Assembly: GCA_001819395.1 (NCBI GenBank)
Contig: MHMQ01000032.1
Span: 20,150-84,149 of the forward strand
Direction of reading: 5' to 3'
DNA: 64,000 nucleotides
From: Candidatus Niyogibacteria bacterium RIFCSPLOWO2_01_FULL_45_48
Lineage (GTDB): Bacteria > Patescibacteriota > Minisyncoccia > HO2-45-28
The notes below the pieces were generated by a model. It made no database searches, was not told the origin of the DNA, and saw only the letters and a list, made by a program, of their open reading frames with translations. The first letter of the stretch is position 1. Each line of letters starts with the position of its first letter. The position numbers were made by a program, and so were the translations under genes. Of the stretch, positions 1-64,000 are shown piece by piece.

Positions 1-444
1 GGCCCCGACAAAAAGGATTTTAGGCGGGGCAGGGCGGCGGCCGTAAACATCGTGCCGTCATCCACGGGCGCTGCGGATGCCGTCATAAAAGCGGCTCCAT
101 TTATGAAAGGAAAGTTTGACGGAATTGCCATGCGCGTGCCTGTAATTTCCGGCTCATTGATTGATTTTACTTTTGTTGCGTCTCGCGAAACTTCGGTTGA
201 TGAAATAAACGATATTTTCAGGAAGGCAGCAAGAGCTCCAGAATGGAAAGGGATTTTACGAGTATGCGAGGAGCCGATAGTGTCATCTGATATTTTAGGA
301 GAGGAATACGGCTCAATAGTTGATCTGGCCTTCACTCGTGTTGTGGGTGGTGATCTCGTGAAAATTCTTTCATGGTATGACAATGAATGGGGATATGGCG
401 CCATGCTTTTGAAGCACGTTGAGAGTTTGAAGGATTATCTATGA
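1..444 (+). CDS. gap: glyceraldehyde-3-phosphate dehydrogenase, C-terminal part (5' end lies outside window)
   Basis: Frame open from nt 1; NIVPSSTGAA and SWYDNEWGY GAPDH signatures; stop overlaps next start (ATGA at 441-444). Confidence 0.85.
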   Translation, partial: GPDKKDFRRGRAAAVNIVPSSTGAADAVIKAAPFMKGKFDGIAMRVPVISGSLIDFTFVASRETSVDEINDIFRKAARAPEWKGILRVCEEPIVSSDILGEEYGSIVDLAFTRVVGGDLVKILSWYDNEWGYGAMLLKHVESLKDYL

Positions 445-887
445 AAGTCCATCTCGCGGCTGATCACGCCGGTTTTGAGCTTAAAGAAAAAATTAAGCAA
501 TTTTTGGGCGGGCTTGGGTACGAAGTTCAAGACCACGGCGCTTTTGAATATGACGAAAAAGACGATTATCCGGATTTAATAAGACCGGCTGCCGAAGCGG
601 TGGCCAAAGACCATGAAAGTCGCGGAATAATTTTAGGCGGTTCGGGTCAGGGTGAGGCAATGGTTGCGAACCGTTACAAAGGCGTAAGGGCTGCTGTGTA
701 TTATGACGGACCGGAGGAGATAATTAAACTTTCGCGTGAGCACAATGACGCCAATGTTTTGTCGTTGGGGGCAAGGTTTGTGTCTGGACAAACGGCTTTG
801 GATATGGTAAAATTATGGCTGGATACGGAATTTTCAGGCGAAGAGCGCCATAAAAGGCGCATTCAGAAAATAGACGGAGGTGAATGA
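441..887 (+). CDS. rpiB: ribose-5-phosphate isomerase B
   Basis: 148 aa, RpiB/LacAB-like sequence (MKVHLAADHAGFELK...GSGQGEAMVANR); ends with TGA. Confidence 0.8.
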   Translation: MKVHLAADHAGFELKEKIKQFLGGLGYEVQDHGAFEYDEKDDYPDLIRPAAEAVAKDHESRGIILGGSGQGEAMVANRYKGVRAAVYYDGPEEIIKLSREHNDANVLSLGARFVSGQTALDMVKLWLDTEFSGEERHKRRIQKIDGGE

Positions 888-1084
888 TGGACCTGCTGAT
901 AGACGTTTTGTTTGAACTTAGCGGGTTGCTTGAAACATTTTACTTTATTTTTGCGATAGCGGCTGCTTGGGCCGGAGTGGTTCTTTTGGGTAAAATAGTA
1001 AAAAAATGGAGGTAAGAAATATAAGAATGGCCTCGCGAATTCGCGGGGTTTTTTGTTTTGGGTTAATGGATTTATACTTAAAAA

Positions 1085-1735
1085 ATGAAGGCAAAACTGG
1101 TTCCGGCGGCAAATGAGGCGTCATTTGAAGAAGTCGTTAAAAAAGTACGGCTGATTGAGGAGTTGGCCAAAGAGTTTGATCTGGACGAAATGCAAATTGA
1201 CGTTTCGGACGGCACTTTTACGCCGACGACGGTTTGGCATGAGCCGAAAGATTTGGTTGGATTTGAAACCAAATTAAAACTGGATTTTCATCTGATGATT
1301 AGTGATATGGATACGCGCGTGGGCGATTGGCTGATTGAGCCTGTTCGCAAAATAACTTTTCACTTGGAGGCGGCGCATGACCCAGCGCTCGTTTTGGAAA
1401 AAATTAAAGAATCAGGCAGGGAAGCGGGGATTGCGTTCAATCCCGAAACGCCGGTTGAGTCGCTTGAGCCGTTTTTTGGCAAAGTAAATTCTTTTTTGAT
1501 TTTGGGAGTAAATCCGGGCGCTTCAGGGCAGGGAATGTTGCCCGAAACCGCAGAAAAAATACGCGCATTAAGAAATGCGTGCAAGGGGTGTATAATAGGA
1601 ATTGACGGCGGAGTGACTCTGGAAAACGCCCGCGAACTTACCGAAGCCGGAGCGGATTATATTGTCGCCGCTTCAGCGATTTTCAGAGCCGAAGACATAA
1701 AAAAAGCGATAAAAGATTTAATAAAAATTTTATGA
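1085..1735 (+). CDS. rpe: ribulose-phosphate 3-epimerase
   Basis: 216 aa; DVSDGTF...FHLMI...GVNPG...IDGG motifs typical of RPE TIM barrel. Confidence 0.75.
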   Translation: MKAKLVPAANEASFEEVVKKVRLIEELAKEFDLDEMQIDVSDGTFTPTTVWHEPKDLVGFETKLKLDFHLMISDMDTRVGDWLIEPVRKITFHLEAAHDPALVLEKIKESGREAGIAFNPETPVESLEPFFGKVNSFLILGVNPGASGQGMLPETAEKIRALRNACKGCIIGIDGGVTLENARELTEAGADYIVAASAIFRAEDIKKAIKDLIKIL

Positions 1736-2283
1736 AGAAAAAAGATTGGTGGTTCATTCTTACTGCTGGGCTTGTTATGGGAGTGATAAGGTCCATAATC
1801 TCTTATAAATATCTGGACGCTGACTATTTGGTCTTAAGCTTTGCTGGGGTTTTTATAGTAACGACGCCAATGTTTTTGCTTCTTGTTAAGTTATATCGTC
1901 TGTTTAAAGGTGAAGACCGGAATTTGCAAAATCAGGCGGAAATTTCAGTAGATAAAAAAGTATATTGGTCTCAATTTGGTAGGTTAACGGGATGGTCTTT
2001 TTTAGCTGCCGTTTCGGGTATTGTGTCTACGTTTTTGTTTTTATATTCCGCTTCCTTAGGATTTGGCGGATTGCTATTCCTCGCTTCTTTGATGTGGTTT
2101 TTGGGCATATTGTTTGTGATTTGGATGGCGTCTTCGTTTTTTATTTACCTCTCGTATAAGAATAGCCGCGACATAAACGACATAAAAAGGGGCGTCAGAT
2201 CTTTTAAATATGTTCTGTTGATACTGACGACTGTATTGCTTACAGTGGATTTGTATGTTGCTGTGCGTTGTTGTACGGGGTAG
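1732..2283 (+). CDS. hypothetical integral membrane protein
   Basis: 183 aa, several hydrophobic helices; start overlaps rpe stop (ATGA). Confidence 0.45.
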   Translation: MKKKDWWFILTAGLVMGVIRSIISYKYLDADYLVLSFAGVFIVTTPMFLLLVKLYRLFKGEDRNLQNQAEISVDKKVYWSQFGRLTGWSFLAAVSGIVSTFLFLYSASLGFGGLLFLASLMWFLGILFVIWMASSFFIYLSYKNSRDINDIKRGVRSFKYVLLILTTVLLTVDLYVAVRCCTG

Positions 2284-2307
2284 GTAAAATTAAATTTTTA
2301 GACAAAC

Positions 2308-3195
2308 ATGGCACACTTGCATGATGAGAAGATTAAAGAGTTAGAGAAGAAGGCGAATGAGATTCGCCAGACTTTGATTGAATCGTTAATTGAGGCGGGG
2401 TCGGGGCACTCGGCAGGGCCTTTGGGCATGGCTGATATTTTCACTTTGCTTTATTTTCATGTTTTGGAGCACGACCCGAAAAAACCGGATTGGCCGGAGC
2501 GCGACCGTTTGGTGCTTTCAAACGGCCACATTTGTCCCGTTCAATACGCGACAATGGCCCATGCAGGATATTTTTCAATCAAAGAAACCAAAACGCTTCG
2601 TAAATTAGGCACAAGGCTGCAGGGGCATCCTCATCGCACTTCGCTTCCGGGACTTGAGACGACCTCTGGCCCTTTGGGTTCCGGCCTTTCGCAGGCCGTC
2701 GGAATGGCGATTGCTTTAAGAATGGATGGCAAGAAAAACATCGTGTACTGTCTGATGTCTGACGGCGAGCACGACGCGGGGCAGACATGGGAGGCGGCAA
2801 TGCTTGCCGGCCGTGAAAAATTGTGGAATCTGGTTGCGATAATGGACAGGAACAACATCCAAATTGACGGTAACACAGAAGATATAATGCCGCTTGAACC
2901 TCTTCGCGCCAAATACGAAGCGTTCGGCTGGCATGTAATTGATGTAGGAGGGCATGACTTTCAAGAATTGAACTCGGCGATTGATGAGGCCAAGGCGGTT
3001 TTTGAAAAACCCACAATGATTATCGCGCACACCATTCCGGGCAAGGGCGTAGAATATATGGAGCGAGATTTTCGCTGGCACGGCGTTCCGCCGGGCAAGG
3101 GGCCCGAGGATAAATTCCCGCGCGACAAACAGGGCGCGGAGGCCATTAAAGAATTGCGCACATTATGGGGCAGAATAAAAAGCGAACATGAGTAA
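2308..3195 (+). CDS. transketolase, N-terminal (TPP-binding) subunit of a split enzyme
   Basis: 295 aa; GHSAGPLGMADI, LSNGH, GPLGSGLSQAVGMA, DGEHDAGQTWEA transketolase N-half signatures. Confidence 0.9.
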   Translation: MAHLHDEKIKELEKKANEIRQTLIESLIEAGSGHSAGPLGMADIFTLLYFHVLEHDPKKPDWPERDRLVLSNGHICPVQYATMAHAGYFSIKETKTLRKLGTRLQGHPHRTSLPGLETTSGPLGSGLSQAVGMAIALRMDGKKNIVYCLMSDGEHDAGQTWEAAMLAGREKLWNLVAIMDRNNIQIDGNTEDIMPLEPLRAKYEAFGWHVIDVGGHDFQELNSAIDEAKAVFEKPTMIIAHTIPGKGVEYMERDFRWHGVPPGKGPEDKFPRDKQGAEAIKELRTLWGRIKSEHE

Positions 3196-3197
3196 TT
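3170..3197. repeat. 28-bp direct repeat (copy 1) = 3' end of transketolase N-subunit gene
   Basis: GCAGAATAAAAAGCGAACATGAGTAATT; 27/28 identical copy at 4837-4864; partial copies at 3855-3871 and 3935-3948. Confidence 0.85.
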
Positions 3198-3200
3198 AAA

Positions 3201-3863
3201 ATGAATAATATAAACATGGGAACAAAAACAAAGATTTTTGCATTTAGTGCAATATTGACAATATCCTTAATATATCTGTTCAGTGGCTTATTTCGTTTAG
3301 GCGGGTATCTAAGCTATACATATTTGGGCGTTGACCTGTTTCTGGATAAGTATGGACCCGCTCTGCCCAAGCTAGCTTTCCTGCTTTTATGGATCTTAAT
3401 GGGTGTCGTCTTGTTAGTAATATTAAAGAGATATAAGGTTAAAAACTATGTATTGTCTAAAATCTTTTTGGTTTCTGCGTTTGAATTTTTCATATTTGTG
3501 ATCAATCTTGTGATAAGCAGTGCAGTTGGAGGTGTGCCGGGCATGACAGGAATATTTTCAGCAATGATAATAGTTTGTGCTTTGATGATTTTCTCAAGTC
3601 TGGTAAAAGATTTTGGAAACATGAAAATAGATCAATCAACGCTCGAGGCGCCGGAGATTTTGGCGAGAGATAATAGCGAGAAAAAAATCAGAAACCATAT
3701 CGTCAATCTCGTCATTATAATTTCGACTATGTTCATCGCTTGGGCTATTTTGAACTATTTCGTCTCCAGCGCGTATATACAATATTCTCTTTTTAGATTT
3801 AAAAGTCCTTATTATATTAACCCCTCCAGCTCTTTACGCCACCCAACTATTTGGGAAAAATAA
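3201..3863 (+). CDS. hypothetical integral membrane protein
   Basis: 220 aa, AT-rich, multiple TM helices; sits between the two transketolase subunit genes. Confidence 0.45.
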   Translation: MNNINMGTKTKIFAFSAILTISLIYLFSGLFRLGGYLSYTYLGVDLFLDKYGPALPKLAFLLLWILMGVVLLVILKRYKVKNYVLSKIFLVSAFEFFIFVINLVISSAVGGVPGMTGIFSAMIIVCALMIFSSLVKDFGNMKIDQSTLEAPEILARDNSEKKIRNHIVNLVIIISTMFIAWAILNYFVSSAYIQYSLFRFKSPYYINPSSSLRHPTIWEK

Positions 3864-3941
3864 AAAGCGAACACCAATGATTTTTATAAATTATAAATAT
3901 TGTGAAATCACGCACCGAACTTGTTCTGGTGCGAGGCGAAC

Positions 3942-4820
3942 ATGAGTAAATATTTTATAGCCAGCATTTTGATCGTTATCATTTTTGCTGTTGCCGGCGT
4001 TTACTTTCTGATAAAAGAAACCGACGTACTTGAAAATAAGGCTGGTCAAAACTTGGAACGAAATCCGGCGGAATCCGTTATAAATCCGAAAGATTATATT
4101 TTGGAGAGTTATCCCTTAAGTCAGTCGCCGATTTACGACAGTCTTGAGAAAAATTGTTTTGACCGGCATATAGCGAGCGCCAAAGACATCCGTCTCGTTA
4201 AAGATCAAAACATTTTGGTGCCGAGCTTGTTGCGTCTTGTTTATCAAAGTGAAAATCAAAAGCCCGGGTGCCTGGAATACGTTGTTTCAGTTTTTTCCGT
4301 GCCTACGGGTGGGGAATACCTGTATTTTCAGGCTTCCCTTAATCCTGATGCTAACGTAAAGTACGCAGGTCCTTTTGGAATATACGCACTGGACTTGTCC
4401 GACTTGTCATTAAAAAAATTGTCCGTATCAAAATTTGTTTTCAACTTAGACGAGTACTTGCCTATTTCGGAAGGCACTTATCAGATTTTGGCTGGGGGGA
4501 ATCAGTTGGTGGACTGGGATTCGGGAGGTGTGTATCTTATAAACTTGGAAACAGATACCAGAAGCAGTATTTATAAAACAAAAGATGGTCAATGGCTTGT
4601 TTCAAGAATAATATTTGGCATGGGGCCATATTTTGGCCACGGTGTAAGGGTTGTAAACGACGAAATTATTGTTGGGGTATATGATAAAACCAAAACAGAA
4701 GATGGCTATCCAATCAAAATAGATCAGTACGGTAATATTTTTGCAGAGTCAGCTTCCGGAGCAGTTCTACGCGAATTTAAACCCAAGTTTATAGAAAACA
4801 TAACTTTGTATGTAAAATGA
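3942..4820 (+). CDS. hypothetical protein with N-terminal TM anchor
   Basis: ATG at 3942 preceded by GAGG; one N-terminal TM helix then soluble domain; no recognisable motif. An alternative TTG start lies at 3921. Confidence 0.45.
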   Translation: MSKYFIASILIVIIFAVAGVYFLIKETDVLENKAGQNLERNPAESVINPKDYILESYPLSQSPIYDSLEKNCFDRHIASAKDIRLVKDQNILVPSLLRLVYQSENQKPGCLEYVVSVFSVPTGGEYLYFQASLNPDANVKYAGPFGIYALDLSDLSLKKLSVSKFVFNLDEYLPISEGTYQILAGGNQLVDWDSGGVYLINLETDTRSSIYKTKDGQWLVSRIIFGMGPYFGHGVRVVNDEIIVGVYDKTKTEDGYPIKIDQYGNIFAESASGAVLREFKPKFIENITLYVK

Positions 4821-4836
4821 TTAAAAATATTATAGA

Positions 4837-4864
4837 GCAGAATAAAAAGCGAGCATGAGTAATT
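4837..4864. repeat. 28-bp direct repeat (copy 2), encodes orphan ...SRIKSEHE* tail
   Basis: GCAGAATAAAAAGCGAGCATGAGTAATT just after the stop of the 3942-4820 gene. Confidence 0.85.
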
Positions 4865-4883
4865 CGGCTGTTGCGTTAAATGT

Positions 4884-4893
4884 GGGGGGGGGG
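4884..4893. repeat. homopolymeric G10 tract in the promoter region of the surface-protein gene
   Basis: tgtGGGGGGGGGGttatc, 48 nt upstream of ATG 4941; preceded by TTGCGT (possible -35) so the tract would sit in the -35/-10 spacer. Confidence 0.85.
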
Positions 4894-4940
4894 TTATCAT
4901 TTAAACATTATTAGTTATCAATATTATAAATAATAAATAT

Positions 4941-7061
4941 ATGAAAATGAGGGTATTTGCAGCGGTCGTTACAATTATTATATTTTTAGGCGTTTTCGGC
5001 GCTCCGAAAGCTCACGCGGCATTAACCGAAGCCCAGATCCAGGCGATTTTGGGCCTTCTGCAATCGTTTGGCGCTGACCAGAGCGTTATAAATAACGTCA
5101 ACTCGTCGCTTCGTGGCGGGGTAGCGGTTGCGCCTTCAGGAACCGTACAAATCGCGCTTTTCACCGAGAATCTGGGTTGGGGGTCCACGCATCCCGAAGT
5201 TTCAAAACTGCAGCAGTTTTTAAAGGAGCGTGGATATTTTACCGGAGAAGTGACCGGAAGCTTTTTTGGCGCGACAGCGCAGGCAGTCAAAACATTCCAG
5301 TCTAAATACCAAATTGAGCAGAGCGGCTATTTCGGCCCGCAAACCCGCGCGGTTGCCAATAATATTTTACAAGGCGGGCAGACCCAGCCTTCCATCACCG
5401 TCCTTTCGCCGAATGGGGGAGAGGTGTGGGAAATTGGTTCTACAAACAGAATTGAATGGAAAAATTCGAATCTCCCCAGTGGCTCGGATCCGATAAACAT
5501 ACAATTGGTAAATGAACAAGGGGTTCTTATTACGACAATTGCTCAAGGTGTAGCAACGGGGGGTGTTTCCACAGGAGTGGGCGGGGGGGCGTATATGTGG
5601 ACTATTCCAAGTTCAATGAGCTCGGGCACTTATCGTATTAGAGTTATTTGCACCAAAGAACTTGCAGACTGTTTTTCTGGAAGCCTTCCTGTTAGCGATA
5701 CAAGCGACGCGCCGTTCAGTATTGTGGCACCCACAACGACGACCCTGCCTTCCGCCGGCTCTCTTTCTGTTTCGCTTGATTCCGCGACAAGTTTTGGATT
5801 TAGGAATGTGCTTATCGGATCAACCGGTGTTAGCCTTGCCAGCCTTAGATTCACTGCGGTCGGCGAAGATATCGATGTCAAACAGATAGCGCTTCAACTT
5901 TCGGACACCGCCCTTAACACTCCGGACGACCTTTTAAATCGAGAAATTCAACTCTACGACGGGAACGCTGTTTTGATCGGCCGGGCGGTTTTTACAACCG
6001 GCGATTACGCGATATCGACAAACATAATTAATTTCAGGGTGCCCGGAGGAGGATCCAAAGTCATGTTTATCAAGGGCGATATTGCCGCCAATGCGACTAT
6101 CGGCGACACGCTGAAAGTTGATTACGACGGCAATAATGCCGGTCTTGGAGGAAATTATGGTGTTGGTTGGACATCAGGCAATACCATTATTCCAACAGGT
6201 TCTGACACCGCTTCAGCCGGAGTTAAAATTATAAGTCCAACATCGGCAACCCAGCCCTCAATCACCGTTCTTTCGCCGAATGGCGGAATCGCCCAACTGT
6301 CCGGAGGCGCGTTTGATATTAAGTATAGAACTTCGGGTGTTTCGCGAATTGGTTTGGTTTTGATTAAAAATGGCGTGACGGTTTCTAGTGTTGGTATGTT
6401 CGACCAACTTGCCGACGGCGAGCACAGCGTGGCTTTCCTTGTGGGCCCACACAACGAACAAACTATCGGAACAGGAAGCGGATACAAAGTTAAGATTTAT
6501 AATTGGGATAACGCGAGTACTGTTGATGAGAGCGATGCTTTGTTTAGTATCGTGAAGCCGTCCCTGACCGCAAGCCTTGATGCGGGTTCTCCTGCTGGTT
6601 CTATTCTGGCGGGGACCTCCCGCGTTTCTTTAATGAGGGTTAAATTGTCGGCGGGGGATAGTGACGTGAAAATCAACGGCGTAACTATTCAAGACAACGG
6701 CGCAGGCGGCAGAATATCAAATTTAGAACTAACGACACCGACGCAACAAGATGCCGAAACTCACTTGGCCAATGGCGTTGCCATGGGCGGCGGCAGATAT
6801 CAGTTTTCGGCTCCCATCACGATTCCGGCAAACGGCAGTAAATTGCTGGACATTAGAGTCAATGTTTCGCCAACAGCATCGGGAGGCGTGTGGCTGACGT
6901 TTGAAAGTGTTCTTCATGGTTATGGCAACAGTTTGGTTGTCAGCGGTTTGGGATTTCAGGGCTCAATTCTCAACATAACCGGAACGTCGTCAATTGTTCC
7001 CAATGCCAGAAACTTTGCGAATATTTTTCAGTGGTGGCCTTTGACGATGGCTCCTCGCTAG
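4941..7061 (+). CDS. secreted Ser/Thr/Gly-rich surface protein with peptidoglycan-binding (PG_binding_1-like) domain and internal repeats
   Basis: Signal peptide MKMRVFAAVVTIIIFLGVFGAPKAHA; PG-binding-like stretch HPEVSKLQQFLKERGYFTGEVTGSFFGATAQAVKTFQ; repeated QPSITVLSPNGGE modules at approx nt 5390 and 6250. Confidence 0.65.
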   Translation: MKMRVFAAVVTIIIFLGVFGAPKAHAALTEAQIQAILGLLQSFGADQSVINNVNSSLRGGVAVAPSGTVQIALFTENLGWGSTHPEVSKLQQFLKERGYFTGEVTGSFFGATAQAVKTFQSKYQIEQSGYFGPQTRAVANNILQGGQTQPSITVLSPNGGEVWEIGSTNRIEWKNSNLPSGSDPINIQLVNEQGVLITTIAQGVATGGVSTGVGGGAYMWTIPSSMSSGTYRIRVICTKELADCFSGSLPVSDTSDAPFSIVAPTTTTLPSAGSLSVSLDSATSFGFRNVLIGSTGVSLASLRFTAVGEDIDVKQIALQLSDTALNTPDDLLNREIQLYDGNAVLIGRAVFTTGDYAISTNIINFRVPGGGSKVMFIKGDIAANATIGDTLKVDYDGNNAGLGGNYGVGWTSGNTIIPTGSDTASAGVKIISPTSATQPSITVLSPNGGIAQLSGGAFDIKYRTSGVSRIGLVLIKNGVTVSSVGMFDQLADGEHSVAFLVGPHNEQTIGTGSGYKVKIYNWDNASTVDESDALFSIVKPSLTASLDAGSPAGSILAGTSRVSLMRVKLSAGDSDVKINGVTIQDNGAGGRISNLELTTPTQQDAETHLANGVAMGGGRYQFSAPITIPANGSKLLDIRVNVSPTASGGVWLTFESVLHGYGNSLVVSGLGFQGSILNITGTSSIVPNARNFANIFQWWPLTMAPR

Positions 7062-7077
7062 ATTTTGTTTAACTAAA

Positions 7078-8103
7078 GTGTCGGTTAACCCCAAATCAAA
7101 ATTAGTTAAAGAAGTTTTGGACTTAAAAAAAGTCGGGCAGGCGCCGACGAGGAACGGGTATGGGGAAGGATTGGTGGAGGCGGGCAGGAAAGACAAAAAT
7201 GTGGTGGTGCTTTGCGCTGACCTGACCGAATCCACGCGTTCGGAAGCGTTTGCCAAAGAATTTCCGGAGAGATTCGTTCAAATGGGTGTGGCCGAGCAAA
7301 ATATGGCTTCGGTTGCGTCCGGCATGGCCGCGGTCGGCAAAATTCCTTTCATTTCTTCTTACGCCATGTTTAGCCCGGGGAGGAACTGGGAGCAGATAAG
7401 AACGACGATTTGCTATAACGAACGGCATGTGATTATCGGAGGCGCGCATGCGGGGGTTTCGGTGGGTCCTGACGGCGCGACGCATCAGGCAATTGAAGAT
7501 ATTGCCATAACCCGCGTTTTGCCGAATATGACCGTGATTGTGCCTTGCGATGCGGTTGAGGCCAAAAAAGCGACTGTGGCCTCGGTGGGGCTGAAAGGCG
7601 CTGTGTATCTTCGCTTTGCCCGCGAAAAAACGCCGGTATTCACAACCGACAAAACTCCGTTTAAGGTTGGACGTGCTGAAATACTTTGGGATTCAAGCGG
7701 TAGTCCCTCGCTTCGCTCGGGACGATCACGGCTTGACGTAGCCGTGATCGCTTGTGGGCCGTTGGTTCATAACGCGCTTTTGGCCGCGGCAGATTTAGAA
7801 AAGAAAGGGATCAAGGTCCGCGTTATCAATAACCACACCATAAAGCCGATGGACGAGAAAACTATTTTGAAAGCCGCAAAAGATGCGGGCGCATTAGTAA
7901 CGGTTGAGGAGCATCAGATAAACGGGGGAATGGGCTCGGCCGTGGCCGAAATAATCACACGAAATTATCCCGTGCCGATTGAATTTGTCGGAGTCAAAAA
8001 CCGCTTCGGCGAGTCAGGAGAGCCAACCGAACTTATTGAACATTTCGGTATGTCGTCAAAGCACATAATTGAAGCGGCGCGTAGGGCGATAAAGAGAAAG
8101 TAA
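7078..8103 (+). CDS. transketolase, C-terminal (pyrimidine-binding/C-domain) subunit
   Basis: GTG start; GYGEGLVEAG, FVQMGVAEQNM, GATHQAIEDIA motifs of transketolase C-half. Confidence 0.9.
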   Translation: MSVNPKSKLVKEVLDLKKVGQAPTRNGYGEGLVEAGRKDKNVVVLCADLTESTRSEAFAKEFPERFVQMGVAEQNMASVASGMAAVGKIPFISSYAMFSPGRNWEQIRTTICYNERHVIIGGAHAGVSVGPDGATHQAIEDIAITRVLPNMTVIVPCDAVEAKKATVASVGLKGAVYLRFAREKTPVFTTDKTPFKVGRAEILWDSSGSPSLRSGRSRLDVAVIACGPLVHNALLAAADLEKKGIKVRVINNHTIKPMDEKTILKAAKDAGALVTVEEHQINGGMGSAVAEIITRNYPVPIEFVGVKNRFGESGEPTELIEHFGMSSKHIIEAARRAIKRK

Positions 8104-8201
8104 GAAATCAACTATAAATGTAAACCCTACGTCGCAAGCTCCTCAGGGTCCTCAAAAAATATAGTCGCTACAGCTCCTTATTTTTTGGGAAATAAAAAAA
8201 A

Positions 8202-8229
8202 CCGCCGCGGGAAGCGTTTCCCCGCGGCG
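8202..8229 (-). terminator. rho-independent terminator for the minus-strand gene ending at 8272
   Basis: CGCCGCGGG / CCCGCGGCG 9-bp GC stem preceded on + strand by an A-run (T-run on minus strand). Confidence 0.55.
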
Positions 8230-8271
8230 AGCGTTCTAAACGTCCCACTCAGACGTCTTTCGTGGCCAGTT

Positions 8272-8529
8272 TCATAATGTGAGTAGCAGAACAGCCGACG
8301 TCAGAATTGCGCCGATGGCCATCCCCCAGAACTGCCCCCATTCTTTCTGTTTCCAGCCAAGTTGGGCAAAAGTCAGCTGGATGTAAATTCCAAGGATAAG
8401 CATCGGGACTGACAATCCCGACACGTTCCTCGTTCTGATGACCGTTTCCAGTTGCAGAGCCCAAGCCAGCACGTTTACCACGCCGGCTGTCCACACTCTT
8501 GTTTCCAAGCTGAATATTTTTCTGAGCAC
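8272..8529 (-). CDS. SemiSWEET / PQ-loop (MtN3-like) small sugar transporter
   Basis: 85 aa, three TM helices, ALQLETVIRTRNVSGLS PQ-loop-like motif; size typical of bacterial SemiSWEETs. Confidence 0.5.
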   Translation of the reverse strand: MLRKIFSLETRVWTAGVVNVLAWALQLETVIRTRNVSGLSVPMLILGIYIQLTFAQLGWKQKEWGQFWGMAIGAILTSAVLLLTL

Positions 8530-8623
8530 GGCGCTGTCTCCTTGCGTGGTCTCCCGTGGTTTTTGTCAAAAAACTTCCCGCCAAAATTTTCAAATCTATA
8601 AAATTGTTTTAAAAACTTTGGTG

Positions 8624-8662
8624 GGGCCCCGACGCTTCGCCTAAGCGAAGGTCGGGGCATGA
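8624..8662. repeat. GC-rich palindromic hairpin GCCCCGACGCTTCGC-ctaa-GCGAAGGTCGGGGC (terminator-like)
   Basis: Near-perfect ~15-bp stem with CTAA loop, directly downstream (minus strand) of the 8669-8884 gene; core GCCCCGAC...GTCGGGGC recurs inside the 136-bp elements at 33879-34686. Confidence 0.6.
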
Positions 8663-8668
8663 TGCGAC

Positions 8669-8884
8669 TTACTTGTTGGAGGACCGGCTCATCGCCTGGT
8701 CCAGCAGGAAGGCAAAGCCCGCCTCCAACACGAAGATCAGTCCGCCGATCACGAGGGCGTTCTTCGTTTTGGCGAAGAACTCGACGGTGAGGCCGAAGGG
8801 CGGGGCGTTCAGCGTCAGCGTGTAGAACGCCGACCCGAACATGATGAGACCGCAAATCAACAGCGTAAATCCGATGTGTTTCAT
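8669..8884 (-). CDS. small hydrophobic membrane protein, hypothetical (GC-rich island)
   Basis: 71 aa, two TM helices; local GC clearly above surrounding genes. Confidence 0.35.
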   Translation of the reverse strand: MKHIGFTLLICGLIMFGSAFYTLTLNAPPFGLTVEFFAKTKNALVIGGLIFVLEAGFAFLLDQAMSRSSNK

Positions 8885-8992
8885 GTTCGTCTCCTTATCG
8901 TGTGTGCGAGTTTTGATCTCAATGGAACAATCCTTAAATTACTTTTTAATTATACCAAAAAATAGGCCGTTTGTCAATAGCTGAAGAAAAAT

Positions 8993-9014
8993 GCCTGCCT
9001 GCCGGCAGGCGGGG
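8993..9014. terminator. palindrome GCCTGCCTGCCGGCAGGCGGGG, bidirectional terminator-like (copy 1 of 2)
   Basis: Near-perfect palindrome immediately downstream of minus-strand pfkB gene (ends 9030), followed by T-run on minus strand; same palindrome at 15701-15722. Confidence 0.55.
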
Positions 9015-9029
9015 CTAAAATGGTCGTTT

Positions 9030-10022
9030 TTAAAGTCTTTTTGGTTTGTAGTCAGTGGGGGCTTCAGCTAAATATTTTTCTAGTTGTTTTCTGGTCAAGA
9101 GCCCTTTTTGCGCGCCTATTTGTTGGACGACTGACATTGAGTTGACCGGCCCCCACATGAGGGCGGTCGGAATGTCAAAACCGAGTGCCATGGCCGCGGT
9201 AAAAGTGGAAGAAAAAGAATCTCCGGCGCCGGTGCGTTCAAAGGGCGGTTTGGGGTCGGGATACATCGGCATATACCAGCATTCTTTGCCGTCGTGGGCG
9301 TAGGCGCCGTTCGGACCGTCGGTAATGACCGCAATTTTCGGGCCGAGCTCATGAATGCCCGAAAGTAATTTTTTAACGTCGCGCTCGCTTGTTTTTAAAA
9401 TTCGTTTGGCTTCGCCGACATTACAGAAAAAAAGTTCTGAAACAGAATAAATGTCGGCCAGCTGTTCCGAGCCCAGCTTTATCTGAAAAGTGCCGGGCTG
9501 GAATGCGAGTTTGGTTTCCGGATGGTTTTTGAGCCATTTGGCGATTTCGTGGTGGTAGGGAAGAGAGTTTTCCGCTAAAGACGAAAGATAGAGCCAGCGC
9601 GGGGCCGGAATATCCGGAAACTTATAATCGTATTCCTGGTGCTTTATTAAAATAGTCCGTTCTTCTTCATACCATAAAACATAATGATAGTTTGTTTCCT
9701 TGTCTTTATGGGTTTTGACGAATTCGGAGTTTACTTTTTCTTTTTTGAGTGTTTCCAGACATTCTTTGCCGTTTAGATCGTCGCCCATGTTTGAAACAAG
9801 ACCAGAAGCAAGGCCCAGGCGCGAGGCCGATACAGCGGCATTCGGGCTGTTGCCTACAGCCCGCACTACCTCCACGAATTCATAAGGCACCTTCTCGCCG
9901 AAGCTGAAACAGAGCTTGCAGTGCTCGCGGTTAATGTCGCAATTGACCGAGGCGTCTTTTATTCTGATAAAAGCATCTGTCGTAATGTCGCCCAAAGCGA
10001 CGAAATCCAGAGTTTTTTTCAT
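9030..10022 (-). CDS. PfkB-family carbohydrate/nucleoside kinase (ribokinase-like)
   Basis: 330 aa; C-terminal TGAGDSF...motif of ribokinase/PfkB family; GNSPNAAV N-terminal sugar-binding region. Confidence 0.75.
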   Translation of the reverse strand: MKKTLDFVALGDITTDAFIRIKDASVNCDINREHCKLCFSFGEKVPYEFVEVVRAVGNSPNAAVSASRLGLASGLVSNMGDDLNGKECLETLKKEKVNSEFVKTHKDKETNYHYVLWYEEERTILIKHQEYDYKFPDIPAPRWLYLSSLAENSLPYHHEIAKWLKNHPETKLAFQPGTFQIKLGSEQLADIYSVSELFFCNVGEAKRILKTSERDVKKLLSGIHELGPKIAVITDGPNGAYAHDGKECWYMPMYPDPKPPFERTGAGDSFSSTFTAAMALGFDIPTALMWGPVNSMSVVQQIGAQKGLLTRKQLEKYLAEAPTDYKPKRL

Positions 10023-10067
10023 AGGATTATTATAGCATCTGCCGAAGAATGTGTTAAAATGTGAATA

Positions 10068-10937
10068 ATGAAAATTCTTAAAGAGTATTTAGCGGAGGCT
10101 GGGAACGACGGCTTGGCCATAGGCCATTTCAACATTTCAAACCTTGTGCAGTTAAAAGGCATTTTATCAGCGGTAAAAAAGACGGGTGTTCCGGTAATGA
10201 TCGGGACGTCCGAGGGCGAGGCGGACTTTATCGGTTTTAAAATGGCCAGGGCCATGGTTGATGCGGTACGTGAGGAAACGGGGCTTCCGATATTTTTAAA
10301 CGCTGACCATTTTCACAGCTTTGAAAAAGTCAAAGAGGCGATTGACGCCGGATACGATTCTGTTTTGATTGACCTGTCGCGCGAGAATTATAAAAAAAAT
10401 CTGGAAGAAACCAAAAGGGTTGTTGAATACGCCCATAGCGTTAACCCAGCAATAAGCGTTGAAGGAGAGCTTGGTTATTTGGTGACCGAATCGTCAAAAG
10501 TGTACAAAGAGTCGTTTGAAATTCCTTCAGAATCGCTGACCAAGCCCGAAGAAGCCTTGAAATATGTAAACGAGACCGGTGTGGACAGATTCGCGCCAGC
10601 AGTCGGAAATTTGCACGGGATTGCGGCGAATGAACCGAAACTGGACTTCGAACTTATTAAAAAAATTCGGGCGGTTTTGCCTTCGGAAGTTGCGATGGTT
10701 TTACACGGAGGTTCTGGGATACCCGACGACCAGATGCGCGAGGCGGTCAAACTCGGTTTTAATAATATACATATTTCAACCGAAATCCGCGTGGCCTATG
10801 TTGACGCTCTTCGCAAAATGCTCGCCGCCGCCCCCGAAGAAACCACGCCCTATAAAATTTACAAACCAGTCATTGAGGCAGTTGCCTCCAAAACCGCCGA
10901 AAAACTGGAACTTTTCGGAAGTGTTAACAAAATTTAA
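10068..10937 (+). CDS. fba: class II fructose-bisphosphate aldolase
   Basis: 289 aa; LAIGHFN, DHFHSF, LHGGSG zinc-aldolase signatures. Confidence 0.85.
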   Translation: MKILKEYLAEAGNDGLAIGHFNISNLVQLKGILSAVKKTGVPVMIGTSEGEADFIGFKMARAMVDAVREETGLPIFLNADHFHSFEKVKEAIDAGYDSVLIDLSRENYKKNLEETKRVVEYAHSVNPAISVEGELGYLVTESSKVYKESFEIPSESLTKPEEALKYVNETGVDRFAPAVGNLHGIAANEPKLDFELIKKIRAVLPSEVAMVLHGGSGIPDDQMREAVKLGFNNIHISTEIRVAYVDALRKMLAAAPEETTPYKIYKPVIEAVASKTAEKLELFGSVNKI

Positions 10938-10948
10938 TATTAAGAATT

Positions 10949-11926
10949 ATGGAGAAAATATTTGTAACAAGGGCGGTTCCGGAGGCCGGAATAAATAAGT
11001 TAAAAGAAAAGGGATACGAGGTTGTCGTAAGTCCCAAAGACGGGGTTTTGGCGAAAGACGAATTGATCTCGGCGCTTAAGGCCGATAAATATGATGCAGT
11101 TTTATGTTTGTTGACAGATAAAATTGACGGAGATGTGCTGGACGCGGCAGGAAAGCAGACCAAAATTTTCGCAAATTACGCGGTTGGTTTTGATAACATT
11201 GACTTGAAAGCGGCCGAAGAGCGGGGAGTGATGATTACGAATACGCCGGGAGTTCTCACAAACACCGTTGCCGAACACACATTTGCTTTGATGCTTGCGA
11301 TATCGCATCGGATAGTTGAGGCGGATAAATTCACAAGGGCCGGTAAATATGACGGTTGGGCGCCGATGATGCTTTTGGGAAATGATTTGTCGGGCAAAAC
11401 AATCGGCGTTGTCGGCTTAGGGCGTATCGGTTCTCGCGTCGCGCATCACGCCTTCAACGGGTTTGACGCGAAAGTAATTTATAACGACATAAAAAGAAAT
11501 GAGGACTTTGAAAAAGAATTTGACGCTGTCTATAAAGAAAAACTGGAGGACCTGCTAAAAGAGGCCGACTATGTTTCAATACATGTTCCTCTTCTGGATT
11601 CAACGAGGCACTTAATAAATGCCGAGAGGTTGTCGCAAATGAAGCCGACAGCGTATTTGGTCAACACTTCCCGAGGCCCGATTGTGGACGAAAACGCTTT
11701 ATATGAAGCGTTGAAAAATAAAATTATAAAAGGAGCGGCAATTGATGTATTTGAAGAAGAGCCGAAGTTTGTTCCGGGCTTGGCCGAGTTGGATAATATC
11801 ATTTTAACCCCGCATATTGCATCAGCCACCGAGGAAACACGCAACGCCATGGCCGAACTTGCGGCCGAAAACGTAATTTCGGCTCTTGAGGGCCAAATCC
11901 CGCCCAATCTTGTCAAAAAGCAGTAA
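10949..11926 (+). CDS. D-isomer-specific 2-hydroxyacid dehydrogenase (glycerate/hydroxypyruvate reductase-like)
   Basis: 325 aa; NAD-binding VGLGRIGSRVA, catalytic HIASAT near C-terminus. Confidence 0.8.
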   Translation: MEKIFVTRAVPEAGINKLKEKGYEVVVSPKDGVLAKDELISALKADKYDAVLCLLTDKIDGDVLDAAGKQTKIFANYAVGFDNIDLKAAEERGVMITNTPGVLTNTVAEHTFALMLAISHRIVEADKFTRAGKYDGWAPMMLLGNDLSGKTIGVVGLGRIGSRVAHHAFNGFDAKVIYNDIKRNEDFEKEFDAVYKEKLEDLLKEADYVSIHVPLLDSTRHLINAERLSQMKPTAYLVNTSRGPIVDENALYEALKNKIIKGAAIDVFEEEPKFVPGLAELDNIILTPHIASATEETRNAMAELAAENVISALEGQIPPNLVKKQ

Positions 11927-11947
11927 AAGGGCTATGCTCATTTAATC

Positions 11948-12649
11948 ATGCTTACTTTAAAAGCTCGGGCCAGAGCAGTTTTGGGCAAGGGAAATAAAAC
12001 TCTTCGCAAAAAAGAGCTTATTCCGGCCGTGGTGTACGGGGCGGGCGAGCCTTCAAAATCAATCGAATTGAACCTTAAAGATTTTCAAAAGACATGGAAA
12101 GAGGCTGGCGAATCGGGTTTAATCGAGCTCGAAATGGAAAGCGAGAAGAAAAATGTTTTAATTAAAGACGTTCAGCTTGACCCGGTTAAAGATTTACCGA
12201 TTCACGCCGATTTTTATGCCGTTAAAATGGACAGAATGATTGAGGCCGCCGTTCCCATTAAATTTATTGGCGAATCAGTCGCGGTAAAAAATCTGGGGGC
12301 GAACTTGATCAGAGTTATGCATGAACTTGATATTGAAGCTTTGCCCAAAGATCTCCCGCATGAGTTGGAGGTGGATATTTCCGGGCTTGCCAATTTCGAC
12401 GATAGGTTTTTGGTTTCGGATTTGAAGTTGCCGACCGGTGTCAAGGTTTTGGCCGGACCCGAAGAAATAATAGCTTTGATTGAAGAGGTTAAGGTTGCGG
12501 AAGAAGTTCCGGCCGAAGCGCCGAGTCTTGAGGGCATAGAGGTTGTGGACAAGAAAGGCAAGAAGGAGGAAGAAGGCGCAGAATCCGGATCTGCCGAAAC
12601 GGAAGCAAAACCGAAATCCGAAACCGTAGAGAAAAAAACAAAAAAGTAA
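11948..12649 (+). CDS. rplY: ribosomal protein L25 / general stress protein Ctc form
   Basis: 233 aa; L25 beta-barrel core (KELIPAVVYG...) plus acidic/lysine-rich C-terminal extension. Confidence 0.75.
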   Translation: MLTLKARARAVLGKGNKTLRKKELIPAVVYGAGEPSKSIELNLKDFQKTWKEAGESGLIELEMESEKKNVLIKDVQLDPVKDLPIHADFYAVKMDRMIEAAVPIKFIGESVAVKNLGANLIRVMHELDIEALPKDLPHELEVDISGLANFDDRFLVSDLKLPTGVKVLAGPEEIIALIEEVKVAEEVPAEAPSLEGIEVVDKKGKKEEEGAESGSAETEAKPKSETVEKKTKK

Positions 12650-12663
12650 GCTATAATAAACTA

Positions 12664-13983
12664 ATGCTTAAAAACTTTAAGACCGCGCATGTGTTTGCGG
12701 TTTTGGCGCTTGGAATTTTTACAGCCGCCGCAGTGTTTGCCCAGACGGTAAATCCAGCCGATATTGGCGCAAGGCGAACTGAACTTGAGCAAGAACTTGC
12801 AGAACTTGAAAAAGAGGCCGAGGGACTGCGCGGCGTAATTTCCGGAAAACAGCAGGAATCGGCTTCTCTAGAGCGCGATATTTCAATACTTGATGCCCAG
12901 ATAAAAAAGGCCCAGCTTGAAATAAGGGCGCGGGATATATCTATAAGTAATATTACCGCGAGTATAGGAGAAAAGTCGGAAAAGATAGATGAGCTTTTAC
13001 TGAAAGTTGAACGGGAAAAAGACTCTCTCTCCGAGCTTATGCGCCGTCTCGACGAGCTGGATAAGGTTTCTTTGATTGAAACTCTTTTGGGCGGAGACAA
13101 TTTGTCTGAATTTTTCGCGGAACTTGACAGCCTCGAGTCAATCCAGCAATCTGTGCACGGCTCTATATCGCTTATAAAGGAAACTAAATCTTTGACCGAA
13201 GAGGAAATAGACAGTTTGGAATCCCGTAAAGCAGAAGAAACCCAGCTAAGAGGACTGCAGGTTTTGGAGAAGCGCAGGGTTGAAGAGCGGGAAGCCGAAA
13301 GAAAAAATATACTTAAAATTACCAAGGGACAGGAAGCCGAATATCAGAAGGTTTTAACCGCCAAACAAAAAGACGCGGCCACTATAAGGAGCCAGCTTTT
13401 TTTGCTGACCGGCTCTCCCGATATTCCTTTTGAGAAGGCGGTTGAACTCGCGAATAAAGCTTTTCAAAAAACGGGCGTTCGTCCGGCGTTTCTTTTGGGG
13501 GTTATAGCGGAGGAATCCAACCTTGGCGCGAATGTCGGAACAGGAAATTGGCGGGTTGACTTGTCTCATTCAAGGTGCGCTAAACAACGCGACGCGTTTG
13601 TGCAGATTACTTCGGAGCTGGGCCTCAATCCCGATTTGATGCCTGTTTCAAAAAAGGCCTGGTATGGCTACTGCGGAGGGGCGATGGGGCCTGCGCAGTT
13701 TATACCAACGACGTGGCAGTTATATAAAAATCTTGTAGCAAAACATACGGGACATAATCCGCCAAACCCCTGGGAACCCGAAGACGCATTTGTGGCATCA
13801 GCCCTACTTTTAAAAGACAACGGCGCGGCCGAAGGAACCTATACTGCCGAACGCAGGGCGGCCTTGAGATATCTTGCCGGCTCAAACTGGCAAAAATCAT
13901 CCTATGCTTTTTACGGAGATGATGTAATGGCTTTGGCCTCGAAATACCAGGAACAGATGAATATAATTCTTGCGCAAAGGTAG
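12664..13983 (+). CDS. secreted coiled-coil protein with C-terminal lytic-transglycosylase-like (lysozyme-like) domain
   Basis: Signal peptide; ~230 aa heptad-rich coiled coil; C-terminal LLGVIAEESN...GPAQFIPTTW resembles SLT-type catalytic Glu and GLMQ-like motif. Confidence 0.5.
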   Translation: MLKNFKTAHVFAVLALGIFTAAAVFAQTVNPADIGARRTELEQELAELEKEAEGLRGVISGKQQESASLERDISILDAQIKKAQLEIRARDISISNITASIGEKSEKIDELLLKVEREKDSLSELMRRLDELDKVSLIETLLGGDNLSEFFAELDSLESIQQSVHGSISLIKETKSLTEEEIDSLESRKAEETQLRGLQVLEKRRVEEREAERKNILKITKGQEAEYQKVLTAKQKDAATIRSQLFLLTGSPDIPFEKAVELANKAFQKTGVRPAFLLGVIAEESNLGANVGTGNWRVDLSHSRCAKQRDAFVQITSELGLNPDLMPVSKKAWYGYCGGAMGPAQFIPTTWQLYKNLVAKHTGHNPPNPWEPEDAFVASALLLKDNGAAEGTYTAERRAALRYLAGSNWQKSSYAFYGDDVMALASKYQEQMNIILAQR

Positions 13984-14033
13984 GGTTTGTGTTAAGTTTT
14001 GGGCGGTTGGACTTTGAGAGAGGAGGATTTGGT

Positions 14034-14780
14034 TTGAAAAGAGTGGTAATTATCACCGGCGCTTCGGGAGGAATAGGTCGAGCGGTTTCGAATTTATTTC
14101 AGTCAAGATGCGACATAATGAATACGGCGATAATTTGGGTTGACCGCCCTTTGGCAAGTCCCGTGGGCCTGGCTTGTAATCACAAATTTGTTCCTCTTGA
14201 TGTGACAGATAAATTTTCTTTTGCTCAAGGAATAAAAAATGTTTTGTCGTGGTATGTTAATCGTGGTCTCGTGTTGATAAATGCCGCGGGTGTTTTGCCC
14301 CCGCCCTCTCCTTTTGTAAAAACGAGCGAAGAAACAATAGAAAAAATACTCGCTGTTAATCTTCGTGGGACGATGAATTGCTGTAAGGCCGTTTTGCCGA
14401 TTATGCGCGAGCAAGGATACGGAAGAATCGTAAACGTTTCTTCAACCGCGGCGCAGAGCGGAGATCCGGGGAATACGGCTTACGCTGTATCCAAAGCCGC
14501 GGTGGAAAAACTGACAAAACAGCTTGCGATTGAAGCTCCTTTTAACAAAGACGGCGAGCCGTTTGACATAACCGTAAACGCAGTCGCGCCCGGAATCGTG
14601 GATACTCCGATGACCGCCGGCCTTTCTGAAAAAGCACTTGAGAAATATTTTGAACGCTCTCCCTTAAAAAGAAAAATAAAGCCGGAAGAAGTGGCCGAAG
14701 CCGTATACTTTTTGGCTACAGTTTCAGCCGCGATCAACGGCATTATTCTGCCGGTAGACGGCGGATACCTCGCGAGCTAA
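14034..14780 (+). CDS. short-chain dehydrogenase/reductase (SDR) family oxidoreductase
   Basis: TTG at 14034 7 nt after GGAGG; TGASGGIGRAV Rossmann motif, NAAG, YAVSKAAVEKLT catalytic Tyr-x3-Lys. Confidence 0.8.
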   Translation: MKRVVIITGASGGIGRAVSNLFQSRCDIMNTAIIWVDRPLASPVGLACNHKFVPLDVTDKFSFAQGIKNVLSWYVNRGLVLINAAGVLPPPSPFVKTSEETIEKILAVNLRGTMNCCKAVLPIMREQGYGRIVNVSSTAAQSGDPGNTAYAVSKAAVEKLTKQLAIEAPFNKDGEPFDITVNAVAPGIVDTPMTAGLSEKALEKYFERSPLKRKIKPEEVAEAVYFLATVSAAINGIILPVDGGYLAS

Positions 14781-14787
14781 CTTTTAA

Positions 14788-14822
14788 AATGTCGAACCTT
14801 CCAGGTTCGACATTTGTTTTGA
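14788..14822 (+). terminator. rho-independent terminator after SDR gene
   Basis: AATGTCGAACC-ttcca-GGTTCGACATT 11-bp stem followed by TGTTTTGAGTTTTTATTTTTTT. Confidence 0.7.
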
Positions 14823-15091
14823 GTTTTTATTTTTTTCTAAATGGTGCTGATTTAAAGCGATAGCAGATTTTTAGCACCTTTTTATTTTTTGACCAGTTGT
14901 TAAATTCGTCCATATGGTAAAAAATGACAACTTTTAGAAACATAGTCCAAAATCTATTCTCAAATTCTCAAGAATATTGGAATAGATTTAATTAAGCGCA
15001 AGCAAGGGTTTAAATGACTTGACAACAATGTTTTCCAGGCTTAATATTGGCGAGAGTAAGTTCTTTAAAAAGAGAGGGGGGGTAGGGCGCG

Positions 15092-15562
15092 ATGGCTGCC
15101 ATAAACGAAATTCTTTTTAGATATAACCGCTGCACACAGGAAGTCAAAGAAGCCGTAAATGTTTTATACACACAACTCGAAGGCTTGCAAAAATTGAGAA
15201 GGGAAATGAGGGGCTGTTTGGAAGGGTTGTGGGGAGCGTTGATGTGCGCTGTTGTCATGGCTTTTGTGGTCATACCGTTGATGTCAGGTTTTTTGCCAGC
15301 ACTTTTAGTTTTCGGAAAAAACTGGTTTTTTGTCGCGAGCTTCGTTTTGTGGTTTTTTGCGGTTTCTTTTATAAATTATATGACCGGATGGCGCATTTCT
15401 AAGCCGTATTTTGATGCGAAACGTCTGGAGTTGAAGAAAACCTTTTCGGGGTATGTAAACGAAAAAGACATTTTGGCTCTGCGATTTGTGTACGAATTTG
15501 ATCCTGATTTGGTAAGGTTGGCGGATCTTGAGTGGTTAGTTGCAAAACTGCGGGTTGATTAA
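15092..15562 (+). CDS. hypothetical membrane protein
   Basis: 156 aa, two to three TM helices, no motif. Confidence 0.35.
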   Translation: MAAINEILFRYNRCTQEVKEAVNVLYTQLEGLQKLRREMRGCLEGLWGALMCAVVMAFVVIPLMSGFLPALLVFGKNWFFVASFVLWFFAVSFINYMTGWRISKPYFDAKRLELKKTFSGYVNEKDILALRFVYEFDPDLVRLADLEWLVAKLRVD

Positions 15563-15700
15563 AATATTATCAAAACACAACTCGGATACACCGTATCCGA
15601 GTTTTTTATTTTTCCTGTTTTTGGAATGCTTTAACCACAGGATCCATGTCTCCGGACAAAATTCGCTCAATATTGTGCCACTTTTTGCCGATACGATGGT

Positions 15701-15722
15701 CCCTGCCTGCCGGCAGGCAGGG
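15701..15722. terminator. perfect palindrome CCCTGCCTGCCGGCAGGCAGGG (copy 2), bidirectional terminator-like
   Basis: 22-bp perfect palindrome between convergent genes (15562 end of + gene, 15733 end of prfA). Confidence 0.55.
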
Positions 15723-15732
15723 GTGATGTTAT

Positions 15733-16461
15733 CTATTTTTCAAAAGCCTTTATTATTGGGTCAAGGTTCCCTCCGAGTACTTTTTCAATATTATGGAATT
15801 TTTTACCTATTCTATGATCAGTAATCCTATCATCGGGAAAATTGTAAGTGCGGATTTTTTCGGAGCGGTCTTGCGTTCCGATCTGTTCTCTTCGCTGTTC
15901 TGTGGCGGAACCAGCTATTTTTTTCTCTTCCAGTTCAATGAGTTTTGAACGCAAAATATCCATTGCCCGTTCGCGGTTTGCCTGTTGTGAACGCTGGTCT
16001 TGCGAAAGCACCATCAATCCCGAGGATTTATGGACGACACGGACAGCCGTCTCCAATTTGTTGACGTTTTGCCCTCCGGGCCCGCTGGATCGGGTAAAAG
16101 AGATCTCAATATCCTGGGGTTTTATTTCAAAAGCTTCTATCGGATAAATTGGTAAAACCACCACAGACGCGGTGGAAGTATGGATTCGTCCCGATTTTTC
16201 CGTTGCGGGAATCCTCTGGACTCTATGTACCCCGGCTTCCTGTTTTAATTTTTCGTAAGCTTCCTGGTTTACTATTTCCATCACGAACTCTTTATATCCG
16301 CCCAGGTCGCTTGCCGACGAGCTTACAAAAACAGTTTTCCAGCCCTGCTTCTGGGAGTATTTTGTGTACATGTTCGCGAGCAGAGACGCAAATAAAGAAG
16401 CCTCCTGGCCTCCGGCGCCGGCTCTTATTTCCAGAATTATTGACTTTGGCGCCGAACTCAT
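15733..16461 (-). CDS. prfA: peptide chain release factor 1, lacking the N-terminal domain 1
   Basis: 242 aa; codon-recognition tripeptide PAT (RIPATEKSGRIHTS), GGQ motif (SGPGGQNVNK); begins at the position equivalent to E. coli RF1 residue ~110; in-frame TAA directly upstream of the ATG. Confidence 0.8.
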   Translation of the reverse strand: MSSAPKSIILEIRAGAGGQEASLFASLLANMYTKYSQKQGWKTVFVSSSASDLGGYKEFVMEIVNQEAYEKLKQEAGVHRVQRIPATEKSGRIHTSTASVVVLPIYPIEAFEIKPQDIEISFTRSSGPGGQNVNKLETAVRVVHKSSGLMVLSQDQRSQQANRERAMDILRSKLIELEEKKIAGSATEQRREQIGTQDRSEKIRTYNFPDDRITDHRIGKKFHNIEKVLGGNLDPIIKAFEK

Positions 16462-16694
16462 TTACCTTTTTTTACCGCACTCTTTGTTTTTGTCGCCCGT
16501 TCTCTTTTGGCTCTGAACTTCTCAACGCGTCCTGCGGTGTCAATTAGCTTTTCCTGTCCGGTAAAAAACGGGTGGCAATTGGCGCAGATTTCCACCTCTA
16601 TTTTTTCTTTGGCCGAGCCGATCTTATAAGTTTTTCCGCAGGCGCATTTTATAGTCGCTTGGGGATAATATGCCGGATGTGTATCTTTTTTCAT
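16458..16694 (-). CDS. rpmE: ribosomal protein L31
   Basis: 78 aa; CxxC...CxxCHPF zinc ribbon, DTAGRVEKF; TGA stop overlaps prfA start (ATGA). Confidence 0.9.
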   Translation of the reverse strand: MKKDTHPAYYPQATIKCACGKTYKIGSAKEKIEVEICANCHPFFTGQEKLIDTAGRVEKFRAKRERATKTKSAVKKGK

Positions 16695-16758
16695 GGTTTA
16701 AAGTTTAGCATAAAACTCGGACTTGCGCAATTGCTGGCAATGCCTTAAAATACCACCT

Positions 16759-17535
16759 ATGCCTGAAACCGAACTTAAAGAGCTTTCAGCGCCAATAAAC
16801 GTTGACCCCGAAATAGAAGAAATGTTCCGGGCCGGTTTGCATTTGGGCTATTCCAGGACCCGCCGGCATCCCAAAATGAAGCCGTATATATTTGGGTTGC
16901 GCAACAACATAGAAGTTTTTGACTTGGAAAAAGTTCGGGAAAAATTGCGTGAGGCCGAGGAGTTTTTGAAACAACTGGCATCCGAGCGCGGGATAATACT
17001 TATAGTCGGCTCAAAGCCGTCTGCCGCGCCACTTGTGGAAAAAGCCGGAGAAGAGCTGGGTATGCCGTATTCGGTTAGGCGGTGGCCGGGCGGATTTTTG
17101 ACCAATTTTGCCTCTCTTAAAAAGCGCGTTGAGCACCTTGAGGATTTAAAAGAAAAAAAATCATCGGGAGAACTTGCCAAATACACAAAGAAAGAACAGC
17201 TGGTTTTAGGAGACGAGATCATAAGACTTGAACGCAAATTCTATGGTTTGACGTCCCTTAAAAAATTGCCGGACGTGATGCTGATTATAGATCCGGGAGA
17301 AGAAAAAACCGCAACGACGGAAGCGCGCAAAATAGGTCTTAAAACTGTGGGAATCATGAATCTGGACTGCGACCCCGGTTTCGTGTCCTATCCAATTCCG
17401 GCCAATGACTCGGCCCATTCCAGCATTAAGTATGTTTTGGACCGTCTTGTCGCCGCATATAAATCCGGAGCCCAAATCGCCCCGGAACTAGCGGAAAAAA
17501 AAGAAAGCGAGACAAAAAAAGAAAAAGATGCCTGA
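16759..17535 (+). CDS. rpsB: ribosomal protein S2
   Basis: FRAGLHLGY...HPKMKPYIFGLRNNIEVFDLEKV S2 signature; ATG at 16759 chosen over upstream in-frame start. Confidence 0.85.
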   Translation: MPETELKELSAPINVDPEIEEMFRAGLHLGYSRTRRHPKMKPYIFGLRNNIEVFDLEKVREKLREAEEFLKQLASERGIILIVGSKPSAAPLVEKAGEELGMPYSVRRWPGGFLTNFASLKKRVEHLEDLKEKKSSGELAKYTKKEQLVLGDEIIRLERKFYGLTSLKKLPDVMLIIDPGEEKTATTEARKIGLKTVGIMNLDCDPGFVSYPIPANDSAHSSIKYVLDRLVAAYKSGAQIAPELAEKKESETKKEKDA

Positions 17536-17977
17536 TCTGGAGACCATAAAAAAACTTCGTTCAATTTGCGGGGCCTCAATGACTGACTGCAAAAGAGCTC
17601 TTGTGGAAGCCGGGGACGATCTCGGTAAAGCTCTTGAAATATTAAAAGAGCGCGGAGCTGAAATTGCCGAAAAAAAGGCATCCAGGGAAACCAAAGCCGG
17701 GGTCGTGGACGTCTACCTTCATTCCGATCGCAAGCTTGGCGCGATAGTCGAATTGAGAACTGAAACCGACTTTGTGGCGCGTACGGACGAATTTAAGGCG
17801 CTTGCGCACGATCTGGCAATGCAGATAGCGGCAGAGGGAGCGGAAAATACCGAAGAATTGTTGGTCCAGCCGTTTATAAAAGACCAATCAAAAACCGTAG
17901 GGGACTGTATCAAGGAGGCCACCGCTAAATTCGGGGAAAAAATAGAAGTGGCGAAGTTTTACAGAATAAACTTATAA
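17528..17977 (+). CDS. tsf: elongation factor Ts (short form)
   Basis: 149 aa; N-terminal UBA-like IKKLRSICGASMTDCKRALVEAGDDLGKALEILKERG; follows rpsB as in the conserved rpsB-tsf pair. Confidence 0.8.
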   Translation: MPDLETIKKLRSICGASMTDCKRALVEAGDDLGKALEILKERGAEIAEKKASRETKAGVVDVYLHSDRKLGAIVELRTETDFVARTDEFKALAHDLAMQIAAEGAENTEELLVQPFIKDQSKTVGDCIKEATAKFGEKIEVAKFYRINL

Positions 17978-17984
17978 TTAAATT

Positions 17985-18443
17985 ATGTTTACTTTTATTT
18001 TTTTCGCATCCCTCGCGGCCTTAAGCGCTGTTGGCGCTCTTTTGTTGGTCGGGTGGCAGATTTTGTCTTTGCGGTCTTTGTCCGAAAACGAACAAAAATC
18101 CAAAGCGGATGTCCTCCCGCCGTTTTTTGACTTTGTGCGCGAGGACGTTGTCCGGCCTTTTGAGGAGTTTGTGGCAGGCACTGTCAGGCCGGCCATGTTT
18201 AAAATCGGAGAAAAATTCTTACGCCGATTCAGGCTATTGGTTTTAAGGGCTGAAGCTCTTTTGCACCGCCTTTCCGACTACTTTCACGGAAAACGAATTG
18301 CTATTAAAAATGGCAACGGCGCATCTTCCCAATCCGGAAACGGCGGAAGTAAAAACTCCGAGTTTTGGGGCGAGATGCGTGAATTTAAAAACGGCCCGCA
18401 GAACAACCCCGATAACAATAAAACAAAAGATTCTGAAAAATAA
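17985..18443 (+). CDS. hypothetical protein with N-terminal TM helix
   Basis: 152 aa, low-complexity C-terminus. Confidence 0.3.
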   Translation: MFTFIFFASLAALSAVGALLLVGWQILSLRSLSENEQKSKADVLPPFFDFVREDVVRPFEEFVAGTVRPAMFKIGEKFLRRFRLLVLRAEALLHRLSDYFHGKRIAIKNGNGASSQSGNGGSKNSEFWGEMREFKNGPQNNPDNNKTKDSEK

Positions 18444-18447
18444 AAAA

Positions 18448-18522
18448 GCCGCCCTAGCTCAACGGCAGAGCAACGGTTTTGTAAACCGTAGGTTCCGAGT
18501 TCGAATCTCGGGGGCGGCTCCA
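18448..18522 (+). tRNA. tRNA-Thr (anticodon TGT), CCA encoded
   Basis: Acceptor GCCGCCC/GGGCGGC, D-stem GCTC/GAGC, anticodon stem ACGGT/ACCGT with loop TTTGTAA, T-loop TTCGAAT, 3' TCCA. Confidence 0.85.
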
Positions 18523-18532
18523 GAATCAAAAT

Positions 18533-18564
18533 AACCCCGTTCCGATGTCGGAACGGGGTTTTAA
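18533..18564. terminator. bidirectional rho-independent terminator
   Basis: AACCCCGTTCCGA-tg-TCGGAACGGGGTT 13-bp stem; T-runs on both strands; lies between tRNA-Thr and the convergent minus gene. Confidence 0.7.
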
Positions 18565-18998
18565 TGTGGAAAATCCGGCTGAACAATCGATTCGAAACAT
18601 CCTCGCGGGCCGAAAATCCAGATTGCGGCATAGTCATCTTCTATGCCGTATTCTTGTCCCCAGCGCGTTGCTATTGTGTAAGCTTCAATTTCAGCGACGT
18701 TGCGGCACTCATATTTTCTTTTGTTGTAATCTTGGAGAAAATGGACTAGTTCGTGAAGCATCGTTCTTTGGTCCTTTAAATCTTTTGGGTTAAAATCTTT
18801 CGGTAAGTATAAAGTGTTTTTGTCGTAGCTTGCCCTGACTTCTTTGTGTATAGTTGAACCTATTACGCCGTATACGATTATTTTCATCGCCTCAGCGGTT
18901 CTATACTCAATTTTTGGCAGTTCGGACTTATCCTTTGGCAGATTGAAGTCTGTGCGCATACCCAACCAGACAAGCAATGACAGAATCAGTGCTTCCAT
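18561..18998 (-). CDS. small secreted protein with HExxH motif (putative Zn-peptidase-like)
   Basis: 145 aa; signal peptide MEALILSLLVWLG; TMLHELVHFLQD. Confidence 0.35.
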   Translation of the reverse strand: MEALILSLLVWLGMRTDFNLPKDKSELPKIEYRTAEAMKIIVYGVIGSTIHKEVRASYDKNTLYLPKDFNPKDLKDQRTMLHELVHFLQDYNKRKYECRNVAEIEAYTIATRWGQEYGIEDDYAAIWIFGPRGCFESIVQPDFPH

Positions 18999-19034
18999 GG
19001 CGCCCTCCGTTTTTTTATTTTTGTCGGAGCGTTT

Positions 19035-19571
19035 TTACTTAACCGGCTGGAAAGTAAGGACACTGAAAATAAGAGCCGTGCTTAAGGTCATTAAAACGAG
19101 CTCACCCGCAATAAAACACCAGGCGATTTTTTTTGATTTCATGAACTTATCTTTTTCTTCCCAGCCCGCATCTTCTTTATATTCGGTTTTTCTAAAAGCG
19201 TTTACGCAGCTTACTGCCTCAATCCCGCCCAATATAGCATAACCAAAAGCCAGGATAAACAACATTAGCGGCAAGTAAGGCCAGAGCAAACTCGGTTTTA
19301 TAAACATTGACGCGACTATGGCCATGGAAGAAATGGCGATATGGGCGGAGCCGGTGTTTACGGCGTATTTGGTTTTTCCAACAGCCCACGCGAAGACACA
19401 GAGCGAAACGCCGATAATAATAAACGTAAATCCCAGCATCCATTCGTTTGAGATCGGGCCTAGCGCGTTTTCGAAATAAGTCCTGTTTTTCCTGACCCAG
19501 TCAAAAACAAAATAGAATGAGACCGGCATATAAACAGTTACAAGCGCGCCGACAACGAGCATCTTAAGCAC
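19035..19571 (-). CDS. hypothetical polytopic membrane protein
   Basis: 178 aa, 5-6 predicted TM helices. Confidence 0.4.
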   Translation of the reverse strand: MLKMLVVGALVTVYMPVSFYFVFDWVRKNRTYFENALGPISNEWMLGFTFIIIGVSLCVFAWAVGKTKYAVNTGSAHIAISSMAIVASMFIKPSLLWPYLPLMLFILAFGYAILGGIEAVSCVNAFRKTEYKEDAGWEEKDKFMKSKKIAWCFIAGELVLMTLSTALIFSVLTFQPVK

Positions 19572-19650
19572 GTTTTCTCCTTTGGAAAACAGCTTCTACT
19601 GTCAATATTAATCCTGGCGTGTCCTGGGCGCAATGGGTTAGAATTGTATT

Positions 19651-20883
19651 ATGAACAAGAGAGTCGCTGTCATAGTTGGCGGCGGGTTTGGCGGGGTAAG
19701 GGCGGCCTTGGACCTGTCGCGTCACAAGCATGATTTAAAAGTGGTTTTGGTTGACAAAAACGGATACCATTCGTATCCGGCCGACTACTATAAGCTTCTT
19801 TCGCCTTCGTCCGATCATAAAGAGCATTTCGGGCCAGCCAAATTCCGCCTGATGTTTTCAAGCGTTTCAATTCCTCTTCCTGAAATTTTTGAGGGCATTG
19901 AAAGCGTGGAAATTTTGACGGACGAAGCCGTGGGCTTCGATGTTCGCGCGAGCCTAGTCAAATTGGCCTCCGGCGGAGAAATAAAATACGACTGGCTTAT
20001 TCTTGCTCCGGGGTCGGTGACGAATTTTTACGGCGTGCCCGGCCTTAAGTCGCGTGCTTTGGAATTTAAAACAACGTCAGACTCACTGAATCTCCGCAAC
20101 GCGGTTGACGAGGTTTTTGAGCGAAAAGGAAAACGAGAGCCTATAAACATAGTTGTTGGCGGGGGAGGATTTACCGGATGCGAAGTGGCTTCGGAGCTTG
20201 TGGGGTATGCAGACAGTCTTTCGCGCATTCACGGCCATCCCAGAGACAGCGTTTATGTTTCAATAATAGAAGCTTCGCCGGTCTTGCTCGGGCCTTTAAG
20301 CGATTGGGCCAAGCGCAAGACGGAGGCGAGGTTAAAAAAACTTGGCGTTAAAATTTTTCTTTCCGACCCGATTATTGATGTTATGGATGGAGCATTGCGG
20401 CTAAAAAGCGGAAAAGAAATCCGGTTTGATGTTTTGGTTTGGGCCGCCGGAGTCAAAGCAAATTTTTTGGGCGAAAAAATTGAGGGAGCGGAGCTGGCCA
20501 AAGGATCGTGCTTAATGGTTGACGAATATTTAAGAGTCGGAAACCATGAAAATATTTTTGCCGTAGGCGATATCGCTTTTTGCGAAGGGTTTGATAAAAA
20601 GCCGATGCCGATGACCAGTCAGACCGCAGTATCGCAGGGGCAGTACGTCGCTTACTCAATCAAAAGACAGCTTCACGGCCGGAAAATTTTCAAATATCAT
20701 CCGAGGGAATCAAAATTTATCATGCCTCTCGGCGGTAAATACGCCATAACCGACTTGGGGTTCGTTAAAATTTCCGGATTTTTAGCGTGGTATCTTAAAC
20801 GTTTCGTGGCCCTGAAATATTTTTTAAGCATTTTACCCGCCACGAAAGCGTTTAAAGTTTGGTGGAGAGGGGCGAGGTTTTGA
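19651..20883 (+). CDS. ndh: type II NADH dehydrogenase (NDH-2) / FAD-dependent pyridine nucleotide-disulfide oxidoreductase
   Basis: 410 aa; two dinucleotide-binding motifs VAVIVGGGFGGV and IVVGGGGFTGCE; C-terminal amphipathic membrane anchor. Confidence 0.75.
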   Translation: MNKRVAVIVGGGFGGVRAALDLSRHKHDLKVVLVDKNGYHSYPADYYKLLSPSSDHKEHFGPAKFRLMFSSVSIPLPEIFEGIESVEILTDEAVGFDVRASLVKLASGGEIKYDWLILAPGSVTNFYGVPGLKSRALEFKTTSDSLNLRNAVDEVFERKGKREPINIVVGGGGFTGCEVASELVGYADSLSRIHGHPRDSVYVSIIEASPVLLGPLSDWAKRKTEARLKKLGVKIFLSDPIIDVMDGALRLKSGKEIRFDVLVWAAGVKANFLGEKIEGAELAKGSCLMVDEYLRVGNHENIFAVGDIAFCEGFDKKPMPMTSQTAVSQGQYVAYSIKRQLHGRKIFKYHPRESKFIMPLGGKYAITDLGFVKISGFLAWYLKRFVALKYFLSILPATKAFKVWWRGARF

Positions 20884-20916
20884 TTTTGATTGCTTGGCGT
20901 GGTAATTTTAGCGCGT

Positions 20917-21651
20917 ATGGCCGAGCTTTTGGAGATAAAAAATTTAAGTTCGTCGGTTGACGGTAAAAATGTTTTAAACGGGGTTGATTTAGAGGTTGGC
21001 GGGGGAGAGGCGCATGTGATTATGGGTCCGAACGGTTCCGGGAAAAGCACATTGGCTTTGTGCGTTATGGGGCATCCGGCTCACAAAATTAAAAATGGTG
21101 ATATTTTTTTTGCCGGTCAAAAATTAAACAATTTAAAAACAGACGAACGAGCGCGTCTCGGTATTTTTCTTGGATTTCAAAACCCTCTTGCGCTTGAGGG
21201 GGTGAGTTTTTTTTCTTTAATGCAAGCGGCAAAAAATTCACAGGATGTTTTCGGTTTGAGAGACGAAATTGCGCAAAAATTTTCAAATCTGGGTCTTTCC
21301 GACGATTTTATAATGCGTCCGGTTAATGACGGCGCCTCGGGAGGAGAGCGAAAAAAACTTGAATTGGCCCAATCGCAAATGCTTTTGCCAAAGCTCGCCA
21401 TTTTTGACGAAATTGACACCGGTTTGGACGTTGACGCATTAAAAAAAATAGGAGAAGAAATTAGTGAGTTTAAAAATAACGGAACGGCCGTGGTTTTGAT
21501 AACACACTATCAAAGAATTTTAAAATATGTTAGACCGAACAAGGTTCATATAATGATGGACGGTAAAATTGTTAAAAGCGGCAACGCGGATTTAGCCGAG
21601 CGTATAGGCAAATCCGGCTATTCATACTTAAAATGTCCCATTCAAAACTAA
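20917..21651 (+). CDS. sufC: Fe-S cluster assembly ATPase SufC
   Basis: Walker [13 protein letters not shown] signature SGGERKK, Walker [12 protein letters not shown]; ATG at 20917. Confidence 0.9.
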
Positions 21652-23027
21652 ATTTTAAATACAAATACGGGTTTTTTGATAAAGAAAAGCCGGTGAGCGC
21701 TTTTCAGGCGGGGCTTTCTGAAAATGTTGTGCGGGAACTCTCGGGGATAAAAAGTGAAGACGGGTGGATGCGCGATTTTCGCCTTCGCGCGCTTAAAATT
21801 TTTGAGAGCAAAAAAATGCCCGAATGGGGAGCGGATTTGTCCGGCATTGATTTTAACAATGTCATATATTTTGTTCGCCCTGCCGAACGTCAAGGGATAA
21901 GCTGGGACGAAGTGCCCCCATACATCAAAAACACCTTTGAAAAATTGGGAATACCCGAAGCCGAAAGAAAATATTTGGCCGGAGTTTCGGCGCAATACGA
22001 TTCAGAGGTGGTATATCACAATATGAAAGGCGACTGGGAAAAGAAGGGCGTTATTTTTTGCGACACCGATACCGCGTATAAAAAATATCCCGAAATTTTT
22101 AAAAAATATTTTGGCTCAATCATTCCGCCAGCGGACAACAAGCTCTCGGCTCTTAATTCAGCGGTTTGGTCGGGCGGAAGTTTTGTTTATGTTCCCGCGG
22201 GCGTAAAAGTTGACGTTCCTTTGCAGGCCTATTTCAGAATAAATGCCAAGAATATGGGTCAGTTTGAGCGGACTTTGATAATTGCCGAAGAGGGTTCGTC
22301 GGTTCACTATATTGAAGGATGCACCGCGCCCAATTATTCAACCGCCTCGCTCCATTCCGCGGTCGTGGAAATAATCGCCAAAAAAGGTTCAAATGTGCGC
22401 TACACGACAGTACAAAACTGGTCCAAAAATGTTTATAATCTCGTGACCAAACGCGCGTTTGTGGAAGAAGAAGCGAATGTTGAATGGATCGACGGCAACA
22501 TTGGTTCTTGCGTGACGATGAAGTACCCCGGTGTTATTTTAAGGGGTAGAAAAGCGCGCGGTTCGGTTTTATCTTTGGCATACGCCGGGGAAGGCCAGCA
22601 TCAGGACGCCGGAGCTAAAGCCATTCATTTAGCGCCCGAAACTTCAAGCCGGATAATATCAAAATCGGTGGCATCCCTCGGGGGCAGAACAAGTTATCGT
22701 GGAATGGTCAAAATAATTAAAGGAGCCAAAAACTCCAAAAGCAAAGTTGTCTGCGACGCCCTTTTACTTGACGCAAAATCCCGTTCCGATACTTACCCGA
22801 CGATGGACATAAAGGAGCCGTCATCCGCCGTTGAACACGAGGCATCCGTTTCAAAAATAGGGGAGGATAAAATTTTTTATCTCGGCTCTCGGGGAATTAA
22901 AGAGTCGGACGCGACCGGCCTTCTGGTTTCAGGATTTTTAAGCGACCTGACCCGCGAGTTGCCGATGGAGTATGCGGCTGAACTTAACCATTTATTAAAG
23001 TTAGAGATGGAAGGAAGCGTAGGATGA
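21633..23027 (+). CDS. sufB: Fe-S cluster assembly scaffold SufB
   Basis: 464 aa, SufB beta-helix region; follows sufC with 19-nt overlap. Confidence 0.9.
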
Positions 23028-23028
23028 T

Positions 23029-23622
23029 ATGGAAATAATTGATTTAAATTCGGATATTGAAAAGAAAATAAGTTTGGTTCAAAACGAAGAAAAGTTTTTT
23101 GTCTGGCTTCTGGGGAGTGGGGGAAATTTTGACGGAAATTTTGTTTTTGATCTGGATGCCGAAGCGAGGTTGACGAACATTTTTTTATTTTCAGCAAATG
23201 ACGCCGATGATTTCAGGGTCAACATTTCGGTAAGACACCTCGGAGAAAATTCTTTTTCAAACACTTTTATTTATGGACTTGGGTGCGGCGCAGCCAAGTC
23301 CTCTGTTCTTGCCAAGGCGCGAATTGATAAAGGGGCAAAACATTCAAGCGCGTGGATTGAGGGCAGAGCGCTTTTGTTCGGCGATTCACAATGCCGTATT
23401 GACCCCCTGCTTGAGGTTGAAACATCGGAGGTTGAGCGCGCGGGACACGCGGCCGCGGTGTCCAAGGTTTCGGACGAAGAACTTTTTTATATGGCTTCCC
23501 GCGGTGTCGCGAAACTTGAGGCCGAAAAGTTAAAAAGCGAAGGATTTTTGTTCTCACCTCTTTTAAAATCGGGAGTTGGTTTTAAAGAAGCGCGCGAGAT
23601 TGTAAAATCGCTTATAATATAA
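23029..23622 (+). CDS. sufD: SufD-like protein (short, beta-helix core only)
   Basis: 197 aa; FYMASRGV (cf. SufB/D FYLxSRG); position after sufB. Confidence 0.65.
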   Translation: MEIIDLNSDIEKKISLVQNEEKFFVWLLGSGGNFDGNFVFDLDAEARLTNIFLFSANDADDFRVNISVRHLGENSFSNTFIYGLGCGAAKSSVLAKARIDKGAKHSSAWIEGRALLFGDSQCRIDPLLEVETSEVERAGHAAAVSKVSDEELFYMASRGVAKLEAEKLKSEGFLFSPLLKSGVGFKEAREIVKSLII

Positions 23623-23627
23623 ATAAA

Positions 23628-24836
23628 ATGCCGCTCAATTCCGAAAAAGTTAAAAAAGACTTTCCGATACTAAAACGCGGAATTATTTATTTTGATAACG
23701 CCGCGACAACACAAAAGCCGCGAGTTTTGGCGGAAAGACTGGCTGAAAGATACGCAAAATCGCATGCCAATGTTCATCGCGGAGCTTATAAAATGGCCGA
23801 AGAAACTACCGAAGCGTTTGAAAACGCCCGCCAAAAAATCGCCGATTTTTTGAGCGCCGAAAGTTCCAAAGAGATTATTTTTACCAGAAATGCTACCGAG
23901 GCAATTAATCTTGTTGCTTATTCTTTCGGCAGGAAACTGAAAAGAGGCGACAGGATTTTAACTTGCGTTTCGGAACATCACTCAAATTTTGTCCCGTGGC
24001 TTCGCGTTGCCAAAGAGCGCGGTTTGAAGCTTGATGTTGTTGAACTGACGGCGAATCATAATTTTAATTTTGCCGATTTTAGGAAAAAATTAAACAAAAA
24101 AACAAAGTTGGTCGCAGTAGCGCATATTTCCAATGTTTCCGGATATATTTATCCGGTTGAACGTATTACGCGCGAGGCTCATAGAGTCGGCGCTTTGGTT
24201 TTGATTGATGGCGCGCAATCAGTCGGGCACATGCCGGTTAACGTCAAAAAAATCGGGTGCGATTTTTTTGCTTTCTCGGGCCACAAAATGCTTGGTCCCT
24301 CCGGTATAGGCGCACTTTGGGGAAGGGAGGAGATTCTGAAGAATATGGAGCCGTTTATGTCGGGTGGCGAGATGATTCGCGAAGTAACGCTTAAAAACGT
24401 GACATGGAACGATTTGCCGTGGAGGTTTGAGGCCGGAACTCCGAATATAGAAGGAGCGATTTTGTGGGGAGAGGCGATTGATTACTTAAAAAAAATCGGT
24501 ATGAAAAATATTGAGGCGTATGAGCGCGAGCTTTTGAAACATGCGCTTTTAAAAATGAAAAAACTGCCGTTTATCGATTTAATGAAAATGTTAGACCTAG
24601 GAGGTCGCACGGGGATAATTTCCTTTAATATCAAAGGCGTTCATCCTCATGACGCTTCAACCATGCTTGACCAATATGGAATCTGCGTTCGCGCGGGCAC
24701 CCACTGCGCCCAGCCGTTTATGAATCATTTGGGAGTGCCGTCAACACTGCGCGCGAGTTTTTATCTTTACAACACCAAGCGTGAAATTGACTACTTTATC
24801 CGCGCGCTTAAAGAAATTCATAAAAAATTTATCTAA
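23628..24836 (+). CDS. sufS: cysteine desulfurase SufS (class V aminotransferase)
   Basis: 402 aa; PLP-lysine region FFAFSGHKMLGPSG, active-site Cys loop GTHCAQP. Confidence 0.9.
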   Translation: MPLNSEKVKKDFPILKRGIIYFDNAATTQKPRVLAERLAERYAKSHANVHRGAYKMAEETTEAFENARQKIADFLSAESSKEIIFTRNATEAINLVAYSFGRKLKRGDRILTCVSEHHSNFVPWLRVAKERGLKLDVVELTANHNFNFADFRKKLNKKTKLVAVAHISNVSGYIYPVERITREAHRVGALVLIDGAQSVGHMPVNVKKIGCDFFAFSGHKMLGPSGIGALWGREEILKNMEPFMSGGEMIREVTLKNVTWNDLPWRFEAGTPNIEGAILWGEAIDYLKKIGMKNIEAYERELLKHALLKMKKLPFIDLMKMLDLGGRTGIISFNIKGVHPHDASTMLDQYGICVRAGTHCAQPFMNHLGVPSTLRASFYLYNTKREIDYFIRALKEIHKKFI

Positions 24837-24862
24837 AAATCTGTTCTAATATTCTTGAGAAT

Positions 24863-25279
24863 TTGAGAATGAATGATATATATCAGGAGTTGATAATGGA
24901 GCATGCGAGAAATCCGAGAAATGTCGGAGTTATTCGAGGTGCCAAGAAAATTTTGGCTAAAAATCCTTTTTGCGGAGACGAAGCGGAGATTTATTTAAAA
25001 ATTAAAAACAACAAGGTCATTGACATAAAATATCAGATTCAGGGGTGTATTTTATCTCGCGCTTCGCTCTCAATTTTTTCGGAATATATTAAGGGAAAGT
25101 CTACAAGCGCGGTCTCAAAAATCAAAGACGAAGATATTTTCAAAATGATCGGCGGCACCCCCTCACCCTCCCGCCAAAAGTGCGTTTTATTTGGATGCGA
25201 AGCAATTCATGCTAATTTAGATACATGGCCGAAGAAAAACCCATCGACAAGACTCATGACAAGAAGATCGCAAAAATAG
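24863..25279 (+). CDS. sufU: SufU/IscU-like Fe-S scaffold (NifU N-terminal domain)
   Basis: NPFCGD, QIQGCILSRAS, FGCEAIH cysteine triad; 3' tail overlaps ferredoxin gene. Confidence 0.7.
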   Translation: MRMNDIYQELIMEHARNPRNVGVIRGAKKILAKNPFCGDEAEIYLKIKNNKVIDIKYQIQGCILSRASLSIFSEYIKGKSTSAVSKIKDEDIFKMIGGTPSPSRQKCVLFGCEAIHANLDTWPKKNPSTRLMTRRSQK

Positions 25280-25479
25280 AGATTGACCGCGAGCTTTGCA
25301 CGGGAGCCGCGAGCTGCGTTGCCATAGCGCCCGGGGTTTTCGCGTTAGATAAAGAAAATAAGGCCTTTGTTGTTGATAAAGACGCGGCAGACCCGGAAAC
25401 CATACTTAATGCCGCAAAATCCTGTCCGACCAAAGCCATTGTTTTGTTTGATGAAGATGGAAAACAAATTTTTCCTTAG
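25225..25479 (+). CDS. small 4Fe-4S ferredoxin
   Basis: 84 aa; CTGAASCVAIAP...CPTKAI pattern of single-cluster ferredoxins; follows the suf genes. Confidence 0.65.
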   Translation: MAEEKPIDKTHDKKIAKIEIDRELCTGAASCVAIAPGVFALDKENKAFVVDKDAADPETILNAAKSCPTKAIVLFDEDGKQIFP

Positions 25480-25559
25480 TTTTTTATTGATCTTGACTAA
25501 GCCGAAAAACAATACAAGTATTTAAACAGATTCGGCTTATAGAAAAACCGGAGGCAGGG

Positions 25560-26501
25560 ATGGAAGTCGCGGTTGGTTTTGCCTTAAATCCCGAACTTGT
25601 CGTTGAATACGACAGCAAACAGGGACCGCCCAACGCCAAATTGAAAATTTTGTCCACCGCCGTTCAGACAGCCGGTTCATCGGCCAATGTCGCTACTGCT
25701 CTTCATAAACTCGGCAGGCAGCCACATCTTTTTGGCTTGGTTGGCGCGTACGGCGAATATGTTGAGGATATTTTGCTTAAACATGTTTCGCAATCTTTGG
25801 ATTTTGAATGGACGCCGATTCCCGCGCTTAATCGCACGGGTTTTGCCTTACTGCGTGTTGATCGCGCTAATCCCTCCGAAAAAGTAATTGGACGGAGAGG
25901 CGAGGTTCTTAAAAATAAAACGGAAGAAGGGCGTTGTTTGATTCGCAGTTGTGGTATTCATGATTCTGTCATCCGCGTTGCTACCGGAGTCAGCATTTCC
26001 GAAGTTCCTTTGGCTCTTGCGCTATTTGAGCGGGGCCAAACTATTCTTACGCCAAACGCCGAACTTTTAAATCATCTCGAGGAGTTCCACCGCTTGCTGG
26101 CTCGCACATCTATTCTGGTTTGGAATGAAAACGAAGCTGACCAGTATCTTAGATCGCAAGGCATAAAGAAAACCAGACGTTTTAATATTCACTTCATTGG
26201 TCTCAGAGCTATTATAACGACAATGGGAAGCAGGGGCGGAAAAATTCAGGTTGATGGATGGGCCGAGCGTTTGTTCTCGACTCAAAGGCCGACTGGACGC
26301 ATCTTGAGCACTCAAGGGGCGGGCGACTGGTTTTTGGCCGGATTTATAACGGCCATGCTCGAATCAGGGGAGAGGCTTTCTTCTTTAGCCAATCCGCCGG
26401 AGAGTTTGATGGACTGGTGCGTGTTTGGAGCCAAGGTTGCCGCAAAAAAGCTTTCGTTTTTAGGGTCTGGACAAGGTCCATCGCGAGGAGACATAGAGTA
26501 G
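25560..26501 (+). CDS. PfkB-family carbohydrate kinase (second copy)
   Basis: 313 aa; C-terminal GAGDWFLAGF (PfkB GAGD motif). Confidence 0.6.
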   Translation: MEVAVGFALNPELVVEYDSKQGPPNAKLKILSTAVQTAGSSANVATALHKLGRQPHLFGLVGAYGEYVEDILLKHVSQSLDFEWTPIPALNRTGFALLRVDRANPSEKVIGRRGEVLKNKTEEGRCLIRSCGIHDSVIRVATGVSISEVPLALALFERGQTILTPNAELLNHLEEFHRLLARTSILVWNENEADQYLRSQGIKKTRRFNIHFIGLRAIITTMGSRGGKIQVDGWAERLFSTQRPTGRILSTQGAGDWFLAGFITAMLESGERLSSLANPPESLMDWCVFGAKVAAKKLSFLGSGQGPSRGDIE

Positions 26502-26525
26502 CGCATTTATTTTTAATAAAATAAA

Positions 26526-26547
26526 GCCTCCCAAAAGGGAGGTTTTT
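26526..26547 (+). terminator. rho-independent terminator
   Basis: GCCTCCC-aaaa-GGGAGG followed by TTTTT. Confidence 0.65.
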
Positions 26548-26549
26548 GG

Positions 26550-26578
26550 TTGCCATCTTAAAAATTAAGATTTATCAT
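26550..26578 (+). promoter_or_regulatory. sigma-70-like promoter for sod
   Basis: TTGCCA - 17 nt - TATCAT, 8 nt before ATG 26587 (near-leaderless). Confidence 0.45.
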
Positions 26579-26586
26579 ATTTAAAT

Positions 26587-27213
26587 ATGAAACACGAATT
26601 GCTAAAATTGCCATACGATTATTCGGCGCTTGAGCCATATATTGATTCCAGAACGATGGAGATTCATCACTCCAAGCATCATCAGGCGTATGTTGACAAA
26701 TTAAACGCGGCGCTTGAAGCCCACCTTGATTTGCAGGAAAAATCGGTTGAGGACTTGCTGAAAGATTTAAACTCCGTTCCGGAAGATATTCGAACGGCGG
26801 TTCGCAACCACGGCGGAGGGCATTACAACCACTCTATTTTTTGGACATCAATGGATTCGCCGACAAAGGTTGCTGTGACGGGCGGAAGCCGGGAGCCCGC
26901 AGGCGCGATTGGCGACGCAATAGACAAAGAATTCGGCAGATTTTCTGACTTCAAAGAAAAGTTCGCAGCGGTCGCGGTTGGCGTTTTCGGAAGCGGTTGG
27001 GCGTGGCTTGTGAAAGATAATTTGGGCAAGCTTATAATTATATCAACTCCAAATCAGGATAGCCCCGTGTCGCAAGGCCTTGCGCCGCTTCTTGGCATTG
27101 ATGTCTGGGAGCACGCTTATTATTTGAAATATCAAAATCGCAGGGCGGAGTATGTTGAAAATTGGTGGAATGTTGTGAATTGGGAGGAGGTTGGAAGGAG
27201 GTTTGTGGTATAG
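26587..27213 (+). CDS. sod: Fe/Mn superoxide dismutase
   Basis: 208 aa; [25 protein letters not shown] signatures. Confidence 0.9.
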
Positions 27214-27214
27214 T

Positions 27215-27238
27215 TTGCAAGAATAACAATTCACTTTC
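27215..27238. repeat. left arm of perfect 24-bp inverted repeat TTGCAAGAATAACAATTCACTTTC
   Basis: Exact reverse complement at 27394-27417; arms separated by 155 bp. Confidence 0.9.
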
Positions 27239-27393
27239 TTATGACGGCGCTTCGAATCTTAAAAATTATGGTCGTTTTGTTCGCGAAAAATTAGCGCGAT
27301 ACCCCGTTTGCCCTCTTGCTTCGCAAAAAGTTTTCCGACCGCGATTTTTCGCTCCAAAACTCCCTAATTTTAAAATATTCTCCGCGAGTCAAC

Positions 27394-27417
27394 GAAAGTG
27401 AATTGTTATTCTTGCAA
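27394..27417. repeat. right arm of 24-bp inverted repeat GAAAGTGAATTGTTATTCTTGCAA
   Basis: See 27215-27238. Confidence 0.9.
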
Positions 27418-27423
27418 TAAAAT

Positions 27424-27645
27424 ATGGAATCACGCATAAAAGAAATTTTGGATAAAGAAGTGAGGCCAATGCTCGCGATGCATCTGGGCGATTTGGAGTT
27501 TATGGGATTTGAAAACGGCGTTGTGAAGTTAAGAATGAAAGGCAACTGCCAAGGGTGTCCGTTGAGCATCGTCACACTTAAAGCGGGCATTGAGCGAATT
27601 TTAAAATCCAAAATTCCGGAGGTTCAAAGCGTGGAGGAAGCATAA
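27424..27645 (+). CDS. NifU-like C-terminal domain protein (Nfu-type Fe-S carrier)
   Basis: 73 aa; GNCQGCPLS CxxC motif. Confidence 0.75.
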   Translation: MESRIKEILDKEVRPMLAMHLGDLEFMGFENGVVKLRMKGNCQGCPLSIVTLKAGIERILKSKIPEVQSVEEA

Positions 27646-27698
27646 AAAACAAAAACCCGTCGCTTTGCGGCGGCGGGTTTGAAAATTCTCGCTAAAAA

Positions 27699-28424
27699 CT
27701 ATTCTTCTCGTCCCATTCCCTTGAAAATTGCTTCGTAGTCCGGCTCCTGTCGGGCTTTCGCGATCGGGGCGTATTTTTCTTTCCAGTATCCCACGCGGTT
27801 CCAGAAATTCTGGGACATCAGGAACTCGCGGTGGGATTTGTACATATCCGGAGGAAGATCGGGAATTTTGAACCAGCCGGATCCCGATATCTCTTTTCTA
27901 TAAGATTTTCGCGGTACTCCCTCCGCGCAGGTGAAGCACAAGAAGTATACGGTGTCAACCTCTTTGTCTATTTTAACCCTTCCGAAAACATCCCTCACAA
28001 CTTTTCCATCATCGTTTCTTAAGGGGTACTTTCTCACGAAACGGAAACGCTCGAGAACTTCTATTTCTTCTTTCTTTATTCCCGATTCGTCATGCGCCTC
28101 AACACCGGCTTTGTCCAGAAGCATGGCGTTCCTCATTTCTTCGCTGAGGCCGAGCCAAATTCTCATCGAGTCGCCGTCCAAGTTTCCCAGGTTCGCCAGC
28201 TCTTTTTTCAGCCCGGAGCCCTGATAAATTAAACGCGTTCGTCCCTTTTTTTGATCGTCGCGAAGTTTGGTTACCAGGTCTCTTATGGTTGTTCTGCCCT
28301 GCGTAAATCCCCATCCGCTTTGTTTGCCGCCGTATGAGTTGTTTTTCACCAGCAATATTTCTTCAAATGAGGGTTTAAACAGGATAACCCCGGCAGTTAT
28401 GTGTTCAAGCAGTATCTCCACCAT
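27699..28424 (-). CDS. hypothetical protein, possible Nudix-like fold with degenerate Nudix box
   Basis: ATG at 28424 with GGAGG 7 nt upstream; AGVILF...ILLVKN...GGKQSGWGFTQG resembles start of Nudix fold but REx2EE glutamates are absent. Confidence 0.35.
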   Translation of the reverse strand: MVEILLEHITAGVILFKPSFEEILLVKNNSYGGKQSGWGFTQGRTTIRDLVTKLRDDQKKGRTRLIYQGSGLKKELANLGNLDGDSMRIWLGLSEEMRNAMLLDKAGVEAHDESGIKKEEIEVLERFRFVRKYPLRNDDGKVVRDVFGRVKIDKEVDTVYFLCFTCAEGVPRKSYRKEISGSGWFKIPDLPPDMYKSHREFLMSQNFWNRVGYWKEKYAPIAKARQEPDYEAIFKGMGREE

Positions 28425-28515
28425 TCTGTTCCTCCGGTTCGGGTTTGTTGACAAGAATCTATTTTCGTCTATAATTATATATATAAACGAATAAAAAGTC
28501 AAGCTTTTTGAACGT

Positions 28516-29778
28516 ATGGAGAATTTAACAAAAACCCAGCTGATATTGCTCGTTTTGTTGGTGAGTTTTATGACCTCGCTTGTGACCGGCATTGTCAGCG
28601 TCGCTCTTGTTAACCAGGCGCCTGCTCCGGTCACGCAGACAATCAACCGGGTTATTGAGAAGGTAACAACGGGCAAAATTGAAGAGCCTGGTGGCGGAGG
28701 CGCGTTGATTATTACCTCCGAAGATCTTATAACCAAACTGGTGGCCGACACCCTGCCTGCGGTTGTGAGCGTCATCGCCTCCAAGGACGTTCCGGTAATC
28801 GAGCAATATTTCATAAACCCTTTTGAAAATGACGATCTTTTTCGCCAATTTTTGGGCGATTCTTTGCCGCAGATTTTGATACCGCAGTATCGCCAAAAAG
28901 GAACCGAAAAAAAACAGGTTTCGGCCGGCACGGGATTTTTTGTTTCCGAAGACGGCTATTTGATAACCAATCGGCATGTTGTTGAAGACAATACCGCCGA
29001 ATACACGGTTTTGATGAACGATGGCCGAAAAATGAAGGCTGAGGTTTTGGCGCGAGACCAAGCGCAGGATATTGCTGTTTTAAAAGTTGAGGGTAGCGGG
29101 TTTAATTTTATTCCGCTTGGCGACTCGGAAAAATTAAGAGCGGGGCAGACGGTCGTGGCCATAGGCAACGCCTTGGGCGAGTTTCAAAATACCGTTTCGG
29201 TCGGAGTTATAGCCGGGCTTTCAAGGACAATCGTCGCTTCAGGGGCGGCTTCGGGTCCAGAAATTTTACAGGAAGTCATTCAGACCGATGCGGCGATAAA
29301 TCCGGGAAATTCCGGAGGGCCGCTTCTGGATTTGGCCGGACGGGCCATAGGCATTAATACCGCGGTCGCCGCGGACGCCCAAAGCATAGGATTTGCTTTG
29401 CCGATAAATTTCATAAAAAAAGCGGTGTCGGATGTGCGCGAGTTCGGTAAAATAAGTTATGCTTACCTCGGCGTTCGCTACGTTACGATTACGCCCCAGG
29501 TTAAAGAAGACAGAAAGCTGCCGGTTGATTATGGCGCGCTGTTGGCGGCCGCGGAAGGTCAGGCGGCGGTGATAAACGGCTCTCCCGCCCAAAAAGCGGG
29601 GCTTCGCGAAGGAGATGTGGTGCTTGAGTTTGGCGGAACAAAAGCAGATAAAGAAAACAGTCTGGCTAAGTTAATAAGCCAGAAAAAAGTCGGCGAGAAG
29701 GTTTCGCTGAAGGTTTTGCGCGACGGCAAAGAAATAATTATTGAAGTCGAACTTGCCGAAAGACCAACAAACTTATAA
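28516..29778 (+). CDS. htrA: HtrA/DegP-family serine protease with PDZ domain
   Basis: Catalytic triad context TNRHVVED, DIAVLKV, GNSGGPLLD; C-terminal PDZ. Confidence 0.9.
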   Translation: MENLTKTQLILLVLLVSFMTSLVTGIVSVALVNQAPAPVTQTINRVIEKVTTGKIEEPGGGGALIITSEDLITKLVADTLPAVVSVIASKDVPVIEQYFINPFENDDLFRQFLGDSLPQILIPQYRQKGTEKKQVSAGTGFFVSEDGYLITNRHVVEDNTAEYTVLMNDGRKMKAEVLARDQAQDIAVLKVEGSGFNFIPLGDSEKLRAGQTVVAIGNALGEFQNTVSVGVIAGLSRTIVASGAASGPEILQEVIQTDAAINPGNSGGPLLDLAGRAIGINTAVAADAQSIGFALPINFIKKAVSDVREFGKISYAYLGVRYVTITPQVKEDRKLPVDYGALLAAAEGQAAVINGSPAQKAGLREGDVVLEFGGTKADKENSLAKLISQKKVGEKVSLKVLRDGKEIIIEVELAERPTNL

Positions 29779-29801
29779 TCTTAAACCCCAGATTTTAAAT
29801 T

Positions 29802-32480
29802 ATGCCTCCATTTGGAAATTTCACCATTAAGGCGCAGGAAGCGATTCGCCGAGCTCACGAGCTGGCTATTGAGCGCGGTCAGAATCAGGTAGACGCCATG
29901 CATTTGCTCGCGGCCTTGATGCTTCAGGAAGAGGGCATAGTTATTTCTATTTTTGACAAAATGGATATTGACCCGGCCGACATTATGGATACGGTAATGG
30001 ACACTCTGGATTCAAAAACCAAGTCAAACGTTTTGATGCCGTCAAGCCAGATGTTTTTGAGCCAGGAATTCGGCCGTATTCTTGATACCGCTTACCGCAT
30101 AGCCCAGTCGATGAAAGACGAATTTATTTCAACCGAACATTTGTTTATGGCTCTCTTTGATGTTCCGTCCAAGGCCCAGAATGTTTTAGCTTCAAACCAC
30201 ATACAGCGCGAGACGGTAAAACATGCTCTTGACGATTTGCGGGGGTCGGGCCGCGTGACCGACCTTGAGCCCGAAACCAAAATGAAGGTTCTTGAGCGAT
30301 ACGGACGCAACTTGACCAAGCTTGCGCGCGAAGACAAGCTTGATCCGGTTATAGGCCGTGACAACGAAATACGCAGGATAATGCAGATACTTTCGCGCCG
30401 GACCAAAAACAATCCTGTCTTGATAGGAGAAGCGGGGGTGGGCAAAACCGCGGTTGTCGAGGGACTGGCGCGCAAGATTGTTTCCGGCGATATTCCGGAC
30501 GCTCTTAAAGACAAAGAGCTTATTGCTCTTGATCTGGCTTCGTTGGTCGCGGGAACGAAATACAGAGGCGAATTTGAGGAGAGGCTTAAAGCGGTTATGC
30601 GCGAAATAGAAAAAGCAGAGGGCAAAATAATACTTTTTATAGACGAATTACACACTATTGTGGGCGCGGGCGCGGCCGAGGGAGCGATTGACGCTTCAAA
30701 CATGCTTAAACCGGCTTTGGCCAGAGGAGAACTGCATGCCATAGGCGCCACAACCCTTAAAGAGTATCAGCGCCACATTGAAAAAGATTCGGCGTTAACC
30801 CGGCGTTTTCAGCCGGTTTACGTTGAGGAGCCTTCCCAAAAAGATGCGGTGAGTATTCTTCGCGGAATCAAGGAGCGCTACGAAATACACCACGGAGTGC
30901 AGATAACCGACGCCGCGCTTCAGTCCGCGGTTCAACTGTCCAGCCGTTACATAACCGACAGGTTTTTGCCGGATAAAGCGGTTGATTTGGTAGACGAAGC
31001 AGCCTCTGCTTTGCGTCTGGATCTCGACAGCATGCCGGGAGAACTTGAGAAAGCCAGAAACGACGCAACGAGAATGGAAATAGAGAAAGAGGCTCTGAAA
31101 AAAGAGGAGGGAGTTTCGCCAAAAAACAAAATAAAAAAATTACAGCGTGAAATAGACAGCTTGCGTGAAAAAACATCGGGGACGGAGATGAAATGGAAAA
31201 ACGAAAAGGAAACCATCGCCAATATAAGGCAATTCAAAAAAGATTTGGACGCTCTTCGCCAGGAAGCCGAAGCGGCGGAACGAGCGGCCGATTTGTCGAA
31301 AGTTGCCGAAATAAGATATGGCCGGGTTCCGGAGCTTGAGCGCCGGCTTTTGGCGGAAGAGACGCGCTTGCGCAAGCTTCAGTCTTCGCGCAGCATTTTA
31401 AAGCAGAAAGTCGGACCGGAAGATGTGGCCGAGGTTGTCGCCCGCTGGACCGGAATTCCGGTGACTAATTTATTGGAAACAGAGGCAAAAAAGCTTTTAC
31501 GCATGGAGGAAGAACTCGGGCAGAAGGTTGTCGGACAAGAAGAGGCGATTTCCAAAATCGCAAATGCGGTAAGACGCTCGAGGGCCGGAATAGGAGATCC
31601 GTCGCGTCCGATAGGATCGTTTATGTTTCTGGGTCCCACAGGGGTTGGAAAAACGGAACTTGCGCGCAGGCTTGCCGAATTTATGTTTGATGACGAAAAA
31701 GCCATGATCCGCGTTGATATGTCCGAATACATGGAAAAACACGCGGTATCGAAACTTATCGGCTCTCCTCCGGGCTATGTCGGCTACGAAGAAGGGGGAC
31801 AGCTTGCCGAATTGATACGCCACCGGCCTTACGCGGTCGTGCTTTTTGACGAGATAGAAAAGGCCCATCCGGAGGTATTTCACATAATGCTTCAGATTCT
31901 TGATAATGGACGTTTGACCGACGCCAAGGGCCGGCATATTAATTTTAAAAACACGATTGTTATTATGACTTCGAACGTCGGCTCGGAATTCGCGCGCGAG
32001 CTTGGCCGGCTTGGTTTTGAAACATCGGAAGACAGAGACGGAGACGGAAACCGCGAAAAAGGCCTGAAAGACAAAATTATGATGTCGCTTGAGCAAAGAT
32101 TCAGGCCGGAATTTTTAAACCGGCTCGATGAAATAATTATTTTCAACCCATTGGGCCGCGAAGAAATCGCGAAGATCGTTGATATCCAGCTGCGGGAAGT
32201 GCGTGAACGGTTGGCCGACAAAGGGGTGGGTTTTGAGTTAAGCAAAGAAGCAAAAAATTATTTGGCCAGCACGGGCTATGACCCGAATTTTGGCGCGCGT
32301 CCGTTGAGGCGGCTGATCCAGTCCAAAATACTGAATGCCGTTGCCGAGCGCATGATAGCCGGTTCGGTTAAGGCCGGCGACAGATTGGTTATCGATGAAA
32401 AAGGGGGGAACTTGGCAATAGAATCAAAATCGGAAGTCCGTAAAAAGACTTCAAAAAAGGCCAAAAGCGCGGTAAGATAA
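29802..32480 (+). CDS. clpB: chaperone ClpB (two AAA+ modules)
   Basis: 892 aa; N-domain, two Walker A motifs ([20 protein letters not shown]), long middle coiled coil, GYVGY pore loop. Confidence 0.95.
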
Positions 32481-32488
32481 GTTTCGAT

Positions 32489-32572
32489 GCATGGGTGGCG
32501 GAGTGGTCAATCGCACTTGGCTGTAAACCAAGCGCCCTATGGGCTTCGGGGGTTCGAATCCCTCCCCATGCA
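32489..32572 (+). tRNA. tRNA-Tyr (anticodon GTA), long variable arm, CCA not encoded
   Basis: Acceptor GCATGGG/CCCATGC, anticodon stem CTTGG/CCAAG with loop CTGTAAA, variable stem GCCC/GGGC, T-loop TTCGAAT. Confidence 0.8.
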
Positions 32573-32588
32573 CAAATAATTTTAATTT

Positions 32589-32972
32589 ATGAAATTTTAT
32601 ATTGCGGCCCGTTTTGATAAACGAGATGAAGTCAAAGAACTTCATAAAGTTCTTATTGAAACTGGTCACGAAATAGTAGGCGATTGGACGGGACACCAAC
32701 CGATAAAGCCGTATGATAAAAATCAGGACATGGCCAAAGAGTATTCCGTGGATGATATAAACAGCGCAAAAGACGCGGATGTTTTTATAATTTTAAGCGA
32801 TGAGGCCGGCACCGGAATGTATGTTGAGCTTGGCGCGGCAATCGCGTCTAATCTTTTGATCGGCAAGCCAAAAATTTACGCGGTAGGCGAGCACAACTCG
32901 CGTTCAATGTTTTATTTCCATCCCTCGGTGGAGAGATTCTCGAGCGTCGAAGACGTTTTGAGTGTTATTTAA
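32589..32972 (+). CDS. nucleoside 2-deoxyribosyltransferase-like (flavodoxin-like fold) protein
   Basis: 127 aa; MKFYIAARF...N-terminal motif and size match Ndt/DUF4406-type small proteins; tentative. Confidence 0.45.
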   Translation: MKFYIAARFDKRDEVKELHKVLIETGHEIVGDWTGHQPIKPYDKNQDMAKEYSVDDINSAKDADVFIILSDEAGTGMYVELGAAIASNLLIGKPKIYAVGEHNSRSMFYFHPSVERFSSVEDVLSVI

Positions 32973-33027
32973 ATTGACAGAGTAAAAATCCGCTCCGTCT
33001 GCCAGCTGGCGAACGGAACGGATTTGC

Positions 33028-33438
33028 CTACCTTTTTATTTCTCCTAAGAAATATTTTAAAACGATCATCCACAACGCTCCTACAAAAAAATCAAATCCA
33101 ACCGCGCTGAATATACTAATGGCCGGAGACATTCCCAGAATATAAACCGCGATAAACGTCAGGCCCAAAGAAAAAGCTATTCCGTCGGTAGTCGTTGTTC
33201 TGGCCACATAGCCGAGATCCAGAGCTTGGTCGGAAGTTTTTTTATACAGAGACACGACATAAAAAGCTCCGGACAGATACCCCGCTAATTTCAGGTCCGC
33301 GATCTTTGGTTGCATAAAGAAAGACAGCGCGTAGGGTAAAATACCTCCGAATATCATGATAAAAAGAATACGAAACGAATAAGGCACGCGCAAACTAAGA
33401 AAATTTTTTCCCCCTTCTTTTTCGTTTTCTTCGGACAT
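33028..33438 (-). CDS. hypothetical membrane protein
   Basis: 136 aa, 3-4 TM helices. Confidence 0.4.
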   Translation of the reverse strand: MSEENEKEGGKNFLSLRVPYSFRILFIMIFGGILPYALSFFMQPKIADLKLAGYLSGAFYVVSLYKKTSDQALDLGYVARTTTTDGIAFSLGLTFIAVYILGMSPAISIFSAVGFDFFVGALWMIVLKYFLGEIKR

Positions 33439-33559
33439 TTGGCAAGTCTCCAGTTTGGGAAGATCGGGTTCAACGAACTTTAAAATATGTTAGCATTGTT
33501 TTTTGACTTTGTAAAGACAGCTGGCGGGAGCCTAAGAAGTTTGCTATAAATAAAAATGC

Positions 33560-33632
33560 GCCAACGTAGCTCAGTTGGTAGAGCAACTCCATGGTAAGGA
33601 GTAGGTCGCCGGTTCAAATCCGGCCGTTGGCT
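33560..33632 (+). tRNA. tRNA-Thr (anticodon GGT)
   Basis: Acceptor GCCAACG/CGTTGGC, D-stem GCTC/GAGC, anticodon stem ACTCC/GGAGT loop ATGGTAA, T-arm GCCGG-TTCAAAT-CCGGC. Confidence 0.85.
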
Positions 33633-33672
33633 CAAGGTTGATTTTTTTAGAAATTGCGTTAAGATAATCAGT

Positions 33673-33837
33673 ATGCCGCAACCGAATCTATTTAAATTCA
33701 AATGTTCCGTTTGCAAACGCGGAAACTATTACAGCACCAAAAACAAGAAAAAAGTTGAGCGAAAAATAGAGCTCAAAAAGTTTTGTAAGTGGTGCAAAAA
33801 ACATACCTTGCATAAAGAGGCAAAAATCACTGCTTGA
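33673..33837 (+). CDS. rpmG: ribosomal protein L33
   Basis: 54 aa (below ORF-track cutoff): MPQPNLFKFKCSVCKRGNYYSTKNKK...KFCKWCKKHTLHKEAK, the CxxC...CxxC zinc ribbon of L33; TGA stop. Confidence 0.8.
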   Translation: MPQPNLFKFKCSVCKRGNYYSTKNKKKVERKIELKKFCKWCKKHTLHKEAKITA

Positions 33838-33878
33838 TTTTTGATATTATTATATAGTATTTTTTGCGCCATTTGCGC

Positions 33879-34014
33879 GAAAGGGGGTCGGGGAAAAGCG
33901 GAAGGGTTTCCCCGCGGAGGAAAACAGACCCGACGCGCGAAGCGGTCGGGGCGCTAGAAACCGAGGGTTTCTAGGGAGCACGAGCGAATCCCTTGAGGTG
34001 AGCGAGCTGCGACG
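33879..34014. repeat. 136-bp GC-rich structured element, copy 1
   Basis: GAAAGGGGGTCGGGG...CTAGAAACCGAGGGTTTCTAG...GCGAGCTGCGACG; identical to copies 2 and 3 except one substitution (A for C in ACAGACCCGAC). Confidence 0.9.
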
Positions 34015-34074
34015 AAAATGGTGCAGAAAGCACACGGTTCATAAAGAAGTCAAAATAACGGCTTAGATTTTTTT

Positions 34075-34145
34075 GGGGGTATGGTTCAATGGTAGAACAT
34101 TGGTCTCCAAAACCAAAGATCAGGGTTCGATTCCTTGTACCCCCG
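34075..34145 (+). tRNA. tRNA-Trp (anticodon CCA), copy 1
   Basis: Acceptor GGGGGTA/TACCCCC, D-stem GTTC/GAAC, anticodon stem TTGGT/ACCAA with loop CTCCAAA, T-arm CAGGG-TTCGATT-CCTTG (one G-U). Confidence 0.85.
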
Positions 34146-34193
34146 CATTGAAAATTTTGGCATCTTTTGATGCCTAGAATTTCAAATTTGATA

Positions 34194-34212
34194 GGTACAA
34201 GGAATCGAACCC
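34194..34212. repeat. inverted 19-nt copy of the tRNA-Trp T-arm/acceptor 3' end
   Basis: GGTACAAGGAATCGAACCC is the exact reverse complement of GGGTTCGATTCCTTGTACC in the upstream tRNA; second copy at 34530-34548. Confidence 0.85.
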
Positions 34213-34214
34213 AC

Positions 34215-34350
34215 GAAAGGGGGTCGGGGAAAAGCGGAAGGGTTTCCCCGCGGAGGAAAACAGCCCCGACGCGCGAAGCGGTCGGGGCGCTAGAAACCGA
34301 GGGTTTCTAGGGAGCACGAGCGAATCCCTTGAGGTGAGCGAGCTGCGACG
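34215..34350. repeat. 136-bp GC-rich element, copy 2
   Basis: Exact 336-bp period with copy 1. Confidence 0.9.
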
Positions 34351-34410
34351 AAAATGGTGCAGAAAGCACACGGTTCATAAAGAAGTCAAAATAACGGCTT
34401 AGATTTTTTT

Positions 34411-34481
34411 GGGGGTATGGTTCAATGGTAGAACATTGGTCTCCAAAACCAAAGATCAGGGTTCGATTCCTTGTACCCCCG
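34411..34481 (+). tRNA. tRNA-Trp (anticodon CCA), copy 2, identical to copy 1
   Basis: Same sequence 336 bp downstream. Confidence 0.85.
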
Positions 34482-34529
34482 CATTGAAAATTTTGGCATC
34501 TTTTGATGCCTAGAATTTCAAATTTGATA

Positions 34530-34548
34530 GGTACAAGGAATCGAACCC
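34530..34548. repeat. second inverted tRNA-Trp 3' fragment
   Basis: GGTACAAGGAATCGAACCC. Confidence 0.85.
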
Positions 34549-34550
34549 AC

Positions 34551-34686
34551 GAAAGGGGGTCGGGGAAAAGCGGAAGGGTTTCCCCGCGGAGGAAAACAGC
34601 CCCGACGCGCGAAGCGGTCGGGGCGCTAGAAACCGAGGGTTTCTAGGGAGCACGAGCGAATCCCTTGAGGTGAGCGAGCTGCGACG
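34551..34686. repeat. 136-bp GC-rich element, copy 3
   Basis: Identical to copy 2. Confidence 0.9.
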
Positions 34687-34730
34687 GGTTCGATTCCCTC
34701 AGCTCCCGCAAATTTAGACGGGCGATTTCT
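34687..34730 (+). pseudogene. decayed 3' remnant of a third tRNA-Trp copy
   Basis: GGTTCGATTCCCTCAGCTCCCGCA aligns to the tRNA-Trp T-loop/acceptor (GGGTTCGATTCCTTGTACCCCCGCA) with substitutions that break the stems; a further TATACCCCCGC fragment follows. Confidence 0.5.
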
Positions 34731-34805
34731 TATACCCCCGCTTTACACCAACTGTCTAATCCTTTAGTGTTTTAACAGATAGTTTTTTGATTTGAGGAGA
34801 CGAGC

Positions 34806-35468
34806 GTGAACGAAATCACGAAATTCGGGGCGCGTTATTACGGTCCGGGCTATACTTGGAGCGCCTACAGGGAATTGCAAAACGAATATAACAATTTTGC
34901 GCTTAAAGAAACCGGTAAGCCGTGGTGGGAAGAATTCGCAAAGCGTTTGCGTAGAGGCCACAAAGTCTTGGACTTGGGATGCGGCAGCGGTGTTCCGGCG
35001 CGCTTTCTTTCCGGTCACGGCCTTAGAGTGGTAGGCGTGGATGTTTCTGGAGACATGGTCACGCTTGCGCGGAAACAGGATCCGCAAGGAGTTTTCTTTC
35101 GCGCCGAGATGGATGAAATAAGATGGCCCATGTATAGTTTTGGCGGCGTCTGTTCGTTTTTCTCTTTTTTGCATTTGCCGAAGCGAAGGGTCAAAAAACT
35201 GATAAGAGATATTCATGAGTGGCTGCTCCCCGGAGGAGTTTTTGCGGTAACCATTGTTGAAGGCGAGGGCGAAGGATTATGCGAAAACTTTATGGGCAGG
35301 GGTATCCCTATTTATCTTTCTTACTATAAACAACCGGAGTTTTGTGACATGTTGAGGGTGGCGGGCTTTACTGTTAAGGACACGAAGCGCTTGGAGGTAA
35401 AAACAGATAATTTTGATGAAACGGAGCTGTTCTTTTTAGCTAGTAAAACTGGCACGTTGGGCGAGTGA
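34806..35468 (+). CDS. class I SAM-dependent methyltransferase
   Basis: GTG start after GGAGA; VLDLGCGSGVPARFL motif I, LLPGGVFAV motif III. Confidence 0.75.
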   Translation: MNEITKFGARYYGPGYTWSAYRELQNEYNNFALKETGKPWWEEFAKRLRRGHKVLDLGCGSGVPARFLSGHGLRVVGVDVSGDMVTLARKQDPQGVFFRAEMDEIRWPMYSFGGVCSFFSFLHLPKRRVKKLIRDIHEWLLPGGVFAVTIVEGEGEGLCENFMGRGIPIYLSYYKQPEFCDMLRVAGFTVKDTKRLEVKTDNFDETELFFLASKTGTLGE

Positions 35469-35484
35469 GAAAAAAGAGAAAGGT

Positions 35485-35691
35485 GTGAGTAACTTTGAGG
35501 ACATGATCAATCATCCGTCTCTGCAGCGCGAATTTAGCAGGTTTAGGTCTTTGGGTGGTCAAATAAGAATAGATAACAACAAGATTGTTTTATATTCAAT
35601 GATTATTCCTGAAGATATCACGGAATTATTCGCGCAACGCATTCGCCGTCTTGATGTGGAAAACCTTCTTGAGGTTGTTGTGGAAATTTAG
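35485..35691 (+). CDS. hypothetical small protein
   Basis: 68 aa, GTG start, followed by weak hairpin+T-run terminator. Confidence 0.3.
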   Translation: MSNFEDMINHPSLQREFSRFRSLGGQIRIDNNKIVLYSMIIPEDITELFAQRIRRLDVENLLEVVVEI

Positions 35692-35804
35692 GCGCGAAAC
35701 TCGCCCCCTTTTTGTTTGGCCGCACATGCTTTTCAAATATATTGTTTTATGCAAGTATTCTTTTGGCGAGAGGTGCGCCTCTCAATGCCAGAAAGGAGGA
35801 GGGT

Positions 35805-36437
35805 ATGCCCTTCACCGAAGGACTGGAAGCGTTGATTGGAAAAAAAGGCCGTATTACCGATACAGAGTGGTTGGTCTTGATTGAGGCCAGGCGCAAACTC
35901 ATTAAACCGCACCTTGATTCATTTACTCTTCCGATACTTGGGTCATTAAAATGTTTGCGAAACGAACTTAGTTTTAAACACGAGATTGATTGTGATATTT
36001 CCGTATCCGGTGGGGATCAGCGTTTTTCGCTAAAAACTCAAGGGTTTTTCTGGGCCCAACCTTGGTCTGCTGTGGAAAGGATTTCTAATAGCGGATCTTG
36101 TAATTGGCCCGGCTACGTAGCTTGTCCTGACGGAACTATGCATATCTGGGGCCTTACGCGTTCTGGTTTGTGGGTTCTCGTGACCATTGAATTTGTCGGC
36201 GAATCCGGATATAAAGAGCGTGGCTATGAGCGGGCAAAATCTGTAAAAATTTTTGAAGCCGATTTACGCGCGATCATAGAAAAAACGAAAGAAAATCCAA
36301 GACACATGTGGAGTCATCTCGGCGCGGTTATTAAAAGTTTCGCAGAGCGCCGTAAGTGTCTGTATAACCAAGCTCTTGATCTTGCCCGAATGGTCGAAAT
36401 TGAGGAACTGGCTCTTTCAATTGTTTTGGGGAAGTAA
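35805..36437 (+). CDS. hypothetical protein
   Basis: ATG at 35805 preceded by GGAGGAGGG; 210 aa, Cys-containing, no known motif. Upstream in-frame start at 35712 lacks RBS. Confidence 0.4.
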   Translation: MPFTEGLEALIGKKGRITDTEWLVLIEARRKLIKPHLDSFTLPILGSLKCLRNELSFKHEIDCDISVSGGDQRFSLKTQGFFWAQPWSAVERISNSGSCNWPGYVACPDGTMHIWGLTRSGLWVLVTIEFVGESGYKERGYERAKSVKIFEADLRAIIEKTKENPRHMWSHLGAVIKSFAERRKCLYNQALDLARMVEIEELALSIVLGK

Positions 36438-36449
36438 AAAGGTCAATAT

Positions 36450-36477
36450 AAGGCGCAAAACTCGCGCCTTTTTTATT
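36450..36477 (+). terminator. rho-independent terminator
   Basis: AGGCGC-aaaactc-GCGCCT then TTTTTTATTT; a similar hairpin (GGCGCGAAACTCGCC+T-run) at 35692-35720. Confidence 0.65.
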
Positions 36478-36503
36478 TACTTGGGATTTGATATTTTAAA
36501 TTT

Positions 36504-36860
36504 ATGGAGAACAAAAAACATTTTTACACTTGGAAAAATTTTGAATCGGATGTTAAGAAATTAACATCGGCATTAAAGCACAAAAAATTTGACGGCATCT
36601 GGGGGCCGGCGAGGGGAGGGTTGCCTATCGCGGTCTGCCTTTCGCACGCCCTTGATCTGCCGTTTTTAGAAAAATCAAAAAGCGAAAAAACCTTGATTGT
36701 TGACGACATAGCGGACACCGGAAAAACTCTTGAACCGTTTTTTAAAAAAGGCCATACGATTGCCACAATTTTTTACCATCACCAAAGCAGATTTGAACCT
36801 CACATCTGGCTTCGCGAGAAAAAAGACGAATGGATAGTTTTCCCGTGGGAAAAAACATGA
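36504..36860 (+). CDS. small phosphoribosyltransferase-domain protein (purine PRTase-like)
   Basis: 118 aa; PRPP-binding motif LIVDDIADTGKTL. Confidence 0.65.
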   Translation: MENKKHFYTWKNFESDVKKLTSALKHKKFDGIWGPARGGLPIAVCLSHALDLPFLEKSKSEKTLIVDDIADTGKTLEPFFKKGHTIATIFYHHQSRFEPHIWLREKKDEWIVFPWEKT

Positions 36861-36892
36861 ATTAACAACTGGTAAGTTATGCACACTTATAT

Positions 36893-36920
36893 TTGCTGGT
36901 TTTTTTTTAAGGTTTATAAT
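36893..36920 (+). promoter_or_regulatory. sigma-70-like promoter upstream of guaB
   Basis: TTGCTG - 16 nt - TATAAT. Confidence 0.45.
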
Positions 36921-36935
36921 TGTCAGAGGATGTGC

Positions 36936-36960
36936 AAAACCCCGCGAAGCGGGGTTTTAT
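36936..36960 (+). terminator. leader hairpin/terminator 20 nt upstream of guaB start
   Basis: AAACCCCGC-gaa-GCGGGGTTTT followed by AT; lies inside the predicted guaB leader. Confidence 0.5.
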
Positions 36961-36979
36961 CGTGTCCGGCTAAAAATTT

Positions 36980-38401
36980 ATGAAAGAAGGCCTAACTTTT
37001 GATGATGTCTTATTGACCCCGAAAAAGTCTCGGGTTTTTTCACGTAAAGATGTTTCGCTCAAAACTTTATTTTCAAAAAATATAGAATTATCCGCGCCGA
37101 TTGTTTCAGCCAACATGGACACCGTAACCGAATCGCGGATGGCGAGATTCTTGGCCGAATCCGGCGGGATCGGCATAATTCACCGATTTTTATCTATTGA
37201 ACAGGAGGCCGAAGAAGTAAAAAAAGTAAAAAGAGCCGAAAATATAATTATTGACGATCCGTATACTATTTTGCCTCACCAGACGGTTGCCGAAGCGCGC
37301 ATGCTGATGGGCCATGACGGCGTATCCGGACTTTTGGTAACGGACGAAAAAAAGAGACTCGTTGGCATCGTAACCGCGCGCGATCTTTTATTTGAAAAAG
37401 ACGAAAACCGGAAGATGGGCGAAGTTATGACCAAAAAGGTCATAACCGCGCCGGTTAATATTTCTCCATCTCGCGCCAAAGAAATTTTGCATAAGTATAG
37501 AATTGAAAAACTGCCCCTCGTTTCTAAAAACGGCGTTGTTAAGGGCCTCATTACCTCAAAAGATATTTTGAAAAAAAGTCAGAACCCCATCGCTTCAAAA
37601 GACAAAAGAGGCAGGCTTTTGGTGGGGGCTGCGGTCGGCGTAAAAGAGGACGCGCTGGCGCGAACAAAAGCGCTGCTTGATGCCGGAGCTGACGCGATAG
37701 TTATTGATATTGCCCACGGCCATAATATGCGCGCGCTGGAAATGACAAAAACATTAAAGAAAAAATTTAAAGGAATAGAGCTTGTTGCCGGAAATGTTGC
37801 TACTGCCGAAGGCGCAGTTGATTTGATAAAAGCGGGGGCGGACGCGGTAAAGGTGGGGATTGGGCCGGGGGCCGCGTGTACCACAAGAGTTGTCACTGGA
37901 GTCGGTGTGCCACAGCTTACGGCGATCACAGATTGCGTAAAAGCCGTTTCAAAATTTGATATACCGATCATAGCCGACGGCGGAGTAAAAAATTCGGGAG
38001 ATTTTTCTAAGGCGCTGGCCGCAGGCTCTTCGTCCGTCATGATTGGCAGCTTGTTTGCGGGGACTGACGAGGCCCCCGGCGAATATATCATTGAAGATGG
38101 CGTCGCTTATAAACTTTACCGCGGAATGGCGTCTCGTGACGCGGCAGAGGATAAAAACAAATTGGATGGAATCGACCCTTCGACTGCGCTCGGGGCAAGC
38201 GGTTTTTCAAGGAATCCTGAAGGCAAGGCCGGACGGGTTTCATACCGCGGTTCGGCTAAAAATGTAATAGGTGATTTGGTCGGCGGGCTTCGTTCGTCAA
38301 TGAGCTATCTTGGCGCCAAAAACCTTAAAGAATTCAGCAAGAACACCGAATTTATAAAAATCACCCCCGCCTCTTTCAGAGAAGGCCAAGCGAGGAATTA
38401 A
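36980..38401 (+). CDS. guaB: IMP dehydrogenase
   Basis: 473 aa; tandem CBS insert, catalytic loop GIGPGAACTTR, GGV...G phosphate-binding. Confidence 0.9.
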   Translation: MKEGLTFDDVLLTPKKSRVFSRKDVSLKTLFSKNIELSAPIVSANMDTVTESRMARFLAESGGIGIIHRFLSIEQEAEEVKKVKRAENIIIDDPYTILPHQTVAEARMLMGHDGVSGLLVTDEKKRLVGIVTARDLLFEKDENRKMGEVMTKKVITAPVNISPSRAKEILHKYRIEKLPLVSKNGVVKGLITSKDILKKSQNPIASKDKRGRLLVGAAVGVKEDALARTKALLDAGADAIVIDIAHGHNMRALEMTKTLKKKFKGIELVAGNVATAEGAVDLIKAGADAVKVGIGPGAACTTRVVTGVGVPQLTAITDCVKAVSKFDIPIIADGGVKNSGDFSKALAAGSSSVMIGSLFAGTDEAPGEYIIEDGVAYKLYRGMASRDAAEDKNKLDGIDPSTALGASGFSRNPEGKAGRVSYRGSAKNVIGDLVGGLRSSMSYLGAKNLKEFSKNTEFIKITPASFREGQARN

Positions 38402-38527
38402 ATTTTTTGGGGTTGACACCGGCCATTTTTATACGGCTGGTTTTGTTTTTTGTTTGATTTTTTTGGCTGGCGGTTTATATTCTGGATAGGTTATCCGCCC
38501 GTTGAAAACTGAATAAGGAGAAAAAAG

Positions 38528-39856
38528 ATGACCAAAATTTCCGAATGTCTGAAAAAGAAAATTGGAGAAGAACTTTGGGAAACCTTAAAAAGAATTCGTC
38601 ACGAAAACAAAAAGGGGTTTATTAGAACCCCCGAAGCGAAAGCTGTTTTGTCCCGGCTTGTGGAAATTAATCTGAAGCCGAAAGAATTTGAGGACCTGCT
38701 TGGATACAAGTGGGGAAGTGTCAAAAACGCACTTTCTTATCACCAAATCAAGAAACCAGTTCACAAAGCCGAAGTTGCGGCACACGACATTAATTCCCCC
38801 GAATTTAGCGAAAGATTTTTTAAGTTTGTGCGCAGCAAGACGGTTGTGGAAATGTGCGAGGAATTTAATTTGAGTGACGAACAGGTAAGTACGCTTTTGG
38901 CAAATCCGCCTGCGGAACATGGCATATATAAGGATTCCAGCAGGCACACGGCTACCTACTTCTGTATTTTTAAAGGCAAAAATGTCGAGCCGAAAGATAG
39001 GATTTGGAATTATGTTTTGGCTAAAGACGATGGAGCCGCGGTTGATATCGTGTTTCCGAAAGATATTGGTTGGAAAAAAGAAAGGTCCGGAGATTCGTCT
39101 GAGCGCAGATTGGAAAAAATGCGCATTGTGCCCATGGCCGACATTTGGCTTGGCGACCCTCTTCACGACTCAGCGCTTTTGGACGAGAGAATAGCCTGGA
39201 TTGCCAGAGAGCCGCACATTTTTTGGTTTTTTAACGGAGATGCGATTAAACCCCCGACAGCAAAAGAAATTAAAGACGGCGTGCTGGAAAAACTTTATCT
39301 TGAGTTGAGAACAAAACTTGCGCCGATTTCACACAAGTGGCTTTGGGCGCAAGAAGGGTGTTTTGAGACGAAGTTGCATGCGACCAAAGACGCATTTGAT
39401 CCGATTGACGACCTTTGTGATGAGTGGGATGTGCCATATTTCAGAACTCCGGTTTCCGTCGGCCTTCATTGGGCTGGAAATTTATTTAAGTTTTACTGTA
39501 TTCATGGAAAATCGCAGGCTCAGAAAAAGGGTTCAAAAATCAACGCCATCGCGCGCATCCTTGGTGAAGTGGAATTCAACCATTTTTATGTTATGTCTCA
39601 CATCAAGGATTCGATTTCTAGCAAACAAGTGCGTGTTTCCCAAGACGTGTTGAATTTTGATTTGGCGGAAAAAAAACAATATTTATTCATCACACCCTCT
39701 TTTGTGAAGTACGATCGGTCTCGTGATGCGAAGTGGGGATATCCTCTTCCTGCCAGAGGGCAAGCAAGCTGCGCCTTGTATATAGACGGCGATTATCATT
39801 TTTATTCTTCACCAATAGCCACAGGTCTGGTTGCTGTGGGGGAGGACAACATATGA
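38528..39856 (+). CDS. calcineurin-like metallophosphoesterase paralog with degenerate metal-binding motifs (probable pseudoenzyme) plus unknown N-domain
   Basis: 442 aa; aligns motif-for-motif with next gene: VPMADIWLGD / LVPLSDLQWG, FFNGDAIKP / FLNGDILNN, but GNHE replaced by QEGCFE and GHVHE by SHIKD; RBS AAGGAG 8 nt before ATG. Confidence 0.5.
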   Translation: MTKISECLKKKIGEELWETLKRIRHENKKGFIRTPEAKAVLSRLVEINLKPKEFEDLLGYKWGSVKNALSYHQIKKPVHKAEVAAHDINSPEFSERFFKFVRSKTVVEMCEEFNLSDEQVSTLLANPPAEHGIYKDSSRHTATYFCIFKGKNVEPKDRIWNYVLAKDDGAAVDIVFPKDIGWKKERSGDSSERRLEKMRIVPMADIWLGDPLHDSALLDERIAWIAREPHIFWFFNGDAIKPPTAKEIKDGVLEKLYLELRTKLAPISHKWLWAQEGCFETKLHATKDAFDPIDDLCDEWDVPYFRTPVSVGLHWAGNLFKFYCIHGKSQAQKKGSKINAIARILGEVEFNHFYVMSHIKDSISSKQVRVSQDVLNFDLAEKKQYLFITPSFVKYDRSRDAKWGYPLPARGQASCALYIDGDYHFYSSPIATGLVAVGEDNI

Positions 39857-40890
39857 CCTCGCAAAAATTCACCTTACTTGGAAAAAAATTTGAAGAATTA
39901 ATGAAAAGAGGAATTGTTCCCAAAGAATCTTTACTCAAAGAGTCCGGTTTTTCGGAAGAGCAGATTAAAAAAATGCTTGGCCGCGATGTGGAAGGCGGCC
40001 GCATTTTTGAACAAAGGGTTGAAAAGGAAATTTATTACCGCTTAATCAGAGAAACACCGCCGGTAGTTACTCAGGAGCGCGTTTGGCAATACGCCCAGTG
40101 CGCGGATCGCAGAAAGCCGTATTTCTGGTTTCAATTTCCGAATACCGATTGGAAAAAAATAATTTTGGTTCCTCTTTCCGACCTTCAGTGGGGTTCGGAA
40201 GAATGTGACGTCGCCCAACTTAAAGATTATGTCAAATATATCGGGGAGAATGACCATGTTTTCGCGTTTCTCAACGGAGATATCCTGAATAACGCTTTGC
40301 CGGATTCTCCCGGCGGTTCAATTTTTTGGGATGTGGCGAGACCCCGCGAGCAAGTAAGGACCGTGATTGATTTACTGGCCCCAATCGCTCACAAAATTCT
40401 TTGGGCATTGCCCGGTAATCACGAAGAGCGCACAATCAAGAGGGCAGATATAGATCCTTTGTTCTGGATTTGCCAGAAACTTGGCATTCCTTATTCGGAT
40501 CAGCCAATTTTTGCCGATATTCTTTGGCGGAGCCACCGTTTCAATTTCTATTGTTTTCATGGCATCAGCGGTTCCAGAACTATGGGTGGCAAGTTAAACG
40601 CGGCCATGCGTCCGATTGATTGGACCGAGTTCACGATGTTTTACATAATGGGGCATGTTCATGAACCAATGGGCAACCCTGTTACAAGAAGGTGTGTTCT
40701 TAGGGAGTATGACAGCAAGGGGGGTTTGACCGGCTTGCGGGTTGTTGACAGAGATCAGTATGTGATTATATGCGCGGCTTGGCTGAAGTTTTGGGGAGGT
40801 TACGGCGCAAAGATGGGTTTTTCTCCGCAGTCTCAAGGCGGAACCCCGTGCCTTTTGTATAAAAACGGCGATTACGGAATCTCGGAGTAA
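39853..40890 (+). CDS. calcineurin-like metallophosphoesterase (Mre11/SbcD-type motif set) with ~110-aa N-terminal extension
   Basis: ATG 39853 overlaps previous stop (ATGA), GGAGGA 6 nt upstream; motifs SDLQWG, GDILN, GNHEE, FHGISGS, GHVHEP. Confidence 0.6.
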   Translation: MTSQKFTLLGKKFEELMKRGIVPKESLLKESGFSEEQIKKMLGRDVEGGRIFEQRVEKEIYYRLIRETPPVVTQERVWQYAQCADRRKPYFWFQFPNTDWKKIILVPLSDLQWGSEECDVAQLKDYVKYIGENDHVFAFLNGDILNNALPDSPGGSIFWDVARPREQVRTVIDLLAPIAHKILWALPGNHEERTIKRADIDPLFWICQKLGIPYSDQPIFADILWRSHRFNFYCFHGISGSRTMGGKLNAAMRPIDWTEFTMFYIMGHVHEPMGNPVTRRCVLREYDSKGGLTGLRVVDRDQYVIICAAWLKFWGGYGAKMGFSPQSQGGTPCLLYKNGDYGISE

Positions 40891-40921
40891 GTGTTTTGGT
40901 TAATTTTAAGTTAAATTTTAT

Positions 40922-40957
40922 AATCCCCTCGGCAATTTGTCGGGGGATTTTCTTTTT
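40922..40957 (+). terminator. rho-independent terminator after phosphoesterase gene
   Basis: AATCCCC-13 nt loop-GGGGATT followed by TTCTTTTT. Confidence 0.5.
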
Positions 40958-40996
40958 GGAGGATTTTAGTATAATGAACCAAGACACGACGGTTTT

Positions 40997-43135
40997 TTGA
41001 AAACAAACCCTCGGGAGGCAAAACCCATGGTCGGTAGCGAGAAAAACGGAAATCCGGCCGGGGGCGGTTCTTCCGGCGGGATTCCAGAAATTTTGCGGAT
41101 ATTGCCTGCCAGCATAACCAAAACCGTGGTCTTTCCTCACCGGCTTTTCACGAACCTTTCTTACGCCACAAACAACAAGAAAATGGTCTCCGACCTAAAA
41201 CTGGCCGCAGAAGACGGCCATGCGTTTGTTTTGGTCTCGGTAAACGGCAAGGTGACGGAAATAGGAGTTTTGTGCGAAACAAAGAATTTCAGATTTTTCC
41301 CTAAAAACGGAGTGGTGTCTGTTGATATCAAGCCGCTTAAACGCGTTTACTGCACTGAGATTGTGTTTGCTCCCGATCCGGCTGCCGGGTTTACGCGCGT
41401 GAAGTGGAATTACCGAAACGAAATCGCGGTTAGTCCCGAAAGAGGAGAAGAAAAAAGCTTTGTTGATAAGATGATTGCCCTATGTTTTTCTTTCCATGAG
41501 TTTGAGAGTGCCATTGGCGGATCTCTTAGCGAGTCCGAAGGGAAATATTTTGAAAATGCCAATAGGCTTTTGGGAGAGCTGAACGCGGAAAATTTGTCCG
41601 AAACTCTGGATATAATAATGGCCGTTTTACAAAACGTTTATTGGACTTGGGAAGATTTTGACTTCGGAACCCCGGCATTCATCATATTAAAAGAAGAGAA
41701 TGTTGAAACCAGGTTGGATAGGGTTGTAGAATTGCTGGAGATTATTTTCCATCATGTTATGGATTATGGCTTGCTTGGCGACGACGATGTCTGGAGGACC
41801 GGTTCATTGCCGGAAAGGGCGCTCGTAAAATATGACGCGAAAAAACCGGCTGTAGACACGTCTTTGGCCGAGGTAAATATCCGGGAAGAGCTTGCAAAAC
41901 CGAGAAAAACAACAAAACCTCCCATGATCATTTCGGCTGGCGTTCGCCACGGATCAACGACTTTGCTGGACCACAAGAAACCCGACGCTTTTTCCAAAAA
42001 TGTAGTTGAATTTCTTGACCAGCGCGTTGTTGGTCAGGAGAGGGCGAAGATTCATATGGCCAGAGTGTTTTTGCGCATAAAACTTGGACGAACCGATCCG
42101 CGCCGCCCGTTAATAGGCGGAATCTTTTGCGGTCCGACAGGTGTTGGAAAAACAGAATTGGTTAAGGCCGGCGCCGAATTTATGTTCGGAGATTTTAACG
42201 GTTATACTCACATAGGATGCAATACTTTGCAGGAGCATCATGACGTCAAGTGTCTTGATGGCGCGCCGCCAAGCTACGTTGGCTACAACGACGACACAAT
42301 TTTAGCCCAATGGCGCCTTGATAGGCCGCATTTTCTGTGGCACATGAGCCAAAAGCACGGAGTTAAAATTGGCGATACGAAAAAAGTTTTAAGCGAGCTT
42401 TCATCAAAACACCCGCAGTTTACCGAAAAACAAGTAATGACCGCATCTGGATATAGGCCCGAGGATAAGTACTGGTCAATCGTACTTTTGGATGAGATAG
42501 AACGGGCGCACCCGGCTCTTTACTCGTTTTTGCTGCGAATTTTTGATGACGGAACTCTTGCCTTAAAGAACGGCGAATTCACGGATTTGAAGCGGACTGT
42601 GTTTTTTTTGACATCAAATATTCACGGAAAAGAAATTCTTGAAGAAGGGTCCGGAAAAAATATAGGCTTCCATCAGGCCGGAGAAAACTTGTCCGTAGAG
42701 AAAAGATTCGTGAGCCAGACATGGAAAGAGGTTGTTGGCGCTGTTGTGAAGCACTTTTCTTCAAACCCGGCTTTTTTGGGCAGGATCGGAAAAGAAAACC
42801 TGATTGTCTTTTACCCGCTTGGAGCGAAAGAGCTTTTGCAAATTCTTGAAAATATATATTTGCCGGAATTTACAGAATACATGAAAGAAAAAGCAGGAAT
42901 AGACAAATTTTTTATAACGGATAAGGCAAAAAACCTTGTTATTGCGGAAACAAGAGATCCGACAAGCAGAGTTTTGGGCGCAAGAGCACTTAAGAAGGTT
43001 TTTGAGCGTATGGTTGAAATCCCCGTTTTAAATCTTCTGGCGCGAGCCGAAGAGGGAGACGGGCTGAAAGCAGGCGATCGCGTTTTGGTTGACGCAAAGG
43101 ACGGCGCGATGTTCATTTTTAAGGAAGCAGATTAG
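40997..43135 (+). CDS. orphan single-module Clp/Hsp100 D2-type AAA+ ATPase with unknown ~330-aa N-terminal domain
   Basis: C-terminal ~380 aa align with D2 of the clpB in this window: VVGQERAKIHMARVF...[10 protein letters not shown] (Walker A), PSYVGY pore loop, IVLLDEIERAHP (Walker B), FLTSN sensor-1, C-terminal small domain; ~45-aa insertion between pore loop and Walker B; N-terminal half has no recognisable motif. Internal ATG at 41027 preceded by GGGAGG may be the true start; TATAAT at 40970-40975 upstream. Confidence 0.7.
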   Translation: MKTNPREAKPMVGSEKNGNPAGGGSSGGIPEILRILPASITKTVVFPHRLFTNLSYATNNKKMVSDLKLAAEDGHAFVLVSVNGKVTEIGVLCETKNFRFFPKNGVVSVDIKPLKRVYCTEIVFAPDPAAGFTRVKWNYRNEIAVSPERGEEKSFVDKMIALCFSFHEFESAIGGSLSESEGKYFENANRLLGELNAENLSETLDIIMAVLQNVYWTWEDFDFGTPAFIILKEENVETRLDRVVELLEIIFHHVMDYGLLGDDDVWRTGSLPERALVKYDAKKPAVDTSLAEVNIREELAKPRKTTKPPMIISAGVRHGSTTLLDHKKPDAFSKNVVEFLDQRVVGQERAKIHMARVFLRIKLGRTDPRRPLIGGIFCGPTGVGKTELVKAGAEFMFGDFNGYTHIGCNTLQEHHDVKCLDGAPPSYVGYNDDTILAQWRLDRPHFLWHMSQKHGVKIGDTKKVLSELSSKHPQFTEKQVMTASGYRPEDKYWSIVLLDEIERAHPALYSFLLRIFDDGTLALKNGEFTDLKRTVFFLTSNIHGKEILEEGSGKNIGFHQAGENLSVEKRFVSQTWKEVVGAVVKHFSSNPAFLGRIGKENLIVFYPLGAKELLQILENIYLPEFTEYMKEKAGIDKFFITDKAKNLVIAETRDPTSRVLGARALKKVFERMVEIPVLNLLARAEEGDGLKAGDRVLVDAKDGAMFIFKEAD

Positions 43136-43138
43136 CTA

Positions 43139-43168
43139 AACAGGGCTCGTTCGGAGCCCTGTTTTTTG
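43139..43168 (+). terminator. rho-independent terminator after AAA+ gene
   Basis: AACAGGGCTC-gttcg-GAGCCCTGTT then TTTTTTG. Confidence 0.75.
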
Positions 43169-43183
43169 CTAGACTTCGTTTAT

Positions 43184-43816
43184 ATGAATCCGTTGCCGGC
43201 TTATTTGCAACGAACAGGTGTTTTAAAAGCAGGCCCGATTTTAGAGTCGTTTGGAGCGATTGACCGCGCCGATTTTGTTCCGGAAGAACTGAAATCAAGA
43301 GCTTATGCCGACGAGGCTTTGCCGATTGGCGGAGGGCAGACGATATCACAGCCTTACACCGTTGCTTTTATGTTAAATTTGCTTGATCCGAGGCGTGGAG
43401 AAAAAATCATGGATGTTGGAGCGGGTTCCGGCTGGCAGACGGCCCTTTTGGCGCATGTTGTGGGTAATACCGGCAAAGTTTTTGCCATTGAGCGCGTGCC
43501 GGAACTTTGTGAGTTTGGCCGCGTAAATGTTTCTAAATATAATTTTATCGCGAGCGGTGTTGTTGAATGGTTTTGTCAGGACGCGACATCGGGGCTTCCG
43601 GACAAAGCCCCGATGGACAAAATAATAGCGGCGGCTAGCATTGTGGATCTAAAAGTCCCGAAAGCGTGGGAAGAACAACTAAAAGTCGGCGGGAAAATGG
43701 TGGTACCAATAGGAAATTCAATTTGGCTTTTTATCAAACAGCCCGACGGAACATTTCACGAGAAAGAATTTCCTGGTTTTATTTTCGTGCCCTTTATTAA
43801 AAATGACAGAACTTGA
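43184..43816 (+). CDS. pcm: protein-L-isoaspartate O-methyltransferase
   Basis: GQTISQPYTVAFML, MDVGAGSGWQTALLA SAM motif; ATG 43184 preferred because upstream TTG (43166) lies in the terminator T-run. Confidence 0.8.
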   Translation: MNPLPAYLQRTGVLKAGPILESFGAIDRADFVPEELKSRAYADEALPIGGGQTISQPYTVAFMLNLLDPRRGEKIMDVGAGSGWQTALLAHVVGNTGKVFAIERVPELCEFGRVNVSKYNFIASGVVEWFCQDATSGLPDKAPMDKIIAAASIVDLKVPKAWEEQLKVGGKMVVPIGNSIWLFIKQPDGTFHEKEFPGFIFVPFIKNDRT

Positions 43817-44762
43817 TTTAAAAATAAAAAAACTGGCAATACTCACCGGCGCGATTTTGTTTGTTGTTTCCCTTGTCGCGCACTCTATTTTTTCCGTTCC
43901 GTCCGGCTTCGGCAAAAATCGTCTAGTTAATATAAAACAGGGGAGGGGCTTGAGTGAGATTGCGGATAGTTTGGAAAAAGACGGTGTTATAAAATCGCCA
44001 TTTATTTTTAAGGCGCTGACCTTTTTATTTTTGGAACATAAAAACATAAAAGCTGGGGATTATTTTTTTGAAGAGCCGTTGTCTGCTTTTGGGGTTGTAA
44101 AAAGATTAACGCGAGGCGTTTACGGACTTTCTCCAACGAGAGCGACGGTTTTGGAGGGCTGGACGGCTTGGCAAATGGGCGGGTATTTTGAAGAGCTTGG
44201 ATTTTTTTCGCGTGAAAAATGGACAGAATCCGCCGAGGACAAAGAAGGATATCTGTTCCCGGACACATATTTTTTTCTGCCGAATACCGGGGTTAAAAGG
44301 GTAATTGAAATAATGCGGGAAAATTTTAATGCAAAGGTTTCGCCTTTGCTGGCCGATATTGAGAGTGCGGGGCGAAGTTTTGAGGATATTGTTGTGATAG
44401 CTTCCATAATAGAAAAAGAAGCAAGCGATTTTGAAGACGCGAAAATAATTTCCGGAATTTTATGGAAGCGGCTTGATGCCGGAATGGGACTTCAGGTGGA
44501 CGCGGCTTTGACTTACGTCACGGGAAAGTCCTCCATGGAACTTACCGAAAAAGATTTAGCAATTGATTCGCCTTATAACACCTACAAATACCGCGGTCTT
44601 CCGCCGACACCTATAGGAAACCCGGGTTTAGACGCGATTAAGGCCGCCGTATATCCCGAAGAAACTTTGTATTGGTATTATCTGCACGGTCGTGACGGGG
44701 AGCCCAGATACGCCGTTGACTTTGAGGAACATAAAGAAAACAAGCAAAAATATTTGCGTTGA
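43803..44762 (+). CDS. mltG: endolytic murein transglycosylase MltG (YceG-like)
   Basis: N-terminal TM anchor; YceG signatures IASIIEKEA, GLQVDAALTYV, YNTYKYRGLPPTPIGNPG. Confidence 0.85.
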   Translation: MTELDLKIKKLAILTGAILFVVSLVAHSIFSVPSGFGKNRLVNIKQGRGLSEIADSLEKDGVIKSPFIFKALTFLFLEHKNIKAGDYFFEEPLSAFGVVKRLTRGVYGLSPTRATVLEGWTAWQMGGYFEELGFFSREKWTESAEDKEGYLFPDTYFFLPNTGVKRVIEIMRENFNAKVSPLLADIESAGRSFEDIVVIASIIEKEASDFEDAKIISGILWKRLDAGMGLQVDAALTYVTGKSSMELTEKDLAIDSPYNTYKYRGLPPTPIGNPGLDAIKAAVYPEETLYWYYLHGRDGEPRYAVDFEEHKENKQKYLR

Positions 44763-44817
44763 TTTATTTTTGTATACATAGTATCTTTTGAAAAGATTTC
44801 TTTAAAGGAGATACGCC

Positions 44818-45588
44818 ATGCGCTGGCTGAAGGATATGCGCGTCTGGCTTTTTGCCGCGACTTTTTTGACCGTTTCTTTTGCCGGAGCTTCTTTTTCGGG
44901 TCTTATGGATTTTCACAGACCGTTAAGTATTTTTTACGGAATGCCTTTTGCTGTTTCTTTGCTCGTGATTTTGCTTGCGCACGAAATGGGGCACTACGTC
45001 GCGGCCAGAAGATGGGGCGTGGAAGTGGATGGACCGTATTTCATACCCTTTCCGTTTTTTCTCGGCACCTTCGGGGCGTTTATAAGGGTAAAAAGTCCTA
45101 TTCCGAATCGGATTGCTCTTTGTGATATCGGCGCTGCCGGCCCTTGGGCCGGAATGGGAACGGCCGTCGCGATTCTTTTTTTAGTTTATCCGCTTCGTTT
45201 AGAACTTGGGGATTTTGCGGCTAATCAGGTCAGGCTCGCTATTTTGGTTGGTTTCATTGTTACTCTTGTTAATCTTCTTCCGAGCGGTTCGCTTGACGGC
45301 GGTCATTTGGCTTATGCCTTTTTTGGGAATTTGAATCAGCGTATTGTCGGGCTTGTGATGTTTTTCTCCTCTTTGCTTACGATGGTATTTGTGGTCTTTT
45401 TCAATTCCGCGATAAGTCCTCTGGTCTTTTTTATTCTTTATATTGTTGGTGGCGGCACGATACATCCCCCTACCGAAAATGATTTATTGCCGTTAGATTG
45501 GAAGAGAAAGGTTGTGGTTATAATTACCCTTATTATTTACGCAGTTCTTCTTTACGGCTCAACCCTTGTGAGGTTTGGTTCAAAGTAA
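44818..45588 (+). CDS. membrane metalloprotease, site-2 protease (M50)-like
   Basis: Polytopic; intramembrane LAHEMGHYVAARRWG HExxH motif and downstream LDGG. Confidence 0.55.
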   Translation: MRWLKDMRVWLFAATFLTVSFAGASFSGLMDFHRPLSIFYGMPFAVSLLVILLAHEMGHYVAARRWGVEVDGPYFIPFPFFLGTFGAFIRVKSPIPNRIALCDIGAAGPWAGMGTAVAILFLVYPLRLELGDFAANQVRLAILVGFIVTLVNLLPSGSLDGGHLAYAFFGNLNQRIVGLVMFFSSLLTMVFVVFFNSAISPLVFFILYIVGGGTIHPPTENDLLPLDWKRKVVVIITLIIYAVLLYGSTLVRFGSK

Positions 45589-45661
45589 ACAAATTCGCTT
45601 GGAATTTCCAAGCGAATTTTGATTTTTAATGAGGTTTTTGTTATATTTCGTAATATCCAAC

Positions 45662-46768
45662 ATGAAAAGTCAAGTTAAAAAGCCGAAGGTCTTCGTGGCC
45701 ATGTCTGGAGGAGTGGACTCGTCTGTTGCGGCCGCTTTGCTTAAAAAGGGCGGTGAATTCAGTGTGGTCGGATGTTATATGAAATGCTGGTCGGCTTGGG
45801 ATCAGTGCTCGGTTGAGCGCGATGCCGAAGACGCGAGGGCTGTTGCGGAAAAATTAGATATACCCTTTTATATTTTTGATTTTGAGAAAGAGTATCGCGA
45901 GCGAGTTTTTAATTACATGGTTAGAGAATATGCCGCAGGGCGCACGCCTAACCCCGATGTGCTTTGCAACTCGGAAATTAAATTCGGAATTTTTTTGGAG
46001 AAAGCGCTGGCCCTAGGCGCAGATTTTGTGGCAACGGGGCATTATGTGAGAGCCTCCGAAAGCTTTTCAGAACAGAACGCCGTCTCGCTTTGTCAGGCCG
46101 TGGACCAAAATAAAGACCAAAGTTATTTTTTGTGGCGTCTTACGCAAAAACAGCTTAAACATGTTTTGTTTCCGATAGGGGATTATTTAAAACCCGAAGT
46201 TCGCGAAATGGCGCGCGAGTTTGGATTGCCGACTGCGGATAAAAAAGATTCGCAGGGGCTTTGTTTTGTGGGAAAAGTGCCGTTTGACGAATTTTTACGC
46301 GATATTTTACCAAAAAATCCCGGGCCGATTATGACTACTTCCGGAAAGGTGATAGGCGATCATGACGGCCTTTCGTTTTACACTTTGGGTCAGCGCCACG
46401 GCATTAAAATAGGCGGAGGGACGCCCTATTATGTCGCGTCAAAAGAATTTCAGACCAACACTTTGGTTGTGGCCGAAGGAAATAAAGACGAGATACTTTT
46501 TAAAAAAGAAATTGAAGTCTCGGACATAAATTGGATTGGAGGCGCCCAACCAAAATTTCCTTTAAAATGCAAAGCGCGCATCCGTTACCGCCAGCCTCTT
46601 CAAAAATGCGCCGTATTCCCACTTGGACATCGGATGTCCAAGTTAAGGGTTGTGTTTGATGAACCGCAAAAAGCCGCAACCCCGGGCCAGTCGGCTGTAT
46701 TTTACGTGCCCGCCAAAGCTTTAGTGAAGGAGGGTGGAGAACTTCTGGGTGGAGGGGTAATGGTGTAA
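45662..46768 (+). CDS. mnmA: tRNA-specific 2-thiouridylase MnmA
   Basis: PP-loop VAMSGGVDSSV; catalytic Cys context; ATG 45662 (in-frame upstream start at 45629 adds only a hydrophobic leader). Confidence 0.85.
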   Translation: MKSQVKKPKVFVAMSGGVDSSVAAALLKKGGEFSVVGCYMKCWSAWDQCSVERDAEDARAVAEKLDIPFYIFDFEKEYRERVFNYMVREYAAGRTPNPDVLCNSEIKFGIFLEKALALGADFVATGHYVRASESFSEQNAVSLCQAVDQNKDQSYFLWRLTQKQLKHVLFPIGDYLKPEVREMAREFGLPTADKKDSQGLCFVGKVPFDEFLRDILPKNPGPIMTTSGKVIGDHDGLSFYTLGQRHGIKIGGGTPYYVASKEFQTNTLVVAEGNKDEILFKKEIEVSDINWIGGAQPKFPLKCKARIRYRQPLQKCAVFPLGHRMSKLRVVFDEPQKAATPGQSAVFYVPAKALVKEGGELLGGGVMV

Positions 46769-46801
46769 GAGACCAAAAAATTTGTTAAAATAAAATTACA
46801 G

Positions 46802-48532
46802 ATGATTTCTCAAGAAATAAGAGAAAAGTTTTTGGAATTTTTTAAAAAGAAGGGACACGCGGTTGTGCCTTCTTCTTCGCTTATTCCAGACGACCCGTCG
46901 GTGCTTTTTACGACCGCCGGAATGCAGCAATTCAAGCCGTATTACACCGGCGATGCCGATGCCATGCGCGATTTTGGCTCGTTAAACACAGCTTCAATCC
47001 AAAAATGTCTTCGCACATCTGATATTGATGAGGTTGGCGACGAGTCCCACCTGACATTTTTTGAAATGTTGGGGAATTTTTCTTTCGGCGGGTATTTCAA
47101 AAAAGAGGCGATAGAATGGGGCCATGAATTTATAACCAAAGAGATGGGATTGAAAATTGATTATGTTTCTGTTTTTGGGGGCGAGGGAAATATTCCAAAG
47201 GATACGGAGTCAGAAAAAATATGGAAGTCAATTGACCCGAAAATAAAAATAAAATACGCAGGCCGCGCTGATAACTTTTGGGGTCCGACGGGGGAGGAAG
47301 GCCCATGCGGGCCGACAACCGAAATTTATGTAAACGGGCTAGAAATTTGGAACATAGTTTTTAACGAATTTTATTGCAAGAAGGGGGGAAAACTAGAACC
47401 GCTTAAAACTCCTGGCATAGACACCGGAATGGGCCTTGAGCGTTTGGCGATGGTCAGCCAAGAAAAAAGCAATATTTTTGAAACTGATTTGTTTAAACCA
47501 CACATGTCTGTTTTGCCGGAAGAGCTTCCGGAAAGAATCGCGAGAATAATCGGAGATCACTCTAGGGCCTCGGTATTTTTACTTACTGACGGAGTTCGGC
47601 CCTCAAACAAAGAACAGGGTTATGTTCTTCGCCGGCTTATGAGGCGGATGCTTGTTTACGAAAATTTGCATGGAATATCCCGGCACATTTTTGACGAAGT
47701 TCTTTTTGTGATTGCTAAAACTTACGGCGCGGACTATCCTGAACTTTTGAGCAAAAAAGAAGAAATACGCGGAGAATTTTCCGAGGAACGCGAAAGATTT
47801 TCGGCCACGCTTAAAAAGGGTATTCGCGAACTTGAACGGAGGGCCAAAACCGGCTCGATCAACGCCAAAGTCGCATTTGACCTCTACCAGACCTTCGGAA
47901 TTCCGTACGAAATTGTGAAAGAGTTAGGCGGCGAATCGGCAGACAAACTTACTCGCGAAGACTTTGACAAGGAATTTGCTAAGCACCAAGAAATTTCAAA
48001 AGCGGGACAGGAAAAAAAATTCGGAGGGCACGGGTTGATTTTGGATACCGGAGAACTAAAGGCGGGAAGCGAGGAAGAATTAAAGAGGGTTACAAGGCTT
48101 CATACCGCGACCCACCTTTTGCAGGCGGCTTTACGCGAAGTTTTGGGCCCCGAGGTGCGTCAGATGGGCTCGGATATCACGCCCGAACGCACGCGCTTTG
48201 ATTTTTCGTTTAACCGCAAACTGACGCCGGAAGAATTAAAAAAAATATCGGAATTGGTCAACGGCATGATAAAGGCCGATCTAAGTGTTAAAATGAAAGA
48301 GATGGATTACGAAGACGCTGTTAAGTCCGGGGCATTATCTTTTTTTAAGCATAAATACCCCAAAAGAGTGAAGGTTTATAGCGTTGGAGAAGAAGGTGAA
48401 GAGGTTTCCAAAGAATTTTGCGGAGGACCGCACGTTTCCAATACGGGCGAAATAGGGAAACTGTCCATCGTCAAAGAAGAGGCGGTGGCGGCCGGCGTGC
48501 GCCGGATAAGAGCAAAAGTAGAGAACAACTGA
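46802..48532 (+). CDS. alaS: alanyl-tRNA synthetase, short form lacking the C-terminal C-Ala domain
   Basis: 576 aa; class II catalytic core (FTTAGMQQFKPYYTG), editing-domain HxxxH (HTATHLLQAAL) and CGGPHV; ends directly after editing domain. Confidence 0.85.
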   Translation: MISQEIREKFLEFFKKKGHAVVPSSSLIPDDPSVLFTTAGMQQFKPYYTGDADAMRDFGSLNTASIQKCLRTSDIDEVGDESHLTFFEMLGNFSFGGYFKKEAIEWGHEFITKEMGLKIDYVSVFGGEGNIPKDTESEKIWKSIDPKIKIKYAGRADNFWGPTGEEGPCGPTTEIYVNGLEIWNIVFNEFYCKKGGKLEPLKTPGIDTGMGLERLAMVSQEKSNIFETDLFKPHMSVLPEELPERIARIIGDHSRASVFLLTDGVRPSNKEQGYVLRRLMRRMLVYENLHGISRHIFDEVLFVIAKTYGADYPELLSKKEEIRGEFSEERERFSATLKKGIRELERRAKTGSINAKVAFDLYQTFGIPYEIVKELGGESADKLTREDFDKEFAKHQEISKAGQEKKFGGHGLILDTGELKAGSEEELKRVTRLHTATHLLQAALREVLGPEVRQMGSDITPERTRFDFSFNRKLTPEELKKISELVNGMIKADLSVKMKEMDYEDAVKSGALSFFKHKYPKRVKVYSVGEEGEEVSKEFCGGPHVSNTGEIGKLSIVKEEAVAAGVRRIRAKVENN

Positions 48533-49671
48533 TGAAAAGAAAACTTATTTTTGATATAGGAAGCTCGCGGGTTAACGGCGCTTTAGTCGTTTTTAACCGA
48601 AAGAAGGAAGCGAGCATAGAAAGAGTTTTTCAATCCGAAAGCATAATTTTACCGGAAACGGATTTACATAGGCTGTGGAAAAAAATGGCTTTGCTGATTG
48701 ACGGGATGGTTAAAGATTTTAAGGACAGTGCTCTTGCGGTCGATGAGGCCCTGGTCGTGTTTTCGTCGCCGTGGTATTTTTCCGAAATACGTGAAATCAA
48801 AAAGGATTTTGGCGAACCGGTTGCGATTACCGGAGACTTTATAGAAAAACTTTTAACCGAGGATGCCGAAAACTTCAAAAAACACTATACGGATAACTTT
48901 AATCTCGGCGTCGGGGATCTGATGCACGCGAGTTCCCGTATTATGAGCGCAAAACTTAACGATTATCCGATTTTAGAGCCGTTAAAAAATATGCCGGATA
49001 AAAAAACCCAGACAATCTCCGCGTTTGTTTATGCCTCGGCAGTATTCGGCGAAGCGGCCGCCCGTATAAAAATGGCTCTGGAAGACTGCGGTGTAAAATC
49101 CGTCGAGTTTCAGAGTTCGCCATTTGTTTTTTTGAAAGTTTTTTTGAAAGAGGGTTTGGGCGACCTTCTGGTTGTGGATATCGGGGGAGAGATAACAGAT
49201 GTTATAGTAATTAAGGGCGGAAAAATATTTAAAATGGCCTCTTTTGGACGCGGCCTTAATTATGCCGCAAGGCGCCTCGGTCCGTCTTTTAAGGTTGGTC
49301 TGGACGAGGTTATGGCGCTTCTTTCGAATTATATTGAAGGAAAGCTTGAAAAATCATTCCAAGAATCCGTGGCCCAAGCGCTGAAAGACGCTTTAACGGA
49401 GTGGCAGAGCCTGCTGAAAGAAGCCCTGGAAAAACATATTTTTCCGGATCTCGTACCCCAAAAAGTTTTTGTAACCGGACACGGCGGAGGCGTTGCCGAA
49501 TTCAAAAAAGCCCTGAATCTGCCGGATTCGGCAAAATTTACCGAACATGGCCGGCCGTTCGAGATTTTCGAAAGCAAGCCGGCTATATCCCATTTTAAAA
49601 ACGCCTCCTATGTTTTAAACAAACCGCATTTGTCTTTAATAGGGCTTTATTCAACATATGCCATCCAATAA
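48532..49671 (+). CDS. actin-like ATPase-fold protein (FtsA/PilM-like)
   Basis: ATG overlaps alaS stop (TGATG); LIFDIGSSRVNGALV and LVVDIGGEITDVIVI phosphate-binding loops of ASKHA/actin fold. Confidence 0.45.
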   Translation: MKRKLIFDIGSSRVNGALVVFNRKKEASIERVFQSESIILPETDLHRLWKKMALLIDGMVKDFKDSALAVDEALVVFSSPWYFSEIREIKKDFGEPVAITGDFIEKLLTEDAENFKKHYTDNFNLGVGDLMHASSRIMSAKLNDYPILEPLKNMPDKKTQTISAFVYASAVFGEAAARIKMALEDCGVKSVEFQSSPFVFLKVFLKEGLGDLLVVDIGGEITDVIVIKGGKIFKMASFGRGLNYAARRLGPSFKVGLDEVMALLSNYIEGKLEKSFQESVAQALKDALTEWQSLLKEALEKHIFPDLVPQKVFVTGHGGGVAEFKKALNLPDSAKFTEHGRPFEIFESKPAISHFKNASYVLNKPHLSLIGLYSTYAIQ

Positions 49672-50947
49672 CAATTTGGTCAGGGATATCGTGCCGTCGA
49701 GCGGCCACCGTTTAACTATGCGGACGTCACCGAAAAGGGCGGCAACAAAGCCGTTGAAACCCGATTTTGCGCCGCCGAAAAAAGAAAAACAAAGGTCGGA
49801 TTCGATTTCGGGAGCCAAATCCGGCAAAGGGCGCTTGAAATTCATAACTGCGGCCGTGATTTTGTACGCCGCGGCCTTGTTTGCGGTCGGCTTTTTTGCG
49901 AAAGCCGAAGTTAACTTATATCTTAAAAAAGAAATTTTTGACGTGAAAAAAACCGTGTCTGCCGGCGTTTCCAATTCCGAAATTAAAGCCGAGGCGGTTA
50001 TTTTTGATGAACAAAAAAGCGGAACGTCCGTAACCTCCGAAAGAAAAAATTTCAGCGAGCGGGCATCCGGTACTGTTGTTATCTACAATGCTTACAGTTC
50101 GGAGCCGCAGGCTCTGATCGCGAACACCCGGTTTGAATCTGCTGACGGAAAAATTTACCGAATAACAAAACCGCTCATTGTTCCGGGAGCTAAGATAATT
50201 GACGGCAAAATTGAACCGAGTTCCGTTGAAACCGGGGTTTTGGCCGAAGAAGCAGGAGAGGCGTACAACATAAGCCTTTCCGATTTCACAATTCCCGGAT
50301 TCAAAGGCACTCCGAAGTATGATAAATTTTATGCTAGGTCCAAGACTCCGATGTCGGGCGGTTTTGTCGGAGAAGCGAAAGTGATTACTGAAAAAGAGGT
50401 ACAGGCTTTGCGTCAAAAACTTGAAGAGGATCTTCGCGAAGCTCTTTTTGCCAAAATGAATTCTGAACTTCCTGAAGGTTTCTTCATGCCTGACGGGGCT
50501 TATAAATACGAAGCAGAAATTCGGCCTGACGCGCCCAAAATCGGCTCAAAAGCGGACGAACTTGGCTTGACCGTCAGCGGGCGGCTGACAGCCCTTTTTG
50601 TCCGCGAAGACGATGTGAAAAGAAAAATTCTGGAGCCCTACAAGGATGATCCTGATTTTAAAAACATGGATGTCGTCAATTTCGGCTCCATTCAGATTTC
50701 GGCCCAGGACACCGATTTTAAAACGCTTGGTTTGAGGCTGGCTATTAGCGGACGGCCGGAGGCGGTTTGGAACGTGGATATCGGGACGCTGGCGGAAAAA
50801 CTGGCATTGGCTTCAAGTTCGTCCGAACGCGCGAATATTTTCCAGCAGTATCCTCAGATAAGACAGGCCAGTATCGTTTACCGCCCGTTTTGGTGGGCCG
50901 TATTTCCCAAAGAGGCCGACAAGATTATTATTTTTAGCTTATATTGA
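49658..50947 (+). CDS. hypothetical membrane-anchored protein (basic N-terminus, single TM, large extracytoplasmic domain)
   Basis: 429 aa; overlaps previous gene by 14 nt; no motif. Confidence 0.4.
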   Translation: MPSNNNLVRDIVPSSGHRLTMRTSPKRAATKPLKPDFAPPKKEKQRSDSISGAKSGKGRLKFITAAVILYAAALFAVGFFAKAEVNLYLKKEIFDVKKTVSAGVSNSEIKAEAVIFDEQKSGTSVTSERKNFSERASGTVVIYNAYSSEPQALIANTRFESADGKIYRITKPLIVPGAKIIDGKIEPSSVETGVLAEEAGEAYNISLSDFTIPGFKGTPKYDKFYARSKTPMSGGFVGEAKVITEKEVQALRQKLEEDLREALFAKMNSELPEGFFMPDGAYKYEAEIRPDAPKIGSKADELGLTVSGRLTALFVREDDVKRKILEPYKDDPDFKNMDVVNFGSIQISAQDTDFKTLGLRLAISGRPEAVWNVDIGTLAEKLALASSSSERANIFQQYPQIRQASIVYRPFWWAVFPKEADKIIIFSLY

Positions 50948-50949
50948 CC

Positions 50950-50977
50950 GGGGTTGACTTCACAACCCCTTTGATTT
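50950..50977 (+). terminator. rho-independent terminator
   Basis: GGGGTTG-acttca-CAACCCC then TTTGATTT. Confidence 0.6.
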
Positions 50978-50998
50978 AAGATTGTATTTGTATTTTTA

Positions 50999-51220
50999 AT
51001 GTCCGCGGATAAAGAAAATAAGGAAATTAAACTGGGGACGGTTATGGAGGCTTTGCCCGATACTATGTTTCGGGTACAACTTGACGACGGGCCGTTAATG
51101 CTCGCGTATCTGGCCGGAAAAATGCGCCACTTCAGGATAACCGTTTTGGTCGGCGACAGGGTGAAAGTGGAGTTTAGCCCTTATGACCAAGCCCGCGGCC
51201 GTATAATACAAAGGTTATAA
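50999..51220 (+). CDS. infA: translation initiation factor IF-1
   Basis: 73 aa S1-like OB fold; [10 protein letters not shown]...[24 protein letters not shown]. Confidence 0.9.
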
Positions 51221-51225
51221 ACATC

Positions 51226-51339
51226 ATGAAAGTCAGAGCATCCGTCAAACCAATTTGCAAAAAATGCAAAGTTATAAGGCGCAAGGGCAGAGTGCGTATA
51301 ATTTGTTCTAACCCCAAACATAAACAGCGACAAGGGTAG
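51226..51339 (+). CDS. rpmJ: ribosomal protein L36
   Basis: 37 aa (below ORF-track cutoff): [37 protein letters not shown], zinc-ribbon L36. Confidence 0.85.
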
Positions 51340-51383
51340 TTGGTAAGTTTATTAGTTTACTGGTTAATTTAATTAAATTAAAA

Positions 51384-51770
51384 ATGGTACGCATTGCCGG
51401 AGTAAATATACCCGATAAAAAACGTATAGATTTTTCTCTGCCGTATATTTATGGCGTCGGCCGGTCTTTGGCTAAGCGTGTATTAAATGAAGCCAAGGTG
51501 GATGCCAATAAATTGACCAACGCTCTTACGGCCGAAGAGGTAAATCGCATACGCTCGATTTTGGAAGGAAACTATCAGGTCGAAGGCGATCTAAAAAGGC
51601 TCGTCAGTTCAAACATAAAGCGCCTGAGGGATATAAAAAGTTATCGCGGAGTCAGGCACATGAAGGGCCTGCCATCCAAGGGCCAGAGAACCAAAACGAA
51701 TTCCAGAACGAGACGCGGAAATGTGCGCCGAACCACGATCAGCGGAAAGAGAAAAGTTGAGAAGAAATAA
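51384..51770 (+). CDS. rpsM: ribosomal protein S13
   Basis: MVRIAGVNIPDKKRIDFSLPYIYGVG. Confidence 0.9.
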   Translation: MVRIAGVNIPDKKRIDFSLPYIYGVGRSLAKRVLNEAKVDANKLTNALTAEEVNRIRSILEGNYQVEGDLKRLVSSNIKRLRDIKSYRGVRHMKGLPSKGQRTKTNSRTRRGNVRRTTISGKRKVEKK

Positions 51771-51773
51771 AAT

Positions 51774-52208
51774 ATGGGAAAGAAACGAGTTATCAAAAAA
51801 ACAACCGGCGGTGTGGACCACGAGCTTCGGGCTCGGGCTGTCGGACGTTTGCCAAGGAAAAAGCTTGAACGCGGTATTTTAAACATACAGTCAACCTACA
51901 ACAACACGATGATGATGATAGCCGATGATAAAGGCAATGCTATTTTTTGGGCATCCAGCGGTTCGCTCGGTTTTAAAGGCGCAAGGAAGGGAACTCCCTA
52001 TGCCGCCTCCAAAGTTGCCGAGCTTATGGTCGAAAAAGCGAAAATGGCCGGATTGAAAAGCATAACCATTAATGTCAAAGGCGTGGGCGCTGGCCGCGAG
52101 TCCGCGATACGCTCTTTTTTGTCCAGCGACATAACCCTGGATACTATCCGCGACTTGACGCCCGTACCTCATAATGGCCCAAAATCGCCCAAACCACGGC
52201 GGGTTTAA
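51774..52208 (+). CDS. rpsK: ribosomal protein S11
   Basis: 144 aa; ASSGSLGFKGARKGTPYAA. Confidence 0.9.
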   Translation: MGKKRVIKKTTGGVDHELRARAVGRLPRKKLERGILNIQSTYNNTMMMIADDKGNAIFWASSGSLGFKGARKGTPYAASKVAELMVEKAKMAGLKSITINVKGVGAGRESAIRSFLSSDITLDTIRDLTPVPHNGPKSPKPRRV

Positions 52209-52215
52209 TCAAAAT

Positions 52216-52836
52216 ATGCCAAAAATTACTTGTAAAACTTGCAGGCGTCTCGGCTTCTCCGTTTGCGGAAAGGAAAAGTGCGCTTTCAAAAGAAAGCCTT
52301 ATTCGCCGGGCATTCACGGCCGCAAAAAGGGCGGGTTTAAAAGGCGCTCTAATCAGTCTGAATATGGAAACCAGCTTAAAGAAAAGCAAAAGGTTAAATT
52401 TTTATACGGCTTAAGAGAAAAACAATTTAGAAATTTAGTTGCCAAGGCCATCGCGGCCAAGAGCGCCGAAACTTCACGCAGAATAGTGGAACTATTGGAA
52501 ACCAGGCTCGACAACGTCGTTTACCGTCTGGGTTTCGCTTCTTCCCGCAAAGCCGCGCGTCAGATTGTTAACCACGGCCACATTATGGTTAACGGCAAAA
52601 AGACCAACATTCCGTCGCGCGCTCTTAAAATCGGCCAGCAAGTTTCCGTAAGGCCGCAAAGTCTTGGACTTGGAATTTTCCGCGATCTGGATTTGCGTCT
52701 TAAAAAACACCAAGTCCCCTCGTGGCTTAACTTGAAGCAGGATCAGCGTGAAGGACACATAGTTGCCTTCCCGTCGGCGGAGGAAGTTGACACCGGAGCA
52801 AACCTTAACTCGATTATTGAATTTTATTCCCGATAA
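52216..52836 (+). CDS. rpsD: ribosomal protein S4
   Basis: Zinc-finger CKTCRRLG...C; S4 RNA-binding domain; ATG 52216 after rpsK stop. Confidence 0.9.
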   Translation: MPKITCKTCRRLGFSVCGKEKCAFKRKPYSPGIHGRKKGGFKRRSNQSEYGNQLKEKQKVKFLYGLREKQFRNLVAKAIAAKSAETSRRIVELLETRLDNVVYRLGFASSRKAARQIVNHGHIMVNGKKTNIPSRALKIGQQVSVRPQSLGLGIFRDLDLRLKKHQVPSWLNLKQDQREGHIVAFPSAEEVDTGANLNSIIEFYSR

Positions 52837-52893
52837 TGTTATAATTTATTAATTAATTTTCTAAATTAAAAGCCGATTTTTATATATTAAAAC

Positions 52894-53862
52894 ATGGATA
52901 TATCAATTATTTTACCGTCAAAGCCTAGAGTGGTCCTTGAGGAACAGGATAAGGGGGTTTATGAAATTGACGGCCTTTATCCCGGATACGGCCACACCTT
53001 GGGCAACAGCCTGCGCCGGATTCTTTTGTCGTCCTTGCCGGGTGCAGCCGTTACTAGGGCCAAAATAGAAGGCGCCTCTCATGAATTTTCCACTATACCT
53101 GGAGTAAGAGAAGATGTCGTGGCCATACTTCTGAATCTGAAAAAAATGCGTTTTAAGATGCTTACCGATGAACCGCAGATCGTGAAAATAAAAACCAAGG
53201 GTGCCAAGGTTGTTAAGGCCGAAGACGCGGATTTGCCCGGGCAGGTTGAAATAGCCAACCCGGATTTGGTTATAGCCACACTTACCGATAAGAGCTCCGT
53301 TTTTGAAGCCGAGCTGACCGTTGAAAAAGGACTTGGTTATGTTATGAGAGATGTTTTGCAAAAAGAGAAAGCTCAAGTTGGCGAAATGGTTTTGGATGCC
53401 GTTTTCACGCCCATGAGGAGAGTTAATTATGAAGTCGAAAACATGCGCGTAGGAGACCGCACCGACTTCAATCGCTTGCGTCTGACCATTCAGACCGATG
53501 ACACCATAACTCCGCACGACGCCTTGGAGGAGGCTATTAGAATAATGATCAACCAGCTTAAAGCCATCGTCGGATTTCAGGAAGAAGAGGTTGCGGAAAC
53601 GCATCCGGATAAATCCGAGCCGGAGGAGACCGGATCCGCTGATGCCGGAGATCAAAGCGAAGATAAAAACAAAATGCGAATCGAAGACCTTGATCTTTCC
53701 GAACGCATCGTTAAAGCTTTGTCTGAAGCAAGCATACGGACTGTTGGGGGACTGGTGCGCCGGACATCTAAAGACCTTATGGGTTTGGAGGGCATAGGCG
53801 ACAAGGCTATAACCGAGTTAAAACGAGCCGTAGGAAAGCTGGGCCTGACCTTAAAGGATTAA
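52894..53862 (+). CDS. rpoA: DNA-directed RNA polymerase alpha subunit
   Basis: 322 aa; N-terminal dimerisation domain GHTLGNSLRRILLSSLPG, C-terminal alphaCTD helix-hairpin-helix. Confidence 0.9.
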   Translation: MDISIILPSKPRVVLEEQDKGVYEIDGLYPGYGHTLGNSLRRILLSSLPGAAVTRAKIEGASHEFSTIPGVREDVVAILLNLKKMRFKMLTDEPQIVKIKTKGAKVVKAEDADLPGQVEIANPDLVIATLTDKSSVFEAELTVEKGLGYVMRDVLQKEKAQVGEMVLDAVFTPMRRVNYEVENMRVGDRTDFNRLRLTIQTDDTITPHDALEEAIRIMINQLKAIVGFQEEEVAETHPDKSEPEETGSADAGDQSEDKNKMRIEDLDLSERIVKALSEASIRTVGGLVRRTSKDLMGLEGIGDKAITELKRAVGKLGLTLKD

Positions 53863-53878
53863 AAATTATTTTTTTAAA

Positions 53879-54226
53879 ATGCGCCATCGTGTCAAGGGTC
53901 GAAAATTCGGACGTGTAAGAAAAACCCGCAGGGCTTTTTTAAAGTCGGTTTTGCGCTCTTTTGTTGAGCACGGAAAAATCGAAACCACGCTGGCTCGGGC
54001 GAAATCAACAAGGATTTTGGCGGAAAAGCTGGTTACCAAAGCCAAGAAAGGGGGTTTGTCCCGGCGGCGCGAGATAGAAAAAATGCTTGGTCCGAAGCAG
54101 ACGTCAAAAATCTTTGAAGTGTCCTCCTCTTTTAAAGATCGCCGCGGAGGTTACACAAGAATCACCAGGACCCGGCGCAGGAATCACGATCAGGCCGAAA
54201 TGGCCGTCTTGGAATTCGTTAAATAA
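53879..54226 (+). CDS. rplQ: ribosomal protein L17
   Basis: MRHRVKGRKFGR... Confidence 0.9.
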   Translation: MRHRVKGRKFGRVRKTRRAFLKSVLRSFVEHGKIETTLARAKSTRILAEKLVTKAKKGGLSRRREIEKMLGPKQTSKIFEVSSSFKDRRGGYTRITRTRRRNHDQAEMAVLEFVK

Positions 54227-54230
54227 AAAT

Positions 54231-54593
54231 ATGCAGGCCGCAAAAACCAAAGAAAAAATAGTGATAGACTTGAAAGGCATGTCTCTGGGACGCGCCGCTT
54301 CCCGGGCGGCTGTGATTTTGCGCGGAAAAAACAGACCGGATTTCGCTCCCAACCGTTCCTCGGGCACGATAATCGAAATAAAAAACTTGGATCAGCTTAA
54401 AATCGAGGAAAAAAAAGCCGAACAAAAATTTTATAAACACTACAGCGGATATCCGTCCGGCTTGAAAGAGACCAAGCTGGCGGAGCTTTACAAAAAAAAC
54501 CCGAAAGAAGTTTTTGTGCGCGCGGTCAAAGGCATGCTCGCCAAAAACAGACTGCGTAAGGAACTTATAAAGAATATTGTTTTTTCCGTGTAG
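54231..54593 (+). CDS. rplM: ribosomal protein L13
   Basis: Internal ATG at 54231 gives MQAAKTKEKIVIDLKGMSLGRAASRAAVILRGKNRPDFAPN, the L13 N-terminus; upstream part of the ORF-track entry overlaps rplQ. Confidence 0.85.
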   Translation: MQAAKTKEKIVIDLKGMSLGRAASRAAVILRGKNRPDFAPNRSSGTIIEIKNLDQLKIEEKKAEQKFYKHYSGYPSGLKETKLAELYKKNPKEVFVRAVKGMLAKNRLRKELIKNIVFSV

Positions 54594-54605
54594 TATATAA
54601 AAAAC

Positions 54606-55097
54606 ATGGCGGTCAAAAAAATTAAAACAGAAAAAAAAGACAAAAAAACCAAGCGGCAGACAAAAAGTGTTCCGGCTTTTTCGAAACCCAGCCAAACTTC
54701 GGTAAAACCGAAGACTTATATTGAAGCCGTTGGACGAAGAAAAACATCAACCGCGAGGGTCAGAATTTTCTCCGGTGCCGGAGAAATAAAAATCAACGGC
54801 AAAACTTTTCGGGAGTATTTTCCGACGGAAGAAATGCAAAAGATTGTCGCATCTCCCTTTAAAAAAGCGAATCTGGGCGAAAGTTTTTCGGTAAACGCCA
54901 AAGTTTACGGAGGCGGAATACACTCGCAATCAGAGGCCGTAAGGCACGGCATATCAAGAGCTTTGGTGGCCCACGACATCGAACTTAGGAAAAGGCTTAA
55001 AAAATTCGGCTTTTTAAAACGCGATCCCCGCATGAAAGAGCGCCGGAAGTTCGGTCTCAAAAAAGCCCGCAAAGCCCCGCAGTGGGCAAAACGATAA
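54606..55097 (+). CDS. rpsI: ribosomal protein S9 with Lys-rich N-terminal extension
   Basis: C-terminal GGGIHSQSEAVRHGISRAL...RDPRMKERRKFGLKKARKAPQWAKR. Confidence 0.9.
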   Translation: MAVKKIKTEKKDKKTKRQTKSVPAFSKPSQTSVKPKTYIEAVGRRKTSTARVRIFSGAGEIKINGKTFREYFPTEEMQKIVASPFKKANLGESFSVNAKVYGGGIHSQSEAVRHGISRALVAHDIELRKRLKKFGFLKRDPRMKERRKFGLKKARKAPQWAKR

Positions 55098-55170
55098 ACT
55101 GTTTAAAAACGCCCGGGTCTTTCACGACCCCAACTTTAATATAATTTTTAATAATCTCAAAACACAACAT

Positions 55171-55767
55171 ATGGTAAAATTTGAGAATATATTGGAAAAA
55201 TTCGTGTTGTCTCGTGGCCCATCTGCTACCGCGGCTAAGGTTTTATTAGCTTTGGTGGCGCTCGGAACCATTATTATAGTAGGAGCGGTAGCCCCGAATA
55301 TATTTAGCGCCTTTGGAAAATTTAGATATAAAAGTTTTTCTAAGAACCAAACGACCAAGGCCTTTTATAACTTAAAAAGACGAAAGTTGATTGAAACCAT
55401 ACGGGATAAGAATGACGTTGTGATTGTGCGTCTGACCAAAAAGGGGGAAACCAAAATTAGGAAGTTTTCAATCGATGTTTTAAAAATTGTAAAACCCAAA
55501 AAATGGGACAAAAAATGGAGACTGGTTATGTTCGATGTGCCCAACTATTTAAGTAAGGCCCGCAGGGCTTTAAGCGACACTTTCAAGGACTTGGGATTAT
55601 ACCAATTGCAAAAAAGTGTTTGGGTTTATCCGTATCCTTGCGAAGATGAAATACTTTTTGTTGCCCATTTTTTTGGAGTTGAACGATTTATTGAAATTAT
55701 AGAAACAACGGAGTTTGTCAATCCATTGACTGAACAAACTCTTGCAAATTTTTTTAGTATGACCTAA
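55171..55767 (+). CDS. hypothetical protein, N-terminal TM helix + possible winged-helix/PaaX-C-like domain
   Basis: 198 aa; WRLVMFDVPN...ARRALSDTFKDLGLYQLQKSVWVYP loosely resembles PaaX C-terminal domain; tentative. Confidence 0.3.
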   Translation: MVKFENILEKFVLSRGPSATAAKVLLALVALGTIIIVGAVAPNIFSAFGKFRYKSFSKNQTTKAFYNLKRRKLIETIRDKNDVVIVRLTKKGETKIRKFSIDVLKIVKPKKWDKKWRLVMFDVPNYLSKARRALSDTFKDLGLYQLQKSVWVYPYPCEDEILFVAHFFGVERFIEIIETTEFVNPLTEQTLANFFSMT

Positions 55768-55895
55768 ACCACAGGATGAATAACGGCGTCTGTTATGGTC
55801 TTAAAATTAAACATACGGTAAAAAATAAGAATAAGTGGTTGGTACACACCGCCTCTTGACGCAAATTGGTTTTGTGATATAATTGCTTGTAGTGC

Positions 55896-56105
55896 TTGTG
55901 TGAGTTCTTAAACACATTGAGGAGGACAGCGGCGATGTTTGAGGTCAAGGATTATTTTCATGTCGCCAAGGCCAATGAAAGAGTATTCAGAAACATATTG
56001 AGAGACATGAGAGACAATAGAGAAAAAAGAACGATGGGGTATTTGATTCCCGAAAATTTGGAAACGGAAGCGAAGCTCGGAACGTTCTTTCAGAAGTTGA
56101 TATGA
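55896..56105 (+). CDS. hypothetical small protein
   Basis: 69 aa, no motif. Confidence 0.25.
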   Translation: MCEFLNTLRRTAAMFEVKDYFHVAKANERVFRNILRDMRDNREKRTMGYLIPENLETEAKLGTFFQKLI

Positions 56106-56150
56106 ATAAGCACTAGAAGAAAAACGAGGGCACCAAGCCCTCGTTTGTTT

Positions 56151-56597
56151 TTATACTATGTCCGCGATTTTTATTTTTAGTTTGCGGGCTGTTTTACGCT
56201 CCCATCTCGCGCCAATTGAGCTTTTCCACTTCGGCATAAAGTTCAATTTTTTAATGAGACCCGATTTAAAGAGGCGAAGATAAAACCTATTCAGTATATC
56301 GTCTCTTGCGTGATCCCGACTTTCATATCGTTCTTTTTCAATTCGTTCCATTTCTTTTTCAAAGGGCATTTGGTCAAAAACGCTTATTCCGCATTTTTTG
56401 ATACGGCGTATATATTTTCCAAATTCCTTCAAATTGGCCTTTATTGATCCGAGTCCTCCGCTTGAGATTGGTCCACAGACCATTTCAGCCGGCTGTGGCA
56501 TTCTTTGTAGAATCCTAAGGCCGACCTCGGCAAGTTCGTCAAAATCTTTAGCCTTTTTCTTACACAGCCAATCTTTTTTCGTCCAGTATCGGCGCAA
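56151..56597 (-). CDS. hypothetical protein, DUF4406/nucleoside 2-deoxyribosyltransferase-like fold
   Basis: MVCGPISSGGLGSIKANLKEF resembles the G-P-I-(T/S)-G N-terminal motif of DUF4406 proteins. Confidence 0.35.
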   Translation of the reverse strand: MRRYWTKKDWLCKKKAKDFDELAEVGLRILQRMPQPAEMVCGPISSGGLGSIKANLKEFGKYIRRIKKCGISVFDQMPFEKEMERIEKERYESRDHARDDILNRFYLRLFKSGLIKKLNFMPKWKSSIGARWERKTARKLKIKIADIV

Positions 56598-56671
56598 GCC
56601 GTCTCTCCTTGCGTGCTTGTCTTGGTAAAGAATACCTTAACGATCCGGCATTTGCAATATTTTCGTCTTTT

Positions 56672-56698
56672 TTAGCACTCTTGACAGAGGAGTGCTAA
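56672..56698 (+). promoter_or_regulatory. CIRCE operator (HrcA binding site)
   Basis: TTAGCACTC-ttgacagag-GAGTGCTAA perfect 9-bp inverted repeat with 9-nt spacer, 11 nt before hrcA. Confidence 0.9.
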
Positions 56699-56708
56699 AT
56701 TTTATATA

Positions 56709-57389
56709 ATGGGCTTTATGCTGTTAAGCGAGAGAGAAAACACGATACTTGATTTTCTTGTGCGCGATTTTATAAAAACGGCCGAGCCGGTATCTTCTTC
56801 AAAGATACGCGAGGGTTTGCGCCTTAAAGAAAGTCCCGCAACCATACGCAACATCGTGGCCGATTTGGACGAGTCCGGATATTTGGAACAGCCGCATACG
56901 TCCGCCGGACGCGTTCCCACAGACATGGCCTACCGTTATTTTGTGGACAACCTGATGTCCGAAGTGGAATTAAGCCGTCAAATTTCTTTAAGGATGAAAA
57001 GACTGACGCTTGATCGCGAAATAAGCCGTTTTTTGGCCGAAACGCTTAATTTGATGGGTTTTTCCAGTGTTGACGAAGGACATTTTGACGGACACGGACT
57101 TTTTCGCCTGCTCAAAAATCCGGAATTTAAAAAGGAAGAATCGGTTCTTGACGCGGGATATTTTGTTGACCACATAAATGAGCTTGCCAAAATTTACGGA
57201 CGGCAGGCGACCAAAAATACGGAAATTTTTATCGGCAAGGAAAATCCGGCGCGCTGCGCCCGGGAGTTCGGAGTTTTTTACGCGGAATCATACGGCAGGG
57301 GCGTAAAACAAATCACAATTCTTGTGGGCCCGAAAAGAATGAATTATGAACTTGTTTCGGGTTATATTAATTTATTTTTTGATGAATAA
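56709..57389 (+). CDS. hrcA: heat-inducible transcription repressor HrcA (short)
   Basis: N-terminal wHTH EPVSSSKIREGL...HTSAGRVPT; CIRCE immediately upstream; followed by grpE-dnaK-dnaJ. Confidence 0.8.
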   Translation: MGFMLLSERENTILDFLVRDFIKTAEPVSSSKIREGLRLKESPATIRNIVADLDESGYLEQPHTSAGRVPTDMAYRYFVDNLMSEVELSRQISLRMKRLTLDREISRFLAETLNLMGFSSVDEGHFDGHGLFRLLKNPEFKKEESVLDAGYFVDHINELAKIYGRQATKNTEIFIGKENPARCAREFGVFYAESYGRGVKQITILVGPKRMNYELVSGYINLFFDE

Positions 57390-57391
57390 CC

Positions 57392-57940
57392 ATGGAAAAC
57401 GAAAACAAAGATCAAACGGATGATTTAAGCATAGAAGAGGAGGATTTTGGTTCCGAGATCGAATCTAAAATTAAAAAACTGAAAGCGGAGCTTAAAGAGT
57501 GCCGGAAAAAATCAGCCGAATATCTCTCTGGATGGCAAAGAGCCAAGGCCGACCTGATAAACGCCCGAAAGGATGAAGAGAAAAGAAACGAGGCAATGGC
57601 GGTTTATGCCAACGAAAGACTTCTTTTTGACCTGCTGAACGTTTTTGACAGTTTCGACAGAGCGTTATCTGATGGGCGGGTTGCTGATCCGGAGAAGGCG
57701 GGTTTGAGCCAGATCAACGGTCAATTAGCGCAAATCGCGCGTGGATATGGACTGCAGGAGATCAAAGCGCTGGGCCAAAAATTCAATCCTCAAGAACATG
57801 AAGGCGTTATACAAGAGGACGTTTCCGACCCCGAAAAAGATCAGACGGTTTTGGAGGAACTGCAGAAAGGCTATAAAATACATGATAAAGTTTTGCGGCC
57901 GGCCAGGGTTAAAATAGGAAGTTATAAAAAAACAAATTAA
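57392..57940 (+). CDS. grpE: nucleotide exchange factor GrpE
   Basis: Coiled-coil N-terminus; C-terminal GrpE core. Confidence 0.9.
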   Translation: MENENKDQTDDLSIEEEDFGSEIESKIKKLKAELKECRKKSAEYLSGWQRAKADLINARKDEEKRNEAMAVYANERLLFDLLNVFDSFDRALSDGRVADPEKAGLSQINGQLAQIARGYGLQEIKALGQKFNPQEHEGVIQEDVSDPEKDQTVLEELQKGYKIHDKVLRPARVKIGSYKKTN

Positions 57941-57969
57941 AAAATTAAAATCTTAAAACAGAAACAAAT

Positions 57970-59856
57970 ATGTCAAAAATTTTGGGAATAGATTTAGGAA
58001 CAACCAATTCGGCCATGGCCGTGGTGGAGGCGGGTGAGCCGAGGATTATTGAAAATACCGAGGGAAATCGGACAACTCCGTCTATTGCCGCAGTTTCAAA
58101 ATCCGGAGACCGGCTGGTCGGACTTTTGGCCAAGCGACAAGCGGTGACCAATCCCCAAAACACTATTTTTTCGGTTAAGCGTCTTATTGGCCGAAAGTTT
58201 AAAGACAAAGAGGTTCAGCACGACAAAACTCTTTTGCCGTACGAAATACGAGAGTCGGCCAACGGAGGAGTGGAAGTTAAAATTGGGGAGAATTGGCACA
58301 GGCCCGAGGAAATTTCGGCAATGGTTTTGCAAAAACTTAAGGCTGATGCCGAATCCAAGCTGGGGATAAGTATTAAAGAAGCGATTATAACCGTGCCCGC
58401 GTACTTTGACGACTCACAGAGAAAAGCCACCAAGGACGCCGGAGAAATAGCCGGACTGACCGTAAATCGCGTTATCAACGAACCCACCGCTGCGGCTTTG
58501 GCTTACGGTTTCAATAAAAAAAAGGACGAAAAAATCGTCGTTTATGATTTTGGCGGAGGAACATTTGATGTCTCGGTGCTTGAAGTTTCGGCGGATACAA
58601 TTGAGGTTAAAGCCACCGGCGGGGACACTCACTTGGGAGGGGATGACATAGACAACAGACTGATAAAGTTTCTGACCGAAGAATTCAAAAAATCAAGCGG
58701 AGTCGATGTGTCAAAAGACCACTTAGCTCTTCAGCGCCTTAAGGATGCGGCCGAGAAGGCCAAGCACGAACTTTCAAGCTCCGCGCAGACGGATATCAAC
58801 GTTCCTTTTTTAACCGCCGATGCTTCAGGACCTAAGCATTTTGAAATGAAGCTGACAAGGTCCAAACTGGAATCTTTGGTTCAGGATTTTATTGATAAGT
58901 CAATTGAGCTTACTGAAAATACCGTACGTGAGGCAGGGTTTGGGTTGAAAGAAATTAATGAGGTGGTTTTGGTCGGAGGGCAGACGAGAATGCCGGCCAT
59001 AATTGAAGCGGTCAAAAAACTTTTTGGGCGTGAACCGCACAAAAACATCAATCCCGACGAGGTTGTGGCCGTGGGCGCGGCCATTCAGGGCGGTATTCTG
59101 CGGGGTGACGTAAAGGACGTTCTGCTTCTGGATGTGACGCCTCTTTCGCTTGGCATAGAAACTCTTGGCGGGGTTTCTACGAAAGTCATCGAAAAAAATA
59201 CAACCGTTCCTGTTTCGCGCTCGCAGGTTTTTTCAACCGCGGCCGATAACCAGACGCAGGTTGAAATTCATGTCTTGCAGGGCGAGCGCGAAATGGCCCA
59301 AGACAATAAAACATTGGGAAAATTTATTCTGGACGGCATTCCGCCCGCCCCCCGGGGAATGCCCCAAGTTGAGGTTTCGTTTGATATAGACGCCAACGGA
59401 ATTTTGAACGTAAAGGCCAAGGACAAGGCGACGAGCAAGGAACAGTCCATTCGTATAGAAGCGTCTTCCGGCCTTGCCAAAGAGGATGTGGAAAGGATGA
59501 AAAAAGACGCCGAACTTCACGCCTCCGAAGACCGTAAAAAGCGCGAGTTGATTGACGCCAAAAATTCCGCCGACGCCTTAATTTATACGGCAGAAAAGGC
59601 TTTACGCGACGCGGGGGACAAGGTCGTTGAAAGCGACAAAAAAGCGGTAAATGAGGCCCTGGAGAGCCTTAAAAAAGCCAAAGATTCCGCCGGGGAAGTT
59701 TCGGAGATTAAAAAAGCAAGCGAAGACCTTTCGCGTTCTCTTTCCAAAATAGGCGAAGCGTTATATAAACAAACGACTGCCGAAGAGGGCAAAAAAGAGG
59801 AAAGCGCGAAAGAACCGAAAGATGTCGGGCATGAGGATGTTGATGATAAAAAATGA
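57970..59856 (+). CDS. dnaK: chaperone DnaK (Hsp70)
   Basis: [31 protein letters not shown] signatures. Confidence 0.95.
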
Positions 59857-60938
59857 GCGACTATTATACAATTTTGGGCGTAGAGAAAAATGCCTCAAAA
59901 GAGGAAATAAAAAGAGCTTACAGAAAGCTGGCTCATAAGTATCATCCGGACAAAAGCGGCGGATCGGATACGGAATTCAAACGAATAAATGAGGCGTATT
60001 ACGTTTTGGGTGACGACAAGCGAAAAGCCGAGTATGACCGATTCGGAACTTTTTCAGGCGGCCGCGGAGGGTTTGCAGGACAGGGAGATTTCGGCTTTGA
60101 GGAAATGTGGAAAAATTTCGGAGGTTCGGGCGGATTTTCATTCGGCGGAGGGGATTTTACGGATATTTTTGAAAGTCTTTTCGGAGTCGGATTTGAGGGC
60201 TCGGCCCGTCAGTCAAAAAGAGGCCGGGACATTTCAATAGAAATAATGATTCCGTTTTCGGAGGCTGTATTCGGGACAACGCGGAAAATTTTGCTTAATA
60301 AAAGAGCTACTTGCGAAGAATGCAAAGGGAGCGGGGCGACAGGGGCAAGTAAAACAGAAAAATGCGAGACTTGTTCCGGTTCCGGAACGGTTCGTGAATC
60401 AAGACGCTCAATCTTCGGCGTTTTTACGAGCCTTTCCGAATGTCCAAAATGCAAAGGAAGAGGGGAGGTCATAAAAAATCCGTGCAAGGCCTGTAAGGGC
60501 GAAGGCGTTTTGCGCCGCGAAAATGAGGTTGAGATTTCAATACCCGCGGGCATAAATAACGGCGAAATGCTGCGTCTTACCGGAGAAGGAGAGGCAAAAA
60601 GGGGCGGGGCGGCCGGAGATCTGTATGTTAAAATACATGTTGAACCTCATCGGCTTTTTGCCAGAGAAGGACACGACCTGATTTCCGAAATTGAAGTTAG
60701 TCTGACCGATGCGCTTTTAGGCGCCCAAAAACAGATAGAAGCGCTTGACGGAAAAATAAAAATAGAGATTCCGCAAGGCGTTGATTCCGGAGATATGCTT
60801 CGCGTCCGCGGGCGCGGAGTTCCGAAAGAGCGTTCAGGTAGAGGCGATTTGCTTTTTAAAGTCAAAATTAAAAATCCCAAAAAATTATCCAGAAAAGCGC
60901 GTGAGCTAATTGAAGAACTCAAAAAAGAAGGGCTGTAA
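59853..60938 (+). CDS. dnaJ: co-chaperone DnaJ
   Basis: J-domain HPD (YHPDK), G/F-rich linker, four CxxCxGxG zinc-finger repeats. Confidence 0.9.
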
Positions 60939-60945
60939 AAAATAA

Positions 60946-60963
60946 AAAAGCCCCGAAGGGCTT
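60946..60963. terminator. bidirectional terminator
   Basis: AAAGCCC-cgaa-GGGCTTT between convergent dnaJ and minus gene; long A/T runs on both sides. Confidence 0.7.
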
Positions 60964-60973
60964 TGGGTGTGCT

Positions 60974-61555
60974 TTATGGTTTCGGGGGAGAAATGCGCTG
61001 GGGCGCGGACGGGGCGTCGGCTTTTGAAAGACGCCGGGCTTTGTTTCTTGCCTCAATTATGCTCTGATGCCATTCATACAGTTCTTCGTCGTTGGCGACG
61101 ATGATTCGGACGTTGTTGGAAACGCAAGGAGTAAAACATTCAGCTCGCCTTACGCCTATTAAGACTTTCCCGGGCTCAATTTTATCGCTCCATTCCACCT
61201 CAATTTTTCCGTTAAGGTTTACATGCAGGTCTCGGCCGCGCAAACTAAGGACTTTTGTAAAAACAACGACTGATCCGTCCTTTTCGCCATATTTGTAATA
61301 CGCGTTTTTAAAAGGCGAACCGCCGAAGCTCGCAACCAAATCAGAGTAAACTGCAGTTTTTGATACCGACTTTTCGGCGAAATACCCGAATTTAAGCTCG
61401 GGAAGGCCGTAGAAGTTGAAGTAGATAATGGCGGAAACAAAGGCAAGAAAGCCCATAACCATCCAAAACGGCGCACATGGGCAGCAACAGCATTTTGTTT
61501 GATTGTTGTCCGGCGCCGGCTTTGCTTGGGGAATCGGATTTCCGTTTGGCAACAC
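60974..61555 (-). CDS. hypothetical membrane-anchored protein with N-terminal Cys cluster
   Basis: 193 aa; CCCCPCAP then TM helix then soluble beta-rich domain. Confidence 0.4.
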   Translation of the reverse strand: MLPNGNPIPQAKPAPDNNQTKCCCCPCAPFWMVMGFLAFVSAIIYFNFYGLPELKFGYFAEKSVSKTAVYSDLVASFGGSPFKNAYYKYGEKDGSVVVFTKVLSLRGRDLHVNLNGKIEVEWSDKIEPGKVLIGVRRAECFTPCVSNNVRIIVANDEELYEWHQSIIEARNKARRLSKADAPSAPQRISPPKP

Positions 61556-61650
61556 ATGCCTCCTTAATGAAAAAGAAAATCTAAAAACCAGTTTAGTTTT
61601 TTTATTTTATCTTGTCAAGAGGCACTTAAACGGGTACAATATTTAATAAT

Positions 61651-61723
61651 CCGCCCGTAGCTCAGTTGGCAGAGCAGCTCCCTTTTAAGGAGATGGTCGT
61701 AGGTTCGACTCCTACCGGGCGGA
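61651..61723 (+). tRNA. tRNA-Lys (anticodon TTT), C1:G72 first pair
   Basis: Acceptor CCGCCCG/CGGGCGG, D-arm GCTC-AGTTGGCA-GAGC, anticodon loop CTTTTAA, T-arm GTAGG-TTCGACT-CCTAC; strongly resembles bacterial tRNA-Lys(UUU). Confidence 0.75.
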
Positions 61724-61724
61724 C

Positions 61725-61753
61725 TTGACTTTTAATAACATTTTTGATATAAT
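61725..61753 (+). promoter_or_regulatory. near-consensus sigma-70 promoter
   Basis: TTGACT - 17 nt - TATAAT, starting 2 nt after tRNA-Lys. Confidence 0.6.
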
Positions 61754-61810
61754 CTTGAAGTAAGTTTGTTTTTTGTGTTTTCAACCCAAATCAGAGAAAA
61801 AGGAGATATT

Positions 61811-62029
61811 GTGGGCCAGGGCTGGGGAAATTTAAATCCGTTTCCGGACCCGAAGCAAACCGCGGTGGTTATCAAAGGAAGCGCTTCGTTAAACGAAGTT
61901 CGCGAAGCGGCGAAAACGCTGGTCGAAATCCTTGAAGCGCCGAACGAGCAAAGAACACCGGAATGGCATTTGGCGCTACGTCAGAATCTTCAGAGAATTC
62001 GCTCGCTTGCCTCTCAAGCTCTGGGATGA
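61811..62029 (+). CDS. small hypothetical protein (72 aa)
   Basis: GTG 61811 6 nt after AAGGAGA; alternative in-frame TTG 61766 lacks RBS; ends ...RSLASQALG. Confidence 0.4.
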   Translation: MGQGWGNLNPFPDPKQTAVVIKGSASLNEVREAAKTLVEILEAPNEQRTPEWHLALRQNLQRIRSLASQALG

Positions 62030-62048
62030 CCAGTGGCGAGTGTACGTG

Positions 62049-62083
62049 CCGGCCGTTCTCGAGAGGGAACGGCCGGATTTTTT
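62049..62083 (+). terminator. strong rho-independent terminator
   Basis: CCGGCCGTTC-tcgagagg-GAACGGCCGG 10-bp GC stem then ATTTTTT. Confidence 0.8.
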
Positions 62084-62122
62084 AAAAGCCAGATTTGTGT
62101 CATAATTTAATTAAATTAATTA

Positions 62123-63547
62123 ATGAAAAACCCGGAAGGTTTTTATGAAGCCCTAAAACTTTTTAAAGAATCGGCGCGCAAAGTGCCGGCATATAAGTCG
62201 TTTTTAAAAAAGCGCGGTATTAATCCAGAGCGCGTAAGGTCATATCAAGATTTTAAAAAAATCCCCGCGACAGACAAAGATAACTATTTAAAGGCCCATG
62301 GGTTTTTCAAACTTTTTCCCGAAAGCAAAATTCCTGACATGATCTCGGCAAGCTCCGGCTCTTCGGGAAAACCATTTTATTGGCCGAGGGGTATCGAGCA
62401 GGAGGAGGTGGGAGGAAAATTACATGAAAGGATTTTCAGAGATATTTTCGGAGTCAAAAAAAACGAATCCGCGCTTGTGATAGTGTGTTTTTCAATGGGA
62501 ACGTGGATCGCTGGAACTTTCACGATGTCTTCGGCGAGGTGGCTGGCAAAAAACGGCTATAAAATTTCAGTTATTACTCCTTCGATTGAAAAAGAAGACG
62601 CGGTAAATATTTTACGGGATCTGGCGCCTTTGTTTGGGCGCGTTATTTTGGCCGGATATCCGCCGTTTTTACGAGACGTGATTGAAGAAGCAAAAGCCCA
62701 GAAGGTCGGGATTTCAAAACTCAACTTAAATTTGCTTTTTGCCGGAGAAAATTTTTCCGAAAAATACAGGGAAATAATGCATAAAATTTCGGGAGTAAAA
62801 GACAGATTCGGTGGTTCCGCCAGCATTTACGGTACGGCTGATGCCGGGGCCATAGGCCATGAAACTCCGGTAAGCGTTTTTATAAGAAAAACGGCGTCTA
62901 AAAATAAAAAATTCGCGGAGTTGATTGGGTTGAATTCGTTTGTGCCGTCAATCGTGCAGTATGATCCGAAGCAGGTTTTTTTTGAAATGCCGGACGGAGA
63001 AATGCTTTTTACGACTCGTTCCGGTATTCCGCTTATCCGTTATAACATTCATGACACCGGAATGATAATCAGCCATAAAGAGATGGAGATGTTTTTGAAA
63101 AAAGCGGGCATTTTTGATCAGGCGAGTAAACTCGGCTTTGAAAAATGGAAAATGCCTTTTATTTTCCTCGGTTCTAGAAGTGACGTCGCCACGACCTTTT
63201 ATGCTCTGAACATTTACCCCGAAAATATCAAGGCCGGGCTTGAAAATAAGGATGTTTATAAATTTGTCTCCGGAAAATTTATAGCCTACACCCGTCTTTT
63301 CAGGAGCGGACGCGACCAGAAACTGTTTATTGAAGTTGAGTTGGCGCGAGGGGTAGAGCTTTCTCAAAATCTTATAACCAAAATTCGCCAAAGCATTTTT
63401 GATAACCTAACTAAACTGAATATGGAGTACAGGAAACTTCATCGCTCAATCGGCGTAAAGGCACTTCCCGTAATTATTCTTATCCAATTCGGCGATCCCA
63501 AATTTGTGGTTAAAAAGGGCAAGCACAAATGGTCCAAAAAGAGTTAA
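62123..63547 (+). CDS. adenylate-forming enzyme, phenylacetate-CoA ligase (PaaK)/F390-synthetase-like
   Basis: 474 aa; ISASSGSSGKPF P-loop-like AMP-binding motif, YGTADAG, overall PaaK-family layout. Confidence 0.65.
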   Translation: MKNPEGFYEALKLFKESARKVPAYKSFLKKRGINPERVRSYQDFKKIPATDKDNYLKAHGFFKLFPESKIPDMISASSGSSGKPFYWPRGIEQEEVGGKLHERIFRDIFGVKKNESALVIVCFSMGTWIAGTFTMSSARWLAKNGYKISVITPSIEKEDAVNILRDLAPLFGRVILAGYPPFLRDVIEEAKAQKVGISKLNLNLLFAGENFSEKYREIMHKISGVKDRFGGSASIYGTADAGAIGHETPVSVFIRKTASKNKKFAELIGLNSFVPSIVQYDPKQVFFEMPDGEMLFTTRSGIPLIRYNIHDTGMIISHKEMEMFLKKAGIFDQASKLGFEKWKMPFIFLGSRSDVATTFYALNIYPENIKAGLENKDVYKFVSGKFIAYTRLFRSGRDQKLFIEVELARGVELSQNLITKIRQSIFDNLTKLNMEYRKLHRSIGVKALPVIILIQFGDPKFVVKKGKHKWSKKS

Positions 63548-63556
63548 TATAAAAAT

Positions 63557-64000
63557 ATGGACAAGCCTTTCGACTACGCTCAAGACAAGCCGCAATTTTT
63601 TAACAAAAAAAAAGAACTGCCGAGAGGGGCGGATGTTATTGACGCGTTTTCGCGCTCGCTTGAAGAATTGTTTTTTGTCCGCAATCCGCGGTTTAAAAAA
63701 GGAATGCCGGGAGCGGACGAAGCACTAGCCAAGTTTATGAACGAGGATGCAAAAGTAATAAACGGGGTTTATGTTTATTATCCATGGATGGGCAAGACAG
63801 TTTATCTGCCGGAAGAAAAAATTTATTTTGAACTTCGCACCGCGCGCAATAAAAATATTATAAATAAAGAGGAGCAGGATAAATACCGCGGAGTTAAAAT
63901 CGGGATTGCGGGGATGTCGGTGGGTTCAAACGTCGCTTCAACCCTTGCCTTGACGGGCGGGCCAAAGAGCATGCGTCTTGCCGATTTCGACGAAATTGAG
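63557..64000 (+). CDS. E1-like (ThiF/MoeB/HesA-family) adenylyltransferase with ~110-aa N-terminal extension; 3' end outside window
   Basis: Open to window end; KIGIAGMSVGSNVASTLALTGGPKSMRLADFDEIE matches the ThiF Rossmann GxGxxG + DxD motif; not listed in ORF track because it is unterminated. Confidence 0.6.
   Translation, partial: MDKPFDYAQDKPQFFNKKKELPRGADVIDAFSRSLEELFFVRNPRFKKGMPGADEALAKFMNEDAKVINGVYVYYPWMGKTVYLPEEKIYFELRTARNKNIINKEEQDKYRGVKIGIAGMSVGSNVASTLALTGGPKSMRLADFDEIE

Follow-up and report, generated by a model that had tools for sequence, protein, structure and literature searches.

A hairpin-forming element of about 200 bp between sod and nfu in Candidatus Niyogibacteria, inverted between two related lineages

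We have analyzed a stretch of 64,000 nucleotides (the window) from Candidatus Niyogibacteria RIFCSPLOWO2_01_FULL_45_48, an uncultured member of the CPR/Patescibacteria from Rifle aquifer groundwater. The genomes of this group are highly streamlined, and to our knowledge almost nothing is known of their non-coding regulatory DNA or small mobile elements. Other bacteria are well known to carry long intergenic hairpins that derive from elements with inverted repeats. The locus studied here is the tail of the suf operon, where sufC, sufB, sufD, sufS, nifU-N and a ferredoxin gene are followed by sod and nfu; downstream of nfu lie a convergent NUDIX gene and then htrA and clpB. An element of 203 bp, bounded by inverted repeats, occupies the space between sod and nfu. 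Its parts and the neighboring features are collected in Table 1.

Table 1. Features of the sod-nfu locus, in window coordinates. L069, L057 and L058 are contigs of a related lineage; L008 is a contig of the same strain as the window.
Feature	Position	Strand	Remarks
Best sigma-70-like match upstream of sod, TTGCCA-17-TATCAT	26550-26578	+	Consensus match only
sod, Fe/Mn superoxide dismutase, upstream cistron	26587-27213	+	Pfam Sod_Fe_N and Sod_Fe_C on the identical protein; NCBI name superoxide dismutase, Candidatus Niyogibacteria
Left arm, sod-proximal	27215-27238		Homologous to the L069 arms, with 4-5 differences in 24 positions
Interior half A (TTATGACGGCGC...), basal stem	27239-27291		Reverse complement adjoins nfu, not sod, in L069, L057 and L058
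Apical hairpin part	27292-27343		Diverged between lineages; pairing not kept
Interior half B (...CCGCGAGTCAAC), basal stem	27344-27393		Reverse complement adjoins sod in L069
Right arm, nfu-proximal	27394-27417		Inner edge coincides exactly with the start of contig L008
nfu, NifU C-terminal domain Fe-S carrier, 73 aa, downstream cistron	27424-27645	+	PF01106
GC-rich hairpin after nfu, ACCCGTCGC...GCGGCGGGT, then TTTG	27655-27681	+	Read from the sequence; not flagged by the terminator scan

The initial annotation had described a perfect 24-bp inverted repeat, its match beyond chance, placed tightly between the two genes, and all three statements are borne out. The left arm, TTGCAAGAATAACAATTCACTTTC, recurs as its exact reverse complement in the right arm (24/24), across an interior of 155 nt. 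No arm match arose in 100 dinucleotide-preserving shuffles, and a search with the arm 24-mer allowing up to three mismatches found only these two sites in the 64-kb window. The arm pair is the strongest local inverted repeat of the window, and no further long inverted repeats of the same type were found in the 64 kb. A single base separates the end of the sod ORF from the left arm, and 6 nt separate the end of the right arm from the ATG of nfu. The element is poorer in G+C than its surroundings (39% vs 45% for the window).

The symmetry is not confined to the arms. The 155-nt interior is also an imperfect palindrome, its left half being about 70% identical to the reverse complement of its right half with several indels, and the entire element of 203 bp is a quasi-palindrome. 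As RNA, the element has a predicted folding energy of about −71 kcal/mol; a region of 223 nt that includes it is predicted to form a single long hairpin at −72 kcal/mol (z = −7.9), and the interior alone folds better than its shuffles on both strands. The antisense strand of the window element folds better than the sense strand, at −87.7 vs −70.9 kcal/mol.

Is the element likely to be transcribed? With a promoter-like site before sod and the GC-rich hairpin after nfu, which is probably the end of the transcription unit, sod-hairpin-nfu is the most economical unit. We infer from this arrangement that sod, the hairpin and nfu are co-transcribed. The window lineage alone has an inserted gene for a PfkB-family sugar kinase (25560-26542) between those for ferredoxin and SOD; this gene carries its own terminator, a clean hairpin with a T-tract (CCTCCCAAAAGGGAGG TTTTT). 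In relatives the ferredoxin gene and sod are adjacent or overlapping.

The interior of the element, as judged from its reading frames, is non-coding. The ORFs that cross it either begin in sod or are antisense and overlap nfu. The 79-codon ORF at 27162-27401, which the initial annotation had taken to be probably non-coding, does exist; it begins within sod and has no conserved counterpart in the related contig L069. The short internal ORFs of the window and L069 differ in frame and sequence. A small interior protein was considered and rejected on comparing a 32-codon minus-strand ORF of the window with a 37-codon ORF of L069: the first six codons are common to both, after which the frames differ.

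Scans for known signals gave little. A consensus scan detected no sigma-70-like promoter on either strand of 27215-27417 or of the corresponding interval of L069 (6623-6833), and no intrinsic terminator was predicted inside the element. No family of Rfam 15 matched the element at the gathering threshold; a permissive scan returned only a trivial plant miRNA-precursor hairpin, at 19 bits against a threshold of 195 bits. An integron attC site was also rejected. On reading the sequence, the inner junctions AGTCAAC and GTTGACT each miss the R-box (RYYYAAC / GTTRRRY) by one position, and the flanking genes belong to a conserved operon and are not cassettes. Selection for the RNA of one particular strand was likewise set aside: the folding energies of the two strands lie about 17-21 kcal/mol apart, but mismatch counts are balanced. 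The G-U and A-C mismatches between the arms of the hairpin number 1 vs 3 in the window and 7 vs 5 in L069, and because these counts are small and balanced no strand can be assigned.

Comparison with relatives shows that the element is an insertion. The sod and nfu genes overlap in the outgroup contigs L013, L014, L059 and L062, and are separated by 43-55 bp in L017, L018, L065 and L068; the 203 bp are therefore an addition to this junction. Within the strain itself, nine contigs from NCBI, JGI and ENA, including the record of the window, carry an identical element in the same orientation, one of them with a single N. A tenth contig of the strain (L008) is the one that begins at the right arm. 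The element is also present in L069 (GCA_964412115.1), the SOD of which is 84% identical to that of the window, with sod and nfu 80-82% identical at the DNA level. There a homologue of 211 nt lies at the identical junctions, TAG T / element / TAGAAT ATG. A homologue at exactly these junctions, between flanks of about 80% identity, means that the element has been inherited vertically. Moreover, the divergence of the element from its L069 counterpart equals that of the flanking genes, and with the same nucleotide junctions this indicates that the inheritance is old. The comparison of spacers suggested in the initial annotation had a twofold outcome, giving outgroups that lack the insert and a homologue at the same locus in L069, which is inverted.

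The element is inverted between the two lineages. Alignment of the window element with that of L069 gave a score of 214 when one was flipped (162/213 positions identical) and of 74 as it stands, and a profile built from the two sequences scored 217 bits on the minus strand of the window vs 37.5 bits on the plus strand. The arms of L069 match each other at 20/24 positions, with a longest perfect run of 9 nt, and because they are imperfect the orientation in L069 is unambiguous. On the sense strand 3 of their 4 mismatches are G-U. Two Logan contigs of the L069 lineage (L057 and L058) end inside the element and have the same flipped orientation; in L058 the identity is 35/40 to the flipped window sequence vs 13/40 to the sequence as it stands. 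In all, nine contigs are of the window type and three of the L069 type, with one orientation in each lineage. We rejected an artefact of assembly as the source of the flip: the L069 arms are imperfect, and the window type is identical in k141 MEGAHIT, JGI and NCBI contigs. The simplest explanation would be inversion in situ by recombination between the arms. When the arms are perfect a flip of the interior is the same as the reverse complement of the whole element, and inversion in situ is therefore scarless. The perfect match of the two window arms (24/24) is best explained as the footprint of recent homogenization in such an event.

We also examined whether pairing in the hairpin has been retained as the sequence diverged. 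The minimum free energy structure of the window sequence was projected on L069, and the number of broken pairs expected was obtained by simulating substitutions. (Pair counts from RNAalifold alone, which gave 0 broken pairs, were set aside, since RNAalifold looks for a structure that suits both sequences and its counts are therefore biased.) In the basal stem (alignment columns 1-74 and their partners, that is, 27215-27291 with 27344-27417 in the window) only 3 of 61 pairs are broken, where 11.0 ± 2.1 are expected (P about 2e-4). Excluding the arms leaves 38 pairs with 2 broken vs 6.2 expected (P = 0.01). The apical part behaves differently from the basal stem: 9 of its 16 pairs are broken vs 8.0 expected (P = 0.79). 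Evidently the basal pairing has been preserved.

The changes themselves are of the kind that retains pairing. Eighteen positions of the basal stem have changed, including five double compensatory changes and four one-sided changes that remain G-U; a sixth double compensatory change sits in the apical part. In the true register 92% of cells are paired, vs 42-49% in controls in which the partner strand was slid. The tip of the L069 hairpin differs and is GC-rich (GCCCCGCAGCTGCGGGGC). The basal part has diverged by 15-17%, vs 18-20% for the flanking genes. The bulges, internal loops and mismatches that set half A apart from half B are common to both lineages. The divergence of the two halves must therefore predate the split of the lineages, which makes wholesale gene conversion an unlikely cause of the paired changes. 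Short conversion tracts (concerted evolution) could mimic selection. The covariation comes from two full-length sequences and two partial ones, and the preservation of the basal pairs by compensatory changes is consequently to be read as suggestive, not conclusive. It favors the regulatory or structural stem-loop that the initial annotation had offered as one option.

A different palindrome lies upstream of nfu in sister lineages. The window, L069, L011 and L012 represent four roughly equidistant lineages of one clade (HtrA identity 84-87%). Upstream of nfu in L011 (1-45) and L012 (1-130), whose HtrA is 85% identical to that of the window, is an unrelated palindrome of about 105 nt (z = −4.9) with the core CAAACTAAGTTTT...AAAGCTTAGTTTG; both contigs end inside it. 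Kinship between this palindrome and the window element was considered and rejected, no similarity being found. Palindromic insertions may be particularly frequent upstream of nfu, and the L011/L012 palindrome could point to a hotspot that attracts selfish palindromes, without any selected function. Neither this palindrome nor the inversion had been foreseen in the initial annotation.

Searches for further copies were negative within the DNA covered. No second copy was found in the 64-kb window, to which the copy count in the source genome refers and which is about 10% of that genome, or in 396 kb of related DNA. An exact 20-mer scan of GTDB species genomes gave just one unpaired match, in an Omnitrophota contig, and an exact 18-mer scan of metagenome contigs gave 37 unpaired matches with no extension and no partner arm; both scans missed the source genome itself. 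A conserved 21-mer of the interior together with a degenerate arm gave nothing in the viral contigs of IMG/VR. Inspection of the translations of the 73 ORFs of the window, with Pfam searches on 10 ambiguous ones, revealed no transposase or recombinase; the translations have the look of housekeeping proteins. The flanking target-site duplication that the initial annotation had proposed to look for is absent, the flanks being ...ATAGT and TAAAAT.... The outer TTGCAA of the arms is self-complementary and can be read as a 6-bp direct repeat. Taking it as a 6-bp target-site duplication around 18-bp repeats was rejected, as the ends in L069 (TTCCAA / TTGAAG) do not support it.

Is the element, then, a MITE, as first proposed? 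It has terminal inverted repeats at both ends, is small and non-coding and has no transposase of its own. That part of the proposal which made it an insertion with terminal inverted repeats, specific to certain lineages, stands; a second copy, a target duplication and a transposase did not appear in the searches made. A single copy kept at this locus in all relatives had been named as what would speak for a regulatory structure and not a mobile element. What we find goes part of the way there, with no second copy and a homologue at the same junctions in L069. An active or recently active MITE would be a non-autonomous element, mobilized in trans by way of its 24-bp terminal repeats, with copies at other loci. 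The anatomy suits this well (about 200 bp, low G+C, intergenic), some lineages have the element and others do not, the unrelated palindrome of the sister lineages suggests that palindromes are mobile in such genomes, and some prokaryotic MITEs are present in as few as one copy per genome (PMC10969869). However, the element is the sole copy in the window and the related DNA, the public exact-word and degenerate-arm scans yielded only unpaired chance matches, its immediate flanks (AGT and TAA) are not duplicated, no transposase is encoded in the window, and the inheritance at the same junctions in L069 is old. Activity as a MITE is quite unlikely. A reversible switch, or inverton, would make use of the same anatomy in another way, with the arms as recombination sites and flipping of the 155-bp segment turning nfu (or antisense transcription into sod) on and off within the population. 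The arms are indeed perfect and enclose a short segment that lies just before a gene, both orientations occur among related lineages at identical junctions, and the break of contig L008 of the window strain coincides exactly with the inner edge of the right arm, although this last observation is ambiguous. In addition, a TTGACT just inside half B points to nfu in L069 and to sod in the window. Its spacer to the nearest −10-like hexamer is only 14 nt, however, and there is no sigma-70-like promoter in the element in either orientation. Nor does the 64-kb window encode a serine or tyrosine recombinase among the ORFs inspected. The orientation looks fixed in each lineage (nine window-strain contigs one way, three of the L069 type the other), the L069 arms carry four mismatches and no long perfect run, a quasi-palindromic interior means that a flip changes little, and the gene to be regulated would be a housekeeping Fe-S carrier. 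We regard an inverton as very unlikely, and there is a slimmer chance still for a switch in which a distant recombinase, or RecA acting on the arms, flips the segment in this CPR bacterium and so toggles nfu or an antisense sod RNA. If true, Patescibacteria would have their first described inverton, one acting on oxidative-stress and Fe-S housekeeping genes, not on surface structures.

The remaining alternative dispenses with function altogether. The element would be the relic of an old foldback insertion that has been tolerated, its arms kept similar by occasional recombination or conversion, which would also be the source of the inversion. A relic would explain why the apical part drifts freely and why the basal part has diverged only slightly less than the flanking genes have; that the arms are perfect in the window but match at 20/24 in L069 fits sporadic homogenization, and the outgroups fare well without any spacer. 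Against this, the compensatory changes fall in interior helices whose bulges and mismatches are kept in both lineages, a pattern that conversion of short tracts explains poorly, and broken pairs remain below expectation when the arms are left out. Furthermore, CPR genomes are streamlined, and yet the element has been kept over about 20% DNA divergence. A functionless relic is in our view unlikely.

The reading that we prefer, to which we would give about an even chance, is that of a single-copy hairpin insertion of about 200 bp, vertically inherited, kept as an orientation-independent structure in the sod-nfu transcript and inverted once. The ancestor of a small Candidatus Niyogibacteria clade would have acquired a quasi-palindrome of this size at the sod-nfu junction, and this may well have originated as a MITE-like or foldback insertion. 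It would be transcribed within the sod-nfu message, forming a long hairpin of some 60 basal pairs, and selection would keep the basal pairing and not the sequence or the tip. A hairpin stays a hairpin when reverse-complemented, which would explain why both orientations are tolerated; one lineage would then have flipped the element in situ through recombination between the arms. As an orientation-independent intercistronic RNA structure the hairpin might uncouple the formerly overlapping sod and nfu, for example by providing a double-stranded site for RNase III-type processing, or for stability, immediately upstream of the nfu start; alternatively it might insulate the translation of nfu from that of sod. 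The uninterrupted stem comprises 24 perfect pairs in the window and 21 consecutive pairs including G-U in L069, so that both have the approximately 20 bp or more of continuous helix taken to characterize an RNase III-type stem. A stem of 21-24 pairs that ends six bases before the start codon of nfu is therefore a natural candidate for RNase III-type processing or insulation, a role that we propose by analogy with known elements.

The closest of these, and probably the best model of how the sod-nfu element is likely to act, are the Correia elements (CREE/nemis) of Neisseria. They are MITEs of similar size (about 100-155 bp), with terminal inverted repeats of about 26 bp, and are intergenic or gene-adjacent; when co-transcribed, the repeats form a double-stranded RNA stem, and the transcribed hairpins are bound or cleaved by RNase III, altering the expression of adjacent genes (PMC2649163, PMC10969869). 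Correia elements differ in that they have many copies per genome, a duplicated TA target, IHF sites and promoter-forming ends, whereas the sod-nfu element is known in one copy, inherited at one locus, and no duplication or promoter-like ends were detected. Elements of the ERIC/IRU and REPIN type resemble it in another respect, the whole element being an imperfect palindrome that folds as a single hairpin along its length. Where ERIC copies are transcribed they affect the decay of the mRNA (PMC10969869), and REPINs are hairpin-forming doublets (PMC3116915). These families have no sequence similarity to the sod-nfu element; their copies number from tens to hundreds, and REPINs are served by a RAYT transposase of their own. 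Neither feature was found here. Invertons such as fimS and the Mpi-controlled promoters of Bacteroides likewise consist of a short segment between inverted repeats, placed just before a gene and found in both orientations (PMC11602134 for the definition). There, however, the segment holds a promoter, and a site-specific recombinase flips it within the population. For the sod-nfu element neither promoter nor recombinase was found, the orientation is fixed per lineage in all assemblies seen, and the segment is palindromic.

In the literature that we searched, no MITEs or invertons have been described in Patescibacteria. The sod-nfu element is a variant of the intergenic inverted-repeat hairpin element and lies outside any named family, because the multiplicity and target duplication of MITEs and the promoter and recombinase of invertons were not found in the DNA searched. 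It resembles a structural element that has been domesticated, not a transposon that is still active. A hairpin of about 200 bp kept over some 20% divergence between formerly overlapping stress genes is probably a selfish palindrome that has become a fixed part of an operon. The finding is modest in itself; it offers a testable case for intercistronic processing of the RNase III type, or for DNA inversion, in the CPR.

Several other features were noted at this locus in relatives. All that L067 (300-365) retains of sod is a stretch of about 14 codons from the 3′ end (...WNVANWEEVEKRY), immediately before nfu and preceded by an unrelated ORF; sod has apparently been deleted or replaced there. In L065, a more distant relative, the 55-bp sod-nfu spacer (2446-2500) contains a terminator-like hairpin; its stem is 11 bp long (TTGTCATAAAC-TTA-GTTTATGACAA), and a T-rich tract comes after it. 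The heptamer TTATGAC occurs both here and at the inner junction of the window element, probably by coincidence. The suf operon of L069 (1905-5551) is interrupted by several small unannotated ORFs and by an HTH_5/ArsR-like regulator between sufS and nifU-N, with two unknown ORFs before the ferredoxin gene; these extra ORFs are absent from the window.

Elsewhere in the window, two adjacent and overlapping ORFs of 442 and 385 aa (38528-40890) resemble paralogues; one has a weak match to calcineurin-like phosphoesterases and the other is without a Pfam match. At 33878-34686 lies a tandem repeat with a unit of 336 bp, present in 2.4 copies of 99-100% identity. Each unit contains a tRNA-Trp(CCA) gene (34075-34146 and 34411-34482) and an inverted 19-nt copy of the 3′ end of the tRNA (34194-34212 and 34530-34548), and two more degenerate copies of the tRNA 3′ end are found at 34686-34742. 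The repeat could represent the scars of an integration site or a real amplification of the tRNA gene.

Follow-up and report, generated by a model that had tools for sequence, protein, structure and literature searches.

A family of small elements without open reading frames at the ends of tRNA and protein genes in Patescibacteria

Described systems and the element in the window

The genomes of CPR bacteria are tiny, and few mobile elements have been recognised in them. Integron cassettes with their attC sites, and CTX phages with attP(+), use folded single strands as attachment sites; MITEs, REPINs and the GC-rich palindromic or double-hairpin elements of organelles are small, non-coding, multi-copy and rich in hairpins; and free-standing homing-endonuclease insertions, such as that in Allomyces atp6, supply a gene end of foreign origin, the native one persisting downstream as a pseudogene. 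Integrase-type elements, among them prophages, islands, CIMEs and the islands found at the 5′ end of dusA (PMC4482086), also insert within a conserved gene, where they likewise replace the severed end, leave the native end beyond the insert as a direct repeat, and spread horizontally.

The element that we describe resembles each of these in part. It was encountered in a 64,000-nucleotide stretch (hereafter the window) of contig MHMQ01000032.1 from Candidatus Niyogibacteria bacterium RIFCSPLOWO2_01_FULL_45_48. Compared with integrase-type elements it lacks both integrase and cargo, its entire insert measures about 150-300 bp, one conserved core serves many unrelated targets, and beside that core stands the crossover sequence in inverted copy. 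Its likeness to attC and attP(+) lies in the inverted arms, which stand approximately 60-140 nt apart and can fold into a stem mimicking the target duplex, such that a crossover in one arm would give the integrated order of inverted arm, loop and hybrid arm. As in those systems cargo lies upstream of the site, the "cargo" of the CPR element being a gene end only. Sites of the attC type keep structure rather than sequence, whereas the sequence of the CPR core is conserved. By eye, the T-loop arms (xTCGAAC ... GTTCGAx) come near the R″/R′ boxes of integrons (RYYYAAC/GTTRRRY), but the arms at rpmG, gap, dnaB and HMA misfit that pattern, and an integron core site was rejected. No intI, attI array or dif-like site was seen, and no recombinase gene recurs at 40 loci of the family.

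Like MITEs (surveyed in PMC11602168) and REPINs, the element is small, non-coding, multi-copy, GC-rich relative to its genome and full of hairpins. Unlike those of a MITE, its terminal repeats are not constant, each arm differing by locus and copying the local target; its duplication is long, variable and xenologous where a MITE has a short target-site duplication of fixed length; and no related transposase-bearing parent was found for it. Homing-endonuclease insertions place a foreign C-terminal segment at a precise point with the native segment downstream, as the CPR element does, but the latter has a structured core and an inverted arm and no endonuclease ORF. Group I introns of patescibacterial tRNA genes sit at 35/36, in the anticodon loop, and are spliced out (PMC13011429). 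A group I intron was rejected here, the tRNA-Trp being uninterrupted, the element lying outside it, and no match to Intron_gpI being found.

Two elements and one repeat array

All features given below lie on the + strand. TRF reports a single array (33878-34686, period 336, 2.4 copies, 99% matches), which bears out the 336-bp period of an earlier note on this DNA. The core occurs in it three times, at 33878-34014, 34214-34350 and 34550-34686; it measures 137 nt, not the 136 bp of the note, which was right that it is GC-rich (64%, against 45% for the window) and that a single base sets copy 1 apart from copies 2 and 3 (at 33928, A in the first and C in the others). Two mutually identical, uninterrupted tRNA-Trp(CCA) genes were found as described (34075-34146 and 34411-34482; ARAGORN, and 73.6 bits in Rfam), as were the hairpins named. 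Two elements are present in the window: element 1 in the 3′ end of rpmG and element 2 in the T-loop of tRNA-Trp.

Element 1 follows an intact rpmG (33673-33837), an ORF with L33 homologues. Its last 16 codons (33787-33837) are the working copy paired with the element. The nearest relative, L016, has an element in rpmG and none in tRNA-Trp; from its rpmG the window diverges by 7.9% before the breakpoint and 25% after it. To the left of core copy 1 stands an inverted arm that the earlier note had missed (33860-33877), an inverted copy of the rpmG segment AAGTGGTGCAAAAAA plus GCG, which is complementary to a displaced rpmG segment and forms a 21-nt stem with 34013-34033. Core copy 1 itself (hairpins H1 33890-33913, H2 33928-33951 and H3 33954-33974) is followed by that displaced segment, a second rpmG 3′ end of 16 codons and a stop (KWCRKHTVHKEVKITA and the stop codon; 34016-34066), which repeat comparison revealed inside what had been taken for a plain spacer of 60 bp. 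It is 73% identical to the real rpmG end over 56 nt, its reading frame is uninterrupted, and of the 12 positions at which it departs from the working copy 9 are third codon positions. In the window an open frame runs across the core and on into the rpmG fragment, as it does, by hand translation, at L016.

The left arm of element 2 is an inverted copy, 19/19, of tRNA-Trp positions 34123-34141. It lies at 34194-34212 and, in a second copy, at 34530-34548, and both 19-nt copies of the T-arm and acceptor are 100% complementary to tRNA-Trp, as first reported; a spacer hairpin, GGCATC-TTTT-GATGCC (34159-34174), separates tRNA and arm. Core copy 3 (34550-34686) is fused to a tRNA-Trp 3′ fragment at 34686-34710 that had been described as the degenerate remnant of a third tRNA. 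That description does not hold: over its T-stem 3′ strand and acceptor the fragment agrees at 15/15 positions with tRNA-Trp from a different CPR lineage (L021), which makes it a foreign allele, and its T-loop part forms the 12-bp right arm with 34537-34548. A decayed fragment does exist, but at 34718-34741, and it is of the resident type (19/22 in the aligned stretch). A direct repeat of the tRNA-Trp 3′ end is present at both borders of the tRNA-targeted element, and in the window there is no ORF between these repeats. Within 34686-34741 the foreign-allele fragment comes first and the resident-type remnant after it.

Elements 1 and 2 are 336 bp apart in direct orientation, and their cores are 99% identical. 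One unequal crossover between the near-identical cores, or the assembler's choice in resolving the repeat, would yield the order core-unit-core-unit-core with two tRNA-Trp genes, and two independent elements followed by such an event are a better reading than the recent tandem duplication first proposed. The extra unit consists of the second tRNA-Trp and the middle core, copy 2, which is limited to this window's version of the locus; a second displaced rpmG 3′ end (34352-34402) is part of what was duplicated. That this unit is an assembly artefact is only slightly short of an even chance. Thirteen other assemblies of the same population have one unit fewer, and the 10 contigs of that population that span the locus all read core-unit-core with one tRNA-Trp; several other contigs break inside the repeat, one scaffold carries N runs at that point, and a pattern specific to the extra junction had 0 matches in JGI metagenome contigs. 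Collapsed contigs are expected either way, however, because short-read assemblers collapse 336-bp tandem repeats, and the SNP pattern of copy 1 stands in consistent order across the window copies. An artefact would in any case touch copy number alone and leave the elements themselves unaffected.

The family, its core and its targets

The core is a member of a family of small, ORF-less elements that is widespread in Patescibacteria (CPR). Its 5′ 20-mer (the CGAAAGGGGGTCGGGGAAAA motif, with three exact copies in the window) was sought in 185,579 species genomes and occurs in 40 stretches of 31 assemblies, of which the 34 with a named taxon are all CPR and 6 carry no taxon name. A covariance model, R1, whose seed alignment includes core copy 1, scores the window cores at 79.7-79.8 bits (79.7 for copy 1, 79.8 for copies 2 and 3; E about 2e-15; model positions 1-114) and also detects copies in which the 20-mer is not exact, such as those that follow four tRNAs in L035, four in number. 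Across the family the core is 83-137 nt long and the spacers are mostly under 75 nt. The order within the core is 5′ CGAAAGGGGGTCGGGGAAAA, H1, an optional H2, H3, GGAG and an optional H4, usually with CGACG at the end.

By Rfam and literature searches the family is uncatalogued. No Rfam 15 family matches the core, whether in the window with E allowed to reach 10 or at eight other loci with a limit of 1, so that the known RNA family which the earlier note had allowed for did not appear, and the full-text literature yielded no description of such elements, the nearest paper being the one on group I introns in patescibacterial tRNA genes, a separate matter. ARAGORN finds no tmRNA in the window, and with ARAGORN and Rfam both negative we rejected the core plus fragment as a tRNA-like molecule, a tmRNA or a permuted tRNA; folded by hand, the two together give a T stem of only 3 bp, and the bases that remain do not suffice for D and anticodon arms. 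A coding core was rejected as well: there is no conserved start, the similarity to L33 ends at KWC, and the minus-strand ORFs, correctly described at the outset as mere translations of the element, have no homologue among 5.8 billion proteins.

A structured ncRNA co-transcribed with tRNA-Trp, one of three explanations originally offered, is unlikely because at 5′-end targets the core lies antisense to the gene. More generally, the core could be a structured ncRNA with a cellular role, such as one in tRNA metabolism, and its closing stem would be all that the flanking repeats supply. Consistent with this, 20 nt are invariant from Saccharibacteria to Parcubacteria, and compensatory changes preserve the hairpins; the covariation check of the fold gave 18 distinct H3 stems with such changes at 8 of 9 pairs. 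On the + strand the loops are GNRA-like and the stem mismatches purine-purine, and folding z is −3.3 for the minus strand, −1.7 for the + strand and −3.2 for single-stranded DNA including the arms (+ strand). We nevertheless regard a cellular ncRNA as improbable, given that Rfam is silent even at E = 10, that a promoter scan found no sigma-70-like site, that copy number and position differ among close relatives, and that the strand of the core is set by the duplication and not by the gene (sense at 3′-end targets, antisense at the 5′ ends of dnaB and HMA). Moreover, G·U pairs number only 1 of 162 and the variable hairpins are, by eye, perfectly Watson-Crick; DNA palindromes therefore fit better than RNA helices. 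If an RNA serves the element itself, it is compatible with the explanation that we prefer.

The layout shared by the family is an intact gene terminus, the first 9-21 nt of that terminus in inverted copy, the core, and a displaced second terminus; the inverted tRNA fragment is no side product but the left arm of the closing stem, which defines every element. More than 15 different targets are involved, mostly tRNA T-loops (more than 12 tRNA species precede copies), with the 3′ ends of rpmG and gap and the 5′ ends of dnaB and HMA besides. The insertion site in rpmG is shared by three lineages and that in gap by two. The element does not always adjoin a tRNA gene: a same-strand tRNA ends 7-119 nt upstream of 26 of the 43 copies examined, and others lie in rpmG, gap, dnaB and HMA. 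At tRNA loci the arm matches the intact tRNA almost perfectly, and a direct copy of the T-loop-to-3′-end sequence follows the core. Arms are complementary to their own locus and not to others (p = 1.5e-10; p = 3e-8 without the generic T-loop part). The shortest duplications are 17 nt long and the longest exceed 70 nt; L055 has a perfect repeat of 53 nt. Where one genome carries two copies (L048/L049, L034a/b), the core is identical from CG to CG and the spacer is not.

Of the three original explanations, a mobile element targeting tRNA-Trp comes closest, the element being multi-copy and absent from the tRNA-Trp of L016, although its range of targets is far wider than that gene. The remaining one, the scar of an integrative element, does explain the duplicated gene end. 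In its general form it would make these loci the attL and attR left behind by integrase-borne islands or prophages that were later deleted. Direct repeats of a tRNA 3′ end are the classic footprint of such islands, which also yield a foreign working end and a displaced native one, and strain variant L015/L006 has a conventional island at the tRNA-Trp end. Still, we find this account very improbable: a single conserved core is shared by all these targets, cores and spacers are small and uniform in size, and no integrase remnant was found at the window locus or at the 40 loci. Pfam searches of genes neighbouring the window locus gave no recombinase and no RT, and in all-against-all clustering of ORFs from approximately 4 kb around the 40 loci only translations of the element itself recur. 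Two core motifs had 0 matches in 2.9 million viral contigs and phage records matched tRNA-Trp alone, on which grounds a phage or viral origin was rejected too.

Foreign gene ends and the proposed route of insertion

The direction of replacement is read from two gap loci and from the codon statistics of four short segments. In the gap gene of L063, GC3 is 0.73 in the body, 0.29 in the last 17 codons of the working copy and 0.71 in the displaced copy; at L061 the corresponding values are 0.77, 0.41 and 0.79. A relative of L063 (L065, 89% aa identity) has the native gap end, homologous downstream DNA and no element, and relative to this empty site the insert in L063 is 149 nt. Among coding duplicates, 29 of 38 differences fall at third codon positions (p = 7e-8). 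Judged by composition, the working gap end is foreign and the displaced copy native in both L063 and L061. A plain target-site duplication was rejected on the composition and codon-position data, and RecA-type allelic transfer as the sole mechanism was rejected as well, the foreign tract of L063 beginning exactly at the duplication boundary, where only about 8 nt are identical. A DGR (VR/TR) was dismissed on other grounds: the differences involve all bases and lie mostly at third codon positions, and there is no RT nearby.

Building on the family with its distribution and anatomy, on arms specific to their locus, on working ends of foreign and displaced ends of native origin, and on the one pair of occupied and empty sites, all of them established above, we think it probable that this is a small, protein-less insertion element that replaces gene ends, importing a spare one. 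A block composed of a gene terminus (with its terminator or promoter region), an inverted arm and a core would enter the host's homologous gene exactly at the sequence copied by the arm. The imported terminus would become the working end of the gene, which would stay functional, and the host terminus, displaced beyond the core, would pair with the arm in a stem that closes the core. Integration may proceed by site-specific or microhomology-guided recombination at the arm sequence, carried out by a predicted enzyme encoded elsewhere, with the folded arm-core-arm hairpin probably serving as the attachment site; the element, seen here in integrated forms and in no free or circular one, may spread horizontally between CPR cells. 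Against the model in its simplest form, the displaced acceptor strand is unable to pair with the 5′ half of the intact gene in the window, at L029 and at about one-third of tRNA loci, and in the window and L029 an "old" right flank separates the resident-type duplicate from the core. At such loci, either replacement took in the complete tRNA gene or the core brought its old right flank along, and the simple model predicts neither.

The identity of the core alone within a genome would fit a mobile unit made of the core only, its arms being created anew at each insertion. In a copy-and-paste element of this kind, with RNA or single-stranded DNA as the template, a nick in the target would prime copying of the core, the strand would snap back to produce the inverted arm, and a second, staggered nick would generate the long and variable target duplication. 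Arms that are always specific to their locus and duplications of variable length agree with such a scheme, and the old right flank of the window and L029 resembles 3′ transduction. It predicts, however, two native copies, whereas the working copies of L063 and L061 are compositionally foreign, and coding duplicates differ in the fashion of orthologues; no reverse transcriptase lies near any of the 40 loci, and group II introns are reported to be absent from Patescibacteria (PMC13011429). We give copy-and-paste little credence.

Within the gene-end replacement that we prefer, we can entertain, doubtfully, a further step: the inverted arm may act as an address label, with a putative enzyme encoded elsewhere recognising the core, so that the element could be re-addressed to any conserved gene end. 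If this were true, the element would represent a new class of hairpin- or base-pairing-guided site-specific insertion, at the DNA or RNA level, in which the cut gene is repaired by an imported spare end.

In CPR assemblies, contig breaks, tRNA fragments, tandem tRNA duplications and gene-end pseudogenes can arise from this family, and the 20-nt motif together with covariance model R1 now permits these elements to be masked or annotated. In a larger context, a family of elements in tRNA genes, rpmG, gap and dnaB across the phylum would silently give essential genes foreign ends, and gene-end swapping would be a route by which portions of core genes are replaced horizontally. Should the arms indeed determine the target, these elements would also constitute a minimal, re-addressable integration device.

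The tandem array and its two elements

The window holds a single tandem array, at 33878-34686, to which Tandem Repeats Finder assigns a period of 336, 2.4 copies and 99% matches. Its three cores, GC-rich blocks of 137 nt starting at 33878, 34214 and 34550, have a G+C content of 64% compared with 45% for the window, and a single base, 33928, is the sole difference among them. Each of two identical tRNA-Trp(CCA) genes (34075-34146 and 34411-34482) is followed by a hairpin, GGCATC-TTTT-GATGCC, and then by 19 nt that repeat its T-arm and acceptor in inverted form without a mismatch. The earlier note's description of the period, the three blocks, the two tRNA genes and the inverted copies is borne out. 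It gave the right length for the 60 bp between core and tRNA but missed their content: the final 16 codons of rpmG and its stop occur here a second time, with 73% identity to the true end of the gene at 33787-33842; it also missed the left arm of core 1, an inverted copy (33860-33877) complementary to this displaced rpmG segment. A tRNA-Trp remnant is indeed fused to core 3, but the fused piece is not decayed: 34686-34710 is an exact T-stem/acceptor copy of another allele, matching the tRNA-Trp of a locus from another assembly (L021) at 15 of 15 positions, and a decayed fragment of resident type follows at 34718-34741.

The array contains two elements, each with an intact gene terminus, an inverted left arm and a core, and with a displaced second copy of the terminus beyond. 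Element 1 (arm 33860-33877, core 33878-34014) lies in the 3′ end of rpmG and is shared with L016, a locus of the closest relative found via L33 (GCA_038063435.1; L33 93% identical); element 2 (arm 34530-34548, core 34550-34686) lies in the tRNA-Trp T-loop and is absent from L016, where nothing of the kind stands behind tRNA-Trp. The two cores match at 136 of 137 positions, the result of either recent copying or gene conversion. Since the elements are in direct orientation 336 bp apart, one unequal exchange doubles the intervening segment, tRNA-Trp included.

All ten locus-spanning contigs have exactly one 336-bp unit fewer, that is, core, rpmG fragment, tRNA-Trp, arm, core. The compared assemblies of the same groundwater population include GCA_001819455.1 and GCA_001819415.1; in other assemblies of that population, at least 19 contigs carry the flanking methyltransferase and at least 23 the upstream ORF. 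The extra-junction pattern (arm, core, rpmG fragment) has one match in the window and none in JGI metagenome contigs. Because the spanning contigs agree and the JGI contigs lack the extra junction, two cores around one tRNA-Trp are solidly established as the basic structure. A third core with a second tRNA-Trp is uncertain, reflecting either unequal crossing-over of the two cores in this particular strain or a choice made in assembly; several contigs end within the repeat, and one scaffold has runs of N there. In L014 (JGI 3300025311) core copy 1 lacks 19 nt of hairpin H2, and in L007 (GCA_001819415.1) both cores have runs of N; these are either repeat-caused assembly trouble or real microvariation.

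Other features of these loci deserve mention. In a strain variant (L015, 2990-3371; L006, 1-345), unrelated DNA is inserted exactly at the tRNA-Trp 3′ end, equivalent to 34146/34147; it has CCCCGC as a 6-nt flanking repeat and the look of an ordinary island lying between tRNA and spacer-arm-core, independent of the element. At 2606-2790 of L016, a complete tRNA-Thr(GGT), bracketed by the 13-nt inverted repeat ATCCAGCCCTTTA / TAAAGGGCTGGAT, is nested between two halves of a window-type tRNA-Thr remnant that has small palindromes in place of its D-loop and T-loop. In the window, adjacent, overlapping ORFs at 38528-39856 and 39733-40890 encode paralogs of 442 and 385 aa (26% identity, E 1e-35) whose sole domain match is a weak one to calcineurin-like phosphoesterase.

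A core family in Patescibacteria

The L016 core is homologous and shorter (~107 nt), and occupies the same place, between rpmG and the displaced rpmG end plus tRNA-Trp. A 20-mer common to both cores, CGAAAGGGGGTCGGGGAAAA, was scanned in 185,579 species (one genome each), where we estimate that ~1 chance match would be expected. It occurs in 40 stretches from 31 assemblies, often several per genome; 34 stretches belong to named Patescibacteria (Parcubacteria groups, Paceibacterota, Saccharibacteria), and the other 6 bear no taxon name. The earlier note had suggested looking for copies in related genomes, and these are plentiful, though not always next to a tRNA. Trained on 34 curated copies, a covariance model, R1, gives those in the window about 80 bits (E about 2e-15) and also detects members without the exact 20-mer. 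Motif and R1 searches found no further core elsewhere in the 64-kb window. Rfam 15 contains no match, contrary to the earlier note's alternative that the core is a known RNA family; two core motifs had no match among 2.9 million viral contigs. In locus L035 (2739-6415), R1 places four members within 4 kb, two of them without the exact 20-mer; three lie 15-54 nt behind tRNA-Phe, -Arg and -Gly, and the fourth 159 nt behind tRNA-Pro.

Cores measure 83-137 nt (median 111) and follow one order: an invariant 5′ block, hairpin H1 (GGGGAAA...TTTCCCC, its tip variable), a short joiner rich in purines, hairpin H2 in some copies, hairpin H3, GGAG, hairpin H4 in some copies and usually CGACG. Among 33 copies, the H3 stem takes 18 different forms, and 8 of its 9 pairs show compensatory changes. 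Since G.U pairs are almost absent from these stems (1 of 162) and the variable hairpins look, by eye, like perfect palindromes, the evidence leans towards DNA hairpins. The loops, by contrast, resemble GNRA tetraloops and the stem mismatches are purine-purine on the + strand, which leaves room for an RNA form. The elements contain no ORF, and no gene family recurs nearby. Mini-palindromes of two kinds, TCCGCC-NNNN-GGCGGA and CCTGCCTGC(C/T)GGCAGGCAGG, occupy differing positions in different cores and in the tRNA remnant (cores of L037, L041, L043, L061 and L062; L016 2620-2636; L048, L049 and L061); both look like separate tiny palindromic insertions.

Targets and the origin of the gene ends

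Elements are flanked by an intact gene end upstream and a second copy of the same end downstream. The left arm is an inverted copy, 9-21 nt long, of the sequence to the right of the core, and its complementarity is far greater within than between loci (p = 1.5e-10; p = 3e-8 without the generic T-loop part). In 26 of 43 cases a same-strand tRNA, of more than 12 species overall, ends 7-119 nt before the core; here the arm matches the intact tRNA near-perfectly from G53 or T54 onward, and the copy downstream begins in the T-loop and ends slightly beyond the tRNA 3′ end. At least five additional copies at contig ends have T-loop-like arms. Among protein-coding targets, rpmG is hit in its 3′ end in three lineages (window, L016, L041), always at one codon, and gap likewise in two (L061, L063), at identical Gly-Tyr-Val codons. 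Two genes are targeted at the 5′ end: dnaB over its first 17 codons in L055, with a 53-nt perfect repeat, and a gene with an HMA domain over its first 14 codons in L053. Core and gene are on opposite strands at 5′-end targets, so core orientation follows the intact/displaced order and not gene transcription. In the spacer of the dnaB element (L055, 370-420), the imported copy has 21 nt more than the native upstream region; these create a perfect TATAAT box that points to the core and is separated from the left arm by 6 nt. A reversed arrangement, outside this layout, occurs in L056 (3535-3716), where the 3′ end of a minus-strand tRNA-Met directly adjoins the element, which has a T-loop fragment on its far side.

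Which copy is foreign can be read from G+C at third codon positions (GC3) in gap, taking the last 17 codons as the working end: gene body, working end and displaced copy behind the core have values of 0.73, 0.29 and 0.71 in L063, and 0.77, 0.41 and 0.79 in L061. L065, a relative of L063 (GAPDH 89% identical), has a native-type gap end without an element, and the DNA directly after it is homologous to that after the displaced copy in L063. This empty site defines the L063 insert as 149 nt long, made up of a 54-nt replacement end, a 9-nt arm, a 5-nt linker and a core of about 81 nt; its start coincides exactly with that of the duplication. Comparing the paired copies in four coding targets gives 5, 4 and 29 differences at first, second and third codon positions, and 22 codon changes are synonymous versus 10 non-synonymous. 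The third-position excess (p = 7e-8 against an even spread; p = 2e-4 against the 47% we estimate for a decaying pseudogene) implies that the two copies evolved in different genomes, each as a working gene. Compared with L016, the rpmG of the window has diverged by 7.9% before the breakpoint and 25% after it. Because GC3, empty site and codon statistics agree, we conclude from sequence that the replacement terminus is imported by the element and the native terminus displaced, base composition at the two gap loci settling the direction.

How the elements might move

Comparison of loci establishes precise insertion at the arm-copied sequence, import of a gene end with the element, reuse of the same sites in distant lineages, and presence or absence that varies between relatives. 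Insertion would proceed by recombination at the arm sequence, through an enzyme encoded elsewhere. At the L063 junction the stretch of identity, ~8 nt only, is probably too short for ordinary homologous recombination, and nothing upstream of this point belongs to the foreign tract. In CTX phage and integron attC the attachment site is a folded hairpin. The arm-core-arm layout resembles one end of an integrated element with such a site, and we therefore favor, with moderate confidence, a folded single strand as the attachment site.

Some observations fit less well. Element 2 has an arm that agrees with the resident tRNA-Trp at 19 of 19 positions, yet the fragment joined to its core is the foreign allele, with the resident-type fragment 7 nt beyond; a right flank made of the same three parts is seen in L029, a locus from another assembly. 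At about one third of tRNA loci, the acceptor strand of the displaced copy is unable to pair with the 5′ half of the intact gene. In such events either whole tRNA genes would be replaced or the core may carry its former right flank with it. This possible transport of the old flank, and the finding that identity between copies within a genome is confined to the core, keep copy-and-paste of the core alive beside recombination at the arm.

The descriptive claims are well supported. The observation is real and leads to a CPR-wide family of miniature, ORF-less insertion elements that replace the ends of genes, of which we found no description in Rfam 15 or in the literature searched.

What the first reader, a model, noticed from the sequence alone, without database searches (positions are those of the whole stretch)
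38528..43135. Three-gene insertion between guaB and pcm: degenerate phosphoesterase paralog + phosphoesterase + orphan Clp-D2-type AAA+ ATPase
The flanking genes (guaB with its terminator at about 38419-38455, pcm/mltG downstream) are core housekeeping, so this 4.6-kb block looks like an accessory insertion. Genes A (38528-39856) and B (39853-40890) are translationally coupled through an ATGA overlap. B has its own RBS and is followed by a hairpin terminator. Gene C (40997-43135) follows after a TATAAT box and ends with a strong terminator. A and B are paralogs of the same length and motif order. B carries a partial calcineurin-like motif set: GDILN, GNHEE, GHVHEP, with Q rather than H in motif I (SDLQWG). 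In A the same positions read QEGCFE and SHIKD, which is the pattern of an inactive partner subunit. C has a complete Hsp100 D2 module (Walker A/B, YVGY pore loop, sensor-1, small domain) almost superimposable on D2 of the genuine clpB at 29802-32480. It lacks the N-domain, D1 and M-domain, has a ~45-aa insertion after the pore loop, and carries a ~330-aa N-terminal region I cannot assign. I do not know a described defence, toxin or repair system that pairs a heterodimeric Mre11/calcineurin-type phosphoesterase with a single-ring Clp-type threading ATPase. It could be a defence or abortive-infection module, a phage-derived repair module, or a substrate-remodelling phosphatase system.
Basis: partly seen in the sequence, partly recalled or inferred. 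Interest (0 to 1): 0.85.

Follow-up and report, generated by a model that had tools for sequence, protein, structure and literature searches.

The report
Inherited phosphoesterase pair plus Lon–Clp hybrid ATPase
The three genes are real, but they are not an inserted defence island: they are an inherited part of a gene neighbourhood shared by many Parcubacteria, made of a split two-subunit phosphoesterase of unknown function and a rare protein-unfolding ATPase that joins a Lon substrate-binding domain to a single Clp motor ring.

Summary
The sequence features are confirmed. A (38528-39856) and B (39853-40890) overlap by ATGA. A terminator-like hairpin and a TATAAT box separate B from C. C runs 41027-43135 (ATG start, not the TTG at 40997).

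The "accessory insertion / defence" reading is not supported.
- The order guaB-A-B-C-pcm-mltG recurs in two other genomes.
- In 26 fetched loci the A-B slot holds one fused protein (X714 family). Its N-part aligns to A and its C-part to B. A-B is therefore a split pseudo-enzyme/enzyme pair.
- B's predicted fold is closest to the PolD DP1 exonuclease subunit, then Mre11-type phosphoesterases.
- C's motor is a single ClpC-D2-like ring. An IGF tripeptide aligns with the ClpP-docking loop of ClpC.
- A canonical lon gene fills C's slot in two related loci, one a Sungiibacteria genome.
- PADLOC gave only partial AAA+ hits for C, GC content matches the flanks, and there are no flanking repeats.

Whether the phosphoesterase and the ATPase work together is unresolved. 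They recur side by side, but always inside conserved synteny.

What is new: the Lon-N/Clp-D2 hybrid (five clusters among 1.84 billion representatives) and an uncharacterised Patescibacteria-wide tandem phosphoesterase.

The parts
38528..39856 (+). Gene A: 442-aa catalytically degenerate paralog of B. It has an N-terminal helical extension, a winged-helix-like segment and a pseudo-metallophosphoesterase core.
   Evidence: ORF; RBS AAGGAG. hhalign against the B family E 3e-45. Degenerate motifs are conserved across 12 A-type sequences.
39350..39367 (+). A residues 275-280, QEGCFE, replacing the GNHE motif III. The Cys is nearly invariant in the A family.
   Evidence: Alignments: G277 and E280 invariant, C278 at least 90% conserved.
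39596..39610 (+). A residues 357-361, SHIKD, replacing the GHVH motif V. The first His is kept and the second is lost.
   Evidence: H358 invariant.
39840..39856 (+). A/B junction: RBS GGGAGG (39840-39845) and the ATGA start/stop overlap (39853-39856).
   Evidence: Sequence read.
39853..40890 (+). Gene B: 345-aa winged-helix plus metallophosphoesterase. It is the probable catalytic subunit.
40180..40188 (+). B motif I, D110-L-Q112. The family consensus is D-x-H; Gln replaces His in this sub-clade.
   Evidence: Alignment A1: D110 is invariant, and Q is seen in the window, P0002, P0004, P0007 and P0014.
40276..40281 (+). B motif II, G142-D143.
   Evidence: Invariant.
40414..40425 (+). B motif III, G188-N-H190-E.
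   Evidence: G188 and H190 are invariant; N189 and E191 are at least 90% conserved.
40651..40662 (+). B motif V, G267-H268-V-H270. Motif IV, H236, lies at 40558-40560.
   Evidence: H236, H268 and H270 are invariant.
40926..40956 (+). Terminator-like hairpin (9-bp stem, 6 GC pairs) with a T-rich tail, between B and C.
40971..40976 (+). TATAAT box upstream of C. It is a consensus match only.
   Evidence: Sequence read.
41027..43135 (+). Gene C: 702 aa from the ATG, with RBS GGGAGG at 41013-41018. Architecture: Lon N-domain, disordered linker, single Clp-D2-type AAA+ ring.
   Evidence: (P0108, 702 aa).
41084..41767 (+). C residues about 20-247: Lon N-terminal (substrate-binding) domain, a beta-barrel followed by a helical bundle.
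41768..41986 (+). C residues about 248-320: low-confidence, probably disordered linker.
   Evidence: pLDDT below 50; poorly conserved in alignment A3.
41987..43132 (+). C residues about 321-702: Clp D2-type AAA+ module with the D2-small domain.
   Evidence: AAA_2 E 1.8e-27. Best PDB match is B. subtilis ClpC D2, E 1e-39. 31% identity to the window's clpB D2.
42131..42154 (+). Walker A, G369-PTGVGK-T376.
42275..42286 (+). Pore-1 loop, Y417-V-G-Y420.
42329..42472 (+). Insertion of about 48 aa after the pore loop, absent from ClpB/ClpC D2. It is longer in relatives that lack the N-domain.
   Evidence: Gap in the alignment to clpB. The same site is expanded in L030 and L048.
42491..42496 (+). Walker B, D489-E490.
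42662..42670 (+). I546-G-F548 tripeptide, aligned on the VGF of the ClpC P-loop (ClpP-docking motif).
   Evidence: HMMER alignment to ClpC 3j3t. Conserved as IGF, IGI or FGF in homologs. The role of the PhiGF motif is described in PMC12521514.
43140..43167 (+). Intrinsic terminator after C: stem ACAGGGCTC/GAGCCCTGT followed by T6.
   Evidence: Sequence read.

Best explanation
The block is two vertically inherited modules inside a neighbourhood conserved across Parcubacteria: htrA-clpB ... guaB-[tandem phosphoesterase]-[Lon-type or Clp-type AAA+ gene, or none]-pcm-mltG-M50-mnmA. It is not a mobile or defence insertion.

Module 1 (A+B).
- It is the split form of a Patescibacteria-wide protein that in most fetched loci is one chain: a degenerate phosphoesterase domain, then a winged helix, then a phosphoesterase domain with a conserved motif set.
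- Inferred: A and B form an obligate heterodimer. B supplies the binuclear metal site (D110, D143, N189/H190, H236, H268/H270), and A acts as a scaffold or substrate-binding pseudo-enzyme.
- Inferred, weakest step: the substrate is a nucleic-acid phosphodiester, making the pair an exonuclease or phosphodiesterase. This rests on the DP1/Mre11-like fold and the helix-turn-helix domains.

Module 2 (C).
- Shown: the architecture is a Lon N-domain, a flexible linker and one ClpC-D2-like ring, with intact Walker A/B, pore loop and sensor motifs.
- Inferred: it assembles as a hexameric unfoldase that selects substrates through the Lon-type N-domain. It then threads them through the YVGY pore and hands them to ClpP through its IGF loop.
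- Inferred: it thereby covers the role of the LonA protease that occupies the same genomic slot in related lineages.

C has its own promoter-like box and terminator and is probably transcribed separately from A-B.
For: Synteny.
- guaB-A-B-C-pcm-mltG recurs in L006 (B 81% identical) and L007 (67%).
- guaB-fused MPE-C-mltG-M50 is found in L001 and L024.
- guaB-X714-LonA-mltG is found in the complete Sungiibacteriota genome CP066690 (L022).
- X714 ... LonA(P0316)-pcm/mltG is found in L023.
- X714 lies between guaB and pcm/mltG in many metagenomic loci among L025-L047.
- GC content is continuous with the flanks, and there are no flanking repeats.

A-B as a split pair.
- A-upstream / B-downstream pairs occur in every A-B locus. 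Overlapping start and stop coordinates were read in the window, L002/L003, L048 and L049.
- The A-type motif degeneration is uniform across the family.
- The X714 N-part aligns to the A family (hhalign E 4e-5, prob 70%).
- The X714 C-part aligns to the B family, in register over the winged helix and motifs I-III (E 3e-4, prob 38%).
- The fused L024 protein passes the Pfam Metallophos threshold.

C.
- P0316 is a true LonA and shares this N-domain.
- The best PDB match for the motor is ClpC D2, and C's IGF aligns on the ClpC VGF.
- The PhiGF motif docks into ClpP H-sites, and mutating it abolishes binding (PMC12521514).
- Catalytic motifs are conserved in all homologs.
- A Patescibacteria locus carrying A-B also encodes ClpP (L008).

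Separate transcription is suggested by the hairpin and T-run at 40926-40956 and the TATAAT at 40971.
Against: - No biochemical data exist for any of the three families.
- The two hhalign links between the fused and split forms are moderate only (prob 38-70%).
- B has Gln instead of the metal-ligand His in motif I, and the X714 family has Cys-x-His and Asn-x-His. The metal site is therefore atypical, and activity or substrate may differ from Mre11/DP1.
- No ClpP gene lies within the 64-kb window. Its presence in this genome could not be checked.
- The window's own clpB also carries an LGF segment at the same position, so an IGF tripeptide alone does not prove ClpP docking.
- C could be a ClpP-independent remodeller like Skd3.
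- The AAA+ gene sits next to the phosphoesterase module in three arrangement types (window type, L030/31, L048). This could mean the two modules are coupled, not independent.
- C's N-domain shows no significant BLASTP similarity to the Lon of L022. An in-situ origin from the resident lon is therefore not shown.
- A split form exists in L005, an N-domain-like gene followed by an AAA gene. That points instead to fusion of a Lon-N-only protein with a single-ring ATPase.
Confidence: 0.6

Rival explanations
1. The phosphoesterase heterodimer and the AAA+ unfoldase form one functional machine. Possible versions: a nuclease-plus-unfoldase/protease pair that clears protein-blocked DNA, or an unfoldase that controls the phosphoesterase. 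Lon, the N-domain-less AAA+ protein and the Lon-N/Clp hybrid would then be interchangeable partners.
For: An AAA+ protease-type gene lies immediately or nearly downstream of the phosphoesterase module in several loci.
- Window, L006, L007: A-B followed by C.
- L001, L024: fused MPE followed by C.
- L022, L023: fused MPE followed by LonA.
- L030/31: fused MPE, then pcm, then AAA.
- L048: htrA-A-B-AAA, with no guaB or mltG nearby.

Both partners changed form (split or fused; Lon, Clp or hybrid) while staying adjacent.
Against: - All these loci also share other syntenic genes (htrA, guaB, pcm, mltG, parB-relA). Adjacency may therefore be inherited gene order in small, related genomes.
- Many loci carry the phosphoesterase module with no AAA+ neighbour: L002/3/10, L008, L011, L014, L020/21, L025, L027, L037, L041, L043, L044 and L049.
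- In the window a terminator-like hairpin and a -10 box separate B from C.
- pcm sits between the two modules in L030/31.
Confidence: 0.25
2. The block is an anti-phage defence or abortive-infection island acquired horizontally.
For: - B-family phosphoesterases occur in phages: 28 INPHARED records, phrog_7339 and a T4-like phage contig, L050.
- L049 places an A-B pair among unannotated small genes.
- C has weak partial matches to the PADLOC AAA+ models DolB and PDC-M37B.
Against: - A and B have no PADLOC hit. C's hits cover only about 55 residues of the AAA+ core.
- The position is conserved in the core genome across distant relatives.
- Composition is native.
- No repeats and no mobility gene were seen next to the block in the loci whose genes were listed. 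A GIY-YIG gene about 1.4 kb upstream of A in L048 is the only candidate.
- The fused form is near-universal at this slot in the Parcubacteria loci fetched (86 protein clusters).
Confidence: 0.04
3. C is a ClpP-independent remodeller or disaggregase. It would be a bacterial analog of Skd3/human CLPB (foreign N-domain plus a single D2 ring), not a protease component.
For: - Skd3 chains are significant hits to C's motor (E about 1e-27).
- Skd3 is a known single-D2-ring disaggregase with a non-Clp N-domain (PMC9584538).
- No clpP lies in the window.
- The L006 homolog has IGI instead of IGF.
Against: - The IGF tripeptide aligns exactly on the ClpC P-loop motif.
- A hydrophobic-Gly-hydrophobic motif is kept in all homologs, including the N-domain-less relatives (IGF in L030, IGL in L048).
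- ClpA uses IGL (my own knowledge).
- The gene occupies the slot of a protease (LonA) in relatives.
Confidence: 0.3

Closest known systems
PolD small subunit DP1 and the eukaryotic polymerase B-subunits (Mre11-like phosphodiesterase fold)
   Same: - Six of the seven hits from a B-family profile search of the PDB are PolD DP1 chains.
- The family, like this one, has both active (DP1) and inactivated (eukaryotic B-subunit) versions. That resembles the A/B split into pseudo-enzyme and enzyme.
   Different: - No DP2 or any polymerase partner appears in any of the 50 loci.
- No OB-fold domain was identified.
- The N-terminus is a winged helix.
- Sequence identity is only 17%.
- PolD is described as exclusive to Archaea (PMC10721889).
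Mre11/SbcD nucleases
   Different: No Rad50/SbcC ABC-ATPase gene lies adjacent in any locus whose genes were listed. Here the dimer partner is a degenerate paralog, whereas Mre11 forms a homodimer. Motif I His is replaced by Gln.
LonA protease
   Different: There is no Lon-type AAA+ module, no Lon_lid and no S16 protease domain. The motor is Clp D2-type (AAA_2).
ClpC/ClpA D2 ring and ClpX (ClpP-docking unfoldases)
   Same: - Best PDB hit for the motor is ClpC D2, E 1e-39.
- Walker A/B, the YVGY pore loop, sensor-1, sensor-2 (GAR) and the D2-small domain are all present.
- The IGF tripeptide sits at the P-loop position.
- Like ClpX, C has a single ring.
   Different: No Clp_N domain, D1 ring or M-domain. 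No ClpX zinc-binding domain. There is a 48-aa insertion after the pore loop. The N-domain is Lon-type.
Skd3 / human CLPB
   Same: A foreign N-terminal substrate-binding domain is fused to a single Hsp100 D2 ring (PMC9584538). It gives significant sequence hits to C's motor.
   Different: Skd3 carries ankyrin repeats, not Lon-N. It is eukaryotic and mitochondrial. To my knowledge it has no ClpP-docking loop.

Membership tests
Calcineurin-like metallophosphoesterase superfamily (gene B) | Five ordered motifs: D-x-H, GD, GNH[DE], H, GHxH | tested here: met
   B has D110-x-Q112, G142-D143, G188-N-H-E191, H236 and G267-H-V-H270. The one departure is motif I, where His is replaced by Gln in this sub-clade.
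Calcineurin-like metallophosphoesterase superfamily (gene B) | Pfam PF00149 match above the gathering score | tested here: not met
   B has no PF00149 hit at E<=1. Many homologs are pre-annotated with PF00149.
Calcineurin-like metallophosphoesterase superfamily (gene B) | Alpha/beta sandwich phosphoesterase fold | tested here: met
   [not shown]
Calcineurin-like metallophosphoesterase superfamily (gene A) | Complete set of metal-ligand motifs | tested here: not met
   Motif I His is lost, GNHE becomes EGCFE, and GHVH becomes SHIKD. The same losses are seen in all 12 A-type sequences. A is a homolog (E 3e-45) but a probable pseudo-enzyme.
PolD DP1 / polymerase B-subunit | Partnership with a DP2 or polymerase catalytic subunit | tested here: not met
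   No polymerase gene lies next to A-B or X714 in any listed neighbourhood.
PolD DP1 / polymerase B-subunit | OB-fold domain preceding the phosphodiesterase domain | tested here: inconclusive
   B residues 1-66 model as a winged helix, and residues 79-109 are short strands. No separate domain comparison was run.
Mre11/SbcD | Adjacent Rad50/SbcC ABC-ATPase partner | tested here: not met
   None appears in the Pfam-annotated gene lists of any locus, and none flanks A-B in the window.
LonA protease (gene C) | Lon N-terminal substrate-binding domain | tested here: met
   [not shown]
LonA protease (gene C) | Lon AAA+ module with Lon_lid, and the S16 Ser-Lys protease domain | tested here: not met
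   No Lon_lid or Lon_C match. The motor is AAA_2.
Class I Hsp100/Clp (ClpB, ClpC, ClpA) | Clp_N domain, two AAA+ rings (D1 and D2), M-domain | tested here: not met
   Only the D2 half of the models is matched (TIGR03346 positions 561-853, far below cut-off).
ClpP-partner unfoldases (ClpX, ClpA, ClpC) | Hydrophobic-Gly-Phe/Leu tripeptide on the P-loop | tested here: met
   C's GKNIGFHQ aligns on the NKYVGFNV segment of ClpC and is conserved in homologs.
ClpP-partner unfoldases (ClpX, ClpA, ClpC) | Physical docking to ClpP, and a clpP gene in the genome | not testable with these tools
   No clpP within the 64-kb window. clpP does exist in a related A-B locus, L008.
Known anti-phage defence systems (PADLOC-DB 2.0) | Match of the component proteins to the system models | tested here: not met
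   A and B have no hit. C gives only partial AAA+ core hits to DolB and PDC-M37B.

The most novel reading that the evidence does not exclude
The tandem phosphoesterase (split or fused) and the neighbouring AAA+ unfoldase or protease (LonA, the Lon-N/Clp hybrid, or the N-domain-less ring) form a Patescibacteria-specific nuclease-plus-protease machine. It could remove protein-DNA adducts or turn over DNA-bound proteins. The hybrid C would recruit ClpP to it.
Probability: 0.12. Interest if true: 0.8.

Novelty: new variant of a known kind. Interest (0 to 1): 0.45.

Why it matters
1. Gene C would be a natural hybrid between the two main bacterial AAA+ protease lineages. It pairs Lon substrate recognition with a Clp motor carrying a ClpP-docking-type loop, and it sits where relatives keep lon. 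That makes it a concrete case of modular replacement in proteostasis machinery, and a ready-made construct for asking what the Lon N-domain contributes on its own.

2. The A-B / X714 family is a Patescibacteria-wide protein family found at a fixed chromosomal position: 107 split-form B-type clusters and 86 fused-form clusters. It has a DP1/Mre11-like fold, an obligate pseudo-enzyme half and variant metal ligands. No function is assigned to it. CPR bacteria have minimal genomes, so a retained family like this is likely to be important to them.

3. For genome scanning, the case is a warning. A block that looks 'foreign' between housekeeping genes can be ancestral synteny in a poorly annotated phylum.

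Tried and rejected
Searches that gave little or nothing.
- PADLOC for all three proteins: nothing useful.
- Pfam and NCBIfam on A and B: no hits.
- Flanking direct and inverted repeats as insertion scars: only short, low-identity, T-rich matches.
- GC anomaly: none.

Links that needed family profiles.
- Single-sequence BLASTP of the 714-aa L001 protein against A and against C found nothing.
- hhalign of that single sequence against the B profile also found nothing.
- The relationship appeared only after a family alignment (A2) was built.
- phmmer of the 714-aa protein against the PDB found nothing.

Other negative comparisons.
- BLASTP of C against the Lon of L022: only the Walker A region matched.
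- BLASTP of the L005 333-aa protein against C's N-domain was not significant. That its start looks Lon-N-like is my reading by eye only.

ClpP. A motif search for ClpP in the window found none. Absence from the genome cannot be concluded.

Literature. Searches for a Lon-N/Clp hybrid, for a DP1-like bacterial phosphoesterase and for CPR phosphoesterase families found no description of these proteins.

Viral fold search with B. It returned only uncharacterised phage phosphoesterases and a few entries named 'DNA polymerase II small subunit'.

Prophage remnant. I considered this and rejected it. There are no phage genes in the block or its immediate flanks, and the synteny is conserved.

Full report
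**Observation.**
- The three ORFs are present as described. A is 38528-39856 (442 aa) and has an AAGGAG RBS.
- B starts at ATG 39853, inside an ATGA overlap with A's stop, 7 nt after GGGAGG.
- A 9-bp GC-rich hairpin with a T-run follows B at 40926-40946. A TATAAT hexamer lies at 40971-40976.
- The mechanical ORF for C begins at TTG 40997. However, ATG 41027 has GGGAGG 8 nt upstream and gives the 702-aa protein held in the databases as P0108.
- A strong hairpin plus T6 at 43140-43167 follows C's stop.
- NCBIfam confirms guaB (TIGR01302), pcm and mltG on the flanks.
- The source is a Candidatus Niyogibacteria genome, according to the name attached to P0001.

**A and B are a pseudo-enzyme/enzyme pair.**
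- They are paralogs: BLASTP 26% identity, E 8e-36. hhalign of A against a 30-member B alignment gives E 3e-45.
- The B family has 107 clusters at 90% identity, and every named member is a Patescibacteria-type organism.
- The family keeps an invariant metallophosphoesterase ligand set: D110, G142-D143, G188/H190, H236, H268 and H270.
- The motif I His is replaced by Gln only in the window's sub-clade.
- Twelve A-type sequences from different lineages show the same degeneration. The motif I His is lost. GNHE becomes [QEG]GC[FLQT]E with a near-invariant Cys. GHVH becomes [SG]H..D.
- In every A-B locus the A-type gene lies directly upstream of the B-type gene.

**What B looks like.**
- Pfam and NCBIfam give nothing for A or B themselves. 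PHROGs places both in phrog_7339, annotated 'DNA repair exonuclease'.
- An AlphaFold2 model of B built on the family alignment is confident: pLDDT 87, pTM 0.81. It shows an N-terminal winged-helix-like unit followed by the phosphoesterase sandwich.
- A B-family profile searched against PDB sequences returns almost only PolD DP1 chains, six of seven hits, best E 1.4e-4.
- Single B-like genes occur in phages: 28 INPHARED records and a T4-like metagenomic phage contig, L050. None of them is characterised.

**The block is not an insertion.**
- Two other genomes carry guaB-A-B-C-pcm-mltG in the same order. These are L006 (B 81% identical) and L007 (67%).
- In L001 and L024 the order is guaB-[one 714-747-aa protein]-C homolog-mltG-M50.
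- The 714-aa protein belongs to a family of 86 clusters (X714). Members come from Nealsonbacteria, Niyogibacteria, Sungiibacteria, Spechtbacteria and other Parcubacteria.
- Its conserved columns include C410-x-H412, G443-D444, G521-N-H-D524, H594 and N623-x-H625.
- Profile-profile comparison aligns its C-half to the B family, in register over the winged helix and motifs I-III (E 3.3e-4, prob 38%). It aligns its N-part to the A family (E 4.1e-5, prob 70%).
- The L024 version passes Pfam's Metallophos threshold (37.4 bits) and aligns to the X714 profile over 479 columns.
- The fused protein therefore appears to be A-like plus B-like in one chain, in the same order and in the same genomic slot. 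This is a Rosetta-stone argument that A and B act as one heterodimer.
- In 23 further metagenomic loci, X714 typically follows guaB and precedes pcm and/or mltG.
- A Niyogibacteria genome (L020) has htrA-clpB-L33-X714-mltG...mnmA. This mirrors the window's htrA (28516), clpB (29802)..., mltG, M50 and mnmA.
- GC content is flat across the block, there are no flanking repeats, and PADLOC is negative for A and B.

**Gene C.**
- Residues from about 321 onward are a Clp D2 module. AAA_2 scores E 1.8e-27 and ClpB_D2-small is weak. The best PDB match is B. subtilis ClpC D2, E 1e-39. Identity to the window's own clpB D2 is 31%.
- Walker A (GPTGVGKT), the pore loop (YVGY), Walker B (DE), sensor-1 (TSN) and sensor-2 (GAR) are conserved in all homologs.
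- A 48-aa insertion follows the pore loop.
- HMMER aligns C's GKNIGFHQ onto the NKYVGFNV segment of ClpC. That segment is the P-loop, whose PhiGF tip docks into the hydrophobic pockets of ClpP. Mutating it abolishes ClpC-ClpP binding (PMC12521514). Homologs keep IGF, IGI or FGF at this position.
- An exhaustive HMMER search with the N-terminal 320 residues found only five clusters among 1.84 billion representatives. One of them, P0316, is a genuine LonA with AAA, Lon_lid and Lon_C domains. Another, P0315, is an N-domain-only protein that hits PF02190 at E 1.7e-6.
- An AlphaFold2 model of the N-region is confident for residues 20-247, a beta-barrel plus helical bundle. Residues 248-320 are disordered.

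**C sits in lon's place.**
- In the complete Sungiibacteriota genome CP066690 the order is pcm-like, guaB, X714, canonical LonA, mltG (L022).
- P0316, the LonA whose N-domain matches C, lies in X714...LonA-pcm/mltG (L023).
- C therefore occupies the position where related lineages carry lon.
- Origin by replacement of the resident Lon motor and protease is one possibility.
- Fusion of a Lon-N-only protein with a single-ring ATPase is another. A two-gene version exists in L005.
- N-domain-less relatives also exist, with a larger insertion at the same site and an IGF or IGL loop. These are L030/31 (X714-pcm-AAA-parB-relA) and L048 (htrA-A-B-AAA-parB-relA).

**Are the two modules coupled?**
- An AAA+ protease-type gene follows the phosphoesterase module in the window, L001, L006, L007, L022, L023, L024, L030/31 and L048. 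This holds across both forms of each partner.
- All of these loci also share other syntenic genes: htrA, guaB, pcm, mltG and parB-relA.
- About as many loci have the phosphoesterase module with no AAA+ neighbour: L002, L008, L011, L014, L020, L025, L027, L037, L041, L043, L044 and L049.
- In the window, B and C are separated by a terminator-like hairpin.
- I therefore rate independent modules as more likely (about 0.6) than a coupled machine (about 0.25). The data do not exclude coupling.

**Mechanism, with the basis of each step.**
- Shown: domain architectures, motif conservation, paralogy, fold assignments and conserved synteny.
- Inferred from the fused form: A and B form an obligate heterodimer, with B catalytic.
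- Inferred from fold neighbours and DNA-binding-type domains, and weak: the substrate is a nucleic-acid phosphodiester.
- Inferred from conserved AAA+ motifs: C is an active hexameric threading motor.
- Inferred from the aligned PhiGF loop and the lon slot: C delivers substrates to ClpP and substitutes for Lon.
- ClpP is not in the 64-kb window, and the rest of the genome could not be examined.

**Novelty.**
- None of the proteins carries a functional name in the sources. They are called 'hypothetical', 'metallophosphoesterase' or 'HTH domain-containing'.
- Four literature searches found no description of them.
- The Lon-N plus single Clp-D2 architecture is a new variant within known AAA+ families. 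Its nearest analogs are Skd3 (ankyrin repeats plus D2; PMC9584538), ClpX and LonA.
- The tandem pseudo-MPE/MPE family is an uncharacterised member of the metallophosphoesterase superfamily.
- The defence-island idea that drove the original high score is not supported.

Noticed in passing
window 29802-32480: The 892-aa 'clpB' has a long M-domain region (about 155 aa between AAA_lid_9 and D2). It also carries a ClpC-like segment, [14 protein letters not shown], at the P-loop position where C has IGF. It may therefore be a ClpB/ClpC intermediate able to dock ClpP.
   Followed up: partly
window 34075-34146 and 34411-34482: Two tRNA-Trp(CCA) genes lie 336 bp apart, within a tRNA cluster (Tyr 32489, Thr 33560) between clpB and guaB.
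   Followed up: no
window 35712-36437: A 241-aa ORF upstream of a short phosphoribosyltransferase-like gene (36504-36860) has no Pfam or NCBIfam match.
   Followed up: partly
L046 7665-9116 / 9065-10081 and L047 2-577 / 423-1190: X714 homologs here are split into two overlapping ORFs. This could be a frameshift, an assembly error, or a natural fission intermediate between the fused and split (A-B) forms.
   Followed up: no
L023 7534-8784; L022 13129-14787: Gene fusions occur in the same neighbourhood: PCMT fused to YceG/MltG (417 aa) in L023, and a phosphoribosyltransferase fused to YceG (552 aa) in L022.
   Followed up: partly
L007 12184-12507 and 12508-12855: pcm is broken into two adjacent ORFs in this relative. 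It may be a pseudogene or a sequencing error.
   Followed up: no
L050 (JGI Ga0378408_0000301) 7001-8230: A 409-aa single B-like phosphoesterase with an N-terminal HTH extension sits in a T4-like phage contig. Its neighbours include Portal_T4, Gp23, ribonucleotide reductase, an N6/N4 methyltransferase and DUF932.
   Followed up: partly
L006, L011, L012, L014, L015 record titles: Contigs carrying Patescibacteria-type A-B genes are titled 'Candidatus Saccharibacteria', 'uncultured Gammaproteobacteria' or 'Paludibacter sp.'. L006 is fully syntenic with the Niyogibacteria window. These are probably mislabelled or contaminated bins.
   Followed up: no
L008 11296-13194 and 19046-19624; L030 5566-8174; L048 10138-12740: In several lineages the phosphoesterase module lies next to parA/parB and a convergent relA/spoT. 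In L008, trigger factor and clpP lie about 8 kb downstream.
   Followed up: partly
L006 3411-5633 versus window 41027-43135: C evolves much faster than its neighbours. In L006, B is 81% and A 74% identical to the window proteins, but C is only 38% identical, and its IGF is IGI.
   Followed up: no
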